Part shown: positions 1 through 64,000 of the stretch, piece after piece
How the letters are laid out: every line of letters begins with the position of its first letter
Position numbering within the stretch: the stretch's first letter is position 1
Virus record (IMG/VR): IMGVR_UViG_3300031555_001469
Strand: one strand, 5' to 3'
Source of the DNA: a virus
Taxonomy: Duplodnaviria; Caudoviricetes
DNA: 64,000 nucleotides
The notes under the pieces: model-generated
The model's input: only the letters and a program-made list of their open reading frames with translations
What the model was told of the DNA's origin: nothing
Database searches by the model: none
Made by a program: the position numbers and the translations under genes

Positions 1-41
1 CCTGGTGGAAGCTGTATAATAGGTTTGATTAATTCATCCAT
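1..41 (-). CDS. 5' start of a gene running off the window edge (MDELIKPIIQLPP...)
   Basis: GGAGG RBS then ATG at 41; frame open to the edge. Confidence 0.6.
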   Translation of the reverse strand, partial: MDELIKPIIQLPP

Positions 42-53
42 GATACTACCTCC

Positions 54-269
54 CTATTTACGTGGTTTCGTATACGAAATCTTATCCATTTCACCAGTGA
101 TAAGAACTTTCGCATCAGAAAATCTACACTTAGATGGATCTTTTAAAATATCCGTGTAAATCTTCTTTTGGCCATTCACGATGACATGACCAAAAGCATA
201 ATTCTTTCCATATAATTTCTTCTGCTCAGCCTGCTGAGTTTGAGAGAATATGAAAGATTTGATCGCCAT
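54..269 (-). CDS. small hypothetical protein
   Basis: ORF with GGAGG RBS, packed in operon. Confidence 0.6.
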   Translation of the reverse strand: MAIKSFIFSQTQQAEQKKLYGKNYAFGHVIVNGQKKIYTDILKDPSKCRFSDAKVLITGEMDKISYTKPRK

Positions 270-280
270 AATGCTACCTC

Positions 281-2017
281 CTACAAATTATATTGATCAA
301 TCAATAACCAGTTAAGATCTGTGTCATTAACAACTTCATCATATCCTAATTCAGTTACAATGATCGGTTTAATAATTTGTTTAGCAGCACGCAAGTCTTC
401 ATTAATCTTATCCATTTCTTCCTGATCATATTCCATATCAAGCAATGTGGATTTAGCAATGATAACCTGCTTAGTTCCAGTTAATTCTCTATAACGCTGA
501 AGAGTTGCATCTCTTTGAGACTCCCAGAAATTAGGCTCTTCAAATTCAGAGAAGTGTCCATTGTATAATGGAGCTAATGGACAGATAGAACCAGTTACAC
601 CTGGATCAGAGTTAGATGAACTGTCAGGGTCTAATCGTCCCAAATGGGATACATCTAACGTTCTATAAATTTCCGGTACCGAGTTAGCTTTTTCTCCGAT
701 ACCTGCAATACCTTTATAAGTAAACTTAATCTCGGTCAATGCATCTAAATCATTAACCATATTACGATAAGTTACCAAGGTGCATTTACTGATAGCATTC
801 ATAAGGTAGTTAGGCTGGATACAAATAGCTTTCTTAAGACTATTTAAATTACCCTTCTTACCACCGTCTGAAACTCTATAGATACCTTTACTTAACTTCA
901 TAGCATATAATGAAGCAATGTAACCACTGTATCTAATAGACTTAGTTGATATATCAAGATTGGACTTATTCTTGAGAGATATAAAATCTCCCATCATCCA
1001 TCTCAATATACAATAAATGTCTGCTTTCTTGTCTTCTGGTAAATGGATTCCATTCTTAGTGGAGATATCATAGATACTTTCAAGGGAATCTAAAATAGAT
1101 AACCCCTTTTCAATTGTACTAGACTTAAACTCTTCGCCTAATTTCATTAACCAGAATTCATGAGTTCTGATACTATTTGCTGTAGTATCTTTATCGATAG
1201 CATCATAAATGACTTTGGTGACACCCTGTACTACTTCATCTCTATCAAAGACATATTTAGGCACTGTAATATATACCGCATTCTTTTCAAAGATGTAGAA
1301 GTTTTCAGGATCATCAATATAAGTACTTGATACATCGATAACTCCGTCAATTCCTAAGAATTTCATAGCACCCTGCAAACCAAATTTTGCTAAGAAGTAT
1401 TTTGACATAGAGAAAGTCTTATTGAAAATCTGAGAAGTATAATGAGCACATTTAATCTGCTGCTTATTATGAGTTCTAAGATATTCGATTTCTCTGAATA
1501 CTCTTATAGGCATAAACATGGTCTTTAAAGTAACACAGGCTTTCTTGTTTGATGAAGATGCAGTACTGTTGTTATAAGTAGACGCATCTACAATCTGGTA
1601 CATAGCTGAGAAGATATTACCATTGATTCTAAAATAATACTTCTCCACAATTCTAGGTACGATGATATAGACATCAACTGTATCTTCTTCATCACCGAAT
1701 CTAAGATAATAAGTTATTACAAGAAGTAAGATATCAGAAGATTTAATGTCGATATAATCGTACACATTTTCTTTCTTCTTATTCTTCTTATAAATACCTT
1801 CTTCGTAGTCATGAAGAAGTCTTAAGATTTCCTCATAACTTTCAACAACTCTGAAGTTCTTTACTTTGATGGTAAAGAACTTATCTCTCTGACAAGATAA
1901 AACGACATTCTTAAGCTCGTTAATAATAGCTTCGTTATTTCTGTCAAAGAATGCTTCATTGAACTTAGGTCTGTATTCCTTGTTAAACCCTGCAATAAGT
2001 TCAGCTTGATTATACAT
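281..2017 (-). CDS. multisubunit phage RNA polymerase beta subunit, N-terminal half (non-virion type)
   Basis: YFRINGN and LDVSHLGRLDPDSSSNSDPG match RpoB regions (cf. HxSHYGRxCP); split beta is typical of phiKZ/AR9-like phages. Confidence 0.85.
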   Translation of the reverse strand: MYNQAELIAGFNKEYRPKFNEAFFDRNNEAIINELKNVVLSCQRDKFFTIKVKNFRVVESYEEILRLLHDYEEGIYKKNKKKENVYDYIDIKSSDILLLVITYYLRFGDEEDTVDVYIIVPRIVEKYYFRINGNIFSAMYQIVDASTYNNSTASSSNKKACVTLKTMFMPIRVFREIEYLRTHNKQQIKCAHYTSQIFNKTFSMSKYFLAKFGLQGAMKFLGIDGVIDVSSTYIDDPENFYIFEKNAVYITVPKYVFDRDEVVQGVTKVIYDAIDKDTTANSIRTHEFWLMKLGEEFKSSTIEKGLSILDSLESIYDISTKNGIHLPEDKKADIYCILRWMMGDFISLKNKSNLDISTKSIRYSGYIASLYAMKLSKGIYRVSDGGKKGNLNSLKKAICIQPNYLMNAISKCTLVTYRNMVNDLDALTEIKFTYKGIAGIGEKANSVPEIYRTLDVSHLGRLDPDSSSNSDPGVTGSICPLAPLYNGHFSEFEEPNFWESQRDATLQRYRELTGTKQVIIAKSTLLDMEYDQEEMDKINEDLRAAKQIIKPIIVTELGYDEVVNDTDLNWLLIDQYNL

Positions 2018-2675
2018 CCTCTTCGCCTCCTATATCAGTTAATGGGATTACAATCTTTTCTCTCATAGGATTTGGGACTTCTTCGGAAGAGTCGCTAAGA
2101 ATAAGGGTTGCGTTAATATCCAGAGCATTACACATAGACTTTAACTTAGACAGTGTTATACTGGACTTATCAAACAATCTCTTATCGTTATTGAAGTTAG
2201 CACCAAATCTGGATTCGTATTTATCAATATCGATTCCCTTTGCTGCTACTGCTTTCTTTAATGCTACCATCTCTGGTGCATCAGTTTCTCTAATTTGAGG
2301 ACAGAAAATATTATCCACTGTTGTGACAATAGATCTTTCCATCTCTCTTAAAGCATTCTGCTTAGATATAAGATCTTTCATATCACTAGCAGAACCAAAA
2401 TCAATAATATTCTCTTTGGAATATTCAGCCTGTTCGGTTGCGTTAGGCTTCTTGACTACTAATACCACGTTACCGCCTCTATAAACGCCTGGTCTGGTAT
2501 CATTCTTTGCTCTTAATGGTAATACATAATCATCTAATTCGATTCCTGTATATCCATATGGTAAATTGCTACCTGTTGACAATTCATGTCTTTCGACTAC
2601 GTCGACAATCTTGCCATCGATTTTAGCCTTCTTCATAGTCATTTTATTACCTCCAAAAAATAAAATGAGGCACAC
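2010..2675 (-). CDS. hypothetical protein, possible C-terminal HTH-like segment; true start probably at MTMKK/MKK
   Basis: SITLSKLKSMCNALDI resembles the end of an XRE HTH; annotated N-terminus overlaps the RBS and a hairpin. Confidence 0.5.
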   Translation of the reverse strand: MCLILFFGGNKMTMKKAKIDGKIVDVVERHELSTGSNLPYGYTGIELDDYVLPLRAKNDTRPGVYRGGNVVLVVKKPNATEQAEYSKENIIDFGSASDMKDLISKQNALREMERSIVTTVDNIFCPQIRETDAPEMVALKKAVAAKGIDIDKYESRFGANFNNDKRLFDKSSITLSKLKSMCNALDINATLILSDSSEEVPNPMREKIVIPLTDIGGEEDV

Positions 2676-2707
2676 CTAATAGGTATGCCTCATCTCACGT
2701 CTTAATA

Positions 2708-3319
2708 TTACTTATCTGCCTTTGGTTCCTTAACAATCTGCTTGGACTTTTCACCTGGAGTGATAGCGATAACCTTTTCACCATCTTCTACACCAGCTGT
2801 TGCCACAAACAGGTCACCACATTCTAACTCTAAGAGTCCGCCTTCAACTGCATTAGTATCAAGCATTGTCTTAATAGCTTCGATTGCACCAACTGTCATG
2901 TTGTTTCCTGTAGACGGATCTACATTCCACACATAGTTGCACAGTGTGTACATAGTGTTACTTAAGATAACACCGAACTTAGGATCAGTATGCTGATAAC
3001 GTGCTGTTACGTCAGCTACATCTTCTAAGTTGAAAGTATAAGAGTAGTTCCAGTTACCAGGCATCGTAGGGTCGTCATTCTTCTCATAACGAACTACAGC
3101 ACCGAAAATGAACTCACCCTTAAGTGTTGTGATTTCCAGTAATACTGGTTCAGATTCGCTCTTAACAATCTTTAAGAACTCACTGACTGCTGTGAACAGG
3201 GATTTGGTATATCCCTTAGCGATGTCTTCATCGATTTCAAAGCCGTACTTTGTAAATACTCCCTGCTTGAATCCTACCACCGCTGTGCTTTCATCATAAT
3301 TGATCTTTGCCATAATCAA
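2708..3319 (-). CDS. hypothetical protein
   Basis: ORF with RBS, upstream TATATTAT motif and downstream hairpin. Confidence 0.65.
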   Translation of the reverse strand: MIMAKINYDESTAVVGFKQGVFTKYGFEIDEDIAKGYTKSLFTAVSEFLKIVKSESEPVLLEITTLKGEFIFGAVVRYEKNDDPTMPGNWNYSYTFNLEDVADVTARYQHTDPKFGVILSNTMYTLCNYVWNVDPSTGNNMTVGAIEAIKTMLDTNAVEGGLLELECGDLFVATAGVEDGEKVIAITPGEKSKQIVKEPKADK

Positions 3320-3460
3320 AATCCTCCTTATTATTAGGTATAATTTTATTCGAGTAGATAATTACTTCCTACTCAAATTCATAAATATAATATATCACTA
3401 TATTTACTTTTATACTTATGTAGGGATTTTTGTAACTTTTAAATCCCTACATTGTATACG

Positions 3461-5803
3461 TTAGTTTACAGGCACATATAAATCAATGTTATTAAGAAAT
3501 TCCTGATAAGGAACTATCTTAATTCCATCTTTCTTGGCCTTTTCAACTTTGGTCGATGTAAAAGTATCCGATGGTACTATAAGATACGTTGTATCCTTAG
3601 TAACACTTCCATCAGAAGCATCACACCCTCTTCTCTCTAATTCTTCCATCAGATTTCTATCTCTGAGGCCAGTGAATCTAACTTTAATAGATTTATCCTC
3701 GGAACCAAAAGTGATGATTAAATTAGGCATTTCTAAGATGGTCATTAAATCATCCATCATTGTAAGATTGTTTCTCTCTTCAAGTATAGTGTCTATTGTA
3801 CTGTCACCTATTCCTTTAATCTGAGAGAGAATACATCTAAGTTCATCATCAGTAGATCTTACCAGATCAAATGCATTAAGATATCTAAATATCAACTTCC
3901 ATTTGTTCTGAGCAATATTACTGAAACCAAGCGCTCCTATAATCTTATAATCCTCAATAGGCTGAGTCTTCAATGTATGCATTCTATCTAAGAATTTCTG
4001 CGCATTGACAGGACCAAGTTCTATTAACTCAGGACTTTCCATATTAAGATTCATAAGAGATCCTAAATTATCTTTTGCTAATACAGTTAATGCTTCTTCA
4101 GAGAAATCCTTAAGATTTAACTTCTGTAGCATATTAACCATTCTAGCCAGTGTCCTACCAGGACATTTCATGTTAGGACACATCGCAGATTTACCAGATG
4201 GAGAGATTACTAACTTTGTCTTACATTCAGGGCAAAACTCAATAAACTTCTCTACTGGATTTGGATTGCGAAGATTATCTTCAATATCCGGTTTGCTTAT
4301 TCTAGGCATAACATCATTGACATATTCCAAAGATACAATATCCCCTACTCGGAGATTGAGCTCGTGGAAACGTGCATATGAGTTAACGGTACATTTCTGA
4401 TGAATACCACCTAAGAACTCTACAGGATTGTAGTGTGCTAAAGGTGTGATGATACCATTCTGACCTACTGTATAAGTATAACCCAAGAAGGTTGTATACT
4501 TCTTCATTGCGTTAAACTTAATAGCAACTTGATACTTGTTTACAGAGTTCTCTCTACCAAGAGCCTGAATGATGTCTTCATCTACATAAGAGATTACTAC
4601 ACCATCATATAAGAATGGCATGTAAGGTCTTATGAATTCCATCTCTTCAGTAAACTTCTTTACCTGATAAAGAATCTCTGTATAGTTTCCTTGGAAAACT
4701 ACATATCTTAAATATTCTCCAGAGGCATAAAACTTATTAAGAAATTCAATCTCCTCTATCCTACCAATATTCTCTAATGAGGTTGCTAATGGTACAAGAG
4801 TAATTAAATCTCTAAACAAATATCCATCCGAAGAACCTAAGATACCAATAATTGCATTTCTACAATTCTTATAAGGTTTACCTCGAAGAGCAGATAATCT
4901 ATCGAGATTAGGCTTAGTTATAATAGCTTCAAACTTCATACCTATTGGATCCATTAGAGCAGACTCTTTAATTTCATCAGCTCCTCTGAATCTATATCCT
5001 TTAAGATATGGAGTTAAATCGGTAGCAATATCTTCACCAGTATCACCTCTTGATCTGGCGCTTTCTACCTGATTAGTCACTTCTGCTTCTACAGATACAC
5101 CATCATATTTCAGTTCACCTATCATAGTAAATACTCTGTTAGGATCGATTATACCAGAAATAATGTGTGGTGCTAAGAAGTCTCTTTCGAATATCTTTAC
5201 ATTCGAATCATTATATACCTCTGCATCCTTAGCCTGTTTATCTAAGACAAACTTAACTTTGTCTAGAGTTCCAACAAGCTTAGGATATAAGTGAGGGGTA
5301 TTGACACTTCTCTTCTGAATAGCTAATTCATCAACTCGATTGATAGGATTAACTATAAATGAAGATTTAGTAATCGGTTGTCTCATATCTAATATATGAT
5401 TAGAATAGAAACCTTCATCTATCTTCTCTTTATCCGCTACGATAATAGGAGTATAGATTGTTTTCTTTTCAATGATTTCTTCAACTCTACCCTGATCAAA
5501 TAAGATAGGTTCTGCACCTACTTGATAATTAGGGTCAAAGTTCTTATACTTCTCCAACAATAAGTCATATACCCCATCATCCAATACAAGCATTTCTTTT
5601 CCCGTATTGTTATAAAGTATATTGGAGATTATAATAATTAATCTCATTTTGATTTTGTCTGGTTCTGTAATATCCTGATTAGGTACTCTCAGAATTGACA
5701 TTGTGATTTCATTGATTCTTTTCGTAGAATCAGCGGTGACCTTTGATAAGTCACCGCTTCTTAAAGAATCAAGAATGTTTGCTAAAAATCCTTGATCAAT
5801 CAT
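3461..5803 (-). CDS. ligA: NAD-dependent DNA ligase (start reassigned to MIDQG)
   Basis: ELKYDG adenylation motif, SRGD, YDGVVI, AIKF, CPEC...CPNMKC zinc finger, HhH repeats, C-terminal BRCT (FTG...SVTKDT). Confidence 0.95.
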   Translation of the reverse strand: MIDQGFLANILDSLRSGDLSKVTADSTKRINEITMSILRVPNQDITEPDKIKMRLIIIISNILYNNTGKEMLVLDDGVYDLLLEKYKNFDPNYQVGAEPILFDQGRVEEIIEKKTIYTPIIVADKEKIDEGFYSNHILDMRQPITKSSFIVNPINRVDELAIQKRSVNTPHLYPKLVGTLDKVKFVLDKQAKDAEVYNDSNVKIFERDFLAPHIISGIIDPNRVFTMIGELKYDGVSVEAEVTNQVESARSRGDTGEDIATDLTPYLKGYRFRGADEIKESALMDPIGMKFEAIITKPNLDRLSALRGKPYKNCRNAIIGILGSSDGYLFRDLITLVPLATSLENIGRIEEIEFLNKFYASGEYLRYVVFQGNYTEILYQVKKFTEEMEFIRPYMPFLYDGVVISYVDEDIIQALGRENSVNKYQVAIKFNAMKKYTTFLGYTYTVGQNGIITPLAHYNPVEFLGGIHQKCTVNSYARFHELNLRVGDIVSLEYVNDVMPRISKPDIEDNLRNPNPVEKFIEFCPECKTKLVISPSGKSAMCPNMKCPGRTLARMVNMLQKLNLKDFSEEALTVLAKDNLGSLMNLNMESPELIELGPVNAQKFLDRMHTLKTQPIEDYKIIGALGFSNIAQNKWKLIFRYLNAFDLVRSTDDELRCILSQIKGIGDSTIDTILEERNNLTMMDDLMTILEMPNLIITFGSEDKSIKVRFTGLRDRNLMEELERRGCDASDGSVTKDTTYLIVPSDTFTSTKVEKAKKDGIKIVPYQEFLNNIDLYVPVN

Positions 5804-5804
5804 T

Positions 5805-8024
5805 TTAGATTCTTCCTTTCCTGATTGGCTGGATAGCAATTGGTCTGACAATACCAGCTTTCTGACCCGAGTCAAGATTTCTCTGGATCAAGTCTTTAAG
5901 GTCTTCTGCTTGCTGGTCAGTTAACTCAGCCAATTCGATAATAGGTTTTACTATTGTGTTCTTGGTTGTATTCTTTCTAACCGGAGCCATTACGATTGGT
6001 CTAATCTTCTTGGCTCTAGTCTTAACGAACTTCAAGCGTAATCCTATTGTCTTGAGATATGCATTTAAGATTTCTACACTTCTAGACTTAGAATTAGCAT
6101 CTAATCTAATGTCTATATTAAAAGGATCTCCAGTGATCAACTGTTCTGCTAATCTTCTAGCATGAGGAGAAGATGCATACAGTAACAGATTGATTACTAC
6201 ATATTCCATTCCTAAATGGGAAAGATCTCCAGATTCCATTTCACCAAATCTAATAGGTGTCTTGGTAAATAAACCACGATACTCTTTATTAGATTTAGAT
6301 CTGGAGTTCTCATTTCTGATATTAGTAGCAGATAAGGAAGTAACACTGAACTTCTCTTCTGCATACTGCTTTAATCTGTAGATGTACTTTCTACCAGCTA
6401 CTACAGGTCTTCTAGATTTTACAAATCTAAGATTACCCATAGAATCGATGATAGGAGCATCCATATATCTCTGAGTTGCGAATGGGAATCTATCGTATAA
6501 CTCAGCGATCTTGTCAATATCTACACCTGAAGATAATGGCATTAAAGACATAATAACACCATCATCATTTACAAATGCATTTACGAAATCCATTATATCA
6601 CAATCGTCAACTAATACATCAGTAAACTGTTTGTAGTATATATACTGATCTGGGTTTACGATTCTCAAGAATTCCATTATCAAATCTAAGCATTCATAAG
6701 GTTGAAGAATACTCATATTTATATAATCGATAATTCTTGAAGTGATATGGTTTAAAGATGTTTCAAATAACTGACCTGGATTAAGACGGTTGACACATGT
6801 AGCTTTATTGAAGATAATCTCTACAATATCACCATTATCTAATCTAGGCATCTGATCATCTGGAACAATCATAGATACTACACCCTTACCACCATATCTA
6901 TCAGCGAACTTATCACCAATCGATACTGGATTTTCTTCAAGGACATAAATATCTATATCTAAATAACTGAAAGGTCTATCTTTAATAAAGTTGTCACCTC
7001 TCAGAATACGCTTGCCATTAATATACATTTGCTCTAACTCATATGACATACTGATACCAAGCTCTGTTTCTTTTACATGATCAATGTAAGTAGTTAACTC
7101 TGTATAGAATCTGATGCTTTCAGAAAAATAACTACTAATCTGTGAAGCATATGCAGACTCTCTAAGAGCTTCTCTGTTATTACAATGAACATCGATGTCG
7201 ACTATTCTACCCTGTGTGGTATACTTATCGTCAGACATCATGATATCCTTTAAGTGTTCCCAAGACTGAGCAAATAAAGATTCCTCTTTCTTTTCTCGTC
7301 TTACAGCACATAAGATACCACCTTCAATCTCTTCGCCAATATCAGGAATAACCTTATACTGGCCATCTTTACCATACATATTCAGAAGGATATCATTATC
7401 ATTGATATTGATACTAACCTTCTTAATCAATGGTGTTTTAAACTTTGCAGCTGCTGACTCGGAAATAATAATAGCATCTTCCATTGTCGGGTTACAGCTG
7501 ATATAAGCTGTTACAAGATTACGTCCCTGTCTATGATTATCATACTCATCATATGCATTAGACTTCTGGATTACATCGTTCTCGTTAATATAACTACCCA
7601 CCTTTAAATTATCGGCGTAGCTATTATCTTTCAGGTAGCCATAAGACTCAGTGATATGCTTATAACTAACTCTTTCAAATATATCATATTTTCCCGAAAC
7701 CAAACTTTTAATAATTAAAAAGTAGTGTTGTTCTGGGTTGGTAGAAAACTTTGCTATTTTAGCAACAACTTCATATCTCTCCTCAGCTTTAATATAACCA
7801 GATGAATGTCTACCAAACTCATTCTCAAATCCGGTTTGTACTAAAGCAAGCTCTGGTTCCATGATAGGGAGTCGATGATTCGAATGTGTCGCAAACATCA
7901 ACTTTCGTGAACCGGAGTTAGCATTACAAAAGGGCTGATTAAGCCCGGTGCCTATCAGCTGCTCTGGGAACTGAATAAATTCCTTTTGAGCTTCGATAGC
8001 CTTTGCCAAATTTAATTCTGCCAT
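5805..8024 (-). CDS. multisubunit phage RNA polymerase beta subunit, C-terminal half (non-virion type)
   Basis: MEDAIIISES, GDKFADRYGGKGVVS, RLNPGQ and RFGEMES match conserved RpoB motifs. Confidence 0.92.
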   Translation of the reverse strand: MAELNLAKAIEAQKEFIQFPEQLIGTGLNQPFCNANSGSRKLMFATHSNHRLPIMEPELALVQTGFENEFGRHSSGYIKAEERYEVVAKIAKFSTNPEQHYFLIIKSLVSGKYDIFERVSYKHITESYGYLKDNSYADNLKVGSYINENDVIQKSNAYDEYDNHRQGRNLVTAYISCNPTMEDAIIISESAAAKFKTPLIKKVSININDNDILLNMYGKDGQYKVIPDIGEEIEGGILCAVRREKKEESLFAQSWEHLKDIMMSDDKYTTQGRIVDIDVHCNNREALRESAYASQISSYFSESIRFYTELTTYIDHVKETELGISMSYELEQMYINGKRILRGDNFIKDRPFSYLDIDIYVLEENPVSIGDKFADRYGGKGVVSMIVPDDQMPRLDNGDIVEIIFNKATCVNRLNPGQLFETSLNHITSRIIDYINMSILQPYECLDLIMEFLRIVNPDQYIYYKQFTDVLVDDCDIMDFVNAFVNDDGVIMSLMPLSSGVDIDKIAELYDRFPFATQRYMDAPIIDSMGNLRFVKSRRPVVAGRKYIYRLKQYAEEKFSVTSLSATNIRNENSRSKSNKEYRGLFTKTPIRFGEMESGDLSHLGMEYVVINLLLYASSPHARRLAEQLITGDPFNIDIRLDANSKSRSVEILNAYLKTIGLRLKFVKTRAKKIRPIVMAPVRKNTTKNTIVKPIIELAELTDQQAEDLKDLIQRNLDSGQKAGIVRPIAIQPIRKGRI

Positions 8025-8110
8025 AATTAAAATCCTCCTGTTAATTTGAAGAGAGTATAATAACTATACTCTCTTCTTATTACAATTATAATATATGCTT
8101 TGATGATATT

Positions 8111-9379
8111 TTAAATACCTAATGCTTCAGCATTCATCATCTGCATGATATTAGACGCTACGTTGGAATTAGCAGTACTCTCTGCAGCGGTAGGAGTAGA
8201 ATCCTCTAAGGACTTTCTTAACTCATCCATTACAGCATTCATGAATACCTGTGCAAATTCAGGATTAGTAGCTAACTTTTCCTTGAACTGTTTCTGATTA
8301 AACTTCATATCAGAAGCATCATCAATATATAAATAAGCACCAGCGCCATTAATTCTACCAGCGTTCTTAAGCATTACGAATAAGCTTAACTCTGGATCGA
8401 AACCAATAGCCTGATTGAATACTAAAGTAGCAGACTGACCAGCCTTGTTAGAACGAGACTTAACCAAGCCAACTTCTACCATAGAACCGTCAATACCAAA
8501 ACCTTCAGTACTCTTTAATTTAGTGCCATCATCGAATCTAAAGATATTATTCGATAAGTAAATTGGAGCGTTACCGCCAGGAAGACTTTCTCCCTGTTTC
8601 AGGTAACTAAGCTGTCCCTTTGTATGGATCATAGGATTAATCTCAATTTTCTGATTAATATGATTGATTACAAAAAGGATAATATTAGCAGCCTTTAATA
8701 AAGGCACAATTCTTTTAAATACACTTGCATTAGTCTTAGCCATTGCAGTAGCAGACATCTGACCAGAAAGTTCTTCTTCTTCTGTCAGCTTCTCAGGCAT
8801 AAGTAATGCTAAAGAGTCTAAGATGTATACAGTAGGTTCTAACTTATAAATCAAGTTACCATATGTATCTCTCAGATTTGTACAATATTCAAATTTATCT
8901 CTATTGTCGAGCTTCATGTCATGAATCATCTTGATTCTTTCATAGAAGTTCTCAGCATTGATACCAGTATCTCTGATGACGAATCTTTCCTTTAATTCTT
9001 CACCTCTGAAACCAGTAATAACTTCTTTTCTTGTAAGGTTGGAACCAACCTCGATCTGATCTTCAAATACAACAGATGTATTGAAAGGTCTTACAATATT
9101 AGCAGCAGCCTGCTCAACGAATGTAGTTTTACCACATCCAGATCTACCGATTACCATAATCATGGAACCATCGGCTACACCTACAGAGTAATAAGAATAT
9201 TCTCTGTTGTCATAGTTTACGTGCACTACAGCACCATTCTTAAAATCCAGATTCAGATAGCCAGTAGGATATCCTACAGACTGCTCTGCTTCCATCTTCA
9301 TTCTAGCATCCTTCATCTTAGATGCCTTGTCTCTAAACAGTCTACCAAGTAGACCTCTTTCTACGGTATTATTATCCAT
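8111..9379 (-). CDS. RecA/UvsX-like recombinase
   Basis: GRSGCGKT Walker A, YILDSLA Walker B, INHI, LPGG, VKSR. Confidence 0.88.
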   Translation of the reverse strand: MDNNTVERGLLGRLFRDKASKMKDARMKMEAEQSVGYPTGYLNLDFKNGAVVHVNYDNREYSYYSVGVADGSMIMVIGRSGCGKTTFVEQAAANIVRPFNTSVVFEDQIEVGSNLTRKEVITGFRGEELKERFVIRDTGINAENFYERIKMIHDMKLDNRDKFEYCTNLRDTYGNLIYKLEPTVYILDSLALLMPEKLTEEEELSGQMSATAMAKTNASVFKRIVPLLKAANIILFVINHINQKIEINPMIHTKGQLSYLKQGESLPGGNAPIYLSNNIFRFDDGTKLKSTEGFGIDGSMVEVGLVKSRSNKAGQSATLVFNQAIGFDPELSLFVMLKNAGRINGAGAYLYIDDASDMKFNQKQFKEKLATNPEFAQVFMNAVMDELRKSLEDSTPTAAESTANSNVASNIMQMMNAEALGI

Positions 9380-9447
9380 AAATAATCCACTCCTTTTCTT
9401 AAGATAGGTTATTTATATGTCCCTGTTTAGGTAAAAATAAAAAATAA

Positions 9448-9469
9448 AGGGGTTGGCTTACCAACCCCT
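9448..9469 (-). terminator. intrinsic terminator
   Basis: AGGGGTTGG-CTTA-CCAACCCCT hairpin with a T-tract on the minus strand. Confidence 0.7.
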
Positions 9470-9562
9470 AATAATGAGATTATAACCCCTTAAGTTCCGC
9501 ATTTCTTCCTCCGGCAACCCAAAGTTCAGTATATGGTTTACGAGCTAATATATTGTAAGTAT

Positions 9563-9943
9563 CTACACCTCCAAATATCTAGCAATAAACTGCTTGCCTC
9601 TTTCCGATAAAGGATACTGACGGAAGAATTCATCAGTGATAATATTTTTAATATTATCAAAATTCTTTGCATCGTAATAGATATATCCATTATTCTTCAT
9701 AAAGTAAGGAATTAGATTACCCTGATTATTAGGATTAAAAATTATATTTATTTCTCTAAACTCACCGGCTGTCTGAATAAAAGTAAGTTTGATGTCGTCT
9801 ACATTAACATCATTAAGATGACTATGAAGTTCCAAAATCTTTTCTTCATTAGATACTTTATCCATAAGCTTATCCAATAATCCAATTGTCATATATTCCA
9901 TACGTTTATCCTCCTTATTTAATATCACTATTTGGTAATACAC
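9563..9943 (-). CDS. hypothetical protein (start probably MEYM; possible frameshifted C-terminus)
   Basis: ORF with RBS; see findings. Confidence 0.55.
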   Translation of the reverse strand: MYYQIVILNKEDKRMEYMTIGLLDKLMDKVSNEEKILELHSHLNDVNVDDIKLTFIQTAGEFREINIIFNPNNQGNLIPYFMKNNGYIYYDAKNFDNIKNIITDEFFRQYPLSERGKQFIARYLEV

Positions 9944-10214
9944 ATTTGATAGCGTATACTATAGAGTCACGTAATGTATCTTTAAAGTCGCCTGTTACAT
10001 GATTAACGATAGTATCTTCAATCATCTTTCCTTCTTTAATTACACTTACATGAGTTTCTACTAATACATTTTCACCAAGAGTATCACAATACTCAAAACA
10101 GAAATCAACCACGAGAGTCTTATCTTTAGCAATCTTTCTTCTATATTCGCAACTCTCTTTCTTTTCCATCTTCTTTAAAGTTTGTGTCATAATCATATCA
10201 ATATCTACTGTCAT
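9915..10214 (-). CDS. hypothetical protein
   Basis: ORF with AGGAGG RBS. Confidence 0.65.
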   Translation of the reverse strand: MTVDIDMIMTQTLKKMEKKESCEYRRKIAKDKTLVVDFCFEYCDTLGENVLVETHVSVIKEGKMIEDTIVNHVTGDFKDTLRDSIVYAIKCVLPNSDIK

Positions 10215-10274
10215 ACGTTTGTCCTCCTTAAAATAACCCCCGAAGACGGTTAGCCTTCGGGGGAAATATGATTT

Positions 10275-11165
10275 TTATCTAGGGAACTTTTTACCAGAAC
10301 CTTGTAAGAATGCTATACATTCTAAAATTCTACCATAGTCCCCTGCTGCAATATTCGTAATATCGAATCGCACTGGAGATCCAGCATGTAATAACTCATA
10401 GTCATCACAATAAGATCTCAGTACATGAATGATACTCTGAGACGGCATTACGTTTAAGATATCTAAAAGAACTAAGCTAATTCTACTGAAGTTCTCATCC
10501 ATATCATCTGTAACCCACTCCTCTTCGTTATTAATAGTCTCAAGCATACATGTCTCAAATACTTCAGTAAACTTATCATAAAGTTTCTCGAAGATATTCA
10601 AGATAATCTGCTCAGACATAACAACACTTGGCTGAGTAATAATGATAAAGTTAACTCTCTTAACGCATACTGCAATATCTGTAGAAGAGAATCTTGCACA
10701 TGCTAAGAAGATAGCTAAATTTACATCTAACCCCAATCCACATAAACCAGGGATGATATCCTTGTTAATAGCTTTTGCTAAGGATAATACCAACCCTTTC
10801 ATAAATTCATCTGCGCCTTCATAAGTCATGTAATCATACACAATCTTATTACAACAGATTCTTTCCTCTAACGAAAGAGGAATATTTGTAGCTACCTGAA
10901 TAAGCACATTCAGGAGCTTTACATTTAACACTGATGTTACATATCTCGAATCTTTAGACATGATACGTCTGAAGAGCTCTAAGTGAGCCCCGCAGACCAT
11001 CTTGTACAAATCAGAGTCAGAGATACTATCCAGTTTATTATTCTCGATAGCGTCGAATAACACTGAGTTATTAATCCCAGCGAAACCCAACAGGTTAACA
11101 TTAGCGACAGGCTTTACACCAGCAGAATTTACGTCTGCTACGAATCCTCCGAAAATGTCTTCCAT
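10275..11165 (-). CDS. hypothetical alpha-helical protein co-transcribed with the tubulin gene
   Basis: ORF with RBS 18 nt after the tubulin stop. Confidence 0.7.
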   Translation of the reverse strand: MEDIFGGFVADVNSAGVKPVANVNLLGFAGINNSVLFDAIENNKLDSISDSDLYKMVCGAHLELFRRIMSKDSRYVTSVLNVKLLNVLIQVATNIPLSLEERICCNKIVYDYMTYEGADEFMKGLVLSLAKAINKDIIPGLCGLGLDVNLAIFLACARFSSTDIAVCVKRVNFIIITQPSVVMSEQIILNIFEKLYDKFTEVFETCMLETINNEEEWVTDDMDENFSRISLVLLDILNVMPSQSIIHVLRSYCDDYELLHAGSPVRFDITNIAAGDYGRILECIAFLQGSGKKFPR

Positions 11166-11183
11166 TATCTTACCTCCTTAAAA

Positions 11184-12308
11184 TTAATCCTCGTCAAAGA
11201 AGGATGCTTTCTTCTTATCATCAATCTTAGTACGAGCACCGAGCTCCATATCGAACTGCGTATTAGCAGTATCGAGAGCACTTACCTTGTTATAGAAACC
11301 TTCTTCAGACATATCAGTCTGGGCGAACAGTTCCTGATATCTCTTGTAAGACTTCTCAATTGCTTCAATAGGCATCTTAATACCACCAGCAATTACAGAC
11401 ATGTACTCTTCTGCTCCATCGTACTGAATATGTGTGAAGAGCTCAAAAGGTACACCAACTTTCTTCTTTAATGTAGGGAAATCAAAGTCAATCTTATCGA
11501 GTGTTCTTTCCTTTACATTAAGGATCACAGCAAGTCTCATTACACTTGCTTCGAACCCAAGAGACTTAGATGCATCCATAGCTTCTGCTACTACAGCATT
11601 AAATTCCTTAGGGTTCTTAATTTCTCCTAAACTAAAGGTTTCGATATCCATGAAACCAGTAGTTGTAACAACCTTCAGGTGATCTGTCTCGTCAATATTC
11701 TGAGCAGAGTCAACCATATCGTTACCAAACAGAACGGATAATCTGCTAGCGAATTCTGCATTAGCTGCCTGTTCTGCCTTAACACGGTTATCTTCGTCCT
11801 TGAAAGCCTTGTTAGAAATAGCTTCAATTACGAAGTTATCCTTCATATCTTTGAATACATCAATTGTATTCTGAAGTCCGCGTCCGTCAGCTTCGAAACC
11901 AGTGAAGATGAATGTGTGTACATTTGCACCAACAACTTCACGGAAGTACTTAGCTAAGATAGGGCCTGCACCACTACCTGTGCCTCCCTCAGAAGAGAAG
12001 ACAATAACAACCATCTTATCGTCTGGGTCAAGGAAAGAGTCTGCATTGAAGGTGCCATCTTTTAACGCATCCTTCATCATCTGTCTTCCCTTCATTCTTT
12101 CTTTACCACAGCCGCCAAGATCCTTGGAAATTCTGACTGCGATGTCGGAGTAATCTGTTGGGATATCCTTCAGTGTACTATTTAAAAGTACTACCTGGGA
12201 TCTTTCAATTACACCGCTTTCAATTGCTTCGATGGCAGCCTTATTACCAGCTGCACCAATACCAATTACTTTACCCTTACATCTCATTTCATTTACCTCC
12301 ATTATCAT
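11184..12308 (-). CDS. FtsZ/TubZ/PhuZ-family tubulin-like GTPase (start probably MRCKG)
   Basis: GIGAAGN, GCGK, EGGTGSG tubulin signature loop, NIDETD T7-like loop. Confidence 0.9.
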   Translation of the reverse strand: MIMEVNEMRCKGKVIGIGAAGNKAAIEAIESGVIERSQVVLLNSTLKDIPTDYSDIAVRISKDLGGCGKERMKGRQMMKDALKDGTFNADSFLDPDDKMVVIVFSSEGGTGSGAGPILAKYFREVVGANVHTFIFTGFEADGRGLQNTIDVFKDMKDNFVIEAISNKAFKDEDNRVKAEQAANAEFASRLSVLFGNDMVDSAQNIDETDHLKVVTTTGFMDIETFSLGEIKNPKEFNAVVAEAMDASKSLGFEASVMRLAVILNVKERTLDKIDFDFPTLKKKVGVPFELFTHIQYDGAEEYMSVIAGGIKMPIEAIEKSYKRYQELFAQTDMSEEGFYNKVSALDTANTQFDMELGARTKIDDKKKASFFDED

Positions 12309-12353
12309 ATTTGATTTTTAAGAAGCATCTAGACTGCTAGATGCTTCTTATAG

Positions 12354-12491
12354 TTACTTTTGTTTGTGCTGATCTTTATCAGCCTGCTCCTTTTCTGGAG
12401 TTAATTTCTTTGCATCTTCTTCGGATGCTTCCGTAAAACCAAAGCTACCAGCTGCGTAGCCCTGTTCGGTTATAATACCAGTATTTGCCAT
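12354..12491 (-). CDS. 45-aa hydrophilic peptide (MANTGIITEQGYAAGSFGF...), below the ORF-track cutoff
   Basis: GGAGG RBS, open frame, followed by a hairpin at about 12321-12348. Confidence 0.6.
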   Translation of the reverse strand: MANTGIITEQGYAAGSFGFTEASEEDAKKLTPEKEQADKDQHKQK

Positions 12492-12565
12492 AGCGCATAC
12501 CTCCTTTTTATTAGTATGTACATTACCTGATATTAATCTACGATTTCTTCATACGCCCCCAATCT

Positions 12566-12973
12566 TTAATCTGCGCAAACACTAAGAGTGCAGCCATTTT
12601 CTAACATCCTAGTCTTATATTCAACCTTTTTCTTTATAGCTAAATAGTTTTCTATATCAGACATCTTAGATGCTAGATCTCGACGGAGTTCAAACATATT
12701 GGTTTTTTCAATAACAACATTTTGAGCACCAACATTTCTCTTTAAGAACTCCGTTATAGTAATCTCGTCGAAGACCATTTTATCAATCTCACTGATTGAG
12801 TACCTCATTGATCTTGCGATATCACGAAGACTATCATCGGTTGTCTTCTTTCCACCTATAGTTACCTTAAGACCATCAATGGCCTTTCTGAAACTTTCTG
12901 TCAAAGTTTCACATTTGCTGAGCATATTGAGCTCGGCTTTGTAGGCTTTCAGAGAAGCATATTCATCAGCCAT
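12566..12973 (-). CDS. hypothetical early protein
   Basis: RBS and TATATTAT motif at 13021-13028. Confidence 0.65.
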   Translation of the reverse strand: MADEYASLKAYKAELNMLSKCETLTESFRKAIDGLKVTIGGKKTTDDSLRDIARSMRYSISEIDKMVFDEITITEFLKRNVGAQNVVIEKTNMFELRRDLASKMSDIENYLAIKKKVEYKTRMLENGCTLSVCAD

Positions 12974-13095
12974 TCTTTCGTACCTCCAATTAAAAATTAT
13001 TCATCATCAGTTACACATTTATAATATATAACCAGATAATATTACTAAGACAAAAATAATCTAGTATAGAAATTAATCTATACTAGATTTAAGTT

Positions 13096-13257
13096 TTAGC
13101 GATTTTTTGTTGTAAGATACCATGCTGCCACAAATGCGCTTACAAGCATTGCACAGCCAATAGTTAATCTCCAGTCGTAAAGAGCTATTGCAGCACATGC
13201 AATATATCCCCCAATTAAGACTCCTTTGTACTTTGGTTTCTTTTTATCTGCGTACAT
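13096..13257 (-). CDS. 53-aa small membrane protein (MYADKKKPKYKGVLIGG...)
   Basis: GGAGG RBS, basic N-terminus then two hydrophobic segments. Confidence 0.55.
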   Translation of the reverse strand: MYADKKKPKYKGVLIGGYIACAAIALYDWRLTIGCAMLVSAFVAAWYLTTKNR

Positions 13258-13351
13258 TCTAAAATCCTCCCTTTAATCATTTTTATTTAAAATTTTAATT
13301 GCTTGCTGAACATGATCAGCATTAATCTTGTGTTATAGTCTCAGTGACCTT

Positions 13352-13636
13352 TTACTTAACCTTCTTTACTTTCTCAAGACGATACTTTTGTTTAATATCA
13401 GGATACTTTACACGATCCACTTCACTACAAAACATTTCAAGAGGTCTTGCGTATATTTTATATGGGGTATATAATGCCCGGTAAATTACCAGATCTTCTT
13501 TAGTTTCTGTATGTTGAGCAATAGCTATAATTTCATACAGATACATATTTATAATTCTTTCATCTTCGGAGACTGTTTCACGTTTAAAATGCTGTACAAT
13601 ATCTCCGATGTTCAAATCTTCTCTGTTTCCTATCAT
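13352..13636 (-). CDS. DUF1653-family protein
   Basis: HFK...[23 protein letters not shown]...YARPLEMF pattern. Confidence 0.85.
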
Positions 13637-13651
13637 AATAGAATCCTCCTT

Positions 13652-14356
13652 TTAAAATAAACTCTTATATTCAGATAAAACCATCTTGTTTATCTTTTTA
13701 ATAATTCTAGAAACTACAGTCTGAGTTATATGATATTTATCAGCTAACTCTTGTTGAATAATTCCGTCGGCATCTATATGCGAATTAAAATAATCATTAT
13801 ATATCGCTTTATGGCGCTCATTAGATATTGTGCTGAGTACTTTATCTTTAGCTTCGATTAAGAGATTTACGTCTAAATCTTCGAAGAATTTATCAAAAGC
13901 TGTTGTATCTGGTATAAAGTCTCCGACAGAAACATGAGTATCTCCATCATTTTTTATTATTCTATCAAGAGATTCGCATTCTGTATTTATAATACAATCA
14001 ATATATCTCTTTTTAGAAATCTTAAGAGCTTCACATACTTCATCATCAGAAGCCTCAGGGTTTTTAATCTTATAATTCGTTACCTTATAACGAATATCTT
14101 TAAAATCCCTAGGCTCTTTAATCATAGTATATTCTCTTTTATATCTTCTCATATATCCTAATATATATTGAGCCGCATATGTAGTAAATACAAATCCTTT
14201 AGATTCATCAAATCGGATGGCCGCTAAACATAAACCAACCATCCCTTCTTGAACTACATCTTCATAATCATTTTTTGTAGTATAGATTTGTTTGGCAAAG
14301 TGATGTACTAGCATCATATTATCCAAAACGTAATGCATTCTGTCTTCAGGAATCAT
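13652..14356 (-). CDS. sigma-70 family alternative (SigF/SigG-like) sigma factor
   Basis: Region 2 EDVVQEGMVGLCLAAIRFDESKGFVFTTYA; SLD; region 4 HTH QQELADKYHITQTVVSRI. Confidence 0.88.
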   Translation of the reverse strand: MIPEDRMHYVLDNMMLVHHFAKQIYTTKNDYEDVVQEGMVGLCLAAIRFDESKGFVFTTYAAQYILGYMRRYKREYTMIKEPRDFKDIRYKVTNYKIKNPEASDDEVCEALKISKKRYIDCIINTECESLDRIIKNDGDTHVSVGDFIPDTTAFDKFFEDLDVNLLIEAKDKVLSTISNERHKAIYNDYFNSHIDADGIIQQELADKYHITQTVVSRIIKKINKMVLSEYKSLF

Positions 14357-14367
14357 AACATTCCTCC

Positions 14368-14649
14368 TTAAAAAGATATACGATGTATCTTATTACCTAA
14401 CTTTGAAGTTAATTTGATAAATATTTCGTTATACTTTTTTCTATCATTACAACTGATAGAAATAGAGCATAAATTAGTATGACGCAAATTAACTTTTATA
14501 ATTTCAAAATTATATTCTTCCTTTAACTCATTTAATACTCTTAATATTTCATTATCAGATATTACTTCATATCTGCTAACTACTGGTGCATGATTAATAT
14601 ATTCTAACTTTTCAAAATAAATTTTTCTTTTGTTTTTCTTAAAAAACAT
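14368..14649 (-). CDS. hypothetical protein
   Basis: ORF in operon. Confidence 0.55.
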   Translation of the reverse strand: MFFKKNKRKIYFEKLEYINHAPVVSRYEVISDNEILRVLNELKEEYNFEIIKVNLRHTNLCSISISCNDRKKYNEIFIKLTSKLGNKIHRISF

Positions 14650-14651
14650 TT

Positions 14652-15209
14652 TTATTCCTCCTCTACTATAACCGAAGCAAACATTCCGGTTCTAAATGAA
14701 TCTGATACAGGAAACTGTGATACGAAATCAAATATCTTCTTAACAGCATTATCTAAATCCTGTTCAGTTTTTAATTTGTTATTACAATGAACACTTACAC
14801 GATATGACCAGATATCATTGATTGGATCAATTGGCCAGTGATCATCAAAAAGTTCTAACTCTTTATCAAGAGGAAGAGCTTTTATAATATCTAATTCCTC
14901 AGGAGTTACATATACACCAATATATGTACCAGAAGAACCTGTACTAATAGGTGTACTTTCATAGTGCCCACTACAGTGTGCAAAAGTTTCATACCCTTTC
15001 TCATTTAAATATCTGATTACAGGTATCATCTTATCATCTACTTCATATGTAGAATTCGTTCTACAATACGGACAGTCGATATTCATAACCAAATTTTTAT
15101 ATTTGGTGTTTCTAAATATCTCAATTTTGTTCAATGCTTCTGCGACTTCCGTTAAATCCATCTCGAAGTCTTTAAAACAATTCATACAATAATAACTCTG
15201 TTTAATCAT
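14652..15209 (-). CDS. Zn-ribbon protein with a TYW3/Taw3-like motif (start reassigned to MIKQS)
   Basis: CMNC...CPYC; DDKMIPVIRYLNEKGYETFAHCSGH; the longer ORF start lies in a terminator hairpin. Confidence 0.55.
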   Translation of the reverse strand: MIKQSYYCMNCFKDFEMDLTEVAEALNKIEIFRNTKYKNLVMNIDCPYCRTNSTYEVDDKMIPVIRYLNEKGYETFAHCSGHYESTPISTGSSGTYIGVYVTPEELDIIKALPLDKELELFDDHWPIDPINDIWSYRVSVHCNNKLKTEQDLDNAVKKIFDFVSQFPVSDSFRTGMFASVIVEEE

Positions 15210-15233
15210 TCCCTTTACCTCCAAATTAAAATT

Positions 15234-15264
15234 CATCCCCGAGAGGTTAGATCTCTCGGGGATG
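15234..15264 (-). terminator. strong hairpin, likely terminator downstream of the ncRNA
   Basis: CATCCCCGAGAG-GTTAGAT-CTCTCGGGGATG perfect 12-bp stem. Confidence 0.7.
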
Positions 15265-15320
15265 TTTGACATAAAAATCTCGTTTGTGTCTATTTTAGTT
15301 TATATTTTAGATTGGCTTAA

Positions 15321-15769
15321 TTGCCTGTCTATGATGCCTACAGGAAGTCTTGTATATACCACCAAAACCTTTTGTGTAGGATTTAAATAATTTTTAACCT
15401 TTTAGTTTTGAGTTTTGAATTTTAAGCTATCTAAGTTTTAATCTTTTAAGCTTTGAATTCTTAACTTTGAGCTCTTAGGTTATTTGTTAGTCATTTTTCG
15501 ATAATGTCTTCACCACTTGACCAATGAGGTTACACCTCATAGGGGATTCGAACCCCTGATTTTATCTTTGTCTCGACTATTACTTCCGTTGCAGGGAAGC
15601 GCTCTCTGAGCCAATATTCAACATTTTGGAATTTGAATATGTTTGTATGTTTTGGATTTCAGATTAACCGTCTGTTCCGTTTATACAATTTATGGCGAGG
15701 TCTATGTTATACCAAAGCCGACCTCAGTCTTTGGTATGGTATATTTAGACAATTCTCATAGCCAGGCAA
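15321..15769 (-). ncRNA. putative ~450-nt structured ncRNA with paired ends, a permuted tRNA-like domain and a heptamer repeat tract
   Basis: 15756-15769 and 15321-15334 are complementary (13/14); internal hairpins; T-arm GGGGTTCGAATCCCC; no ORF of 60 aa or more. Confidence 0.75.
15391..15477 (-). repeat. degenerate ~7-nt tandem repeat tract, consensus about T(T/C)AAA(A/G)(C/T)
   Basis: taagagc tcaaagt taagaat tcaaagc ttaaaag attaaaac ttagatagc ttaaaat tcaaaac tcaaaac taaaagg ttaaaaa. Confidence 0.75.
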
Positions 15770-15778
15770 ATAATTTTA

Positions 15779-16480
15779 TTAGTCCTCTAACTCGAACTCA
15801 ATTATTGTCTGAACGTTAGATGTCGTTAATACCGTGTCTACTTCATTAACAAATGCATTATGAGCATCGATCATAGAATCAATCTTTCCAACATGATTCA
15901 TAGGATCGAGAATTTCATAAGTATTATTGTCGTAGAATTCCTGCTTCTGCTTTTCAATGAACTCTTCATTTAACTGTAACTCACCATTCTTAGTTATTAC
16001 ATTTAAAGTTTCAAGCCACTTTGTTTCAACTTCAGCATTCTTTGTCATAATAGCATAAGAAGCAAAGGAAGCCTGCTTCTTAACTAAAGAAAGGAAATTA
16101 GCACGATTCTGTGCAAGTTCTTTTCTCTTAATAGCTTCTGCTACTGTATACTCAACATCAGCAACTGTAACTTTTGTAGTTGCATTGGACTGTGCAATTG
16201 CTGCAGAGTAAGCTTCAATATTCTTAATAAGGTGATCATATCTATCGAAGTTGGACTGAAGAGATTTCTCTAAATCAGCAACATCGATTCCACCTAATTC
16301 CTTACCATCCTTAGTCTTGATTGTTAAGAACGGAATCTTCATAATCGTATCCTTTTTATTAAAAGGATTAGAGCCAGCATGTAAAATATCATTAAGCTCT
16401 GCCATCATATCCTTAAGCTGCTTCTTCATCAACTTAAGATCAATCATTGCCTGATAAACTGTAATTTTCTTTGTGCTCAT
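15779..16480 (-). CDS. coiled-coil protein resembling the DIP1984/DUF6847 family
   Basis: ITVYQAMIDLK, SNATT, YTVAEAIKRKE and VDTVLTTSNVQTII patterns; family recalled, not searched. Confidence 0.6.
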   Translation of the reverse strand: MSTKKITVYQAMIDLKLMKKQLKDMMAELNDILHAGSNPFNKKDTIMKIPFLTIKTKDGKELGGIDVADLEKSLQSNFDRYDHLIKNIEAYSAAIAQSNATTKVTVADVEYTVAEAIKRKELAQNRANFLSLVKKQASFASYAIMTKNAEVETKWLETLNVITKNGELQLNEEFIEKQKQEFYDNNTYEILDPMNHVGKIDSMIDAHNAFVNEVDTVLTTSNVQTIIEFELED

Positions 16481-16553
16481 AAATGAACCCTCCTTAAATT
16501 TTAAGTTTTATGTGTAATTTGTATTTATTATAGAGTCATCAACTTTGTAAAAG

Positions 16554-16757
16554 TTAAAAGACTTCATTTAAATATTCACTCTTGCTATATACCGATGTCA
16601 TCATGGCAGTCATTCTAGCTAAATCAAGCATAGCTTTATTAGCTCGTTCTTCTTTAGCTTTAGCTTTGTCTGGATGCATCATATAATATACTTTATAAAA
16701 TTTCATATCATAATCTGTTCTTCTATGAAGAAGATTAAATAACTTGTAGAATGTCAT
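16554..16757 (-). CDS. small hypothetical protein
   Basis: ORF with AGGAGG RBS. Confidence 0.55.
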   Translation of the reverse strand: MTFYKLFNLLHRRTDYDMKFYKVYYMMHPDKAKAKEERANKAMLDLARMTAMMTSVYSKSEYLNEVF

Positions 16758-16770
16758 AGAGTTGTCCTCC

Positions 16771-17478
16771 TTAATATCTACTAAAATAATGATTACCTAT
16801 TTGCTTCCAAGGTTCTCCCCATTTATGATAACGTTTTGATCTGAAATAAACAACATCTTGTGGTATTGTTTTATTTTCTAATGCGTATAATACAGCATTA
16901 ATTACTTTTTCTGTATGAGGAGCAGTTTTATATTGACCATGTCCATATACAGAGAATTGAGACTTTTGAGTAACTACGCCAGTAATAGTATCTGGGTACC
17001 AGCTACAGTCTACTCTATTTAAAATTACATCTACTACAGCTACGATACCTTCAAAAGGTTCTCCTCTAGCTTCAGCGGATACAATGCTAACTAATAAATC
17101 AAACTCTTCTTGAGTTATGTATTCAATACTTCTTCCTACAACTTTATAAACTTTTGGTGTAGGAGTTGGTTGAATAACTTCTTCTACTACAGGTTCCTGA
17201 ATAGTTTCTTCTTCGAGAACTTCTTCTACTACAGGTTCGGCTGCTTCTGGAATTATCTCATCTGTAATAATTTCCTCACTAGCCAAAACCTCAATTTCTG
17301 TTTTGAGAGTATTTTTACATTCTTCCATTATCGAAGCTAAGTCTTTAATATTATACAACGATAATGGTTTAATAGGTTCTACACTTATAACTACATCATT
17401 CCCACAAGTTGTTTGTGGTATAAAATATACTAAAATCATCATTAGTATCATCATAAAAATAATTTTTAATCGTTTCAT
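16771..17478 (-). CDS. SleB/CwlJ-like cell-wall hydrolase (Hydrolase_2) with N-terminal signal/TM
   Basis: SAEARGEP catalytic Glu motif, VILNRV, QFS, IGNHYF. Confidence 0.88.
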   Translation of the reverse strand: MKRLKIIFMMILMMILVYFIPQTTCGNDVVISVEPIKPLSLYNIKDLASIMEECKNTLKTEIEVLASEEIITDEIIPEAAEPVVEEVLEEETIQEPVVEEVIQPTPTPKVYKVVGRSIEYITQEEFDLLVSIVSAEARGEPFEGIVAVVDVILNRVDCSWYPDTITGVVTQKSQFSVYGHGQYKTAPHTEKVINAVLYALENKTIPQDVVYFRSKRYHKWGEPWKQIGNHYFSRY

Positions 17479-17534
17479 TATTCTCCTCCAAATAATAATC
17501 CCTCTAGGTCGTATAAACCTAGAGGGATTAGATT

Positions 17535-18254
17535 TTACTTTCTTTCTATTTTGTTCTTTCTATCTTTCAATGTCAGTGGTAAATAATAATCATCTGACAC
17601 AAGATTACTCAATAGTTGGCTACCAAGTAAATATGCATTAAGATAGTTTCTTGACAGAGAGTCATCAATATCTTTAGGTAAGTCTTTAAGACTAACCTGC
17701 CCTAAGTTATTAATCTGATTGTACATTGCAGACTTAGATCTCATAGAGTCAGCCTTAGCATGTGTTAATTCATCTAATGTAGCATCAAAACCAAGAACCG
17801 CTAAAGATTCAGTTTCTCGGTCTGATGTTTTACCGTTCTTATCAAACGATACCAGCAAACCAGTTTTCATATCTCTTTCTGCTATATCAACAGACATGGC
17901 ATTTTTCTTAGAGATAAACTGTTTCATCTTTTTAAGATGTGCATAAACTACAAGTCCTTCTTTAGATTTAATAGGTTTACCGTCAGCACTATACATATAC
18001 GGAAGGTTAACCTTTTCTAATAAAGGAATTCCTAATACCTTTGCAGCTTTATCAATTTCTTTCATAGTAGGTTCAATATCAAATAATTTTACTTGAAACT
18101 TGAACGCTAGTGGATTATCAATAAATTTTACAAACTGAGCATCGGACATCTCAGAAAATATTTTCTTATAATAATCTGAGTTTTGTCCGGATGGATCTAA
18201 AGCGTCCATTACTTTATAGACCAGCTCTTCGGCTTTCTTTCTTTGGGAAGTCAT
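17535..18254 (-). CDS. virion RNA polymerase beta subunit, small C-terminal part
   Basis: ~240 aa; N-terminal LDPSGQNSDYYKKIFSEMSD, LKKMKQFISKK, DMKTG and GQVSL fit the phiKZ-like vRNAP betaC pattern. Confidence 0.7.
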   Translation of the reverse strand: MTSQRKKAEELVYKVMDALDPSGQNSDYYKKIFSEMSDAQFVKFIDNPLAFKFQVKLFDIEPTMKEIDKAAKVLGIPLLEKVNLPYMYSADGKPIKSKEGLVVYAHLKKMKQFISKKNAMSVDIAERDMKTGLLVSFDKNGKTSDRETESLAVLGFDATLDELTHAKADSMRSKSAMYNQINNLGQVSLKDLPKDIDDSLSRNYLNAYLLGSQLLSNLVSDDYYLPLTLKDRKNKIERK

Positions 18255-18278
18255 TTAAATAGTCCTCCTTTTCTTTAT

Positions 18279-18752
18279 TTAACTAAAATTCATTCTGGTA
18301 AGTTGTTTAATATCAGCTTTACCTTTAGCCATTATTAAATAATCACCATCATCTAACGTATAAGTTTTCACTGTTTTATAGCCTAATTTTTTATATAGGT
18401 TAATAGCATTTTCATTGTCAACCTTTACAAATAAATATATACCCTTATTTGTATTATGTGATATATCATCATATAAACTATTTAGAATTTTAGTCGCTAG
18501 ACCTTGTCCTCTGAATTCAGGCTTAGTATCAAGATTTGCCATCAATACCCAATCAAAGTCTTTAATTTTATATTCATAATAATTCAATTTAGATAGCACT
18601 TTACCATCTTTATTTTTGATTTTGTAACTATTATTATCTTTAACAATAGTTAATCCATCAGATAATTTTTTCTCAATAGATTGATTTTTATTTTCTAATA
18701 TATTTTTCTTATTTATATCATTATACCAATCTATTATTAAATTACCATGCAT
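18279..18752 (-). CDS. GNAT-family acetyltransferase (start MHGNL)
   Basis: PEFRGQGLA acetyl-CoA motif A; NENAINLYKKLGY motif B. Confidence 0.88.
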   Translation of the reverse strand: MHGNLIIDWYNDINKKNILENKNQSIEKKLSDGLTIVKDNNSYKIKNKDGKVLSKLNYYEYKIKDFDWVLMANLDTKPEFRGQGLATKILNSLYDDISHNTNKGIYLFVKVDNENAINLYKKLGYKTVKTYTLDDGDYLIMAKGKADIKQLTRMNFS

Positions 18753-18905
18753 GTTAAACACCTCTTTTTACATATAGTCTTTTATTACTTCAATGTTTCC
18801 CTTTCAAGGAGATAATATATAGATGTATTAAATTATAAAAGACTATACATATTCATAAGAACTAATCTTTGTGGATTAGCTCTGCCCTTCGTCCTCATAG
18901 TAGAT

Positions 18906-19096
18906 GGGGAAGGGGGGTAGGGGGGTTAGGGCTAATATAAAAAAGAGTATCATAAAGAATAATAAAAAATAATATATAAATTAATTAATTATGCGCGAGC
19001 AGGAGCGAGCGATATATATATTATATATTATACTATTAAAGAAAACCCAAAAAGAAACCGAATAAAGGGGATGGGGGGTTTTAAGGGGGGAAGGGG
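18906..19096 (+). other. G-run-rich intergenic element, candidate replication origin or G-quadruplex pair
   Basis: two clusters of four G-tracts flanking an AT-rich spacer in a non-coding gap. Confidence 0.45.
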
Positions 19097-19157
19097 TTTA
19101 TCTTCCTATAATTTTAAAATTTTTGAGAGTAGAACTGTTTGGGTTCTACTCTCTTTT

Positions 19158-20339
19158 TTATTTATTTGCTTGATGAATAATTAAAACGAAGTACTGTAAA
19201 ATACATTTATTATAAGAAATCTGAGTAGATAATCTACTCTTTCTTCTTTTGTAATTTACAGAATTGGTTTCTAACCATTGAGATATAATCTCTTTCTGTC
19301 TAAGTACTAAAGGATCTTTAGTATTAGGTTTAGCAGCAATAGAGAATGTAATAAATTCAATATTTCTTACATCTTTCTCTTTACCATCTTTAAAGTAAGA
19401 CGTAACAATACATCTAATCAATTCTTTTATTTCATCCACATTATCTGGATTAGATACAATAGATTCAATAATAGATTTAACTTCATCAGTCTTAACGTTA
19501 CTATCAGAAGATCTCTTACAAGCTACATAATCTACAGTATTATTATTGATGTAATTAGTAGCATTTTCTATGATCCTTTCCATTTTGAGAGAATCATTAT
19601 CTGCCAATCTATAACTATCTTCTGCAAGATTATCAGAGTCATAAGTAAGATATATATCTCCTTTTTCATTAGCCTCGTAATATAAAGTAGCTACATTCTT
19701 CATGAAAGACTTAATTCTATTATGAAGCTGCTGAATAAGATATACTACATCTTCATCGTCATAATCTTTTAATCTGTCATCATAAGTATTTAACCAAGTA
19801 TCAGATACAGATTTAACAGCTCCGAATACAGAACCTTTAGTTACTAAGTCGTACTTATTAGACATCATATTATTTACTACATATTCCATTACATGTCTAG
19901 CAGGTAAATAAGGGAAACTACCAGAATGAATAGAAGGATAAAACTTTCCAGAGAAAGCTAAATAAGTAATCGAAATATCCAAATTCTTAGTATCTTTCTT
20001 TAAAAAGAAATATCTTACAATAGATAACTGTAATACAGTGAAAGCATCTTTAGCAGCAGCAGGATTAAAAGAAGCAATATCTGCATAATAAGTCTGAGAA
20101 AGAATATTCTCTACTTCTCTCTGATCAATACCAACTGCTTCAAATAATTCAGCTTTATCTCTATCTCCAAAGACAATTCTATCACAAGGACAATTATCAA
20201 ATAAAGCTTCAGATCTATACTCCATAAAAGCAGATAATACTTTCTTATATTTAGTAAGAGTACTACTATTCTTAAAACTATTTTCCACCAATGGATAAAG
20301 TTTAGTTAATATAGCTTTTGTTGTAGCCAATATAATCAA
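19158..20339 (-). CDS. hypothetical protein under a late-type promoter
   Basis: 393-aa ORF; GACA-N6-TAA at 20354-20366. Confidence 0.7.
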   Translation of the reverse strand: MIILATTKAILTKLYPLVENSFKNSSTLTKYKKVLSAFMEYRSEALFDNCPCDRIVFGDRDKAELFEAVGIDQREVENILSQTYYADIASFNPAAAKDAFTVLQLSIVRYFFLKKDTKNLDISITYLAFSGKFYPSIHSGSFPYLPARHVMEYVVNNMMSNKYDLVTKGSVFGAVKSVSDTWLNTYDDRLKDYDDEDVVYLIQQLHNRIKSFMKNVATLYYEANEKGDIYLTYDSDNLAEDSYRLADNDSLKMERIIENATNYINNNTVDYVACKRSSDSNVKTDEVKSIIESIVSNPDNVDEIKELIRCIVTSYFKDGKEKDVRNIEFITFSIAAKPNTKDPLVLRQKEIISQWLETNSVNYKRRKSRLSTQISYNKCILQYFVLIIHQANK

Positions 20340-20421
20340 CTCCTTTCATACAATTATTTAGATGTCCAAAGTATAAATTAGACAAAAAAGAAAGGGTATG
20401 TGTAGCACATACCCTATTATT

Positions 20422-21141
20422 TTAAAGATCAGAATTTCCGGTGAAAAATCGTATAATATTATTAACACCTTCAATTTCTTCCCAAGTAGGTTTATTAGCA
20501 GCTTTTAATAATTCTTCTAATTTAAGCCTCATACGACTAGCAGGGATTCTACAATCTGCATATTTAGTTACGTCTATCCCAGCCTTTAAACCTAAAGCGA
20601 TCCAGCCCATTTGTGCTGAATTGAATTTTGATTTTGCATAAATATCTACATTTAATTCATGATGAATTCCATATGCAATAACTACATATTGTTCATCATT
20701 AAATCCTAATGGGATATACTTCTTAATATGTATACGATAGCGTAAATGCTTTCTAATTCTCCTCATATCTTTCCAGTTAATATCTGGAGCACAATATTCT
20801 GTTACATCAACGCCTTGTGACATTCCTAATCTAATCTGATACATTTGATAGGAATTTAATTCAGGGTAAGCATACATACTTACGTCTAGTTTTGCTTCTA
20901 ACCCTTCCCTAATTTGACACATTTGAGCCGCATTATACTCGATATTACTATACCAAGAAACATCTACCTTTGAAATCAAACCAGCTTTAATCTGTCGCAT
21001 CTGAGGAGCTGTATAATTTTTATTATAATATAAACTTATATCTAACTCTCTAGCTGCTCCCTCTGCCAATTCAATCTGTTGATCTAGTGTTAATTCTAGA
21101 TCATCATAAATTTGACCAATAATAGATTTTTTGTCATTCAT
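20422..21141 (-). CDS. tandem ~24-aa repeat protein
   Basis: repeats of Y(N)xxQMxQIxxGLxxxxDVSxY. Confidence 0.75.
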   Translation of the reverse strand: MNDKKSIIGQIYDDLELTLDQQIELAEGAARELDISLYYNKNYTAPQMRQIKAGLISKVDVSWYSNIEYNAAQMCQIREGLEAKLDVSMYAYPELNSYQMYQIRLGMSQGVDVTEYCAPDINWKDMRRIRKHLRYRIHIKKYIPLGFNDEQYVVIAYGIHHELNVDIYAKSKFNSAQMGWIALGLKAGIDVTKYADCRIPASRMRLKLEELLKAANKPTWEEIEGVNNIIRFFTGNSDL

Positions 21142-21217
21142 AATATATGACCTCCTTTATTTTATTCAAGGAAATAATATATAATTATTTGACAAATTAT
21201 ACAAAAAAGAAAGAGGG

Positions 21218-22144
21218 CTATGCCTCTTTCTCTTCCTGTGGAAGGATATATGTTTTTCCCTTGAAAGGTTTTCCCTGTCCTTTCATATAACCCTCAATCC
21301 AAACCTTTCTCCGAACACTACCATCCTGATTACGATAGTATCTCCAGTGACCGCATACGTTAAAACTACAAGTAATATTTCTAGTTGTTGTTTTAATGTA
21401 TTTAGAAAATGATTTTTTATCATTTATATATACTTTAATATCATCTCCTAAATTGACAACAGTACGTTTTTCCTCCTTATTCGTATTATTAGAATTTGGT
21501 TTTCTTTCTCCGCCGTTATCCGAACCTGTTTCAATATACGTCACTGATCTATTTAATAAAGCTTCATTAGCTAATATATTATTAAGTAAAAACCAAGATG
21601 TAAGAGCTATTGTGTATTTTATATCAAGTATCATTTTACTATTTGTACTATAATTAAAATACGTATTACTATCTTCTCCTAATAAATTCCTGTAATATAA
21701 TTTAATATAATCTGAATTGAATAATCTATCTATTATGATATTAATTGCATTAGGTTTACCGTTACTAATCGGCTCGATTATATCAAACCAATTATATAGA
21801 TTATTTCTATTCAGTTCGATATATCCATCGAATAATATTTTTGTTTTTTGGACACAAGTGAAAAAATGTAATTTATAATGTTCATCATGCTTAACAAAAT
21901 GGATATATGAAAACCCGGAAGGGTTATTAGTTAGTACCTTTACAACACCACGAGGAACTATACTTTCAAACATTTCGTTCCTCATATTATCTGATTTTAT
22001 TCTGCTATATTCTTCAAACGGGTTTATGGTATGAAGATCTATAACGAATAGATCTTCATACTTTAATTTAGCTGATTTTACCAAAGGCTCAAACTCAACT
22101 ATCTGTTTTTCTTTGCCTACTATTTTTGCTACATTGTATTTCAT
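21218..22144 (-). CDS. phage hypothetical protein with C-terminal VxGHWR...VWIxxYxKG motif
   Basis: motif seen in translation. Confidence 0.65.
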   Translation of the reverse strand: MKYNVAKIVGKEKQIVEFEPLVKSAKLKYEDLFVIDLHTINPFEEYSRIKSDNMRNEMFESIVPRGVVKVLTNNPSGFSYIHFVKHDEHYKLHFFTCVQKTKILFDGYIELNRNNLYNWFDIIEPISNGKPNAINIIIDRLFNSDYIKLYYRNLLGEDSNTYFNYSTNSKMILDIKYTIALTSWFLLNNILANEALLNRSVTYIETGSDNGGERKPNSNNTNKEEKRTVVNLGDDIKVYINDKKSFSKYIKTTTRNITCSFNVCGHWRYYRNQDGSVRRKVWIEGYMKGQGKPFKGKTYILPQEEKEA

Positions 22145-22167
22145 TTTAATTGCCCCCTTTTATCTTA

Positions 22168-22548
22168 TTAAACTTCAAAAGTGAAATGTGTATTATCTTT
22201 AAGAAGGACTTCCTTTACCTTACCAAACAACAAGGAATCATTAAAACTTTTCCAATCTTCTTCAGAATGAAGATCTTTGTACACCAATGTACCGGTAATA
22301 CTATTTTGGGATAAGTGAAGTGTACCATCTTCATCAACATATGCCCAATTGATACAGAAGATAGATGCTTCCATTAAGAAGCCTACATCTCCGTTCTTTA
22401 AAACACAAAGACCTGCAAACTTTTCTGCCGGATAGAACTTCTTATCATGGTTATCAATGTAACCGCCTTTTGTTGCTACCGCATCGATACCTACCTGTAA
22501 AGTTTCGGATGTTAAATATTCCATATTATAAGTGCCTCCTTGACGCAC
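22168..22548 (-). CDS. hypothetical early protein (start probably MEYL)
   Basis: RBS; TATATTAT motif at 22632-22639. Confidence 0.6.
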   Translation of the reverse strand: MRQGGTYNMEYLTSETLQVGIDAVATKGGYIDNHDKKFYPAEKFAGLCVLKNGDVGFLMEASIFCINWAYVDEDGTLHLSQNSITGTLVYKDLHSEEDWKSFNDSLLFGKVKEVLLKDNTHFTFEV

Positions 22549-22700
22549 ATGTCTTTATCAAACCCCGTAGTATTATAGCTCTTTGAGCTGGATTGATAAA
22601 GGATAAGTAATTGTTTCTTCTTATCACTACTATAATATACATTCAAATTTTAAAAGATTTACACATATTAATAATTATATTTTACTGAGGAGGGTATATA

Positions 22701-22967
22701 ATGTTTACGCAAATAATTACTGATGAGGAAGTCGTAGAGATTGCTAAAATTTATGCTGAAGATGAGACTGCTACTTTTAGATCATTAGCTGAAATTTTCG
22801 GATATAGTAAATCTACTATACATAGGATATTTAAAGAAATCCTTAAAGGCCTCGATGAAGAATTATATAAAGCTGTCAAGAAAAAGATTAGCCTTAATAT
22901 AAAAATGCGTTCAATTAGAGGCGCCAAAGCCACACAAGCTAAATATGCTCGATTAAAAAGTAAATAA
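22701..22967 (+). CDS. spoIIID: SpoIIID-like sporulation transcription factor
   Basis: ATFRSLAEIFGYSKSTIHR HTH and RSIRGAKATQAKY match SpoIIID (TVRxIAKxFGVSKSTVHK...RHxRGGEATxxKY). Confidence 0.8.
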   Translation: MFTQIITDEEVVEIAKIYAEDETATFRSLAEIFGYSKSTIHRIFKEILKGLDEELYKAVKKKISLNIKMRSIRGAKATQAKYARLKSK

Positions 22968-23049
22968 TTTTTAGAGGAAGTCTTAACGGACTTCCTCTGA
23001 TATTTTCGTCACATTAAAATAATACAAAATTAAAGAAAGGAGAATATAA

Positions 23050-23577
23050 ATGCCTAGTATTGATTTTGAAGCTTTAGATGAGGATTCTAAAGTAATTGAC
23101 AAAGTTAAAGATAGAGTATCTGGTAATGTAAAAGATATTAAAGTTGCAGCATCTACAGCTGCAATAGCAGCTAAGAATAACTTTAAAAACAACACTACTA
23201 AGAAACTTAAGATAAGTCAAATTACCAAATATTCAGATGCTTCATATTTTGGTAATGCTGAAAGATCTATGAAATCACATTCGACTGAAAAGAAGATGGA
23301 TAAGTGTAAAGAAGAGATCGAGACTTTAAATGAACTTATTAAGTATGTGAAGCAGGAATTAATTACTGCGCCAAAAAATATATCTGCAGAAAGAAAGTTT
23401 GCTAGTGATGCAGTAAGTGCTGCTACTGGTGGAATGGCTGGGGATAGTATTGATTACAATAAAGATAAATGGAATCAGATTCTTGATGGATTACAAGATA
23501 ATAAAAAGAGATTTGGAAAACTCAAAAAAGAATTATCTAAATCCGTTAAAGAATCTGCAAATTTATTAGAATGGTAG
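23050..23577 (+). CDS. basic coiled-coil protein, probable virion internal protein
   Basis: late-type promoter 23010-23022; MPSID start and ESANLLEW end shared with the next gene. Confidence 0.6.
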   Translation: MPSIDFEALDEDSKVIDKVKDRVSGNVKDIKVAASTAAIAAKNNFKNNTTKKLKISQITKYSDASYFGNAERSMKSHSTEKKMDKCKEEIETLNELIKYVKQELITAPKNISAERKFASDAVSAATGGMAGDSIDYNKDKWNQILDGLQDNKKRFGKLKKELSKSVKESANLLEW

Positions 23578-23590
23578 GAGGACAAAAGAT

Positions 23591-24853
23591 ATGCCTAGTA
23601 TAGACTGGTATGGGTCTCCAATTAATGAGGCCTATATAGGAAAAACTAAAGATCTTCTCGCTATGGAAAAAGCTATCCATGAGATGAGAAAAGATCATAT
23701 GGGAGATATCTACTTTGTTAATGTAGATGCTTCTGATTTTAATCGTTTAGCTGAAAAGGTTTTTGGATTTAGAACCTTTGCACTTAATATTTTTCCAAGT
23801 AATATTTATAATGCTTATACAATACCTGTAGATATTAAACTGGATATGAATTCTCTTAACACAAAAAAGAATAGCTTATGTGATAAGAATGGGTTTAAAT
23901 ATAAGAAAGAAGCAGGATATTGTTGTATAACAAATATATCTACTGGATTAATCTTCTCTGAAGAATTTACTGACGGGGAAGTCCTTGCTGTTATTCTTCA
24001 TGAGATTGGACATAACTTTGCTTCTGTCGTAGATAAAGGAATAGGAGTAAATCAATTTATATTTAAATATATCTATGTGATTCTTCAGCTTGTAAATATT
24101 GCGCAAGGACAGTTAAGACTTGATATTCCATTAAATGCTTTGGATAACTTTAAAGTTAAAGTTGAAGAAATTATTAGAAATAAGATGCCTGGGCTCGCAT
24201 ATATTGTAGGGTTCTTCAGAGGTATAAAAGGTATAGCTTCTGACATATTCACCAATATAATGGCTCTTTTGGGCAAAGTATTTGGATATAATGTATATGC
24301 ATCTGTAGTTAAAAAACTCACTCAGTTTATTTTCAAACCTACAGGATATACAAATGAAAAGATTGCAGATAACTTTGCTACTGTATATGGATATGGTCCA
24401 GAATTATCTACCGCTTTATCTAAGTTTGAAAGAAAGAGTGGTATTGTAACTACTGACTTTGTTAATGAGATTCCTGTAATTGGAGATATTTTAGAATTTA
24501 ATACGTTGCCTGCAGAAATTATCTTATCTGCTTTTGACGAACACCCAATCTGGGTAGAAAGATCTGAAGACCAGATTAGATTACTTGAAGCTGAATTAAA
24601 GAAATCTAGTCTTGATCCTAAGATGAAGAAAGTTATTAATGATAATATTGCTGAGATTAAGAAAGCTCAGGATAAATACATGAGTATGCATGATGACATC
24701 CACAATGCTACTATCTATAAGAGAATGTGGTATTCGTTTATCTTTGACGTAGCAGATGGTGACTTTAAGCATAATGTATTCGGAAAGAATGATTTCAAGA
24801 ATATTGATAGAGCTTTAGGAACACAGGAAAGTGCTAATCTTTTAGATTGGTAA
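23591..24853 (+). CDS. M48-like zinc metallopeptidase
   Basis: LHEIGH, NEKIADNFA...YG, HPxxxER. Confidence 0.8.
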   Translation: MPSIDWYGSPINEAYIGKTKDLLAMEKAIHEMRKDHMGDIYFVNVDASDFNRLAEKVFGFRTFALNIFPSNIYNAYTIPVDIKLDMNSLNTKKNSLCDKNGFKYKKEAGYCCITNISTGLIFSEEFTDGEVLAVILHEIGHNFASVVDKGIGVNQFIFKYIYVILQLVNIAQGQLRLDIPLNALDNFKVKVEEIIRNKMPGLAYIVGFFRGIKGIASDIFTNIMALLGKVFGYNVYASVVKKLTQFIFKPTGYTNEKIADNFATVYGYGPELSTALSKFERKSGIVTTDFVNEIPVIGDILEFNTLPAEIILSAFDEHPIWVERSEDQIRLLEAELKKSSLDPKMKKVINDNIAEIKKAQDKYMSMHDDIHNATIYKRMWYSFIFDVADGDFKHNVFGKNDFKNIDRALGTQESANLLDW

Positions 24854-24860
24854 AAAAATA

Positions 24861-24888
24861 AAGGGTATAGGAGAAATCCTATACCCTT
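24861..24888. terminator. bidirectional terminator, near-identical to the hairpin at 25664-25691
   Basis: AAGGGTATAGGA-GAAA-TCCTATACCCTT between convergent genes. Confidence 0.75.
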
Positions 24889-24893
24889 TTATA

Positions 24894-25205
24894 TTACTGC
24901 TCAGTATTCAAAATGAGTTCCTTTAAAGTATCATGAATAGTTTTCATATTAACCTCTAATAACTCTAAAGCTCTCTGCTTATCCTTACAGTCCTCTAAAC
25001 CGAAAATGAGATTTACTTCATTTGTACCCATACCAAAATTATTTTCAGGATAACTCTCTGAATAGTTAAGTAATATTCCATTATCGACATAATCCTGATT
25101 ACCTCTAAGATTATTATAGAGTCTGTCTGCTAAAGGTCTTACGTTTTTAGCATCCTCTGAATTCTTTGCGTCATTAGTTGTCTGAATTACGATATTGATA
25201 TTCAT
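24894..25205 (-). CDS. hypothetical protein
   Basis: ORF with RBS. Confidence 0.6.
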   Translation of the reverse strand: MNINIVIQTTNDAKNSEDAKNVRPLADRLYNNLRGNQDYVDNGILLNYSESYPENNFGMGTNEVNLIFGLEDCKDKQRALELLEVNMKTIHDTLKELILNTEQ

Positions 25206-25208
25206 AAT

Positions 25209-25610
25209 CTATTCCTCCTCTTCATAAATAGAATCACTCTCATCGATTGTACAATAACCACGCTGCCTGTTAATATACAGACTAAACTGATTACGACCAG
25301 ATGTGTAGAATCTTGCATCACTTGGGAGATATGCTGATAATAATGCTATTACTTCTCCTACAGTAGGATTAGACAAATCAATCCTCTCGATTAAATCTCT
25401 TGGACACTCTTCATTTGAAGTTCTGAATGTCTTAATAGGAAACTTAGCATTCACATCACTAACCAAAGAAACCTGTACATCGTGCACACATGTGATTTCT
25501 GGATGAGACTCTAAGTCTAATAAATACTCAGCGTGGTGCTCAAGTTTCTTTAATGCTTCTGCACTCTCTTTAGAATCTGTTTCAAGATTCACTTTTAATA
25601 TTACTTCCAT
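25209..25610 (-). CDS. hypothetical early protein
   Basis: RBS; TATATTAT at 25641-25648. Confidence 0.6.
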   Translation of the reverse strand: MEVILKVNLETDSKESAEALKKLEHHAEYLLDLESHPEITCVHDVQVSLVSDVNAKFPIKTFRTSNEECPRDLIERIDLSNPTVGEVIALLSAYLPSDARFYTSGRNQFSLYINRQRGYCTIDESDSIYEEEE

Positions 25611-25663
25611 AATATTACCTCCTTTATTTTATTCATGAATATAATATATCGTTATAAAAAATA

Positions 25664-25691
25664 AAGGGTATAGGATTCATCCTATACCCTT
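25664..25691 (-). terminator. terminator after the MCP gene
   Basis: AAGGGTATAGGA-TTCA-TCCTATACCCTT hairpin with a T-tract on the minus strand. Confidence 0.75.
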
Positions 25692-25699
25692 TATGTATA

Positions 25700-27349
25700 T
25701 TACTCTGTCTTGAAGATATTAACTCCTGCAATAAGAGTACCCGCAATATCCTCAACGTTCTGTGCTTTTTCTGCTACTTCTGCAATAGTAGAATTGAGCA
25801 TTTCAATTGTAGCCAGTGTTTCCTGAGTAGCTGCGGAGTTCTCCTCGCTAACTGCAGAGAGGTTGGATACCATATCTACCAACTCTTTAATTTCTTCATC
25901 GATATTTATTACAATAGAATTGATTTCAGAAATCTTACTTACAGTAGTATCAATATCCTGCTCAAGACTTCTAAATACATCCTGAGTTTCTACGAGCTTA
26001 TCTTTCTGAACTGCTACACATTCTGTAGTAGATGTGATGTTCTGAACCATAGCCTCATAGTTATTACTTAACTCTTCGAGAGTTGCCTCAATCTCATTAG
26101 AGGAAGCTGCAGATTGAGCAGCTAACTTTCTAATTTCTTCTGCAACTACTGCGAAGCCTCTACCGAACTCACCAGCTCTTGCCGCTTCAATAGAAGCATT
26201 CAGAGATAAGAGGGCCGTACGGCTAGATATACTCTTGATTGCGTTGATAGCATCCTTAATCTTTTCTACGCTATCAGACGTAACCGATACTTGATTATTG
26301 GTAGATTCAACATCCCCAACAATGGTATCATTGATATCCTGTAAACTTGCTAATGTATCTACTACAGTAGCCTTTACAGAATTCATATTTTCTGCTGCAT
26401 TATTAAGATCTTCTACATTATCTCTGATCACATCTAATTCAGTAGACATGTTGCTAATCTTTAATGTAGCATTACTTGTTTCCTCCGCCTGAGAAACTGC
26501 TCCATCAGAAATGTCCTTAACGGATTTAGTAATTTCTGTAGAAGTTTTGTTATTTGCTTTAGCTGCCTCACCAAGATCTAAAGCAATATCCTTCAATATA
26601 TCAGCTTCAACTTTAACGTCTCCAACAATTCGCTTAAGCTGATTGCTGAAGGTGCCTGTCTCATTACATAACTTCTGAATTTCATCTCCTGGATCAGTAA
26701 ACTTGATTATCTGCTCCTGAGATAAATCATTATTAAGTAATGTGTCCATTGTACCCTGCATAGTTCTAAGATTTCTAGTGATTCTTCTTACAACTAATGC
26801 AGAAGTAATGGACATTATAAACGTGTAGAAAAGCGATGTTAAAAATATCGTTATCATCTTATTAATGATAATATAATCGATATTATTTTTTGGCTCTCCT
26901 GCAAATACTGCACCTACATACTCTCCATTCTCAAATAATGGAAGATAATAAACATAATACAGTTCACCATTTACATTTGCTCTTTTGTGGAAGTATTCTT
27001 CACCAGATGATACTATCTCATAAATGGCTGCATCCATTTCGGTATTGAGAGCACCATCTATTGTCGTAAGTGCCCTAATATTACCTTTATAGATGGTAAT
27101 ATCTATACCATTTGTTTCTTTAAATGCCTCGATCAATGTTTTTATATGTACAAGATCGACTGTTTTCAACTCAGTATTTATAGCATGAGCCGAAATTGAT
27201 AATTTTTCTTCTGTGTCATCCTTCATAGCTTTACCAACTGACATCGCACTCAGGTACACAGTGATGATTGTTAAGATAAATAATGGCACTACTGCCAGCA
27301 TCATGATTTTCTTAAAGATGCTGAATCTTACTTTGGTTTCTTGTTTCAT
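25700..27349 (-). CDS. methyl-accepting chemotaxis protein (TM-Cache-TM-HAMP-signalling domain)
   Basis: [31 protein letters not shown] hairpin tip; two TM helices; Cache-like YYVYYLPL...VGAVFAG. Confidence 0.95.
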
Positions 27350-27432
27350 TTCGGTTTCCTCCTTTGAAATAAATATTAGTGGATTTAGTTACTAGAATAG
27401 GTTATACCTAATTCTATTATTATAATATACAA

Positions 27433-27792
27433 TTATAACATCGTAAATTTCATTTCGCTGAAAGTCTTACATAAAGACTTAAAGATTCTCTTTAAGAATC
27501 CTTCTCGTCTTCTATTGATTTCATCTGCAATCTTTCCGAGGAAGTAATTTCTCTCTGCATCACTATCGAAGCATCCCTTTAAATCGTCATCGAATTGATT
27601 GGCGAATATTGTTTTACCTCCACAATCAGGGATATCACATCTTAACTCTCCCCAACGTAATCGCACATAACCAACCTGGTTATCATGAGAATCAAGCACG
27701 TTATACTGTTCCGGGGAGATCTCACATGTCTGTACAAATTTTAATCCTTTTACCTTTAATACCATATTATTTTTCCTCCTTATCGATATCAA
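27433..27792 (-). CDS. phage hypothetical protein
   Basis: SPEQY...QVGYVRLRWG pattern. Confidence 0.6.
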   Translation of the reverse strand: MISIRRKNNMVLKVKGLKFVQTCEISPEQYNVLDSHDNQVGYVRLRWGELRCDIPDCGGKTIFANQFDDDLKGCFDSDAERNYFLGKIADEINRRREGFLKRIFKSLCKTFSEMKFTML

Positions 27793-28036
27793 AATCTTTT
27801 ATATACACATACTCAATTAGAGCTCTACCATCTCCTATGAGCATTGTTTGTAATATAACAATTTCTTCGCTACTGCTATAATCATGTAAGCGAGGTTTTA
27901 CTTCGCTGAAACATAATAGATCAGCATCTAGTCTTTTAATCATCATTTTGCTATTTGGGTGGGACTTTCTTAAAGTCCCACTTACAGCATTGATGTCAAA
28001 GTTAAACTGATTGCTCTGCGAATAAGAATTAAACAT
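27767..28036 (-). CDS. hypothetical protein
   Basis: ORF in operon. Confidence 0.55.
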   Translation of the reverse strand: MFNSYSQSNQFNFDINAVSGTLRKSHPNSKMMIKRLDADLLCFSEVKPRLHDYSSSEEIVILQTMLIGDGRALIEYVYIKDFDIDKEEK

Positions 28037-28038
28037 AA

Positions 28039-28341
28039 TTAGCCCTCCTCTAATCTTATATTTTTATCGGTGGTGATATCTTTTATGATATAACCTCCAT
28101 CGTTCCATGTAATACACTTACGATATCCATTTTCTTCACAATGTTTAGCAAGTTCTTCTGGATCATTTCCATATGCAATAATTACCCAACCATCATCATT
28201 TGAAAATGTGCTACCCATTGGATCGTTGTAAAAATACTCAGCCTTATATTTAAAATTGTCTTTTATAAATTTATTTAAGACGTTTATATTGAGTATTGTA
28301 CTTTCGCCGATTTCTAAATCGAGCTCTTCAAAACTAAGCAT
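28039..28341 (-). CDS. hypothetical protein
   Basis: ORF with RBS. Confidence 0.55.
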   Translation of the reverse strand: MLSFEELDLEIGESTILNINVLNKFIKDNFKYKAEYFYNDPMGSTFSNDDGWVIIAYGNDPEELAKHCEENGYRKCITWNDGGYIIKDITTDKNIRLEEG

Positions 28342-28356
28342 TACTATCGTCCTCCT

Positions 28357-28806
28357 CTATATATTTAATTCGACTTCAAATTCAAAATCTTTTTCGTAAA
28401 CAGTAAAACCATTGGAAATTTCAATAGCACCTTTACCTTTACCAAAAACATCATCCTCTGTTTCTTTAATGACTTCATCTCTATCATCAATTGGATAAAC
28501 TCCAATTCTGTAGCTATCACTATTATATACTAACTTAGCAACAGTTTCAATTGAGAATAACTCATTGCACTCTTCTACAGATAACACACTGAGGTCAGTT
28601 TCTTCTCCTGTTTCAAGGTTTAATAAAACCCATGGAGTAAGTTCTCCTTTACAACGACAATCTAATTTATTTTCGTTGTAATTAATTTCACCTGAGATAT
28701 CCAAAGTTAATTCAAATCTTTGGTCATCTTTTTCGTACCGTACCTTCATCCAATCAGGTACATAACCAATACCTTTTTTACTATCTGCCTCTGCATATAA
28801 TATCAT
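28357..28806 (-). CDS. acidic hypothetical protein
   Basis: ORF in operon. Confidence 0.6.
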   Translation of the reverse strand: MILYAEADSKKGIGYVPDWMKVRYEKDDQRFELTLDISGEINYNENKLDCRCKGELTPWVLLNLETGEETDLSVLSVEECNELFSIETVAKLVYNSDSYRIGVYPIDDRDEVIKETEDDVFGKGKGAIEISNGFTVYEKDFEFEVELNI

Positions 28807-28812
28807 AATAAA

Positions 28813-29139
28813 TTACCCCCTTATTCTTCTTTTATTACGGCACTTTTCGCATCTACAAGGTATATTTAACATCCTTGCTTTGAAGTAATGTACATTGCTT
28901 GCAGAAAGTATAAACCACTCTCCACAATCTTTACACTTACGTAAAAGTAAATCAGTATCTTCTTTTACGTCAGCTTCATTTAACTTGCAACTCTCAGTTA
29001 AATTTTTTATAGTTGTTTCTGTTCCTTCATAAGTTATAGCCCATTTAACAGGATGATCTGTATATGCAGTACAAACCTGTGATTTGACATTTTCGGCTAC
29101 AAATTTCTCTCCGTCATAATAGACTTTATATCCTAGCAT
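28813..29139 (-). CDS. protein with a C-terminal zinc ribbon (zf-trcl-like)
   Basis: CKDCGEWF...PCRCEKCR. Confidence 0.7.
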   Translation of the reverse strand: MLGYKVYYDGEKFVAENVKSQVCTAYTDHPVKWAITYEGTETTIKNLTESCKLNEADVKEDTDLLLRKCKDCGEWFILSASNVHYFKARMLNIPCRCEKCRNKRRIRG

Positions 29140-29229
29140 AGTAGAATACCTCCTTTATTTTATTCATATTTATAATATATCATTAATTAAAAATTAAGGG
29201 AATAGACCATTAAGTCTATTCCCTGTGTT

Positions 29230-31581
29230 TTATAATCGTACCATATCAGTACGAAGTATGCGACCTGTTTCTTTGATATTGATGATTTTAGCACCACCTG
29301 AGATGGAGGAGCCTTCTGGTATCTCAGAAACGTTAATTTGAATTCTTTCCTTTTCTGTAGTGACCATAACAGCGTCGTTTAGATGCAGTCCGTAAATAGA
29401 ATGGATCTTATCGTTACCTGCAAGCTTGATTACATTAGAACCTTTTCTTCCTCGTAACATTGGAGCCATTGCTACCTGACTAAATCTATTTACTTTACCC
29501 TGTTCTGTAATAACTACGATATCTGTAGTATCGGAAGTGATGATAGATAATCCATCGATTATATCAGCATTCATAGATCTATTACCTTTGGTACTTCTCT
29601 TAAGATGAGGAATATCATCGATCTTTAATCTTAATGCCTTTGTATCACTATAAACAACTACATCAGACTTAGAAGATATAATCTTTACGTCTGCTACTGT
29701 ATCACCTGGATCAAGCTTAATATAAGCAATGCCAGATAATGTAGCACCTAAGATGTCTTCTATATCCATTTTCTTAATTAATCCAGCCTTAGTTACAACC
29801 ACGATGAAATACTTAAGCTGCTTATCTGCAAAAGTCTTTACATCTGGCTCATACATAACTGAATTGATATTAGATGTCATATTTTTATTAAGCATTCTAA
29901 TATCTGTTCCAGCACTTCTCTTATCAGTGAATGGAATCTTATGAATAGGAATCTTAAATACTTTACCCTGCTCATCAAAGACAATAAGGTTTTCTATATT
30001 GTCACCCTTGATAGCATACTTAGCAGTATCACCAGCTCCTACTGTTACGTTATCATTTAACTGAAGCTTCTTAACGAAGTTCTTTTCAGTAAATATAACT
30101 TTGAATTCACCCTGAGGAATATCAGTAGCTTCTGCTGCAGAGATTAATCTTCTTCTCGGAGCATTGCCATACTTCTTTTTAATTTCCTCAAGTTCCTGAA
30201 TAATTTCTGTATCGAAATCTTCATGAATAATCTTATCTGTTAAGAATGCCCTCTTCGTTTCAAGCTTATCGAATTCGTCTTTATAATTAGTAAGTGAGCC
30301 CATAGATAATTGGCTAACCTGTCTAGTTATAATGAACTCCGCCTGAAGAGGAGTAATATTAGTTTTCTTAACGATATAATCAATTACGTACTGCTTATCA
30401 TTTCCTTTATACTTCCGGATCATAGCAATAATATCATCGATATGGCCTGAGGTAAGTACTTTGATAAATGCATCTAACTGATGTAATCTTGTCTTAACTG
30501 GTTGTAACCTATTACAGTACAATCTGAACTTAGTTAATTTTCTAAATTCGATGAAAGCCTGTAAGTAGCTTTTATAAGACATTCTCATTAAGTTGATTCC
30601 GTCAAGTACTTCAAAGTTTACTCTACAAGACTGCTCTAAGTCAGTCTTAGAATAAAGTACCTGCTTAACGAACTCTGGATCTGCACCCTTCTTAAGAACG
30701 AGTACATATCTCAACTGATCTGGTGTAGACAAATCTTTATCTTCTTTAACCTGAACCAATTCATTGGTCTCGATTAATTTATTGATCTTATCTTTGATAT
30801 TGTCCAAGAAAACCAAATCTGGCATAGATGTAATTTCTAAGGCAGGGTATCCATCACTCTCGATGATATCAATTCTACCTCTTACCTTATAAGTACCAAA
30901 TCCCTTATTACAAATCTGCTTCCAGTTAGTATCAATAATATCACATCTCATAGAATGATCCGGGATAATTACTACAGAAGCATTAGGATTCTTAATAAGT
31001 TCTATTGTTGCATCGATAACCTCATTAATATTATGACGAGGTATCTCTACCTTTAAACCAGAACCAATACCGAAAGCTCCGTTGATCAATAAGATCGGAA
31101 CCTTTGCCGGTAAGTATTCTGGTTCAACAGTTGTTTCATCAAAGTTCTTAATCCAGTCTACAACTTTATCTGTTTCTCCAAGTTCAGCAAGCATACACTC
31201 TTTTGCGAAATCAGATAATCTAATATCTGTATATCGCATTGCGGCTGCAGGGTCACCCTGGAAAGTACCGAAGCTGGATTCTGAATATATCAAAGGGATA
31301 TTAGTTTCGAACCAATTGACCATCGGTTTAATTGCTCCGTAAATACCACTATCACCATGTGGGTGAAATTTACCCATTACCATACCTACGATGTTTGCGG
31401 ACTTAGATAAATGATCAGTCGCACCCATCTTCTGCATGGTGTATAAAATCTTTCTCTGTACAGGCTTCTGCCCATCTTTGTAATCTGGAGTTACACGAGA
31501 TCTACTAATATAAATAGCATATTTCTGAGTATACTCCTTATTAATTTGGGCAGCGTTTACATCAATGTATTTATCTTCCAT
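29230..31581 (-). CDS. gyrA: DNA gyrase/type IIA topoisomerase subunit A
   Basis: DGQKPVQRKI, FHPHGDS, AAAMRYT catalytic Tyr, C-terminal beta-pinwheel repeats. Confidence 0.92.
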   Translation of the reverse strand: MEDKYIDVNAAQINKEYTQKYAIYISRSRVTPDYKDGQKPVQRKILYTMQKMGATDHLSKSANIVGMVMGKFHPHGDSGIYGAIKPMVNWFETNIPLIYSESSFGTFQGDPAAAMRYTDIRLSDFAKECMLAELGETDKVVDWIKNFDETTVEPEYLPAKVPILLINGAFGIGSGLKVEIPRHNINEVIDATIELIKNPNASVVIIPDHSMRCDIIDTNWKQICNKGFGTYKVRGRIDIIESDGYPALEITSMPDLVFLDNIKDKINKLIETNELVQVKEDKDLSTPDQLRYVLVLKKGADPEFVKQVLYSKTDLEQSCRVNFEVLDGINLMRMSYKSYLQAFIEFRKLTKFRLYCNRLQPVKTRLHQLDAFIKVLTSGHIDDIIAMIRKYKGNDKQYVIDYIVKKTNITPLQAEFIITRQVSQLSMGSLTNYKDEFDKLETKRAFLTDKIIHEDFDTEIIQELEEIKKKYGNAPRRRLISAAEATDIPQGEFKVIFTEKNFVKKLQLNDNVTVGAGDTAKYAIKGDNIENLIVFDEQGKVFKIPIHKIPFTDKRSAGTDIRMLNKNMTSNINSVMYEPDVKTFADKQLKYFIVVVTKAGLIKKMDIEDILGATLSGIAYIKLDPGDTVADVKIISSKSDVVVYSDTKALRLKIDDIPHLKRSTKGNRSMNADIIDGLSIITSDTTDIVVITEQGKVNRFSQVAMAPMLRGRKGSNVIKLAGNDKIHSIYGLHLNDAVMVTTEKERIQINVSEIPEGSSISGGAKIINIKETGRILRTDMVRL

Positions 31582-31697
31582 AATACACTCTCCTTTACTT
31601 TAATTAATTATTAGTTTACTTCTAGTCATTTTTATAATATATACTTGACAAAAGATTTCCCTGTAGAGCATTAAACCCTACAGGGAAAGTCCTTGTT

Positions 31698-32135
31698 TTA
31701 CTCTTCTACACTATCTGCTGTAGTGTTTACCGGTTCAATATCAAGACCAATGATAGTCTTAACTGTACCCTTGTTGTCAACAGCTACTCTTGCGAAGATA
31801 ACTGCATCACCTAAGTTTTCGATAGCCTTTACATAGCTATTTCTAACAGCTACTGTAAAGATTTCACCATCGATGTCATAGCTCTTAATGTAACCAACGT
31901 TGGTATAACCATTACCTCCACCCATATACTGTCTATGTACATATACAGGAATAGAGATAAGACCAAAAGGAACCTTATCAAGGATATCTAATAAGGTATC
32001 TCTGTTGTACTCTTTGAGATTAGTAGCATTAGAAGCATTGAGATAGAATTTCATATCTACTGTCTTCTTTACTACCTTCTTCTCCTTCTTATCGTTTTTT
32101 CTGTTGTTGTTCTGAGTCTTGCGTGTATTAGCCAT
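31698..32135 (-). CDS. hypothetical protein with a basic N-terminus
   Basis: RBS; GACA-N6-TAA at 32196-32208. Confidence 0.65.
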   Translation of the reverse strand: MANTRKTQNNNRKNDKKEKKVVKKTVDMKFYLNASNATNLKEYNRDTLLDILDKVPFGLISIPVYVHRQYMGGGNGYTNVGYIKSYDIDGEIFTVAVRNSYVKAIENLGDAVIFARVAVDNKGTVKTIIGLDIEPVNTTADSVEE

Positions 32136-32487
32136 CGCTACATACCTCCATTAAAATTAAATTATTAGACGCTTTTAGAATCACACTCTGCATCTTTACA
32201 ATTATGTCATAGGTATGGTAAATTTAAACAAAAGTCGTCGGGTACTCCCTCAAAGAGTACCCGACATTTGTATTTGACAGCCATAGACTGCACTTTTCGT
32301 TCTTACAGATTTTCCAACCCCACTTTGTTCAACTGGTATCTTTGCCGAATTGTTTCTCCTAGAACTACTTACTATTATGTTGTAAAAAATTATAAAGTTA
32401 ATATAAGAAAAATAAAAAGCGGTGTAGATATACTCTACACCGCTTCCAATTATTTTTGCATTGTTCCTAAAACATTTCTCCTTAATT

Positions 32488-34857
32488 TTAATCCATTACA
32501 TCCTCTTTGCTAACTTTAACGTCTTTGAGAAGTAACGATCTATCGGATTCCATTTCTCTAATGAGCTGGATTTCCTTCTTTAAGTCTTCGATATTGAAAC
32601 GAATATAATTTCTTCCAATACCAGGTTTTGTTGTACTTTCTGCTAAAGCAGTATCCTTCATTTCACCAAGACCTTTATATCTATTGATATTGGCTGGTGC
32701 GAAGTTATCAAACTTAAGCATGAGTTCATACAACGTAACTTTCTGACCATCAAGAATATAATACTCTTCAGCCTTGCTAATATATGTCATTACGTCTTTT
32801 ACAATCATACGGAAATATTCGTTGATAAATAAAGACTTAATTCCTTCACCAACAAGGCCATCAAGATAAATCATACTACCTTCCTGAGTTACAGTTACGA
32901 ACTTATATTCCTTTTCGATTGCCTTCTTAAACTTATCAAATGGTAAGTGTAATCTAAACAATACGAATTCCATAAGTTCTGGATTAACTGCATTAATATC
33001 AGACACAGATCTTAAACTTTCAAGATAACCATTGTTATTATATAACAGAGAGGTTATCTGTTTATCTGTATACTTCTTGCCAGTAGTAGCATCCTCTAAT
33101 CTGCACTTAGCACTAAATTGAGAAGTTAAGTACTGAGAGTATGCAAGTCTATCTTTGAAGTATAATGGCTCCTTACCCTTCTCTATAACTCTGTACAGAG
33201 GAGGTGTAGCAGCAAATACTCGTCCATGAATAATTAATTCTGGACAATACAGGATAAAGAACTTCAATAACAGAGATGCGATATGATCACCATCGACATC
33301 GGCGTCTGTTAAGATTACAATTCTCTTCCATTTAACTGCATCAATATTACCTTTATTCTTATTATAATCTTCATAGATAATTCTAAGAATAGCGGATACT
33401 TCTGCATTATTAAGGAACTCAGATTTCTTAGTGGTAAATGCATTCGGCAGTTTACCTCTAATCGGGAATAATCCCTGAGATGGTTTATGTCTACTATTCA
33501 TCAAGGAACCTCTAGCGGATTTACCCTCGATAATGTATAACTCCCATTCCTCATCTTTCCAAGAACCAGTAGGCTTTACATACTGTTCTGGCATACCCTG
33601 AGACAGAGAATTAGATTTATAGTTATTAGATAACTTAACCTTTTCTCCCTCAGACTTTAATCTGATTTCACAAATCTCTTTAAAGAATTTACACAGCTTC
33701 TGAAGATCCTGTGGATTCTCTTTAGACCATACTTCTAAGGATTTGCTTACAAGTTCCTTGACAAAGTCGTACATATCGGCATTGTCAAGAATCTCCTTGG
33801 CCTGACCCGAGAAAACCGGTTTCAAATGAGCTACAGAAATAATAGCCTTTAAGCTAGTTCTGATATCTGCATTTATAACACTAAGTTTCTTGTTGTTGGC
33901 AAGGTAAATCTTATTCATGTAGTTTCTAAAGAAATTGCATAATCCGTCCATAAATCCGTCCATATGCGTACCCGCAATAGTAGGACAGAAGTTACTGAAG
34001 GAATTAATATCTTCTGATGTAAGATTACTTGTATCATATGTGAAAGCTATGTCTGCTTTCATGATACCAGTCTCTAACTGCATAACTACTGGTTTGATTA
34101 ATGGTTTATTAGTCTTAAGAATTAAGTCTGTAATAATACCATCTTCATTAACCATAGTTTCTTTAATAGCTTTACCATCCATTAAGATACCGTTAAATTC
34201 AATAACAGCACCAATTTTAATTAATGGTAATAATCTCTTGATCAGACCTAATACGTCTGCACAAGTTGTTGTAATCTCACCCATGATTTCATAGGATGGG
34301 TGAAACATAATAACGGTTCCCTGTTTACCTGGGTTAGGTGCCTGCACCTCTCCCTTATCCCAAGGTTTACCGTCATAGAATTCAATATGTCTTGCATCTC
34401 CTAAGATATAGGAGTCTACAATAAACACATCACTTAAAGCATTGGTTACTTTAGAACCAACACCGTGTAAACCAGAACTGAATTCACCTTCCTTCTTTAT
34501 ATAGTTAGAAGATGTGTTCTGGGAAGTTAAGATTCTTATGATATGGCCGAAAGGTAAACCTCTACCATTATCTTCAATAATAACAGTATGATTTCTTTCA
34601 TCATAAGATACTTTGATACTTGTACATGGAGAATCCTTCTTAACTAATTCGTCGATTGAGTTCTGAAGGATTTCTCGAATCATATTGATGAAACCTTTGT
34701 TTCTCAAATATCCAATAAACTGACCAGGGTTCTGTCTAACCGCATCTACGAACTCTTCAATCGTTTTGATAGAGTCTGCATAATTCTTGATGTTTTCGAT
34801 CATAGCAGAATCCTGGATAACATTATTCACTTCAAGCTTCTTGGCCATTATATTCAA
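32488..34857 (-). CDS. gyrB: DNA gyrase/type IIA topoisomerase subunit B
   Basis: EILQNSIDE, DNGRGLP, GLHGVG, EGKSA, PIRGK, TDADVDG, RYKGLGEM. Confidence 0.93.
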   Translation of the reverse strand: MNIMAKKLEVNNVIQDSAMIENIKNYADSIKTIEEFVDAVRQNPGQFIGYLRNKGFINMIREILQNSIDELVKKDSPCTSIKVSYDERNHTVIIEDNGRGLPFGHIIRILTSQNTSSNYIKKEGEFSSGLHGVGSKVTNALSDVFIVDSYILGDARHIEFYDGKPWDKGEVQAPNPGKQGTVIMFHPSYEIMGEITTTCADVLGLIKRLLPLIKIGAVIEFNGILMDGKAIKETMVNEDGIITDLILKTNKPLIKPVVMQLETGIMKADIAFTYDTSNLTSEDINSFSNFCPTIAGTHMDGFMDGLCNFFRNYMNKIYLANNKKLSVINADIRTSLKAIISVAHLKPVFSGQAKEILDNADMYDFVKELVSKSLEVWSKENPQDLQKLCKFFKEICEIRLKSEGEKVKLSNNYKSNSLSQGMPEQYVKPTGSWKDEEWELYIIEGKSARGSLMNSRHKPSQGLFPIRGKLPNAFTTKKSEFLNNAEVSAILRIIYEDYNKNKGNIDAVKWKRIVILTDADVDGDHIASLLLKFFILYCPELIIHGRVFAATPPLYRVIEKGKEPLYFKDRLAYSQYLTSQFSAKCRLEDATTGKKYTDKQITSLLYNNNGYLESLRSVSDINAVNPELMEFVLFRLHLPFDKFKKAIEKEYKFVTVTQEGSMIYLDGLVGEGIKSLFINEYFRMIVKDVMTYISKAEEYYILDGQKVTLYELMLKFDNFAPANINRYKGLGEMKDTALAESTTKPGIGRNYIRFNIEDLKKEIQLIREMESDRSLLLKDVKVSKEDVMD

Positions 34858-34977
34858 CCTCCATTTATTTTTACTTACTTTTAAGTTGGAATAATGGTTA
34901 TAAAAAATATTGTACTTGTGACATTAGCAAAACAATTAACCAGGGATCGTGATGACCCCTGGTTAATTGAATACGTA

Positions 34978-35754
34978 CTATACGTTAAGTACCTTAGAAT
35001 TTGTCACTGCACCTTCAGCTGGCTGATTCTGAGCCTGAGCAGGCTGAGCTGTCATAGCTGGCTGCTGTGCTGCGCTTGGATCTACGCCTACACCACCGAA
35101 TGGATTAACGCCCTGAGGCATCTGTCCGGTTATCATAGGCTGTGGCTGATAGCCATACATCGGCTGCTGAGCCGCTGCATTTGGATCGTACATTGGCTGC
35201 TGCATACCCATCATCTGTGGGTTGTACATAGCCATTGGATTTGTAAGCATTCCTAACATAGCGAATCCTCTCTGATTGTTCTGATCATAGATTGGATTGC
35301 CCTGTTCCTGCTTAGCAAACTCATTACAAGAAATCTCATAAAGCTTAGGAGCTTTCTTGAGTAATGGGAGCATAGCAAAATACTGCTTAGCTACACCTTC
35401 TGGAATTGTTAAATACTGAAGCTTAATGGTCTGAAGAATATCTTCCATAACCTTAGCTGCGCCTTCAACATCCTGCTGAGTCCAATCTGCCTTAAAAGTC
35501 GCACCACAAATCGGGCAATAAAGTTCACCGCTAGCTGTAGGCTGCACCACAATCTTGTTTCCTTCCTTGTGAGTACAAGCGGATGCAAGCATTTCCATCG
35601 GATCTACTGCCAGACTAAAGGATGGTCCCTTCTGTCTAAGCTGATTGATTTCCTGAGCTGTTAAAGGCTGAGTCATTGGAATGGTTCTCTGCTGACCATA
35701 TACCTGAGCTCCTGTGTTTACTCCGTAAGGTGTGAAATAGTTGTTACCGTTCAT
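34978..35754 (-). CDS. Zn-finger protein with a Q/P/M-rich low-complexity C-terminus
   Basis: CTH...CPICG; QQPMY repeats. Confidence 0.7.
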   Translation of the reverse strand: MNGNNYFTPYGVNTGAQVYGQQRTIPMTQPLTAQEINQLRQKGPSFSLAVDPMEMLASACTHKEGNKIVVQPTASGELYCPICGATFKADWTQQDVEGAAKVMEDILQTIKLQYLTIPEGVAKQYFAMLPLLKKAPKLYEISCNEFAKQEQGNPIYDQNNQRGFAMLGMLTNPMAMYNPQMMGMQQPMYDPNAAAQQPMYGYQPQPMITGQMPQGVNPFGGVGVDPSAAQQPAMTAQPAQAQNQPAEGAVTNSKVLNV

Positions 35755-35857
35755 AATAATGTACCTCCATTAATTTGATTTTTATTTTATATGAATAGCA
35801 TTGATCTCTATTCAATACTATTATATATTATTATTTTAAAGTTTAAAGAGTTGTATT

Positions 35858-36256
35858 TTAATACTTACTCTCATTCTGATCAGATAATACGTTACTATAG
35901 TATTTCTGAATCTTAGCAGCTCTTTCGGAATCGAATTCCTTACCTCCGATGCCATTAATAGCTGTCATTGTAGATGCAGTTTCGTCAACTGGGATGAAGT
36001 ATGAGATACTTCTGATATCCTCATATCCGAAACTAATTGCTTCGATTTCTCTCTGCTTCTGAAAAGCAGGTTCTGCAGTAGGTCTAATTACATGTACCAT
36101 CTGTAATTCATCGTTCCATGTAATTACATCTGTTAGAGAATTGACAATCTGGTTATTGTCAAAGAATAACTTAAAAGGACGACTGTCCTTCTTCAATGCA
36201 TCTCTCAATGCAATCACGCTTTCTCCTAACATTTTTCTTTCCCTCCTTTTTAGCAT
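35858..36256 (-). CDS. hypothetical protein (start probably MLGES)
   Basis: ORF with GGAGG RBS. Confidence 0.6.
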   Translation of the reverse strand: MLKRRERKMLGESVIALRDALKKDSRPFKLFFDNNQIVNSLTDVITWNDELQMVHVIRPTAEPAFQKQREIEAISFGYEDIRSISYFIPVDETASTMTAINGIGGKEFDSERAAKIQKYYSNVLSDQNESKY

Positions 36257-36557
36257 AAATATAATCTACATACTTCCAATAGTATTTAGGAAGGTTGTAG
36301 ACTGTTGTACCAACATTATCATCTTTCGCAATAATAAGTACATACTTCTGATAGATTATGGTATAATATCCTTCTCTGGACACCTTCTCCATATAATCTC
36401 TCAATTGTTTGTTAGTGACATCTTCACATCTGATGCCTTTTTCAATAGCTTTCTCAAGAAACTTATCCTGAGAGCCATGTTTGATATTGGCTCTCTTGGT
36501 AAGTCTCTTGGTCATATGATCAGACCGTTTAATTTTTACATTACTATCCAAAGGCAT
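36171..36557 (-). CDS. basic hypothetical protein
   Basis: ORF in operon. Confidence 0.5.
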   Translation of the reverse strand: MPLDSNVKIKRSDHMTKRLTKRANIKHGSQDKFLEKAIEKGIRCEDVTNKQLRDYMEKVSREGYYTIIYQKYVLIIAKDDNVGTTVYNLPKYYWKYVDYIYAKKEGKKNVRRKRDCIERCIEEGQSSF

Positions 36558-36567
36558 TACTTGACTA

Positions 36568-37083
36568 CTACAGGTTATACTTTAAGCGATTCTGATTAAT
36601 CTGAGCTGTAGCCACATTCAGAAATTCAAGATCGCCAGAGTGTATAGCCGATGTAATTGCAGTCATAATAATGTTATAAGCCTGTAAAGTTGCCTGATCA
36701 TTCATAAGATTTTCCTGAATTAAAGTTGGAGCAATTCCATACTCAGGATGCTTTAATAATTCTTCCTCACCCTTAGATCTAACGAATGCCTGGTTGAGCT
36801 TTGTCTGACAAGCGATAACTGCATTGTTAGCGAAATGAGGATTCAAGAATACCTGACCTTCATATGTGATATCGAAATTACCCATTGCGATATCTCTGAA
36901 AGATCTAATAGCATCTTTCTGCATATCCAGTGGAGTTCTCTGGTTAATATATAACTCAATATCTCCCTGGAAGTTCTTTGCGATGGTGTCTTTAAGATTA
37001 GATGGTCTCTGTTTCTTATTAGCACCGCCGGTTTGTTTCTTAGCCATATTATTAGCCTCCTTTAAATTTTTATATATCTTCAC
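36568..37083 (-). CDS. hypothetical protein (start probably MAKKQ)
   Basis: GGAGG RBS before MAKKQ. Confidence 0.6.
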   Translation of the reverse strand: MKIYKNLKEANNMAKKQTGGANKKQRPSNLKDTIAKNFQGDIELYINQRTPLDMQKDAIRSFRDIAMGNFDITYEGQVFLNPHFANNAVIACQTKLNQAFVRSKGEEELLKHPEYGIAPTLIQENLMNDQATLQAYNIIMTAITSAIHSGDLEFLNVATAQINQNRLKYNL

Positions 37084-37513
37084 CCTCTACAATACCACCA
37101 CTGGTGACATTGATAGGAGTGTGGATATCATAATCTGTATTGCCATACTGAGCTGCATATTCATCCTCAGAATCCCCAACTACATAGTCTTCGATATCAA
37201 ATCTAGCTCCATAGTTAGTAGAATCATAGAACTCTTCCATATGCTTCATGAACTGGTAAAGATTAGCTTCTTCACCAAACTTACGTCCTTCGACTAAGAT
37301 GATAGATTCTTCTACATCTACGCCGCCGGCTTCAATAGTACTCTTGCAGTTTCTATAAGCTTCTGTTCTACCTTCAACTTTAACCCAATCAGTACTACCG
37401 TCATCATAATAATAACAAATTAAATATAACCGCATTTCAGGCGGCTTCTTAGCCTCTTTTTCTTCGTTAGATACTTTAACGATAGGCTGAATAACTTTTC
37501 TTGGATTTTCCAT
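37070..37513 (-). CDS. acidic hypothetical early protein
   Basis: RBS; TATATTAT at 37573-37580. Confidence 0.65.
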   Translation of the reverse strand: MENPRKVIQPIVKVSNEEKEAKKPPEMRLYLICYYYDDGSTDWVKVEGRTEAYRNCKSTIEAGGVDVEESIILVEGRKFGEEANLYQFMKHMEEFYDSTNYGARFDIEDYVVGDSEDEYAAQYGNTDYDIHTPINVTSGGIVEGEDI

Positions 37514-37612
37514 TTTATAATCTCCTTTAAATAATTTATATTGAGTTGATAATTCTATATCAACTCAATATAATAATATATATTTATTCATTTGTTTTAA
37601 TTAAAATAATAC

Positions 37613-38830
37613 TCAACTGAAGCTATATCCATTTACATACATCTTAGGACGTCTAATTACATAGATAAGACCGTTAGAAAATCTAGTAGCCCCTACATAA
37701 TTAAGCTTCTTATTGATCGCTGGATTAAGGTACTCCTCAATATAAATACCATTACAATACTGAGCACCCTGAGATATATGGGAAGTTACTGCATAAGCGA
37801 ACTCAAAGCATTCTCCTTGTTCAAACTTATCATTCTTAACCTTCTTTCTTATCTCATTATTACCAGTAAAATACTTGTAGTTACAGTGTATGTCTTTGAA
37901 GGCTGTAACCAATAAGTTAGGCTGGAAGTCTATGGTAAACATCTTCCCATCAAATCCAGAAAGATCTGGGAAGTTATTTACTGTACCCACCAACCCATTA
38001 GCTAAGTTAATACCATCGGATTGAATAAGTCTATTATTCTTTCTGCATACGACTCTCTCACCAAATGTAGGTAATTCTGAATCTACACCAAGAATCTGAT
38101 TCCTTACTCTCCTATTGATTGTTTCTCTGGTATCATTCTTTCCACATATTACAATATCGGACTGTGCTATCATCATATCGTTCATTTCATCTTCATATAT
38201 AACAACAGCGTCACCGTAATATCCTGGGTATATAGGAAGATCCTGTCTAATTCTCTCTTTCAGATAGATGATACCAGACTGCCTAGCCTGCCTCATAATC
38301 TCAGTAAGATAGAATATCTTGCTAGGATCTGTAAGATATGCTGGTTGACCTTCTACTGGCGGTAACTGATCTACGTCACCACATACAAGGACTTTTATAC
38401 CATGCATTTCAATGTATTGTTTAAGATATGAAGGTACACAGTATCCTTCATCAATAATGATTAACTTGATACCATATAACTTCTTAGGTTCGAATTCTAA
38501 TCCCATAACTGGACGGTTTAAATACGTATTCATTATGAGATTTCCCTCTACATCTTTTCTTACACCCTGGACTGGGTTGAACAGCCCAGAGTGAATAGTA
38601 GAAGCATTTACTAAGCCTTTTGTTTTTAAATTAATAGCTGCGGCGCCAATATAAGCCATAGGTAATATTTCTTCCATAGATAAACCTAATCGCTGTATAG
38701 CCTGCATCAAACAGAACGTCTTTCCAGTACCTGGGCCACCAGAATATTGGAATACAAGTTCGGATGAATGAAAAAACCAATTGTATATTGCTTTAAGTAA
38801 TTTTTCTTGCCCTTCATTCGGCGTTATCAT
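37613..38830 (-). CDS. Dda/RecD-like SF1B helicase
   Basis: GGPGTGKT, IIIDE, GDVDQLPPV, LTEIMRQ, YAVTSHISQG, YVGATR. Confidence 0.9.
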   Translation of the reverse strand: MITPNEGQEKLLKAIYNWFFHSSELVFQYSGGPGTGKTFCLMQAIQRLGLSMEEILPMAYIGAAAINLKTKGLVNASTIHSGLFNPVQGVRKDVEGNLIMNTYLNRPVMGLEFEPKKLYGIKLIIIDEGYCVPSYLKQYIEMHGIKVLVCGDVDQLPPVEGQPAYLTDPSKIFYLTEIMRQARQSGIIYLKERIRQDLPIYPGYYGDAVVIYEDEMNDMMIAQSDIVICGKNDTRETINRRVRNQILGVDSELPTFGERVVCRKNNRLIQSDGINLANGLVGTVNNFPDLSGFDGKMFTIDFQPNLLVTAFKDIHCNYKYFTGNNEIRKKVKNDKFEQGECFEFAYAVTSHISQGAQYCNGIYIEEYLNPAINKKLNYVGATRFSNGLIYVIRRPKMYVNGYSFS

Positions 38831-38844
38831 AATAAAACTCCTAT

Positions 38845-39321
38845 CTATTTCTTTTTTGTAGTTTTAGGTTTCTTAACAACTGGCTCAGACTTAAAGTCAA
38901 ACTTAGATACATCTTCTCCAGATTCATTTATCTGACAAATAATATCCATAATTCTTACAGACTCATTATGATATGGATTGGATTCTAATGTATCGTCTCC
39001 TGTCTTAACCTTTAGAATTTGTTTGTCCCCAGGGCCTGCAGTATTAACACAGATATCAACTCCTCGTAAACCTTCGTCTTCTAACTTATTAGAATAATAT
39101 CCAAATAAGAAATTCATAAGCTTAGGGTTATTCAAAGGATCATAGTTAATCTCATCTTTTGTTGTTCTAGTTACAGCCCCATAGTTATATTTGAGATATT
39201 TACCTTTCACTAAAATAGGCATTCCACTTTCTTCGTCTACGATATGACTATCCTCGTCAATATCCAGACCAATTTCTTTTAAAGTTAAATCTCCAAATTC
39301 AATAATATCTTTATTTTGCAT
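38845..39321 (-). CDS. hypothetical protein
   Basis: ORF with AGGAGG RBS. Confidence 0.65.
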   Translation of the reverse strand: MQNKDIIEFGDLTLKEIGLDIDEDSHIVDEESGMPILVKGKYLKYNYGAVTRTTKDEINYDPLNNPKLMNFLFGYYSNKLEDEGLRGVDICVNTAGPGDKQILKVKTGDDTLESNPYHNESVRIMDIICQINESGEDVSKFDFKSEPVVKKPKTTKKK

Positions 39322-39380
39322 AATAGCGTTCCTCCTATTGATTTATGATTTTAACACCTTAATAAATGGAGGTGTTAAAC

Positions 39381-39734
39381 ATGAATAGTTTTAATACGAC
39401 TAATAATAACACTCAATCTCTTAGGCAAGAGATTGCAGTATTACAATCAGATGTAAGTAAATATAAACCTGGAAAAGCTGAGTTTCTTATCCCAGCATTA
39501 TCTATTTCCTCAGGTACATTTACTAATAAAACAAATATTAAATTAAACAATAAAGATTCGTCCTCTTCGTTAGTTTCTGTAACTACGTCTGATACAATTA
39601 CTTTAGATATACCTAAAGAATTTACCAGATACTTTAGTACAAAAATTGTAAAGAAGGGTACACGATTCATTGTTTCGTTTATCGGCGGTGATATAACTAC
39701 CGCTAGAATTACTGGATGTTTCGATAGATATTAG
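39381..39734 (+). CDS. late protein, possibly baseplate-associated (start MNSF)
   Basis: AACA-N6-TAA promoter 39353-39365, RBS, adjacent to the wedge-like gene. Confidence 0.5.
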   Translation: MNSFNTTNNNTQSLRQEIAVLQSDVSKYKPGKAEFLIPALSISSGTFTNKTNIKLNNKDSSSSLVSVTTSDTITLDIPKEFTRYFSTKIVKKGTRFIVSFIGGDITTARITGCFDRY

Positions 39735-39745
39735 GAGGTAATCAT

Positions 39746-40195
39746 ATGGCACTATCTGCACCATCTTCACCTGCAAAAACATCTACCTTAGAAGAATTTA
39801 TAGCTCTTTCTTCTAAAACTATAATCAGTTATAGAAACTTATCGTTCGTTGAAAGAATTGACGACCAGCGAGAGTTCGCTATTTGGAATGTCATATCTGA
39901 CTATGAACGAGAGCTTAAAGCTCTTTCTACTGATGTTGAATTATCTGATGAAGAGTACCGTAGATATGCTTATAACCCTAAGGTATTAGCATATGATATA
40001 TACGGCTCTACAGAATTATTTTTTATCATCTTAGCTATCAATGGAATTTGTACAGCTAAAGAATTTAGTGATAAAAAAATTAAACTTATTAAGGCAACAG
40101 ATCTTGAGGAAGTTATCCAAATGATCTATAATGCTAATAAACAAGATATTGAAGTATATAATGAAAAACAGACTTCATCTGAGGACTATTGGTGA
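39746..40195 (+). CDS. baseplate wedge (T4 gp53/LysM-like) protein
   Basis: YNPKVLAYDIYGSTELFFIILAING pattern. Confidence 0.65.
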   Translation: MALSAPSSPAKTSTLEEFIALSSKTIISYRNLSFVERIDDQREFAIWNVISDYERELKALSTDVELSDEEYRRYAYNPKVLAYDIYGSTELFFIILAINGICTAKEFSDKKIKLIKATDLEEVIQMIYNANKQDIEVYNEKQTSSEDYW

Positions 40196-40221
40196 AAACC
40201 AGTAGTCCTCATAAATTTTGT

Positions 40222-41958
40222 TTAACAAGCTATCTTAATAGGTACAATAGCACGCTTTTCTAAGCTGCTTATTGAATTGCTAGCACTAATGCTACCAAAT
40301 AGATTTCCAGAAGTATCTGGAGCTGGCATTAGTGTAACGTTATCATAAGCCACAACTTCGTTAGCGTTTGGATAAGAAGATCTTCCAGATAATCTAGGAA
40401 CATTTTCTAATTCCATAGTAAGTTTATAAGCAGGTACCTGAGCATAAGCATCTTCTACCAGCTTAATATCATTACCTACTTGATATGGTTGATGTATACA
40501 ATGTATTGGGCTAAGGCTTCTAAATCTAGCCTTAAGTCTATTAATACCTAAATGCTTATGATTATTCTCATCGTACTCAACTGCGATTGCAAAAGCGCAG
40601 TCAATGTTTTCAAGCATAAGCATAGATTCACCAATATTCTGTCTACCAAACATTCTTACGATATCAGCACTATTGGTTTTACCTTTCTTGTCATCAACTT
40701 TACCAGCAGCATCTCTATTTAACTGAGATGCTGTTATTACAGGGACATCCATAATAGCAGCAAATGTTTTAAATTCGTTTACAATATTACCTAATTCAAT
40801 TCTTAAATCCCCGTAACTATTATTAGCCGCTTTGATACGTTTTACATAGTCCTGAATAAGACAGATTACTTCTTTACCCTGGTAAGACAACTCGTCTACC
40901 AAAGTGTATAAATATGAAGTATCTACACTATCACCAGGTACATATACAATTTCAATATCAATTGGGTTGAAGTCAGATAAACTAAGACTACCCTTAGTAC
41001 GAAGCATTTCATACACTTCTTCTTGAGTATAATTAGTCATGAGTTCATCTGTTACAGCCATACTAAACAATCTTTCTATAGTTTCTCTTACTGTATTTTC
41101 CATTGTTAAGAATAATACACAAGGCCTCTTAGTAGGATCTTTAGTTTTATATCCTTTATTGTATAACTTAATCTGGTAAGCTAAGTCTAACAATGTGGCA
41201 GACTTACCTTCACCCGGAAGACCAAAGAACATATAAGTTCTTCCCGCTTCAAAGCCACCAGCTGTCATCTCATTTAATCCAGCTAATCCACACATAAGTT
41301 TATTAGCAGGACACATCAATTCAGAATGAACTTGATATACAACGTCTTTCATTACAGCTTCATCAAGAGAGAATCTCATATCCCCTGATGATTTCATTTT
41401 AACACTTCTTATTTCATTCTGAGCTTCATTTATAACTCCTTCAAACTCTGTGACATATTGATTCATTTCTGAAATGTCACAAGCATCTATTTTATTAATA
41501 ATATCTAAAAGTTTATGTTTATACTTTATTACATGAGCAGCTGCTAACTTAGATCTTATAAGTTCGTTTAGCCACTCAACTTCATAATTATTTAAATCCC
41601 CAGCCTCTTTGATTCCATGTGTAGCAATAACACCCAATGAATTTTGAATGTGGAGATAAATCATTTGAGAATCAGTCAAATTCTTATCAAGTCTAGCTTC
41701 TAGACCACTCATGATAAACTTTATTCTATTAAGCTTCTCTGGCTCAATTCCATAAGGTTCAATATCTGTTCTATTCATCAACGCTCTAAGCGTTGTTACA
41801 TCCGTTCTCTTTATATTCCTATTTTCACTTAATACATAGGAACAAAAATAATTTAGCACTTCTAGACTAAATTTAAAATCTACTTTCTCACCAGCGTCGG
41901 ACCTTCCAGAACGAGGTGAATATTTTGCTCGTCTGTCTCTGTTTCTGTTAGCGTTCAT
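40222..41958 (-). CDS. dnaB: DnaB-like replicative helicase
   Basis: GLPGEGKS Walker A, TMEN, QDYV, ASQLNR. Confidence 0.88.
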   Translation of the reverse strand: MNANRNRDRRAKYSPRSGRSDAGEKVDFKFSLEVLNYFCSYVLSENRNIKRTDVTTLRALMNRTDIEPYGIEPEKLNRIKFIMSGLEARLDKNLTDSQMIYLHIQNSLGVIATHGIKEAGDLNNYEVEWLNELIRSKLAAAHVIKYKHKLLDIINKIDACDISEMNQYVTEFEGVINEAQNEIRSVKMKSSGDMRFSLDEAVMKDVVYQVHSELMCPANKLMCGLAGLNEMTAGGFEAGRTYMFFGLPGEGKSATLLDLAYQIKLYNKGYKTKDPTKRPCVLFLTMENTVRETIERLFSMAVTDELMTNYTQEEVYEMLRTKGSLSLSDFNPIDIEIVYVPGDSVDTSYLYTLVDELSYQGKEVICLIQDYVKRIKAANNSYGDLRIELGNIVNEFKTFAAIMDVPVITASQLNRDAAGKVDDKKGKTNSADIVRMFGRQNIGESMLMLENIDCAFAIAVEYDENNHKHLGINRLKARFRSLSPIHCIHQPYQVGNDIKLVEDAYAQVPAYKLTMELENVPRLSGRSSYPNANEVVAYDNVTLMPAPDTSGNLFGSISASNSISSLEKRAIVPIKIAC

Positions 41959-42109
41959 CTTTATAAGCCTCCCTTTGAGATTACTAAAGTGTTCCTAATA
42001 AAATTATTCCCAATTTTTAGAAGTCTTCCTAAAGTGTCCTGAATAGGCAAAATTAAGAGAGTAATTAGAAATAATTACCCTCTTATTCTTATTTGCATTA
42101 TAACTGGCA

Positions 42110-43258
42110 CTAATCCTCTTCTAATAATTTTAATAATTCGTCACACGTAATAAACTCAAATCCTTCATTTTTATTTACATACATTACAAACTTTTCATAA
42201 TCATTGTATGTATTGTCTAGAATAAAATCAAATTCTTGATATCTATCAGCAGTCTCTACATCAACAACTGTTTTTATTCCTTTTTCAAAGTTCTCGAATA
42301 TTTTCACATTAGAATTATTTCTAAAATAATTCTTTATAATATTAATTCGATCTTGTTCGTTAATAGTAAACTCTACCCTTAAGTTATCTATCCCAGATTC
42401 CTTCAATTGTGTAATATAAGCAATTGCTTCTCTAGGGTCAACTTTAAGCATATGATCTAAATTAACTGTATCGTATCTAAATGATTTGATTGGTTCAAAT
42501 TCCATTTTATGATACCCTGTATCTAAATCATGTAAAAGGATAATAAATCCTTTCTCTTCCTCCTCACCAAAACAATGTCTGATTGGAGTACCACAATAAT
42601 ACATATATCTTTCAAAACAGCCAGGGGTATGTACATGTCCTGCTATAACAGGTCCAGCACAATTCTTAAAACTGTTTATACTAAATACTGCATGAGAAGA
42701 TTCTAAATCTTCTTTTACTGCACCATGAATAGAACCTTTAAGAGTTCCATGCATAACTGCCATATCATATACACCACTTCTGTCAAGGAAATATTCATAG
42801 TACTCTTTTCCTTTACTATATTCTTCTGGTATACATAATACTCGCTTACCTTTAATAAATTCAAATTTCATCTGTTCTATGATTCTAACATCGTAATCTG
42901 GATTGTTTAGATATCTATAAAACAGTTTGAGCTGATGTGCATCATGGCTAGATGTACCATGCAAAATAATTAATGTAGCATCCTTAGATCTACATAACTC
43001 TGCAAGTAAATCTATAAACATATTTGCATACATAACTACATCACTAGATGCTAAGTTCTTGTGATCAAATATATCACCGTTGATATAAACGGCATGTAAA
43101 ATTCTTAAACTTTCTAGTTTAAGAATAAATTGTTCTCTTAAAATATTAAATTGTAATTTGGGGTCTAAAGCCCCGAAATGAATATCGGCAATATGAGCCT
43201 CCACTCTTATTCCTCTATTTGTATTTTTATTTATATAGATCTGTGAAATTGGTTTCAT
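42110..43258 (-). CDS. SbcD/Mre11-like metallophosphoesterase nuclease
   Basis: ADIHFG, NGDIFD, HGTSSHD, AGHVH. Confidence 0.88.
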   Translation of the reverse strand: MKPISQIYINKNTNRGIRVEAHIADIHFGALDPKLQFNILREQFILKLESLRILHAVYINGDIFDHKNLASSDVVMYANMFIDLLAELCRSKDATLIILHGTSSHDAHQLKLFYRYLNNPDYDVRIIEQMKFEFIKGKRVLCIPEEYSKGKEYYEYFLDRSGVYDMAVMHGTLKGSIHGAVKEDLESSHAVFSINSFKNCAGPVIAGHVHTPGCFERYMYYCGTPIRHCFGEEEEKGFIILLHDLDTGYHKMEFEPIKSFRYDTVNLDHMLKVDPREAIAYITQLKESGIDNLRVEFTINEQDRINIIKNYFRNNSNVKIFENFEKGIKTVVDVETADRYQEFDFILDNTYNDYEKFVMYVNKNEGFEFITCDELLKLLEED

Positions 43259-43329
43259 ATTCTAATCACTCCTTTAATAAAGAGTTCACGAAAAAATAAA
43301 AAGTAATTAGACAAAAAATGAAGAAGGGG

Positions 43330-43539
43330 TTAAAACCCTTCTTCACCTATTCTATTGGAGAATAATACTCCAACAAATCCTACCAGTAGGTATATACCCA
43401 TTATTACTGATATGGTATTATTTGCAGAGGTGATACTCTTCAATAATTCAAATAATATAACCCCTAAAGTGAATACGGCTATCCATCCTATAACTGTATT
43501 CATAACCTTATCAAATAAGTTACTTAACTTTGCTATCAT
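43330..43539 (-). CDS. small two-TM membrane protein
   Basis: two hydrophobic segments, RBS. Confidence 0.6.
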   Translation of the reverse strand: MIAKLSNLFDKVMNTVIGWIAVFTLGVILFELLKSITSANNTISVIMGIYLLVGFVGVLFSNRIGEEGF

Positions 43540-43576
43540 ACGTTTCCCTCCTGTTGTGAAAAATTAAAGAGGAGCA

Positions 43577-43858
43577 TTACTGCTCCTCTTTCTTGTTTAC
43601 CTGCTTATAGATAACATAGGATACATCTAACCAGATGAACCATGTTAATCCGGTCTTTAACCATGTTGGCGCCTGGAAAGCCCACCATGTGCACAGGAAA
43701 TTATCCCATGCAAACATGAAAAGCCCATAAGCAAAAATTACTGCAACTGCAATCTTTAAGTATAAACCTAACTTAAATCCTGCTTCTTTTTCTGTTGCTA
43801 CTGTTGTTTCCTGATTTTCAGTCTCGTTAATAGTTACGTTTTTTGTTGTCATTTCCAT
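43577..43858 (-). CDS. small membrane protein
   Basis: hydrophobic Trp-rich segments, RBS. Confidence 0.65.
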   Translation of the reverse strand: MEMTTKNVTINETENQETTVATEKEAGFKLGLYLKIAVAVIFAYGLFMFAWDNFLCTWWAFQAPTWLKTGLTWFIWLDVSYVIYKQVNKKEEQ

Positions 43859-43957
43859 AATAATATCCTCCTTAGATATTTGAATAGTTTTTGTTTTGAG
43901 TATAATCTATATACTCTATTTCACTATTATAATATCTAATTAAAAATACGGAGTTTA

Positions 43958-44485
43958 TCAATATCCACGGAACTTATTCTTCCAGTAATATTCTACTAAT
44001 TCAGATACTGCATCCATTGTAATTGTAATAATATTGAGGAAGGTATTCTCTTCATCTACATTATCAATTTCTGCGGCACCGTCTCTGAATTTGAATCTTA
44101 AAGCTGGAGATTTGCTATCTCTGAAATCATTACTCTTAATAATTTCAATCCAAGAATCGTCAATCCATAATTTATAAATTATACAAAGAGATCCTCTTCT
44201 TATGTGGAAGCAAGCATCTGGTCTAATACTAGACGACTTATCTTCTGCTGTGAATAATATACTATCCTGATTCTTTTCCGAATTAGGATAAGAATATACA
44301 TCAGCTAATACTTTGATGAAATGGAAAATTTCTAAAAGCATATTAAAGTTAGGAGAAGTTTTCTTCAATACTTTAATAAACTTTCTAAATTTCAACCACT
44401 CGAACAAATTAAACCCCTTATGCTTTCTAGCATATATTGGTTCTATGAAATAATTTACGTGATATTCTTCTTTTTTTGTCGGCAT
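43958..44485 (-). CDS. hypothetical protein
   Basis: ORF with RBS. Confidence 0.6.
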   Translation of the reverse strand: MPTKKEEYHVNYFIEPIYARKHKGFNLFEWLKFRKFIKVLKKTSPNFNMLLEIFHFIKVLADVYSYPNSEKNQDSILFTAEDKSSSIRPDACFHIRRGSLCIIYKLWIDDSWIEIIKSNDFRDSKSPALRFKFRDGAAEIDNVDEENTFLNIITITMDAVSELVEYYWKNKFRGY

Positions 44486-44943
44486 AATTTTACCTCCTGC
44501 TTAATAGTATTCATAATTGTTGTTACTTCGTTATGTATAATTTCCCTAATTTCTGTTTCAAGTGCTTTTGGTATTTCTGTCGGACTCGTATTCTGAATAG
44601 GGTAATTACCTTCTATTGTAATATACGCCTCTTTAGTCGTATATCTAAATTTTATTATATATTTGTACTTGACATAAATATCTAAACAGTGTATCCTTTC
44701 AAACTCATACCATCTAATATTACGATTATACATAGCAGAGTTAAGTCTAGAAAACTGTCCGATCAGCATAACTCTAAAATCTTTTAACAACTCTTCCAAT
44801 GGCTTATTACGAATAATATAATTAATCTCCATTGGTATAGTGACTGTATCAAAATTGTATGAAATCATACTAAGAAAGCTTGCGCCGTTCTTATTCTTCA
44901 TACTATTTCTATATTCTGAAATTAATGGCTGTAATGCTTTCAT
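44455..44943 (-). CDS. hypothetical protein
   Basis: ORF overlapping its neighbours (ATGA coupling). Confidence 0.55.
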   Translation of the reverse strand: MKALQPLISEYRNSMKNKNGASFLSMISYNFDTVTIPMEINYIIRNKPLEELLKDFRVMLIGQFSRLNSAMYNRNIRWYEFERIHCLDIYVKYKYIIKFRYTTKEAYITIEGNYPIQNTSPTEIPKALETEIREIIHNEVTTIMNTIKQEVKLCRQKKKNIT

Positions 44944-45647
44944 GATAAACCACCTTTCATATATTTATTAAAAGTCTTTTCTGTTTTATATAAATTATAA
45001 TATGAATACACCAAAGATAAGAATGTCGTAGTACAATGCTCAATAAACTCATAATGAGATGGAATTGAGAAGTCTAACACATATTCCTGAAATGATGCTT
45101 CGTATTTGTTAAGCTGGAGTATAATTGACCCATGTAATTGGATACCATACTCAGTCCATAAGATATATCTATATGCAGCTAACTGAAGACAATAATTCAT
45201 AGTGACATGATTAGAAGTCTTAAAGTCTACTAACCATAATTGACCATTGATTTCAACTAGCATATCATAAGTTCCACCGAACCAAGGACAAACTAATTCC
45301 TGTTCTGAGCCGACAACTTTAATCTCGTTGTGTTCATGAATCATATCCCACCATTTTTTAAATGCTAAGAATCCGAATTCTTCTGATAAACAAGTTTCAT
45401 CGGCTAAGTATTTCTCTATTGCCTCATGCACTATCGATCCGATAGTAGCAGCTTCTTCCAAAGTAAGTTTATAGCTTTTATGTTTAAACCCTAACGAATT
45501 AGCCCAATTCATAAGAGCATCGTTATGGATACATCTACTTAAAATTTCTGTTACTCTAGGTACCGGTTTTCCATTATAAAAGTACTTATCACATTTCTCT
45601 ATAACGATATCTGTCTCTTTCAAAATGGGAATCATAATATTTTCCAT
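44940..45647 (-). CDS. PD-(D/E)xK exonuclease
   Basis: PRVTEIL, GSIVHEAIE, GGTYD, LVDFKTS, QLAAY. Confidence 0.85.
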   Translation of the reverse strand: MENIMIPILKETDIVIEKCDKYFYNGKPVPRVTEILSRCIHNDALMNWANSLGFKHKSYKLTLEEAATIGSIVHEAIEKYLADETCLSEEFGFLAFKKWWDMIHEHNEIKVVGSEQELVCPWFGGTYDMLVEINGQLWLVDFKTSNHVTMNYCLQLAAYRYILWTEYGIQLHGSIILQLNKYEASFQEYVLDFSIPSHYEFIEHCTTTFLSLVYSYYNLYKTEKTFNKYMKGGLS

Positions 45648-45711
45648 ATTAATTATCCTCCTAATTTATATTTACCGGTGTAAGATTTTTATCCTACACC
45701 GGTATGTATTA

Positions 45712-46401
45712 TTACTTCTGAGCTTCTGTAGGCTGGAAGTATCTCTGTGTTACTTCATTTCTGATATTGATTGTGTTGATAAGGGAATAATATACCCAAA
45801 CCTTAAAGTTCTGCCAATCAATCTTCATCACTGTATTAGATGCTTTCTTGATCGCCTTAGGATTCTCGATATGCTTACCAATGAACCTCTTAACTCTATT
45901 AACCCAAGATCTCCAAGTTGTAAAGTGTACATTGAAAAGATCTACATATCCTTCTAATAACGAACATGCTTCTGCTTCATTTAAAATTGCTTCATCTGTT
46001 AAGATCTTAATAATTTCCATCATAACAGAAATTGTATAAGAAGATGCGGAAATATCCATAGCGAGAACTTCAATATTAGAAGGAATCATCTCACGAGGAA
46101 TATCACCCTTAACTTCTCCAGATAAAATCTTGTTAGCTGCAGTCTTAATTGTTTCTACAATAAACTGCTGCTGCTGTTTCATAATTTCTGCCTGCATTTC
46201 AGGGCTCATCATAGTAGGCTGTCCTGCATCCATAGGCATATTCTGAATTTCTTCTAAAACCTTTTCGGTCTCTGGTGTATTACTTTCCTTAATATCCCAA
46301 CGACCATCTACTTCTACTGCCTGGAGTTCTCCAGACTTACATTTTTCTCTTACTTCTTCAATAGTAAGATTGTGCTTCTCTGCATATTCTGCTGTTGTCA
46401 T
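45712..46401 (-). CDS. protein with an N-terminal excisionase-like HTH
   Basis: MTTAEYAEKH...VREKCKSGELQAVEVDGRWDI. Confidence 0.6.
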   Translation of the reverse strand: MTTAEYAEKHNLTIEEVREKCKSGELQAVEVDGRWDIKESNTPETEKVLEEIQNMPMDAGQPTMMSPEMQAEIMKQQQQFIVETIKTAANKILSGEVKGDIPREMIPSNIEVLAMDISASSYTISVMMEIIKILTDEAILNEAEACSLLEGYVDLFNVHFTTWRSWVNRVKRFIGKHIENPKAIKKASNTVMKIDWQNFKVWVYYSLINTINIRNEVTQRYFQPTEAQK

Positions 46402-46507
46402 TTTAAATTACCTCCTTAAACTCTAATTAAGTTTATTTCTATGTTTGGGGTACCGTAATTGCTTATTTCCGAAACATTAAAGTAATTATAAAAAGGAGGT
46501 AGGAAAT

Positions 46508-47443
46508 ATGAAGTCATATTCTTCCACGTATTTGTATACAAAGTTCCCGAACTTTGAAAAGACAATGATAGATTTCATTATGAAATCTGACGAGATCGAT
46601 AAGAAATCTGAAAAGTTTGAAGATATTAGATCTGATTTTAAGAGAAGACAGGTATCCAATAACTTAGTAAAAATTCTTGAATCTAATAGAGTTGTATTAT
46701 TATATAACTCTTCTGGTACTATTAGAGCCCTTAAGACTATTGTGTCTAAGGATCTTAGAAATGGTACAAATGATAGGGTTGTGTATGTAGACTGTACTAA
46801 CCTTATTAGTGTAAACAAAGAGACTGGTATGTATGTATGTAATAATATTAACGTATTGATCTCTTATATTGTAGATGCTATGGTAGCATTAGTTTATACC
46901 GAAAAAGAATCTGCTCTGATCAATAACCATGATATCAGAGAAACAGGTGCAACAGCATTTGCTAACTTATTTACTCATATCATCGATTATATCTGTAAGG
47001 TTTCTATTGCAGGTAATAATAAAGATAAGTGTAAATACATGGGTTCTAAATATTACTTAGTGAATATTTTAGGATTAGACCCTCAGTCTGATACTGTAAC
47101 TACAATTAGTAAGAAAATCTCTGGATTATCCGATAGAGAAATTGATGTAATTAAGGTTCTTGCTGATGATGACTGTTATGTAAATATCAAGACATTCATC
47201 AATTCTGTAGCTCAGGTTGTTAAATACCCTAAGCTTACAATTGATATCTTCTTAGAGAAGTGGTTGTTTAAGTATGGTGAGAGTACAATGTTTGCTCTTG
47301 AATACTTCCCAGCTTTCTCCAATATGCTTACAGATGCATACGTAGGCGCTTATGTAAACAACCAGAATACTATCGAGCAGATTGCTAATAGAGATATGGT
47401 TGAGTTTACTAAGAAAATACTTCAAATTGGAGGTAATTCGTAA
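46508..47443 (+). CDS. late (probably virion structural) protein
   Basis: AACA-N6-TAA promoter 46473-46485; strong RBS. Confidence 0.55.
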   Translation: MKSYSSTYLYTKFPNFEKTMIDFIMKSDEIDKKSEKFEDIRSDFKRRQVSNNLVKILESNRVVLLYNSSGTIRALKTIVSKDLRNGTNDRVVYVDCTNLISVNKETGMYVCNNINVLISYIVDAMVALVYTEKESALINNHDIRETGATAFANLFTHIIDYICKVSIAGNNKDKCKYMGSKYYLVNILGLDPQSDTVTTISKKISGLSDREIDVIKVLADDDCYVNIKTFINSVAQVVKYPKLTIDIFLEKWLFKYGESTMFALEYFPAFSNMLTDAYVGAYVNNQNTIEQIANRDMVEFTKKILQIGGNS

Positions 47444-49893
47444 TGAGTGAATCTAGGTTAGATAAAGTTATTAAAGACGTTGTATACTCTGCTCCTGGTA
47501 GACTTAGAGATATACAAAAGGGTTTAATACCTGCTATCTATACTGGTTCACTAGAAATAGTTGATAGATATACTTTAGACGAGGAACTTAAGAAAGATCC
47601 GAAGTCTACTATTATATCTACTCCTGCTATATTTAAAGACTATTATAAGAATAAGTACAAGCGTACTTTCTTTATGTCTTTACAAGAAGCAATTAGACTT
47701 AGATACACAGACCCATTCATGCTATTCATTGATGGGTCTCTTATCAAGTGGAGTTTAATCAACATTGTGCACGATCACAATAAAGACTATATTATAGTAA
47801 ATGGTAAATATGCAGGTGATATTAAGATCATCTTTTTTAATAATTCTGTAAATTATACAGAGACCGGTACTATAAATAGTTCCGATTCTGTATTATTTTC
47901 ATTTACAGACGATGGTCTTTTTACTTATGAAAATGGTACTATAATATTTTCTACCCAAAATTCAAATTTAAAGGTTGAGAATATTTACAAATTATCCGCA
48001 GGAACCTCTGTATCTAAATTACCAATAGATTACAAACATAGAGTATTCCCAGAAAACTTTTTTGCTTTCACTTCTGAGGGTAAACTTACTACAGCTGAGG
48101 TTACCACATTTCCTTTCGGTGTGTATAAGGTTACTACAGAAGAAGAGTTCTTAGATATCGTAGTTGTATATAGAGAAGATTTGGTTTATAAAACAGCTAA
48201 CTCTCTCTTACCAGTAAATACTGGATATATAATAGATATGATTGAAAGTTATAATAATGGAGATACTGTTAAGCCTTACTTAGAACAGCTTATACAGGAT
48301 ATCGAATTTAATCTCGAATCTGGTAAGGATTGGGATTATAATAAGTCTGATATAATTAAGAGAATTTTGGAATACAATCCTCTCTTAATTAAGGACGCAT
48401 TCCCTTCGAATGTAAGATACGAGATGTATACTGGTTTAGAAATGAAAGAAATTATAGGCGGTGAAACAGGAATGTTTTACGGTACTGTAAAAGTCTTTGG
48501 TTATAGTCGTATGTCTAAAGTTCTTATATTCATTAATGGTTTATGTGCAACCAATTATATTAAGCATTATTTAAACAAATTCGAATATCAGTTCATGAAT
48601 CTTCAGGATGATGATGTTATTGAAATCATGTACTTTGAGAATATAAATAATGCTGCTTATACAGTAAAAATTTCTAAAGATGAACCATATCTTCCAACAG
48701 ATGAGATCTCTTTAGATGAATTAGCAATCTTTACAACTGAGCTTGAGAATCCCGAATTCCCTGATATGGAACACTCTAGTTATACTGCATTCCCAATTAA
48801 CTTCTCGATAGAAGATAAAAAGGTTGTGTTACCAGAGTTTTATTATGGAAAGGATATCATTATTACAAGCAAGAATAGATTTGCTTATAAGTTTAAAAAT
48901 ATTGGTACAGATTGTGTATCGTTTGAATTGGGTTCTGAGTTTGCATACTGTTCCGAAATCAATAGATACATTGTTTTTATCAATGGTAAAAAATTAAATT
49001 CTGATGAGTATTTTATTACCTGCATGAAAGATTCAAGACCTTTTTCTAAGGTTATATTCTACTCCAGATATTTACTTACTCCAGGTGATAGAGTGGCAGT
49101 TTATTATCTTCCTGCTGTTCTTGATGGATTATTCAATTCTGAGATGGTATCTGAAACTGAGATTGAAGCAATCTTTGATTCGGCAACTATCTCTTATGAT
49201 ATACCTTATGAAAGCTTCTTGAATGATGGTAATTCTATTCAGTTCTTAACAACAGATGGTGAACAGGCTAACGTTACTATGAATAATGATGGTACTATCA
49301 CTCTCAATGATTGGACGGAAGAGACTACTATTATTATTAAAGAAACTTATCTGAATACACCGGGTGTATCGGAAAATGGTTATTATTATGCGAATAAGGA
49401 TAAACTTCCATATCCATTAAGCAGAGATTTATTCTTTGTATTTAATAATGGTAAGAAGATTCCTTATCATCACTTAAAAGATATTGGTACTAATGTCATG
49501 GCTATAACTGAGAATATGGAGATTGGTAATACATTCTTATCTGCTTATCATATTCCTATTCCAGAATTAGAAGATTTAATGACTAAGTACTCGTCTGTAT
49601 TAGATTCTGTTATTAGACTTTGTGACGAAGAAGAACTTAATAAGTTATTCAACATCTTCACTACTATTTCCTATGCAGAAGATATCACAGATCCTAACTA
49701 CGATCGTACCACCCTTATCAATGAAGTTATCAGAGATAACTGGATGGCTCCTGGTGTTAACTATGGTGTACCTGTTACTTATGATTACTACAGTGATATG
49801 TTTGGCTATGAAGATAGCGAAGGAAATATTATTTTCCCTACTATGGATGCGACACTGGAAAACAGTATCATCTTTACAGAAGACGAAGAATAA
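47443..49893 (+). CDS. virion structural protein (baseplate/tail-associated)
   Basis: repeated (L/V)F(I/N)(N/D)G beta modules typical of jumbo-phage structural proteins. Confidence 0.6.
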   Translation: MSESRLDKVIKDVVYSAPGRLRDIQKGLIPAIYTGSLEIVDRYTLDEELKKDPKSTIISTPAIFKDYYKNKYKRTFFMSLQEAIRLRYTDPFMLFIDGSLIKWSLINIVHDHNKDYIIVNGKYAGDIKIIFFNNSVNYTETGTINSSDSVLFSFTDDGLFTYENGTIIFSTQNSNLKVENIYKLSAGTSVSKLPIDYKHRVFPENFFAFTSEGKLTTAEVTTFPFGVYKVTTEEEFLDIVVVYREDLVYKTANSLLPVNTGYIIDMIESYNNGDTVKPYLEQLIQDIEFNLESGKDWDYNKSDIIKRILEYNPLLIKDAFPSNVRYEMYTGLEMKEIIGGETGMFYGTVKVFGYSRMSKVLIFINGLCATNYIKHYLNKFEYQFMNLQDDDVIEIMYFENINNAAYTVKISKDEPYLPTDEISLDELAIFTTELENPEFPDMEHSSYTAFPINFSIEDKKVVLPEFYYGKDIIITSKNRFAYKFKNIGTDCVSFELGSEFAYCSEINRYIVFINGKKLNSDEYFITCMKDSRPFSKVIFYSRYLLTPGDRVAVYYLPAVLDGLFNSEMVSETEIEAIFDSATISYDIPYESFLNDGNSIQFLTTDGEQANVTMNNDGTITLNDWTEETTIIIKETYLNTPGVSENGYYYANKDKLPYPLSRDLFFVFNNGKKIPYHHLKDIGTNVMAITENMEIGNTFLSAYHIPIPELEDLMTKYSSVLDSVIRLCDEEELNKLFNIFTTISYAEDITDPNYDRTTLINEVIRDNWMAPGVNYGVPVTYDYYSDMFGYEDSEGNIIFPTMDATLENSIIFTEDEE

Positions 49894-49946
49894 AACAAAA
49901 AATAAAAGCGGAGAACCAATCAAGGTTCTCCGCTTCTATATGTAAA

Positions 49947-50333
49947 TTATAATCCTCTACAGAGGCCGAATAATGTGTCGGCTGAAGCGACATCATCTTC
50001 TGGGTCATCATAATACCCTTCAACATAAAGAGCATCTCTTACTGTAGAACTAGGGTCATTTGCTAACAATCCAACAATATAACCTTGCTCTACTACAGCA
50101 GCTCTTACATTTGGATTAGAGTCTTTGGCTAAAATATCAAGTCCATAATTCTGTCTAGCCACAGCTTCCCTTACAGTAGGACTTTCATCATAAATTAATT
50201 CTTCTAACCCGTATCCTTCTCTTGCAATTAGTGCTCTTATTGTTACACTTTTGTCATGAATCAACTCATCAATACATTCACCGTTTAGCACCAAATCAAT
50301 TTTTTCATCAATAGATAACTTCTTTAAATCCAT
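49947..50333 (-). CDS. HEAT/LRV-like repeat protein
   Basis: repeats of LxxDxSxxVRxAVAxxGY. Confidence 0.75.
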   Translation of the reverse strand: MDLKKLSIDEKIDLVLNGECIDELIHDKSVTIRALIAREGYGLEELIYDESPTVREAVARQNYGLDILAKDSNPNVRAAVVEQGYIVGLLANDPSSTVRDALYVEGYYDDPEDDVASADTLFGLCRGL

Positions 50334-50478
50334 TATACTACCTCCTCATAAAATGTTTGTTAAAAGTACTGTTTGTAAGTTATGACATAGATTCCTCTAT
50401 ATCATAATTATAATATATAAATGTATTTAATTTTGTAAAAAATAAAAGTTAGGGGACCGAATTGGTCCCCGCTTTATT

Positions 50479-50847
50479 TTAATCGTCAAGGTTACTAATA
50501 AAACCAATAAAATAGTTCTTAGCTAACTCAAAATCCTTTTTGGATAATTCATATATTTCATTAGTTCTTTCGACAAATCTCCTATATGCTGTATGGAAGA
50601 TATCATCTCTACCATCAAAAGCAGATACTGCCATTGTTTGGTAAAGCTGATACATAGGACTACCCGGAGCAACATAATGACACATTTTCATGGCATTATA
50701 GAAACTACCCATAGAAAGCAATTCCTTCTTTTCTTCTTCCTCGCTTTCAATTGTGGTAGCCATGGCCTCGATGGTCTGTCTGATTACCTCATCCGGATCG
50801 TTCTTCATTAACTGCATTACCTCGATTACTACATTTCTTTTTTCCAT
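50479..50847 (-). CDS. hypothetical protein, paralogue of 50866-51231
   Basis: shared SPxxxxY...SA..G...IFH...DF(E/D)LAK. Confidence 0.65.
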   Translation of the reverse strand: MEKRNVVIEVMQLMKNDPDEVIRQTIEAMATTIESEEEEKKELLSMGSFYNAMKMCHYVAPGSPMYQLYQTMAVSAFDGRDDIFHTAYRRFVERTNEIYELSKKDFELAKNYFIGFISNLDD

Positions 50848-50865
50848 ATCTTTTTCCTCCTTTTA

Positions 50866-51231
50866 TTATGCTGCTGAATATAATTCATACAGCGAGTGTT
50901 TAGCTAAATCAAAATCAATAGTCAATAACTTTTTAATTTTATTAACTATCAATCTTAATTCCTCAATAGAATCATGGAATATTTTATCATCTCCCATGAT
51001 TGCTGACATTGTCAGCATAAGATATATTCTATGCAACGGACTATCCTTTTCAATAAAGATATTGCAATTCTCCATTGCACTGATAGAACCAAAACTTTTG
51101 AAGTAATCTTTCTGAGATTCTTCATTAGTTACAATCAGTTCTAACGAATCGACAATTTCTGTGATTACCTTATCCTCACGACCATAATGTAACATGTCGA
51201 TGAGTTCCTTTAATAAACCATTTTTCTTCAT
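50866..51231 (-). CDS. hypothetical early protein, paralogue of 50479-50847
   Basis: shared motif; TATATTAT at 51281-51288. Confidence 0.65.
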   Translation of the reverse strand: MKKNGLLKELIDMLHYGREDKVITEIVDSLELIVTNEESQKDYFKSFGSISAMENCNIFIEKDSPLHRIYLMLTMSAIMGDDKIFHDSIEELRLIVNKIKKLLTIDFDLAKHSLYELYSAA

Positions 51232-51381
51232 ATGTATAATACCTCCAGTATTAAGATAATTTATTCAAGTTTCTACAATTATAATATACAAATAATTATC
51301 TTAAGTTTTACAACCTATAAGAGGTATATATTCCTGGAACATTTAGATAAAGTTTAATTAAACGAAAAGGAGGTTATTCTA

Positions 51382-52782
51382 ATGGCAGTTTTAGACCCTA
51401 ATAAGCTGGGTAGAGTACCCGTAGTCCCATTGCCGTATTCTAGAAAAGAATTAGCACAGGGAAAAGAATTAATTATAGACTATCCTCATGGTAATATTTA
51501 TATTGCTGACGAAAATGATCCTTCTATACTTTATAATATTACTGAAGATATTATTAAGCAAGTAGGTGAAATGGATGCATCTACTATGGATATCACCATT
51601 ACATTAGAAAATGGTGATTCGTACCAGTTAAACTTAGCTGAGTTACTTGGTACGATTTATAATAAGATGATTACGACCAATACAGATGCCAGCGAAATAG
51701 CAGCTGTAGGACAGAATTTATCTGAATTAATTCCTGCATTAGCTGTAGATAATGAAGGTAAGAAGTTCGCTTTCGTAACTACAACTGATCAGGTATATTC
51801 TCCTAATGGAGAAACTGTTACCCAAAGATTAAAAGCAATTTGTAGATTAGGTATGGTAAATGCTTTTGTAGAAGCTACCGAAGATAATCAGATGAGCTTT
51901 CAAATTCCATACCCATTCGAAGAATTTGAAGAAGAAGGTAACTATTTTGAAGTATGTATCGGTTCTGTTATCGTAACACCTGATAGATACTCTGTAGAAA
52001 ATGGTATATTAACTTTTGCATTAGAAGAAGATGCTGTTAAAAAGGGAAGGTCTGTTATGTTTAGATTCTGGTTTAATTCATCTACTCCTGATGCAAATGC
52101 TTTGTTAGTGATGGATGGAAGATATATAGCAGATAGATCTATTCCGACTTATAAGCTTCAGAATTTATCTAATGCTATAAACAATCCTAATCCGTATGGT
52201 ATAGCAACATCCCTTGCAGTAAAATCGCTCTATGATGTACTTTCCAGTAGAATGAATAAGGTTGCTGGAGATATAGCATCATTTGTAACTTCTACTGGTA
52301 CAGGAGATGCTTTAGTTGCTGAAATACCATATTTCTCTTTAAAAGATCAGCATGTAATTTATTTAAGATTACATGAAGCTGTACTTAATAATGCTACTCT
52401 TTCTGTTAATGGAAGTGAAGCATATCCTATTTATGTAAATGAAAATCCTATTACCGAAGGAGCTGCTGCTGGCACTATATTGTCTCTCTGCTTTAATGAA
52501 GTTTTAGGAAGATTTCAACTATTCAGCGATACTTCTAAATATAGAGTAGCATCCTATAATAGTAGTTATCATGCTGCTGCTGGTGAGTATATTATTAACT
52601 TTGAAATTCCTGAATTTAATCCATCTTTAGATAAACTTTCTGTTTATCAAAATAATATGAGATTATTCCAAGGAGTGAATTATAATTTAGGAGCTGATCA
52701 TATTGAGCTCATAGATTACGTAACTGACAATAATGACTTTTTCTATTTTGAAGTAGATAGAGTTGTTCCGATTACTTTATAA
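51382..52782 (+). CDS. tail/baseplate-associated structural protein
   Basis: late promoter 51338-51350; ATSLAVKSLYD tail-fibre-type repeat; beta-rich. Confidence 0.6.
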   Translation: MAVLDPNKLGRVPVVPLPYSRKELAQGKELIIDYPHGNIYIADENDPSILYNITEDIIKQVGEMDASTMDITITLENGDSYQLNLAELLGTIYNKMITTNTDASEIAAVGQNLSELIPALAVDNEGKKFAFVTTTDQVYSPNGETVTQRLKAICRLGMVNAFVEATEDNQMSFQIPYPFEEFEEEGNYFEVCIGSVIVTPDRYSVENGILTFALEEDAVKKGRSVMFRFWFNSSTPDANALLVMDGRYIADRSIPTYKLQNLSNAINNPNPYGIATSLAVKSLYDVLSSRMNKVAGDIASFVTSTGTGDALVAEIPYFSLKDQHVIYLRLHEAVLNNATLSVNGSEAYPIYVNENPITEGAAAGTILSLCFNEVLGRFQLFSDTSKYRVASYNSSYHAAAGEYIINFEIPEFNPSLDKLSVYQNNMRLFQGVNYNLGADHIELIDYVTDNNDFFYFEVDRVVPITL

Positions 52783-52798
52783 TAGGAGGTGAAGTTTT

Positions 52799-53701
52799 AT
52801 GTCTATTAATAACAATGACAAGATTACTTCCCGAGAGTTATCTGATGAAGTATTAAATAAGATAGATTACTTAGGTACTACTAAGACATCTAAAGAATAT
52901 TATGTAAGCGAGCCTGTTGGCACTTGGGAAAAAGGTCAGGTTATTCCAGCAGGTACTTTAGTTAGTGATATCTTTGAAGGTATATTTGATTCTTCTTATA
53001 CACCTTTATATGTAAGCCCAGAGCTTAGATTTGATATAACTACTAGTTACGAAATAGGTTCTACGATTTCTCCAGTCATCATACCTACATTTGTACAGAA
53101 TGATGGTGGTGAGGTTACTTCTTATAAATTATTCAGAGAAGTTGATGGAGTTGAAACTCAGGTAGTCGACTCATTAACTATCAATGGATATATTGAAAAA
53201 GGTATTACTACTGATACTATAGGAACGCTTGTTAAATATAGAGCAGTAGTTAGTTATAACGAAGGGTATTATAAGTACGATGAAAATAATCAGCCTATTG
53301 ATGGTAATATATTAGCAGGTGAAATGGAAACTGTTGCTGAAATTATTTGCTATCGAGCAGCATTCTATGAAGCAAGTTTAACCTCTTCTGATCCAGTTAC
53401 TACATCTGGTGAGATAAGATCATTGGAAAATAAGTTACCTAATAATATTGCAGTTGGTGATAGAATTAACCTTGTTTGTCCAGCTGGAACCACAAGAGTA
53501 ACTTTTGCATTCCCAAGTTCTATTGGTTCTGCAAAGATTTTATCTGACGTATTAGGATATGATATTACAGGTGCATTTGTATTAAGTAATGTAACTGTGC
53601 AAGGTGCAAACGCTAATGGTAATACGGATTATAATGTATACACATATATTCCTGCAGTACCTTTCCCTACTGAAGATACTTATATCTTACTGATCAAATA
53701 A
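52799..53701 (+). CDS. tail-associated structural protein
   Basis: beta-rich, FAFP...YNVYTY C-terminus, late operon. Confidence 0.55.
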   Translation: MSINNNDKITSRELSDEVLNKIDYLGTTKTSKEYYVSEPVGTWEKGQVIPAGTLVSDIFEGIFDSSYTPLYVSPELRFDITTSYEIGSTISPVIIPTFVQNDGGEVTSYKLFREVDGVETQVVDSLTINGYIEKGITTDTIGTLVKYRAVVSYNEGYYKYDENNQPIDGNILAGEMETVAEIICYRAAFYEASLTSSDPVTTSGEIRSLENKLPNNIAVGDRINLVCPAGTTRVTFAFPSSIGSAKILSDVLGYDITGAFVLSNVTVQGANANGNTDYNVYTYIPAVPFPTEDTYILLIK

Positions 53702-53741
53702 AATTACGGAGTACACTGTTCTAGTGTACTCCGTAAAATTT

Positions 53742-55664
53742 TTATAAAGTTGTATTATAAGCCCAACCTGAAATACAGTTCCAAACTTCTGTAATCTTTG
53801 CAATATCATTTGATACCATAGGGTTAATATATAACCATAATGGTAAAACTGTGGTATTGTAAGAAGTATCTATACTGTCAATAAGAGCTATTACTTTCTC
53901 TACAAATATACAATCCTGTCTATTTGCTTCGATTTGTGTATTAGAATTTCTAGGTCCATGTGATACCATTGGAGCGAGCCCAATATTAAGATTCGGATAC
54001 GTATCATGAATGATAGTATACATAATCTTAACTGCTTCAACTGCAGTACTTATTTTATTATAGTCGGCATTAATTATAAGATGAGTAAGAGGATCACTAT
54101 CATTAATTCCTATAGATAACAGATAGTATCTGATATCAAAGATATAAAAGTCTCCACTCTTATCACTAGATAATGCATAACTTAATTCATTCTTTGCACC
54201 TGTTTTTCTGTAACACCAAGCTGGATATTTCTCTTTATCTAAAGAACCAGCAATTCTCATAAATGGACTATGTCCTTTTGTGGTATCTATGCCTACCAAA
54301 GCTTCATAACTTTCTGTAATCTGCTTAGCAAACACTATACTACCTGGCAGAGATAAGTTATCTCTATATACATCTTCATGTGCAATGATACCAAACTTGT
54401 AGTCTTTATTAACTTCTTCAGAAGTATATTTAAACACTTCAACAGTTTTACTATCATTACCAGAATATATTGTATTTAAACCTTCATTGAAAGTAGCACC
54501 CAAACTTGGGTAAGATATATTACCATTAGAATCTATTATTGTAATAGTATTGGTGGTCAATCCTGCTATTGTCATAGAAGTCTTTAAAATAGGATTATTG
54601 TTAACTATATACAATTTATCCGTTAATAATAATTTAGTATTTGGGTTTAAGATATTCTCATCTACAATTGCTGCTAATTTATTAATACGACCTTCCAACG
54701 GCATTAACTTATTATCAGTATTAGACTTTGTTTTAAATCCATCTACTAATGTATATGTGAACGTATCAAGTATCACACAATTTTCTGGTAAGAAATTAGG
54801 ATTATTGATAACACTTACCTCAAATATATTTTGATTAAATATTATCATAAAATAGCCCACTTCTTTTTTATCTAACTCAAAGCTTCCCTCTGGAACAGAA
54901 TGTACTTCACCTGTAGTTTTATTAACACAATAAAACTTATCCCATTCTATACTATGAGTAGTCTTATCATAATTATACCCCCATAACGCTACATCGTAAT
55001 CTGGAGTAGTAGTCTTAGCTTCTACACATATTAATGTAGGGTATGGATTATACGATAATATATCATTGGTCTTATCATAAGTAGCTATTAAAATCGAATT
55101 CTCTTCATTCAAATTATTAATAGTAAATCTATGAGTAGACGGGTTGTAGTATAAACTAATTATACCATTAATGTTTTTTAAATCAATATCCGGATGTCTT
55201 GTAATAGGATATGATTTATTATTAAATAAAATTGTCATATCACCTGGGAAGACAATTTTATTATTTGTATTAGATATTACGATAGAGCTTGGAGCAGAAA
55301 TACTTAACTTGGATGGTTCACAAGAACAGTTGCTAACCCAAGAACTGTTTTCTAATTTTCCGTTTGCTATAATCAGATATCCAATAGCCATTGTATCATC
55401 AGGTATACTATCATCCAACACACCAGAAAATAACTTGGTGTATGAATTATAAGTAAGAGTTACAATACAATTATCAGTATAAGTTATAAAAGACGTAGAG
55501 TCTTCCTCGATAAAATATTTATCAAATCCGACACAAATATATGAGTCTTTATAAACTGTCAGTGCAATCGTCTTAGTTTCTGAATCTAATTCGATTTTGG
55601 GAGTTTTAGCAGATATAATTACCCCATTTAAGAGGTGTCTAATCGCTGTATCAATATTACTCAT
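53742..55664 (-). CDS. tail-associated protein, possible degenerate SGNH-like C-terminal domain
   Basis: late promoter 55690-55702; tail-module context. Confidence 0.5.
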   Translation of the reverse strand: MSNIDTAIRHLLNGVIISAKTPKIELDSETKTIALTVYKDSYICVGFDKYFIEEDSTSFITYTDNCIVTLTYNSYTKLFSGVLDDSIPDDTMAIGYLIIANGKLENSSWVSNCSCEPSKLSISAPSSIVISNTNNKIVFPGDMTILFNNKSYPITRHPDIDLKNINGIISLYYNPSTHRFTINNLNEENSILIATYDKTNDILSYNPYPTLICVEAKTTTPDYDVALWGYNYDKTTHSIEWDKFYCVNKTTGEVHSVPEGSFELDKKEVGYFMIIFNQNIFEVSVINNPNFLPENCVILDTFTYTLVDGFKTKSNTDNKLMPLEGRINKLAAIVDENILNPNTKLLLTDKLYIVNNNPILKTSMTIAGLTTNTITIIDSNGNISYPSLGATFNEGLNTIYSGNDSKTVEVFKYTSEEVNKDYKFGIIAHEDVYRDNLSLPGSIVFAKQITESYEALVGIDTTKGHSPFMRIAGSLDKEKYPAWCYRKTGAKNELSYALSSDKSGDFYIFDIRYYLLSIGINDSDPLTHLIINADYNKISTAVEAVKIMYTIIHDTYPNLNIGLAPMVSHGPRNSNTQIEANRQDCIFVEKVIALIDSIDTSYNTTVLPLWLYINPMVSNDIAKITEVWNCISGWAYNTTL

Positions 55665-55749
55665 ATTTAAACCTCCATTCTATTTTACATTACCTAAATG
55701 TTTTCGATAAATAAAGAGGAAGGTGAGCAAATTCACCTTCCTCCTATGC

Positions 55750-56199
55750 TTATTTAATATATGATACAGATGTATTGACAAAAATATTTTCACTATAAGT
55801 GCTATCAATTAATACAACTCCATCACTTCTTATAATCATATCCGCAAGTTCTAACGTACCTGCTCTTGTAATAGCTACAGTATACAACATTGCTTTCGAT
55901 GGGATATAATTCTTAGGTAAAGTAAACAAAGGCTCATTACTGTTAGCTACTGTCATATTTATATTTAAAGTAACTACACCATCAACCATTACAACCTTAC
56001 CACATTCTGATCCATTTACCATAATATCTTCAGAAGAATGCTTAATCTTATCTGAAGATATAGATGATATTGTTTTAATTAAATCTGCCATTTGTTTAAC
56101 AAGTTTGTTTAAAGTCTTCTTATCTTTAGATGACATTAAACCATCTCTTGTTTCACTGGCAAGTTCTACCTTTTTAGGTAATGCATTTCCTATACCCAT
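55750..56199 (-). CDS. short tail-fibre-like protein (start MGIGN)
   Basis: RDGLMSSKDK repeat; LFTLPKNYIP C-terminal fibre motif. Confidence 0.6.
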   Translation of the reverse strand: MGIGNALPKKVELASETRDGLMSSKDKKTLNKLVKQMADLIKTISSISSDKIKHSSEDIMVNGSECGKVVMVDGVVTLNINMTVANSNEPLFTLPKNYIPSKAMLYTVAITRAGTLELADMIIRSDGVVLIDSTYSENIFVNTSVSYIK

Positions 56200-56210
56200 T
56201 TCTAAACCTC

Positions 56211-58358
56211 CTATAACATTGTAGGCATATCTACCCAAGATGTACCATCCCAGATATAATATTCACCCGTTGTTGTGTTATAATAAAACATACCAGCTTT
56301 GTCTGCAGATGTAGGCATATCTGCTATAGTACCATGCACTTTGAATTCTGTATTTTCTGGATAATCGTATAATCCTCCTGTATAATACAAAGCGCCATTA
56401 TAAGCATGTAAGTAGCAGTTTGATTTTACATCAAATACAGTATAATCACAAATCTCTGGAATATCTGATAATAATTCATCAATTGTACCAATAGCAAGTC
56501 TCTCATGGATGCTAGTTCCAACTGAATAATATATTAATTTTCCTTCAGATTTAATTACATTTCCAGTACTAATCAAACTAGTCCAGCATTGATGAGATAC
56601 ATTTTCCTGTAACTTATCTAAATTTCTGTACAAGTTTAATGGATAATTTATACCCTTAAGACCATTGAAGAATGGTAATAATAAGCTATTTAATTCTGTA
56701 GTAGTCATTACTCCATTTTCTAATCTTATAATATAATTCTTTCCATTGAATCTATCCTTCATAATAATACCATTTGGAATATTATCGACAGATGCCATAA
56801 TAGTTCTACTTGGATCTGTAGATGTAGGATTCTGCTCAATAGCGTAGCCAAGAGCTACATCTAATGTTTGACCGACCACCTTATCATTAGAATATAAGAT
56901 ATCTTCAGCATTAGATAATTCAGTATTACTGAAACTATTTCCCCATGTCACTACAATATTAGAACCGAATATTACATTGATCGGGATCTCTAATGTAGGA
57001 CATTCTTTAGCAGTAATTACTATAGTATTTTCTTCTATGCTATATACCGATAACTCGATATTCATAGCTTCAATCTCAGCGTCCTTTGGAATATTATTTG
57101 CTAAACCGATACAACCGTTAGCATTAGTATCCAAATCAGTTAACTCACCTAAGATGTAGACATATGCATCTAATGTACCATTATATACCCACTTATCAGG
57201 ATATAATGTAAATGAAGCATACTGCGCTACAGCAGTTCTATCAGCAAATCCCTGAGCACTCTGTATTACATTTATATTGGCACCGTATGTGATTCCTATC
57301 TTGATATCATACATAGGGATAGTTCCATTACAGATAAATGTAATTTCACCATCTCCTTGAACGATAGTAATCTCGGCAGCCATTAATGCTTCTATTTCCT
57401 CGTCAGTTAAAGTAGATGGTATAAATACAGAACCGTTTACTGTTTCGGTCATACCCTCTAATAAAAACGTCTGACTATATTTTGTTGTAGATATTCCAGA
57501 GTTTAATACCCATCCAGCATTAGCTAAAGTTATTTCTCTAGAATAAGTTTTTGAACTTATTACTGTATTATTAGGTACTACAACTACATTGGTACCAAAA
57601 GCTACAGTCATATCGAAGTCTACAGTCGGAATGATTCCATTCGCCTTCAGGATAATATATCCGTTACCCTGTTCGATTACATCTATATCTCCTTCTAATA
57701 CAGATTCTATCTGTTCATCTGCTAATTCAGAAGCAATAGAGACTACTGCCTGATCGCCACTTAATAAGTCAGGAACAATAGCTCTATAAGTGTTATTTTC
57801 CTGATTCCATGCATATGCATGAATTGTGATGGTTCTAAGTTTTGTATCTACAGTACCAGAGTTAGGTAACTCTACTGCATTAATAACACCACCTACTACA
57901 AGTCTAAGTGTAATATCTACTTCAGGTCTATCTTCATCACAATAAAATACTACATAACCATCACCCTGTTCGATATTAGTAATTCTAGCATTGATAACTG
58001 CATCATACTGCTCTTGTGTACTTTCAGAGCCCATAGATACTACTACGTTATCTGTTTCATATAAATCATGAACCTCAACCCTATAACTATAAGGTTTCTC
58101 TTCACTCCATTTATCAGCTTCAAGAGTCACATCAATATCTGCTCTTGTTACAGCCATATGACTTAGAGTTTTATCATCGTTAATTACATAGACATCTCGT
58201 CTATAGTCTGTTGTTTTAACAGCAATTACGTGACCAGGGTATCCGATAGGACTTTTAGCATATTCTGCAGCTAACTCATACGATTCGAATACATCCTTTT
58301 CATCTAATGGGCCACTATACATTCTAGAAAATTGTAAGGGCATACCAACATTTGCCAT
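56211..58358 (-). CDS. tail fibre/adhesin-like protein with four ~100-aa tandem domains
   Basis: repeated (V/I/F)TLxxxxW...QGDG..I.F....P..DI; late promoter 58392-58404. Confidence 0.65.
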   Translation of the reverse strand: MANVGMPLQFSRMYSGPLDEKDVFESYELAAEYAKSPIGYPGHVIAVKTTDYRRDVYVINDDKTLSHMAVTRADIDVTLEADKWSEEKPYSYRVEVHDLYETDNVVVSMGSESTQEQYDAVINARITNIEQGDGYVVFYCDEDRPEVDITLRLVVGGVINAVELPNSGTVDTKLRTITIHAYAWNQENNTYRAIVPDLLSGDQAVVSIASELADEQIESVLEGDIDVIEQGNGYIILKANGIIPTVDFDMTVAFGTNVVVVPNNTVISSKTYSREITLANAGWVLNSGISTTKYSQTFLLEGMTETVNGSVFIPSTLTDEEIEALMAAEITIVQGDGEITFICNGTIPMYDIKIGITYGANINVIQSAQGFADRTAVAQYASFTLYPDKWVYNGTLDAYVYILGELTDLDTNANGCIGLANNIPKDAEIEAMNIELSVYSIEENTIVITAKECPTLEIPINVIFGSNIVVTWGNSFSNTELSNAEDILYSNDKVVGQTLDVALGYAIEQNPTSTDPSRTIMASVDNIPNGIIMKDRFNGKNYIIRLENGVMTTTELNSLLLPFFNGLKGINYPLNLYRNLDKLQENVSHQCWTSLISTGNVIKSEGKLIYYSVGTSIHERLAIGTIDELLSDIPEICDYTVFDVKSNCYLHAYNGALYYTGGLYDYPENTEFKVHGTIADMPTSADKAGMFYYNTTTGEYYIWDGTSWVDMPTML

Positions 58359-58455
58359 AATTAATTACCTCCTTTTAATAATTATGATAATTTACTCTAA
58401 TGTTCCAGTTGAACGTAATAACAGGGATTAGTGAACCCACTAATCCCTGCTAATA

Positions 58456-58881
58456 TTAGAATATCTTATATCTAGGTTTTTCTTCTTTAAACAACCAATA
58501 TCTTAACCAGTCGTCTAGCATTATTGCACCGATACCAACAAATACCCATAAGAATGCAAATAATAAACAAACCTGACCTAAAATATTTAATGGTAAATTA
58601 GAATAATCCCATACATTCCATCCTAATTTTATATTTATTATATATCCAGCAATAAACTCTAATATGGTTATCCCAATACTAGCGATAATTCCTTGCAGAT
58701 ATAACGGGGTATCCCAAGATAATACTTCATTGATAAGGCCACAGAATATGAATGCGACCCCACCAAGTAAAGTCATAGTCCAATGAGAGTATCCCCTGAA
58801 CAATATTTCTACCAAATTATAAGCAAGTCCTCCTAATGTAAATAGAACGACAAACTCATAAAATCTTAATTCCTTTTTCAT
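58456..58881 (-). CDS. four-TM membrane protein of the 'putative ABC transporter permease' (CmpB-like) family
   Basis: EILFRGYSHW, LEFIAG, WDYS..PLN..GQVCL. Confidence 0.8.
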   Translation of the reverse strand: MKKELRFYEFVVLFTLGGLAYNLVEILFRGYSHWTMTLLGGVAFIFCGLINEVLSWDTPLYLQGIIASIGITILEFIAGYIINIKLGWNVWDYSNLPLNILGQVCLLFAFLWVFVGIGAIMLDDWLRYWLFKEEKPRYKIF

Positions 58882-59525
58882 GTCGCATACCTCGGATCTA
58901 CAGATCTGAAGTCTACTTCAATTGCTTCTACCTCTGAATAGCTAGTGCAATTATGGATCTGTTTTTCGATACCTTGCTGATATGCAATAAGAGGGTTAAC
59001 GATATTCTTAATCTGAATTGCTAATGTACATAACTGCTCTTCGGAGATTTCTTTACATACTTCACCTGTAGAGTTCCAAGTCAGAGTTGCAGTTCCCATT
59101 AACTGCTTTTCTACAGTATACGTAGCATATGCAGTAGTCATAAGGTTCTGCTTGTCTTTTGTAATAGCAAATGTTTCTACCTCACCTCTGATATTGATGA
59201 CCAGAGGGTTATTCTTTAAGTAATATTCAAGCAACTGCTTTGTGTATTCAATCTTACTTGCTTTCAAATTGCTTAAATAATATGGCGAATCGATAGATGT
59301 ATCATTCTGAATAGCGTATTCTAACCATGCATCGAAATTATTATTAATAACTTCATATAAGTTAGATCTACTCTTTACTTCGAATGTGTACATATCGCCT
59401 TCATATTCATTAACACCATCGTGTTTAACTGGTGTAAAGTTTACACTTAACTGTACCTCAGTAACAAGGTCGTTCTTTTTATTAAGAACAATCTTTTCTG
59501 GGATAGTAACAGCATGTACTTTCAT
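58878..59525 (-). CDS. tail fibre assembly/chaperone-like protein (DUF4376-like)
   Basis: follows a fibre gene; C-terminal QIHNCTSYSEVEAI pattern. Confidence 0.5.
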   Translation of the reverse strand: MKVHAVTIPEKIVLNKKNDLVTEVQLSVNFTPVKHDGVNEYEGDMYTFEVKSRSNLYEVINNNFDAWLEYAIQNDTSIDSPYYLSNLKASKIEYTKQLLEYYLKNNPLVINIRGEVETFAITKDKQNLMTTAYATYTVEKQLMGTATLTWNSTGEVCKEISEEQLCTLAIQIKNIVNPLIAYQQGIEKQIHNCTSYSEVEAIEVDFRSVDPRYAT

Positions 59526-59539
59526 AGTAGTTCTCCTTT

Positions 59540-61447
59540 CTAATAGTTATAAGATAATCTAGTACCAAACTTGGTATCAGCTGTCTTAAGCTCAGCTGTA
59601 TTCAATGCATATAAACCTACAGAAGTAATTCCATCAGTTAATGCACCTCCAACAGCAACCTGTCGCTCATTAACTCCATTATTTGTAATGAAGTTATCTG
59701 TATAGAAAGTGGAAGAAGATCCACCCAAAATCTTATTTGCGAATCTGCATGATAACGCTTTTGGGTCATATCCTAATGAAGAAATATATCCAGTTTGAGT
59801 AGGACATCCATATCCTAAATAAATATACTCTCCATCAATATCTTTACTATACTTTATAGTACCATTCTCACATAATACCTGATATAAGATAGTCCACTGA
59901 TTACCCCAAGGGTTTTCAATGTATCTATATCTACATGGATAGATACCTAATGTATTACTTATTAGTGAACCTGTTGGGCCTAATACTGCATTAGTAGCAC
60001 CAGTCATCCAAGGTCCATTGTTAATATAACATCCAGCAGCTATTGTAATAGGATCACCATTAAATGTAATTAATAAATAATCACCAGAATCAGATTGAGC
60101 TCCTGTATTGTCACATCTGGTGATTGCAGAAATTACTCTATCACCTACTACTAATATTCCAGCTTCGGAATAAATAGAGAAAATCTGAGATACTGCAAGT
60201 TTTAAAGATTCAGAAGTTCTCTTAACAATAACATTATTTGTGTTAGATGTTGTTGCTGTAACAGTTACAGTATTTCCTGTACACAAAGCAGCAGCACCTG
60301 TCATTATCTTCTGAGAATTTCTTGTGGCATATTCTACAGTGAATAAGAATCTAATTAATTCATAATCATCTACTGTAAATCCACAATGATTGTCTCCAAT
60401 CGATTTACAAGTATTTAATAACGAAGTATAATTACCAGCTATAGGTGATACACCAGATACTGATCCTTTATCACTTAATCCATAAGCTGCAATATATACT
60501 TTTTCTAAAGAAGTTCCATTAGCTCTAATGAATTTTTCTGGTAATCTATATCCATCGAGTCTTGTTCCAGACACATACATAGATTCAGTATCTCCATCAA
60601 TAACTTCTCTAATATAGAATTTAGGTATTTCTACCCATACGTTACCATTAGAACCATCTAAAGCAAATCCTGGTTCTCCATCATATGCAGTAACTACAAA
60701 CCCTCCGAGCTCAGTGTAATATCCATTACATCTTACAATGTCACTCCATGGATAAATTGAGTCGAAATCATTTGTTCCCCTGGCACTATCTGTAGATGCT
60801 TCAGCAATTAAATCAATTGCATCATCTAATCTTGTGCCTGTGGAACTACTTCCTGTGAATGTAACACCATATCTCTTAATAGCAGCATTAGATACTTTAA
60901 TTCCTAAAGCGTCTAATCTATCTTTTAAGCAAGCATATGCTACATTATTTTCATCAAGTCTGGCATCTACTACTTCTGTAGGAGTGTCAGTATTTGTGTT
61001 TGCTAAGATATTAGCTATTCTGGCATTAACTGATGCTTTGGCTACATCTAATTCTGCACTAACTTCTGCAATTGCTTCATCTATATTATCTCCATCTTTC
61101 ATAGACATAATAAATTTAGCATATAAATTACAGTAAGTTAAATGTAATACACTTCCATCTCCAATAGGAGTGGAGTCACTTGAAATTAAATAGATTCTAA
61201 TCTGAGAATCATCGAGAACTGTTTCGGATCCTAATACAAAAACTGTTTCGTTTGCTGCTAAATTAGTAGCAGAAACCATAGAGTTTATTGTATCAAAAGT
61301 GTGTATTTTTCGTCCGATGGTCTCCATTAAACTATTTTTCTTATTCTCTAAACTGTCTAAAAGGCGTTTATCACTCTTTGACAATAACCCGTCTCTATTT
61401 GGTGTAGCTACAGGTATCTTTTTAGGAAAATTATCATAAATAGGCAT
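59540..61447 (-). CDS. tail fibre/receptor-binding protein, paralogue A
   Basis: EVVDAR upper-baseplate-like motif, WVEIPKFY, YIENPWGNQW, C-terminal FGTRLSY (C-type-lectin/Mtd-like). Confidence 0.75.
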   Translation of the reverse strand: MPIYDNFPKKIPVATPNRDGLLSKSDKRLLDSLENKKNSLMETIGRKIHTFDTINSMVSATNLAANETVFVLGSETVLDDSQIRIYLISSDSTPIGDGSVLHLTYCNLYAKFIMSMKDGDNIDEAIAEVSAELDVAKASVNARIANILANTNTDTPTEVVDARLDENNVAYACLKDRLDALGIKVSNAAIKRYGVTFTGSSSTGTRLDDAIDLIAEASTDSARGTNDFDSIYPWSDIVRCNGYYTELGGFVVTAYDGEPGFALDGSNGNVWVEIPKFYIREVIDGDTESMYVSGTRLDGYRLPEKFIRANGTSLEKVYIAAYGLSDKGSVSGVSPIAGNYTSLLNTCKSIGDNHCGFTVDDYELIRFLFTVEYATRNSQKIMTGAAALCTGNTVTVTATTSNTNNVIVKRTSESLKLAVSQIFSIYSEAGILVVGDRVISAITRCDNTGAQSDSGDYLLITFNGDPITIAAGCYINNGPWMTGATNAVLGPTGSLISNTLGIYPCRYRYIENPWGNQWTILYQVLCENGTIKYSKDIDGEYIYLGYGCPTQTGYISSLGYDPKALSCRFANKILGGSSSTFYTDNFITNNGVNERQVAVGGALTDGITSVGLYALNTAELKTADTKFGTRLSYNY

Positions 61448-62395
61448 CTTTTTACTACCTCCTTTTTACATATTAATTCAATGTTCCAGAGTCTACAGTA
61501 TTATACCCCGAACATTTATGTAATTTAAAGTAAGAAGGGAGGCAATTCGAATGCCAATTATTCCAAACTTTCCAAAAAGACAAACCTATGCTTCGGAACA
61601 GACAAGAGGTTTGTGTAAAAAAGAAGATGTGACATTTCTTCGATCTTTACAAAATAAATTAGATTCTGCTGGTAATATTATTGGTAGAAAAATACATTCG
61701 TTAGCTTCATTAACAGATCTTAATGAAGCGATTAATCTTGCTAATAATGATATCGTAATAGTACTTGGTAACGAGTCTATTTTAGACGATGGACTTATTA
61801 GATTTTATCTCATCTCAAATGAGTCATCTTGGGTTACAGATAAGGATATTATAGCCCTGCCTTTCAATAATTTATATGCTAAATTAATAGTAAAATTGAT
61901 TGATGATGCATTAATTGATGAACAGCTCGCTTCTATTATTACAAGCTATAGTGAAAATGTAGATGTTCTTGAAAGCGATATCGCTGCTATTATTGCATCT
62001 GTAGGTACTGAAGACTGCGAGGAATTAGTCAATTCCAGAATTGATGAGAATGATATTTCTCATAAATCTCTTAAGGAAAGAATAGATAATATTGCTATTC
62101 TTTGCGATAATAGAGATATGAAAAGATATGGAGTAAAGTTTAGCGGTGTTAATTCATATGGCACAAGATTGTATAATGCATATGGAAAAACTGCTCAGGC
62201 TTCTACCGATACTATTAAAGGAAAGAATGATTTTGATTCAATTTATCCATGGAGTCATGTTGTAAGGTGTAATGGATATTATGAAGAGGATGGTACTTTT
62301 GTAGTTACTGCATATGACGGAGAACCAGGATTTGCTTTAGATGGTTCTAATGGTAATGTATGGGTAGAAATACCTAAATTCTATATTAGAGAAGT
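60603..62395. repeat. 98-bp inverted repeat pair (60603-60700 and 62298-62395), 96/98 identical
   Basis: aligned by eye; two synonymous C/T differences. Confidence 0.85.
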
Positions 62396-63455
62396 ATTAG
62401 ATATTAATGATGATCTTGTAATGGAATTATGCCCTGCTCAGTTAGGAGAATATAGATTACCAGAAAAATTCATTAATTCTGATGGTACTACTAAAGAAAA
62501 AGCATATATTGCTGCTTATAATGTGTCTAAATATAATGATGCACCTGCATCAGTTTCAGGTTTAACTCCTGAATATGGTTCATATGAATCATTCTTAACT
62601 GATATTCAGACAACACTCGGAGAAGATTATTGTGGCTATACAGTAGATGATTATGAAATTATAAGATTCTTATTCTGTATTGAATATGCCACAAGAAACT
62701 CTCAGCTTAAAATGTACGGAGCAACTAAGCTTACTCCAAATAGTAAACTGGTTGCTGCTACAGAATCTAATGTGTTAACAATTGAATCTACTTCGGTAAA
62801 TTATGTAGTAAATGAGAATTGTTATATTGCAGATTCTGAAGGAAATATTGTTTTAGATGATATCACTATTACAGCAGTAAACACCAGCGGTGATACTACA
62901 CAATTAACTATTGATGCTACTATAGAAATATTAGATGGATATAGTGTAGTAGCAAAACCTTGGAAAACTGGATCTACTGATTCTGTTTTAGCACCATCTG
63001 GATCCCCTGTAAGTAATATATCTGGTATGTATCCATGTAGATATAGATATATCGAAAACCCTTGGGGTAACCAGTGGAACATTTTATATCAGACTTTATG
63101 TAAAGTAAATAAGATTTATTTTACCAAAGCCGCAACAAATTTGTCTAATAAGACTTCTAATAAATATCGTGTATTAACCTATGAATGTCCAGAAAGCAAT
63201 GGTTATATCACATATTTAGGAACTGATGATAGATTTCCTTCCTGTAGATTTCCAAGTGAAATAAATGGAGGAAATTCTTATACTGCTTATGCAGATCTTT
63301 ATACAACAGATAATCTTTCTGATGATACTACAGCTGTGCTTATTGGTGGTAGTCTTAGCTACGGTGTTTCTGCTGGATTATATGCTATTGAAGTTAGCAC
63401 TATAACAAGCTTAGTTGACAAGAGTTTCGGAACCAGATTATCATACTCTAAATAA
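61551..63455 (+). CDS. tail fibre/receptor-binding protein, paralogue B
   Basis: colinear homology with 59540-61447 along the full length. Confidence 0.75.
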   Translation: MPIIPNFPKRQTYASEQTRGLCKKEDVTFLRSLQNKLDSAGNIIGRKIHSLASLTDLNEAINLANNDIVIVLGNESILDDGLIRFYLISNESSWVTDKDIIALPFNNLYAKLIVKLIDDALIDEQLASIITSYSENVDVLESDIAAIIASVGTEDCEELVNSRIDENDISHKSLKERIDNIAILCDNRDMKRYGVKFSGVNSYGTRLYNAYGKTAQASTDTIKGKNDFDSIYPWSHVVRCNGYYEEDGTFVVTAYDGEPGFALDGSNGNVWVEIPKFYIREVLDINDDLVMELCPAQLGEYRLPEKFINSDGTTKEKAYIAAYNVSKYNDAPASVSGLTPEYGSYESFLTDIQTTLGEDYCGYTVDDYEIIRFLFCIEYATRNSQLKMYGATKLTPNSKLVAATESNVLTIESTSVNYVVNENCYIADSEGNIVLDDITITAVNTSGDTTQLTIDATIEILDGYSVVAKPWKTGSTDSVLAPSGSPVSNISGMYPCRYRYIENPWGNQWNILYQTLCKVNKIYFTKAATNLSNKTSNKYRVLTYECPESNGYITYLGTDDRFPSCRFPSEINGGNSYTAYADLYTTDNLSDDTTAVLIGGSLSYGVSAGLYAIEVSTITSLVDKSFGTRLSYSK

Positions 63456-63469
63456 GGAGGATTATAATA

Positions 63470-64000
63470 ATGGCTGTTATAAATAGTTTACCACTCACTG
63501 CCAAATACCATAATGTAGATGCTAGACGAGATGGTTTAATGTCTAAAGAAGATAAGGTAAAACTTGATGGTTTAGAATCTTCTTTTAGTTATGAGTTTTT
63601 AGTTGACCCATTAGATTGGGAACAGAATGATGATGGGGATTATGTGGCTTCTGTTAAAGTACCAGATCTTGCTTCTAATATGTATGCTGTACTTATTCCT
63701 CAGAGTTCTTGTACTAAGAAACAATACTATGCTATCGTTGATAGTAATTTAGATGTAAGAAATGCTGCTGATGGTACGATCGAAATTACAACAGGATCTA
63801 TACCAGAAATAGCATTACCTTTAAATGTATTATATTCGGCAAATGCTGTTATGATATCAATGCCACAGATTTATAAAGAAGAAAATGCGGTTTATGAATT
63901 TACTTTAAGAGCTGCTGACTGGACTGGAGAAAGTGCTCCATATACTCAGACAGTAGTTGTTGAAGATCTTAATCCTAATATGTATGGTGCAGTATCTTTA
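63470..64000 (+). CDS. tail-fibre-like protein, truncated by the window end (MAVINSLP...)
   Basis: AGGAGG RBS; RDGLMSKEDK repeat and the same tandem domain as 56211-58358. Confidence 0.7.
   Translation, partial: MAVINSLPLTAKYHNVDARRDGLMSKEDKVKLDGLESSFSYEFLVDPLDWEQNDDGDYVASVKVPDLASNMYAVLIPQSSCTKKQYYAIVDSNLDVRNAADGTIEITTGSIPEIALPLNVLYSANAVMISMPQIYKEENAVYEFTLRAADWTGESAPYTQTVVVEDLNPNMYGAVSL

Follow-up and report, generated by a model that had tools for sequence, protein, structure and literature searches.

A selected, circularly permuted tRNA mimic with a closed acceptor stem inside a large non-coding RNA of a jumbo phage

What does a tRNA-shaped element with swapped halves do in the middle of a phage non-coding RNA? 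The question is raised by a stretch of 64,000 nucleotides (the window), which is part of a 229,764-bp IMG/VR virus record of 93% completeness. The DNA is low in GC, and the minus strand carries the genes surrounding the element. The phage encodes a PhuZ-like tubulin, pieces of a split multisubunit RNA polymerase, and a sigma factor, and is therefore a jumbo phage of the AR9/PBS1 kind. The element is held in a 506-nt gap without open reading frames, between a gene for a 233-aa protein (15779–16480) and a gene for a 206-aa protein (14652–15272). Read as RNA, the minus strand of this gap folds far more stably than its shuffles (z = -6.7), and it includes an end-paired RNA of ~450 nt (15321–15769, minus strand), called the host RNA below, with the tRNA-like module in its variable centre. 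The host RNA starts 9 nt past the 233-aa gene (phrog_1491, DIP1984-like) on the same strand. The model of the 233-aa protein is a helical bundle (pLDDT 93), and its top fold match was 3KDQ, the structure of DIP1984, a protein of unknown function.

Close homologues of the 233-aa protein were found on Logan contigs (54–74% identity), and six of these loci (L005–L010) were examined, which derive from the samples SRR27608080, SRR27608086, SRR27608067, SRR23826137, ERR12716507, and SRR17418331. All six carry the host RNA, in which the 5' and 3' domains are nearly invariant and the centre is variable. The parts of the locus around the module are as follows.

15779–16480, minus strand: gene of the 233-aa helical protein, phrog_1491, DIP1984-like, which always precedes this RNA family
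15756–15769, minus strand: 5' strand of the long-range closing stem of the host RNA, pairing with 15321–15334 and invariant in L005–L007
15391–15477, minus strand: array of ~12 A-rich units of 7–8 nt (YUYAAAR), immediately 3' of the module
15335–15384, minus strand: conserved 3' domain of the host RNA (AAAUCC...CUGUAGGC), nearly invariant in L005–L008
15321–15334, minus strand: 3' strand of the closing stem, pairing with 15756–15769
15234–15264, minus strand: terminator-like 12-bp hairpin, ~57 nt past the host RNA

The host RNA belongs to a family of heptad-repeat RNAs located behind DIP1984-like genes in many phages. The protein family comprises 1221 clusters at 50% identity and is present in 680 phage records, and in every locus opened the gene has behind it a non-coding region that combines a closing stem with an A-rich 7-nt repeat array and a conserved 3' motif (family consensus of the 3' domain, AAAAUCCUUGA...CAAGGCUG). 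The same features are found in the window RNA, namely a closing stem within the family range of 13–19 bp, the A-rich 7-nt array, and AAAUCC...GGC before the 3' closing strand. Closing stems equivalent to 15756–15769/15321–15334 covary across 80 other loci. The array together with the closing stem also occurs in Bacillus CM1, phiCD211, D-1873, and Pseudomonas Y1-MI, and the same A-rich array is present in Bacillus, Clostridium, and Pseudomonas phage homologues. The RNA loci of DIP1984-like genes are usually flanked by tRNA genes. In one sublineage of the RNA family, the 5' domain corresponds to the orphan candidate sRNA RAGATH-27 (RF03100), as seen in the module-bearing L257 (76.7 bits); it spans only 86 nt of that domain, excludes the module, the repeats, and the 3' domain, and gave no match to the window at E up to 10.

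The module itself is a four-way junction composed of a closing stem, variable nucleotides, a T arm, a closed acceptor hairpin, and a D arm. An earlier note, made from the letters of this DNA, had described a circularly permuted tRNA mimic with a topology like that of the bacterial Y RNA YrlA; the order of elements is indeed that of the YrlA tRNA-like domain, and the series given at that time (GATAA, AATC, T arm, acceptor hairpin, TG, D arm, A, TTATC) was recovered base for base. From 5' to 3' of the RNA, beginning with two hairpins upstream of the module, the elements are listed below.

15601–15611, minus strand: degenerate D-like hairpin GCUC-AGA-GAGC without the D-loop GG (GCCU/AGGC in L006)
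15583–15599, minus strand: anticodon-like hairpin CUUCC-CUGCAAC-GGAAG, upstream of the module and part of the Rfam tRNA match
15575–15579, minus strand: UAGUC, strand of the outer (extension) helix, pairing with 15488–15492 (pair probability ~0.66)
15500–15566, minus strand: the whole permuted tRNA-like four-way junction, from sequence, parse table, and covariance-model match
15562–15566, minus strand: GAUAA, equivalent of the anticodon-stem 3' strand, 5/5 pairs with UUAUC at 15500–15504
15558–15561, minus strand: AAUC, equivalent of the variable loop, in which C15558 is position 48, the Levitt partner of G15
15541–15557, minus strand: T arm AGGGG-UUCGAAU-CCCCU, 5/5 pairs
15524–15540, minus strand: closed acceptor hairpin AUGAGGU-GUA-ACCUCAU without CCA, 7/7 pairs and a 3-nt loop
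15505–15523, minus strand: U8 G9, D arm, and A26 (15505) as one segment
15522–15523, minus strand: U8 G9 (UG), from the parse of the module
15506–15521, minus strand: D arm GUC(A)-AGUGGUGA-(A)GAC (as DNA, GTC-AAGTGGTGAA-GAC), with A14, G15, G18G19, and A21 present
15500–15504, minus strand: UUAUC, equivalent of the anticodon-stem 5' strand, pairing with 15562–15566
15488–15492, minus strand: GACUA, partner strand of the outer helix, pairing with 15575–15579

All elbow elements are present with the halves swapped, as had been claimed: the window module has U8, A14, G15, G18G19, A21, G53:C61, and the T-loop UUCGAAU, C48 stands opposite G15, and pairing is complete in the T stem (5/5), the acceptor stem (7/7), and the closing stem (5/5). 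The D stem is made of three pairs and an A.A at 13:22. The acceptor is closed by a GUA loop over the 7/7-bp hairpin and encodes no CCA, again in agreement with the earlier note. The closing stem continues across an 8x7 internal loop into the second helix, TAGTC (15579–15575) with GACTA (15492–15488). GG is absent from the loop of the upstream D-like hairpin in the window and in every relative, and the elbow partner of the T-loop must therefore be the downstream D arm.

Each of the loci L005–L010 contains at least one permuted module. L005 and L006 carry a module of the window type, and L008 carries two modules in series. In L007, L008a, L009, and L010, the order is T arm, closed acceptor, D arm, and a complete anticodon arm, with the anticodon loops CAGUUAA, AUGUUAA, AUGUAAA, and CCGCUAA, respectively (anticodons GUU, GUA, and GCU), so that both junctions with the host RNA fall at the variable-loop position. 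The module thus has two kinds of wiring to the host RNA: in one the anticodon stem makes the connection, and in the other the variable-loop position does so and the anticodon arm is complete. For modules of the latter kind, a 'variable-arm' helix can be drawn between the flanks (for example, 9 bp in L009), which was no better than in shuffles.

Eighty IMG/VR loci of the RNA family were screened by pattern scan and covariance model, and the closed-acceptor module was found in two further contexts. In L257 (identical in L263) and L279, its place is that of the window module, after the 5' domain and ahead of the repeats, whereas the two copies of L200 both lie outside the RNA body. The closing stems of the modules differ in sequence (CAGAA/UUCUG in L257, GUAAAU/AUUUAC in L279), and that of L005 contains GGUAA with a G.U pair. 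About 25 of the 80 loci lack an internal module and also have no tRNA within 1.6 kb, so the module is an accessory feature that the RNA family can do without.

Other searches for relatives were less productive. An exact-pattern scan of IMG/VR for the T arm and D loop gave nothing, and protein-based searches for IMG/VR loci, with the single protein or with the alignment of close homologues, gave no relatives. A 17-mer from the invariant 3' domain had 68 matches in IMG/VR and 120 in metagenome contigs, all by chance, and the extended 3' motif was found only in the Logan-derived loci L005–L008. Blastn of the window RNA against cultured phages gave nothing, and that of the L257 and L279 RNAs gave only uncultured Dulem virus 39; by these blastn searches, no cultured phage has a near relative of the module-bearing RNAs.

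The earlier note had also described the module as lacking an anticodon. This is right for the window module, but the modules of sister phages have a complete anticodon arm, and in the window an anticodon-like hairpin lies 17 nt upstream of the outer helix strand TAGTC. The equivalents of this hairpin are CUUCC-CUGUUAA-GGAAG in L005 and CCUGA-CUGUUAA-UCAGG in L006, with a covarying stem. Every module is accompanied by an anticodon-like 7-nt loop with A37, either in the module or just upstream, and the anticodons of these hairpins are mostly GUN, of the queuosine-family type (GUU four times and GUA, plus GCU and GCA). Phage T5 uses variant tRNAs to escape tRNA-cleaving defences, and the cassette described here lives in phage tRNA clusters. 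These observations would suit a decoy or sponge, in which the module and the nearby anticodon-like hairpins would titrate away an anti-phage tRNA nuclease of the host, or an enzyme that modifies tRNA, and so shield host or phage tRNAs. We regard this as unlikely, since the anticodon differs among close relatives (GCA in the window versus GUU in L005 and L006), position 33 is A or C in two loops, so that the loop is not tightly conserved, the window hairpin does not stand in tRNA geometry relative to the elbow, and no nuclease is known for this host.

Annotation tools respond to the upstream hairpins as well. The Rfam tRNA model (RF00005) gave a partial match at 15539–15615 (34.7 bits, model positions 6–65, with a 21-nt insertion), and ARAGORN called an odd, composite 100-nt 'tRNA-Cys' at 15533–15632. 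Both calls fuse the upstream D-like hairpin and the anticodon-like hairpin (CUGCAAC loop) with the T arm of the module, and genome annotators will mis-call the locus as a 100-nt tRNA-Cys. The expectation of the earlier note that tRNA tools would fail on the native order thus did not hold for the window, but it did for L005–L010, in which ARAGORN made no call at any of the six loci. A canonical tRNA gene was rejected for the window: the 3' strand of the acceptor has its 7/7 partner downstream and not upstream, and no native-order cloverleaf is formed.

The expectation that the tools would respond after re-permutation in silico was borne out for the anticodon-arm modules of the relatives (L007–L010), which ARAGORN called as tRNA-Asn(gtt), tRNA-Tyr(gta), and tRNA-Ser(gct). 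A chimera control was informative only in part: all chimeras of L007 failed, while those of L008a, L009, and L010 often passed, because their G-rich and C/U-rich acceptor strands cross-pair. The calls, together with the order of 3' half, short linker, and 5' half that the module shares with permuted tRNA genes of Cyanidioschyzon, could point to a true permuted tRNA gene whose transcript is cut and re-ligated into a decoding tRNA. This is highly improbable: an anticodon loop is missing from the window module, L007 and L010 have another base in place of U33, the phage encodes neither RtcB nor an Rnl2-type ligase, bacteria are not known to have a bulge-helix-bulge splicing system, and the flanks of the module are conserved domains of a larger RNA.

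Is the module more than a chance arrangement or a remnant of tRNA genes? Eleven modules were parsed by script, from the window clade (the window and L005–L010) and from two other lineages (L257, L279, and L200). The canonical tertiary residues U8, A14, R15:Y48, G18G19, G53:C61, and T-loop UUCRA are present in 11/11 modules. The 15:48 tertiary pair is G:C in eight and A:U in three and is never mismatched. The T stem has 5/5 pairs in all eleven, and three of its five pairs change on both sides. The acceptor stem is 7 bp long in 11/11 modules, with full pairing (7/7) in nine and 6/7 in two, under loops of 3 to 11 nt that never encode CCA. Each acceptor position shows 3–5 pair types across the modules, and acceptor complementarity averaged 6.82/7 with a module's own partner versus 2.83/7 with partners from other modules. 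The D stem covaries too (GUC/GAC, UCC/GGA, GCC/GGC, GCG/CGC, and GCUC/GAGC).

In MAFFT and model-guided alignments, the acceptor 5' strand of the window, L005, and L006 is misregistered by one column because their D loop is shorter; the pair count was therefore limited to nine modules outside the window's subclade, whereas all eleven were parsed by script. In these nine, 96.9% of cells pair versus 67.5% in shuffles, slid registers pair at 43–61%, and 10/15 pairs change on both sides, a value reached by 0/500 shuffles, although part of this between-lineage covariation could reflect descent from different tRNAs rather than compensation. Compensation is also seen among close homologues: acceptor pair 4 changes from G:C to C:G between L009 and L010, and between the window and L005, T-stem pair 1 changes from A:U to G:C and the outer helix from AGUC/GACU to AGCC/GGCU. 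Eleven G.U pairs fit the minus strand only.

A leave-clade-out covariance model built from nine modules of other lineages found 15500–15557 on the minus strand as its sole match in the 64-kb window (37.1 bits, E ~2e-8), and a loose pattern scan found one site in the window versus 8 matches in 300 simulated 64-kb windows. Over 82 loci, a covariance model scored 12 matched modules at 50–67 bits (the two L200 copies counted separately), and its next matches, at 33 bits or below, were all junctions of tandem tRNA genes. As to folding energy, the permuted cloverleaf of the window, with its outer extension, lies 1 kcal/mol above the MFE structure. When folded alone, the window module is not significantly more stable than shuffles (z = -1.25), and its MFE structure misses the D stem and the closing stem, while in L257 and L279 the MFE structure is the permuted cloverleaf.

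The module is not a product of chance. The earlier note had staked its reading on homologous RNAs conserving the module, and the module is kept, with covariation. Both fold and selection mark the segment as a genuine, selected tRNA-shaped domain inside a phage RNA. Related phages keep the same shape with different letters, which makes it a selected tRNA mimic; bacterial Y RNAs were the only place from which this type had been described before.

A functionless origin can be weighed against the same data. The module might be an evolutionary relic: tandem copies of a tRNA gene would have been taken up into the variable region from an array of phage tRNA genes and would now be in decay, with the closed acceptor owed only to the 3' strand of one copy complementing the 5' strand of the next. 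Degenerate native-order tRNA matches overlapping the T arm (34.7 bits in the window, 35.8 in L257, and 29.5 in L005) agree with such an origin, as do the two modules in series in L008 and the position of the cassette among tRNA genes, and a dimeric-tRNA origin has been proposed for YrlA by Wang et al. (bioRxiv 10.1101/312249). The decay, though, is selective: the upstream acceptor strand and D loop are degenerate, whereas the T arm, acceptor hairpin, D arm, elbow residues, and 15:48 pair are intact in 11/11 modules. The compensatory changes among close homologues and the same module position in two separate lineages also argue against a relic, which is already disfavoured and which we consider quite improbable.

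The closest known system is YrlA, in which the tRNA-like domain has the closed-acceptor topology (crystal structure PDB 6CU1; RF02553) and is mostly uncleaved; the length of the YrlA acceptor stem varies, and an RNase P cut with CCA is reported only for the 7-bp YrlA of M. smegmatis (PMC4201824; bioRxiv 10.1101/312249). The phage module resembles the YrlA domain in its T stem-loop, loop-closed acceptor-like stem, D stem-loop, and anticodon-stem equivalent built from two flanks, in having neither CCA nor an anticodon loop, and in keeping the tertiary residues of tRNA. It differs in that the phage RNA is ~450 nt with a heptad array, while Y RNA is 80–220 nt with a Ro-binding stem, in that the acceptor of the phage modules is always 7 bp, and in that sister phage modules keep a full anticodon arm and join through the variable-loop position. 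The YrlA model (threshold 69 bits) gave no match in 15150–15850 at E up to 10 and over the whole phage record reached only 11.4 bits, on a real tRNA-Met. The earlier note had seen no Ro60/TROVE gene nearby, and none was found in the whole 229.8-kb record (93% complete), nor was RtcB; no Ro-binding stem was noticed either. Membership in YrlA is ruled out by the absence of a model match and of a TROVE gene.

The likeness to YrlA raises the possibility that the module is left uncleaved and serves for docking, its closed L-shape staying intact as in Salmonella YrlA and acting as a tether or an architectural elbow. It might recruit a tRNA-binding factor to an RNA-protein particle or pack against another part of the RNA; candidate partners are a modification enzyme, a synthetase, EF-Tu, the RNase P holoenzyme as a binder, or a ribosomal site. 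The YrlA domain of the same topology is mostly not cleaved, the very short GUA/GUG loops in four modules look like stable hairpin caps and not like processing spacers, and the elbow residues and Levitt pair are the most conserved features. It is not obvious why docking should call for an acceptor of exactly 7 bp, a length that is constant here while YrlA stems vary; the partners are candidates only, and most members of the RNA family have no module. We hold docking to be possible, at about one chance in three, which makes it nearly as likely as cleavage of the module.

Several other RNAs bear partial resemblance. GOLLD and ROOL (RF01998 and RF03087) are likewise large structured phage or prophage RNAs at tRNA islands, and the linker region of GOLLD sometimes includes covalently attached tRNAs (Kretsch et al., bioRxiv 10.1101/2024.12.08.627333). 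The tRNAs borne by GOLLD are ordinary, in contrast to the permuted, closed-acceptor element described here; sequences and domains differ as well, and a DIP1984-like gene consistently precedes the phage RNA here. The RF01998 and RF03087 models gave no match to this RNA. Staphylococcus phage K lnc001, which has been called GOLLD/ROOL-like (PMC9241854), has no heptad array and an unrelated neighbouring protein, and it was set aside. MALAT1/mascRNA offers another tRNA-shaped element on a long non-coding RNA, one used by RNase P, but that element is 3'-terminal with a free acceptor end, and the window element is internal and closed.

Two-piece tmRNA runs in the order of T arm, acceptor 3' strand, intervening segment, acceptor 5' strand, and D-like region, and its precursor is processed into two base-paired pieces. 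The gene order is shared with the phage module, which differs in having no encoded CCA, no tag reading frame, and downstream repeats with a 7-nt period. The permuted-tmRNA search of ARAGORN found no tmRNA, and no open frame of at least 40 aa is present downstream of the module on the minus strand. GOLLD, ROOL, and tmRNA were thus all rejected as identities of this RNA, the model and ARAGORN searches having returned no match.

As to the function of the domain, we consider opening of the acceptor loop by RNase P/Z the most likely event, since the acceptor is exactly 7 bp long, a discriminator-like base follows it unpaired, and CCA is not encoded. Its constant length makes such opening plausible by analogy with the 7-bp YrlA, and we put recognition of the module by host tRNA enzymes, with the loop opened at 15531/15530, somewhat short of an even chance. 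In the proposed course, the domain would fold into the tRNA L-shape, with the D-loop GG against the T-loop UUC and the Levitt pair G15:C48, and the L-shape would be read by the tRNA-handling enzymes of the host. RNase P would cut 5' of A15530 (predicted site between 15531 and 15530), RNase Z or exonucleases would trim back to G15533, and CCA may then be added. A single transcript would in this way be turned into two pieces of a nicked RNA, with the acceptor stem and the outer closing stem keeping them joined, and a tRNA-like 3' end would be carried on a particle in which the A-rich array probably binds the neighbouring protein. We infer the recognition, the cleavage, and the role of the neighbouring protein from these features of the locus. 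Counting against cleavage, the acceptor of L010 can be extended to 9 bp, and the base at -1 shows no U preference; the window module, with its 3-nt loop, would also leave RNase P/Z very little leader and trailer to work with. A CCA-adding enzyme, RtcB, and an Rnl2-type ligase are all absent from the phage, and every step would thus fall to the host.

A bolder extension is that the opened and CCA-tailed module is a chargeable two-piece tRNA, from which the RNA and the DIP1984-like protein hang at the anticodon-stem position and, in sister phages, at the variable-arm position; we consider it very unlikely. If true, the ribonucleoprotein would be tethered to a tRNA and could be captured by a synthetase, EF-Tu, or the ribosome; in concept, such a phage device would parallel tmRNA, with the architecture inverted.

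The only RNA family in which circularly permuted, closed-acceptor tRNA mimics have been described so far is YrlA, where they are tied to Ro60. The same fold is found here in a new setting, in phages, in a much larger RNA, and without Ro60, and this RNA is accompanied by tRNA clusters and by a protein of unknown function. This makes the permuted tRNA shape a reusable RNA module rather than a peculiarity of Y RNAs. For an RNA-protein cassette found in hundreds of phages, the module gives a testable handle on function, above all through the link to RNase P. In at least nine of the 80 family loci, a tRNA gene begins 3–10 nt past the 3' closing strand of the RNA, and RNase P therefore already shapes members of the family.

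The 5' closing strand of the roughly 450-nt RNA (15321-15769, minus strand) is preceded by a candidate promoter:

15773-15801, minus strand, sigma-70-like promoter match (TTGAGT, 17 nt, TAAAAT), matching the consensus only

This match overlaps the last codons and the stop codon of the 233-aa DIP1984-like protein gene together with the first nucleotides beyond, and ends 4 nt ahead of the 5' closing strand. According to this position just ahead of the RNA, the RNA might have a transcription start of its own at the predicted promoter. At the opposite end, a tRNA gene on the same strand starts 3-10 nt past the 3' closing strand in at least nine of the 80 IMG/VR loci of the RNA family (L203, L211, L253, L259, L260, L262, L265, L270, and L277). 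If the abutting tRNA were cut by RNase P, the 3' end of the RNA would form there; such 3' end generation, proposed here for the RNA family, would resemble that of MALAT1/mascRNA.

The phage itself does not possess a tRNA cluster, in contrast to most phages bearing the cassette (the DIP1984-like gene followed by the RNA), and its sole canonical tRNA lies outside the window, about 22 kb away from the RNA:

G000:C1:68338-68411 (= L280:1038-1113), tRNA-Met(CAT), in the whole phage record

Within the RNA, ARAGORN called a 100-nt tRNA-Cys(GCA) at 15533-15632 (minus strand), and Rfam gave a partial tRNA match at 15539-15615 (minus strand), scoring over the gathering threshold. Both identities were rejected, because each call fuses a pair of upstream hairpins with the T arm of the permuted tRNA-like module; automatic annotation of this locus thus yields a false tRNA gene. 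In another lineage, L257:2251-2332 is the Rfam RAGATH-27 motif (RF03100, 76.7 bits) and corresponds to the 5' domain of the much larger RNA family, so that the 86-nt motif listed in Rfam represents only part of an RNA of 300-450 nt.

The module also occurs outside the RNA body at the locus L200, as two almost identical units, each made up of a T arm, a closed acceptor, and a D arm; one lies upstream of the protein gene and the other about 70 nt past the RNA:

L200:1177-1236, first unit
L200:2677-2736, second unit

A repeated motif similar to GAGCYTGARCTTACTTC lies ahead of each unit and has two further occurrences at ~1405-1495 of L200.

In three close relatives, a PemK-toxin domain gene (277-296 aa) follows the RNA at a distance of two to four genes:

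L006:4337-5176, PemK-domain gene
L007:4868-5701, PemK-domain gene
L008:3710-4567, PemK-domain gene

In the window, no ORF of this size was found in the interval from the RNA to the sigma-factor gene, as judged by ORF size alone. In two loci, other orphan Rfam motifs were observed a few hundred nt beyond the downstream end of the cassette:

L001:3850-3957, drum RNA (RF02958), Clostridium phage D-1873
L279:1912-1985, RAGATH-18 (RF03064)

Follow-up and report, generated by a model that had tools for sequence, protein, structure and literature searches.

The window analysed here is a 64,000-nucleotide stretch that forms part of a 229,764-bp virus record in IMG/VR (IMGVR_UViG_3300031555_001469), rated 93% complete by CheckV. 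At positions 25700–27349 its minus strand, on which all features of the receptor gene described below lie, contains an open reading frame of 549 codons without an internal stop. The 549-residue product (P0001) is a complete chemoreceptor that comprises a transmembrane segment, an sCache_3_3 domain, a second transmembrane segment, a HAMP-like linker and a signalling hairpin. A search of P0001 against Pfam produced matches with MCPsignal (PF00015; 104.4 bits, E-value 7.9 × 10−30 over residues 347–478, cut-off 34.6) and sCache_3_3 (61.4 bits, E-value 1.2 × 10−16 over residues 70–160, cut-off 28.8), together with a sub-threshold HAMP match between the two (17.4 bits, 0.0058, cut-off 25). Hydropathy analysis identifies two hydrophobic segments, one at about residues 15–36 (27242–27307), in which the preceding N-terminus carries five Lys or Arg residues, and one at about residues 163–187 (26789–26863), followed by the sequence VRRITRNLR. 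The Lys/Arg-rich cytoplasmic flanks of both segments follow the positive-inside pattern, suggesting that the Cache domain faces outwards. The HAMP-like linker (about residues 188–238; 26636–26788) contains a DEI motif and Asn229 that are conserved across the family.

The signalling hairpin (residues 239–549; 25703–26635) was delimited from the MCPsignal match and an alignment to T. maritima TM1143 (2CH7). Its tip region (residues 376–412; 26114–26224) has a core that is invariant within the family. The CheW/CheA-binding type of tip at residues 379–410 is intact, with core residues that are invariant in 20 relatives, and aligns to the tips of Tsr, TM1143 and PcaY. A preliminary description of this DNA, made from the sequence alone, had read the product as a complete TM–Cache–TM–HAMP–signalling receptor with an intact hairpin tip, and the reading frame, Pfam matches, hydropathy and tip alignment bear this out, with the HAMP match lying below its cut-off. 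The tip residue Glu394 is preceded by about 156 residues of hairpin and followed by about 155, giving a total of about 311 residues after the HAMP-like linker, and 288 of 309 residues align with TM1143 with small gaps. By its length and alignment the hairpin fits the 44-heptad (44H) class (about 308 residues, equal arms), the usual receptor class in Bacillota, and is thus described here as 44H-like. Methylation-type motifs, located with the consensus [ASTG][ASTG]xx[EQ][EQ]xx[ASTG][ASTG], occur at residues 283–294 and 497–513. Two perfect predicted motifs spaced by seven residues are present in the C-terminal arm (residues 498–513), and the LSAxSEENSA block of the predicted methylation region is invariant or nearly so across the family.

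The core TATATTAT of a phage early-promoter-like motif is found at 27422–27429, 72 nt upstream of the receptor ATG, in the context TTG-TATATTAT-AATAAT-A. Genome-wide there are 97 copies of this core, 42 of which lie within the intergenic 8.3% of the genome. The extended form TATATTAT-N6-G occurs in 35 full copies, 34 of the 35 aligned copies being on the gene-rich strand, and it equals the consensus of the experimentally mapped early promoters of Bacillus phage AR9, which are used by the virion RNA polymerase (AAATATATATTAT-N6-G(+1), 41 sites; PMC5312081). The receptor gene's own copy retains the core and the usual upstream TTG and has A in place of the start G. At least one active early promoter of AR9 also deviates at the start position, and one near-consensus site is inactive; the virion RNA polymerase is sensitive to some deviations (PMC5312081). 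Because of the A at the predicted start and this mixed behaviour of deviating AR9 sites, early expression of the receptor gene from an AR9-type promoter is likely but not certain. The preliminary description had placed the gene under an early phage promoter, a claim with which the core agrees and the start position does not. The same promoter core also occurs in Staphylococcus jumbo phages.

A sigma-A/sigma-70-like match (TTTACG-17-TATAAT, 10 of 12 positions) overlaps the phage motif at 27419–27447; such matches are no commoner than in shuffled sequence, and a sigma-70-type promoter is thus considered as a possible alternative route only. Reading of the 170 nt upstream of the gene revealed no AACA-type late motif. 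The 5′ leader of about 60 nt (27350–27415) shows no significant fold (z-score 0.11) and includes a GGAGG ribosome site (27358–27362) 8 nt before the ATG. Downstream of the stop codon a strong intrinsic terminator is predicted at 25651–25694, consisting of a 15-bp stem and TTTTTTAT (hairpin and T-run at 25694–25661; −23 kcal/mol, z-score −6.6), in agreement with the earlier reading that the gene has its own terminator. Since this terminator follows the receptor stop and the next gene downstream has a separate, perfect promoter copy at 25641, the receptor gene forms a predicted single-gene unit that extends from the promoter-like motif to the terminator.

Sensor domain and predicted ligand

The extracytoplasmic sCache_3_3 ligand-binding domain (LBD; about residues 37–162, 26864–27241) was defined by Pfam, a sequence profile, a structural model and Foldseek. 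The profile, built from 40 LBDs of the receptor family and searched against the PDB, identified 8PY0 (1.1 × 10−10) and 8PY1 (4.8 × 10−7) and little else. An AlphaFold (AF2) model of residues 30–172 (pLDDT 86) submitted to Foldseek gave 8PY0 as its best match (TM-score 0.74) and also 8PY1, with WalK, DctB, CitA and DcuS behind. These two structures are the sensor domain of an Oscillibacter ruminantium chemoreceptor with formate (8PY0) and a formate complex from Asticcacaulis (8PY1), in which Arg111/Arg118 forms a salt bridge with formate and Thr100/Thr105 and Tyr160/Tyr167 are hydrogen-bonded to it; mutation of the arginine abolishes formate binding in PacF and Atu0526 (PMC11804620).

In the profile alignment the formate-contact columns of 8PY0 and 8PY1 correspond to Thr85, Arg92 and Tyr135 of P0001, and the spacings of the three residues in the structures (T-11-R-49-Y in 8PY0 and T-13-R-49-Y in 8PY1) agree with the published numbering (PMC11804620). 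Among 122 family sequences, Thr85 is kept in 113, Arg92 in 118 and Tyr135 in all 122. The full triad is present in 12 of 13 phage copies, the thirteenth having serine for threonine. Formate is bound by an sCache_3_3 MCP domain from Roseburia hominis that has these residues, and formate sensing is predicted for most of the sCache_3_3 domains in gut Clostridia (PMC11844446). The profile and fold matches, the conserved triad and the binding by the Roseburia hominis domain suggest that formate is the most likely ligand of P0001, whose sequence, taken as that of a protein alone, is unremarkable within the formate-sensor MCP family.

The carrier phage and the distribution of its receptor

The ends of the record overlap by about 98 bp, so that the assembly closes, and the carrier is a complete circular AR9/PBS1-like jumbo phage of about 230 kb from a gut- or rumen-type habitat. 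As had been described, the receptor is flanked by phage-type genes, here recognized as gyrA, gyrB, RNA polymerase (RNAP) beta, UvsX, Dda and small ORFs with PHROG matches. The genome contains two RNAP beta-like matches (window ORF 5805–8024 matches phrog_3295 at 4.5 × 10−105) and also encodes gyrase A and B, an NAD-dependent ligase, UvsX, Dda- and DnaB-type helicases and tail proteins, with a weak match to a PhuZ-like tubulin. No tyrosine integrase and no flagellin or other motility gene were found in the phage record. CheW, Response_reg/receiver, CheR and the CheA dimerisation domain were likewise not found in its 229,764 bp, in support of the preliminary statement that no other che genes are present.

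The nearest cultured phages by RNAP beta are vB_BspM_Internexus, PBS1 and AR9 at 33% identity, followed by Staphylococcus jumbo phages. The proposed relationship to PBS1 and AR9 thus holds as a remote kinship only. PBS1 is a flagellotropic phage; the flagellotropism and carrier state that the preliminary description had drawn from this kinship are not transferable, since PBS1 and AR9 carry no MCP and the kinship is remote.

An identical MCP within the same gene order (gyrA, a zinc-finger gene, small ORFs, MCP, small ORFs) is present in four independent samples, which makes the chimeric assembly that had been considered earlier very unlikely. Neither GC content nor strand bias shows a break at the receptor locus, and phage promoter motifs occur on both sides of the gene.

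The sequences closest to P0001 are 41–47% identical and are all metagenomic. When the locus was compared by megablast with 50,697 phage records, nothing matched, and a protein search of the same records returned only nine weak records, with AR9 and PBS1 not among them. In a pattern scan of species-representative bacterial genomes the closest of the matches listed are 31–35% identical. Direct searches of 401 Lachnospirales and 399 Clostridia genomes gave a best match of 35%, and only matches from Lachnospirales reached an E-value of 1 × 10−60, which points to an anaerobic member of the Bacillota, of the order Lachnospirales, as the probable host of the carrier. No bacterial copy more than 45% identical to P0001 was found in the listed matches of the representative scan, the 401 Lachnospirales and 399 Clostridia genomes or the genomic contexts described below, indicating that the capture was not recent.

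In a quick LG+G4 tree with several long branches, P0001 belongs to a clade of 93 rows (SH-aLRT 92). Genomic contexts were looked up for 14 members of this clade, picked from long contigs and possibly over-representing phages, and 13 of them are phage or mobile-element DNA of unrelated types. These comprise the 229,764-bp carrier itself; a related jumbo phage (contig L183); a phage of 70–100 kb that has Bro-N and tail genes; a complete phage of 210 kb whose genes include NrdDG, dUTPase and a Spo0A-like gene; an element with integrase, RNase H and sigma-factor genes that adjoins a dockerin protein; a mobile element that combines GmrSD and homing endonucleases with an integrase; a phage encoding a D5-type primase together with an ssDNA-binding protein; a temperate phage, recognized by its integrase, ParAB and terminase; another phage that carries PolB, NrdDG and ThyX as well as terminase, SPP1-type portal and scaffold genes; an element of 89 kb in which GP88 and an integrase occur; and three IMG/VR contigs. 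The remaining member, P0005 (45% identical), is located on a bacterial chromosome between gap-pgk-tpi and pgm. An exclusively phage-borne clade is therefore ruled out; the clade is mixed and mostly phage in the contexts sampled.

The sister clade (P0124/P0078 and a Lachnospirales genome) is chromosomal. The smallest well supported clade around P0001 contains ten rows (support 99), and all six of its labelled rows are phage. For the 32 labelled rows of the tree four switches between phage and bacterium suffice, compared with about 11 when the labels are shuffled. The phylogenetic comparison with host receptors that had been suggested at the outset thus places P0001 among relatives that are mostly phage-borne, across unrelated phage types. 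More distant copies bearing the triad are found on two complete phages of 394 and 332 kb, which have terminal repeats, and on a 329-kb IMG/VR contig, and these group with a receptor from a Lachnospiraceae MAG. In IMG/VR overall, 366 contigs contain some MCP relative, of which some may be prophage edges. The idea of one MCP-carrying phage family was rejected: the 210-, 190-, 394- and 332-kb phages share nothing with the carrier around the gene, and in them an RNAP beta homologue is absent or faint. Since these phages have only the MCP in common with the carrier, the gene was acquired independently or from one another.

Contig L183 carries P0004, which is 47% identical to P0001 and its sister in the tree (support 99), between homologues of window ORFs 28357–28806 (149 aa) and 24894–25205 (103 aa) that are 57% and 59% identical to them, respectively. 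A phage about as diverged as the gene thus keeps the receptor at the same locus, so that presence in related phages, mentioned as a check in the preliminary description, holds for L183 and does not extend to AR9 and PBS1. Comparison of P0001 and P0004 by the Nei–Gojobori method gives pN 0.34 and pS 0.68 over the whole gene, with the tip and C-terminal arm the most constrained (pN 0.26–0.27) and the sensor the least (0.39). As a dN/dS comparison this is in the direction of constraint, with pN well below pS, and is to be read as a rough bound rather than an estimate, because the synonymous sites are saturated (pS 0.65–0.73).

Possible roles of the receptor in the infected cell

P0001 has all the parts required for entry into a host array and none by which it could signal on its own. 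With no che partners found in the phage, the receptor must use the CheW, CheA and CheY of the host together with the host adaptation enzymes. We give about an even chance to the reading that P0001 is a working receptor of the formate class which is expressed early by the phage, enters the host arrays and gives the infected cell formate taxis or boosts it. The virion RNA polymerase would transcribe the receptor gene shortly after the DNA has entered, and host Sec/YidC would insert the product into the membrane, assuming enough time within the lytic cycle. In a host that is assumed to possess a che system and flagella, the receptor tip could then dock to CheW/CheA in the existing arrays, and CheR/CheB (or CheD) of the host would act on the predicted methylation sites. 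Binding of formate at Thr85, Arg92 and Tyr135 would bias the CheA output, and the infected cell would gain or strengthen taxis towards formate. Active fermenters release formate, and acetogens and methanogens use it up, so that a formate gradient points to dense consortia. Taxis along such a gradient would, speculatively, keep the virocell fed and free its progeny amid plentiful hosts. The location of close relatives of the gene mostly on other, unrelated phages suggests that these viruses may steer the swimming of infected cells. A wider proposal, which we regard as doubtful although worth stating, is that the receptors constitute a phage-adapted formate-receptor lineage that is exchanged among unrelated phages infecting gut and rumen Clostridia (with genomes ranging from siphovirus-like ones of 30 kb to those of 210–394 kb) and drives virocells or lysogens up formate gradients to dense fermenting consortia, thereby raising transmission.

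The preliminary description had left it open whether the phage steers or jams the motility of infected cells. In the jamming case, early over-production of the receptor would swamp the host arrays or lock them, in one rotation state or with taxis stopped, the ligand being irrelevant, and would serve either to shut out further phages that depend on the flagellum or to keep the cell where it is. The strong phage promoter-like motif and good ribosome site of the gene, the lack of che partners in the phage and the occurrence of flagellotropic PBS1 among its nearest cultured relatives by RNAP beta are all compatible with this. However, nearly all phage copies preserve the triad and the methylation motifs, neither of which a pure jammer needs; moreover, PBS1 and AR9 are without an MCP, the RNAP beta kinship amounts to only 33%, and a search of the phage for flagellin or other motility genes found none. 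As the phage copies retain the triad and the methylation block and not just the tip, a sensing role is rated above pure jamming, which appears rather unlikely, and the conserved pocket and predicted methylation sites favour a working sensor over a mere jammer. Conservation of the pocket would also suit a receptor that serves the phage itself, with external formate, as a proxy for community density or host energy, tuning phage development (the latent period, the time of lysis or a carrier state) and not swimming, by way of host CheA/CheY or some phage partner. The presence of the receptor on both temperate (integrase, ParAB) and virulent phages and, in the 210-kb phage, the location of a Spo0A-like regulator at a distance of 1.3 kb from its MCP fit such a role, but the carrier genome has no phage-encoded receiver, CheW or kinase, gene neighbours are not conserved between MCP-bearing phages, and we know of no MCP output other than CheA control. 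We consider this use of the receptor unlikely.

Jumbo phages carry many accessory genes, and the receptor family is also found in bacterial chromosomes, so P0001 might be a captured host gene that is useless to the phage and has been kept by chance in a large, tolerant genome. This seems distinctly improbable given the intact reading frame with its phage-type promoter and terminator, the retention of the receptor at the same locus in a phage with flanking genes 57–59% identical, a pN well below pS, the repeated gain or retention in unrelated phages and the failure to find a bacterial copy above 45% identity, which indicates that the capture was not recent. Finally, MCPs are typically bacterial and some of the 'viral' MCP matches in IMG/VR may be prophage edges, which raises the question of whether host DNA was wrongly joined or binned with phage DNA. 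The identical protein and phage neighbours in four samples processed by different pipelines, the continuity of GC content and strand bias, the phage promoter motifs on both flanks and the closure of the contig on itself make such an artefact extremely improbable.

Should steering by a formate receptor apply, phages would direct infected cells within the gut or rumen, adding a spatial term to phage–host dynamics, and would be tied to formate cross-feeding, formate being a key intermediate between fermenters, acetogens and methanogens. If early expression by the virion RNA polymerase holds in this lytic-type jumbo phage, steering would take place within a single infection cycle and not only in lysogens. 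Viruses that control the behaviour of their hosts are familiar from animals, but for bacterial swimming such control is, to our knowledge, hardly documented. Many unrelated phages that infect gut and rumen anaerobes carry the same sensor type with its pocket kept, a pattern that looks non-random, and the present gene offers a specific and cheap test through its 126-residue sensor domain.

Comparison with known systems

Residues 166–478 of P0001 match the PHROG family phrog_8572 (3.5 × 10−38), which shows that MCP-like proteins are already present in catalogued phage and prophage genomes; the family is without functional annotation, and the match leaves the sensor domain uncovered. MCP, CheR and CheY are given as a table entry for Nitrosospira phages (bioRxiv 10.64898/2026.05.02.722434). 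A literature search found no study devoted to a phage chemoreceptor, and the jumbo-phage reviews and surveys it covered do not mention chemotaxis. Phage MCP cargo thus forms a scattered and unstudied set, to which the present analysis adds the predicted formate ligand of a phage receptor with all three formate-contact residues kept, an AR9-type early promoter motif before a phage receptor gene, retention of the receptor at the same locus in the related phage L183 and closest relatives that are mostly phage-borne, on unrelated phage types.

Among cultured phages the carrier resembles the Bacillus phages AR9, PBS1 and vB_BspM_Internexus, which have two multisubunit RNA polymerases, in its two RNAP beta-like matches, in its size (about 230–250 kb) and in the early consensus TATATTAT-N6-G at about 35 sites. 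It differs from them in carrying an MCP and in its host and habitat, and its RNAP beta is only 33% identical to theirs. The signalling part resembles 44H receptors of the TM1143 (2CH7, 3JA6) and B. subtilis McpB type in hairpin length, in the near end-to-end alignment with 2CH7, in the lack of a C-terminal pentapeptide and in EE/QE motifs seven residues apart in the C-terminal arm; the likeness to this class is read from lengths and alignment, and TM1143 differs by small alignment gaps.

[quoted passage not shown] P0001 has in common with them the Pfam sensor family, the aligned Thr, Arg and Tyr residues and the TM–sCache–TM–HAMP–signalling build, and its carrier comes from the same type of habitat (rumen or gut Clostridia). 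The P0001 sensor is only about 20% identical to that of 8PY0, so that its formate ligand is a prediction from homology. These receptors are chromosomal, whereas P0001 belongs to a jumbo phage of virulent type, in which its gene follows a phage promoter motif.

Transcription signals around the chemoreceptor gene

The chemoreceptor (MCP) unit is closed by a terminator hairpin at window 25661-25694 on the minus strand (AAAGGGTATAGGAT…TCCTATACCCTTT), and the next unit, which comprises two genes, is closed by another at 24860-24889 (-; AAAGGGTATAGGAT…TCCTATACCCTTT). The sequences of the two hairpins are nearly identical, and it looks as though one terminator cassette has been reused for the MCP unit and the adjoining two-gene unit. 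Several copies of the early promoter are followed by a common leader of about 30 nt (…TATATTATAGTAGTGATAAGAAGAAA…CTTATCC), examples being those at window 22632 and at genome positions 49155, 154193 and 179432, all on the minus strand.

Genome ends and a tubulin-like reading frame

A repeat of about 98 bp with one mismatch is present at both ends of the complete phage record (genome 1-98 and 229667-229764), for which the IMG/VR topology entry is 'linear'. Given this repeat, the genome most likely either closes into a circle or has terminal redundancy. A 374-residue reading frame at window 11184-12308 (-) produced a weak match with the PhuZ tubulin family (phrog_4733, 2.6e-06), which hints that a tubulin spindle may position the DNA of this AR9-like gut phage.

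Chemoreceptor genes and their neighbours in other elements

On the 83.6 kb viral contig IMGVR_UViG_3300029305_002733, two MCP-like genes are separated by about 17 kb, one encoding a full sCache_3_3 receptor (44% identical) and the second matching over the signalling part only (34%). An 89-kb phage-like contig (L184) contains a reverse transcriptase gene (RVT_1; 3271-4473) 2.5 kb upstream of its MCP gene; the reverse transcriptase gene could represent a retron or a diversity-generating element. Just beyond the integrase end of another MCP-bearing element (L169) lies a gene (938-5425) whose 1495-residue product combines peptidase C1, lectin-like and dockerin domains; the position of this dockerin-domain protein suggests that L169 has a cellulosome-bearing Clostridia host.

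Two genes away from the MCP gene in the window is an 88-residue reading frame at 22701-22967 (+), for which the precomputed gene table gives a SpoIIID-family helix–turn–helix match (at 7098-7364 of L002, a contig with the same locus). In an unrelated 210-kb phage (L007), a Spo0A-like response regulator (Response_reg and Spo0A_C; 13007-13795) is encoded 1.3 kb downstream of the MCP gene. Taken together, these two genes would represent putative mimics of sporulation regulators beside MCP genes in two phages.
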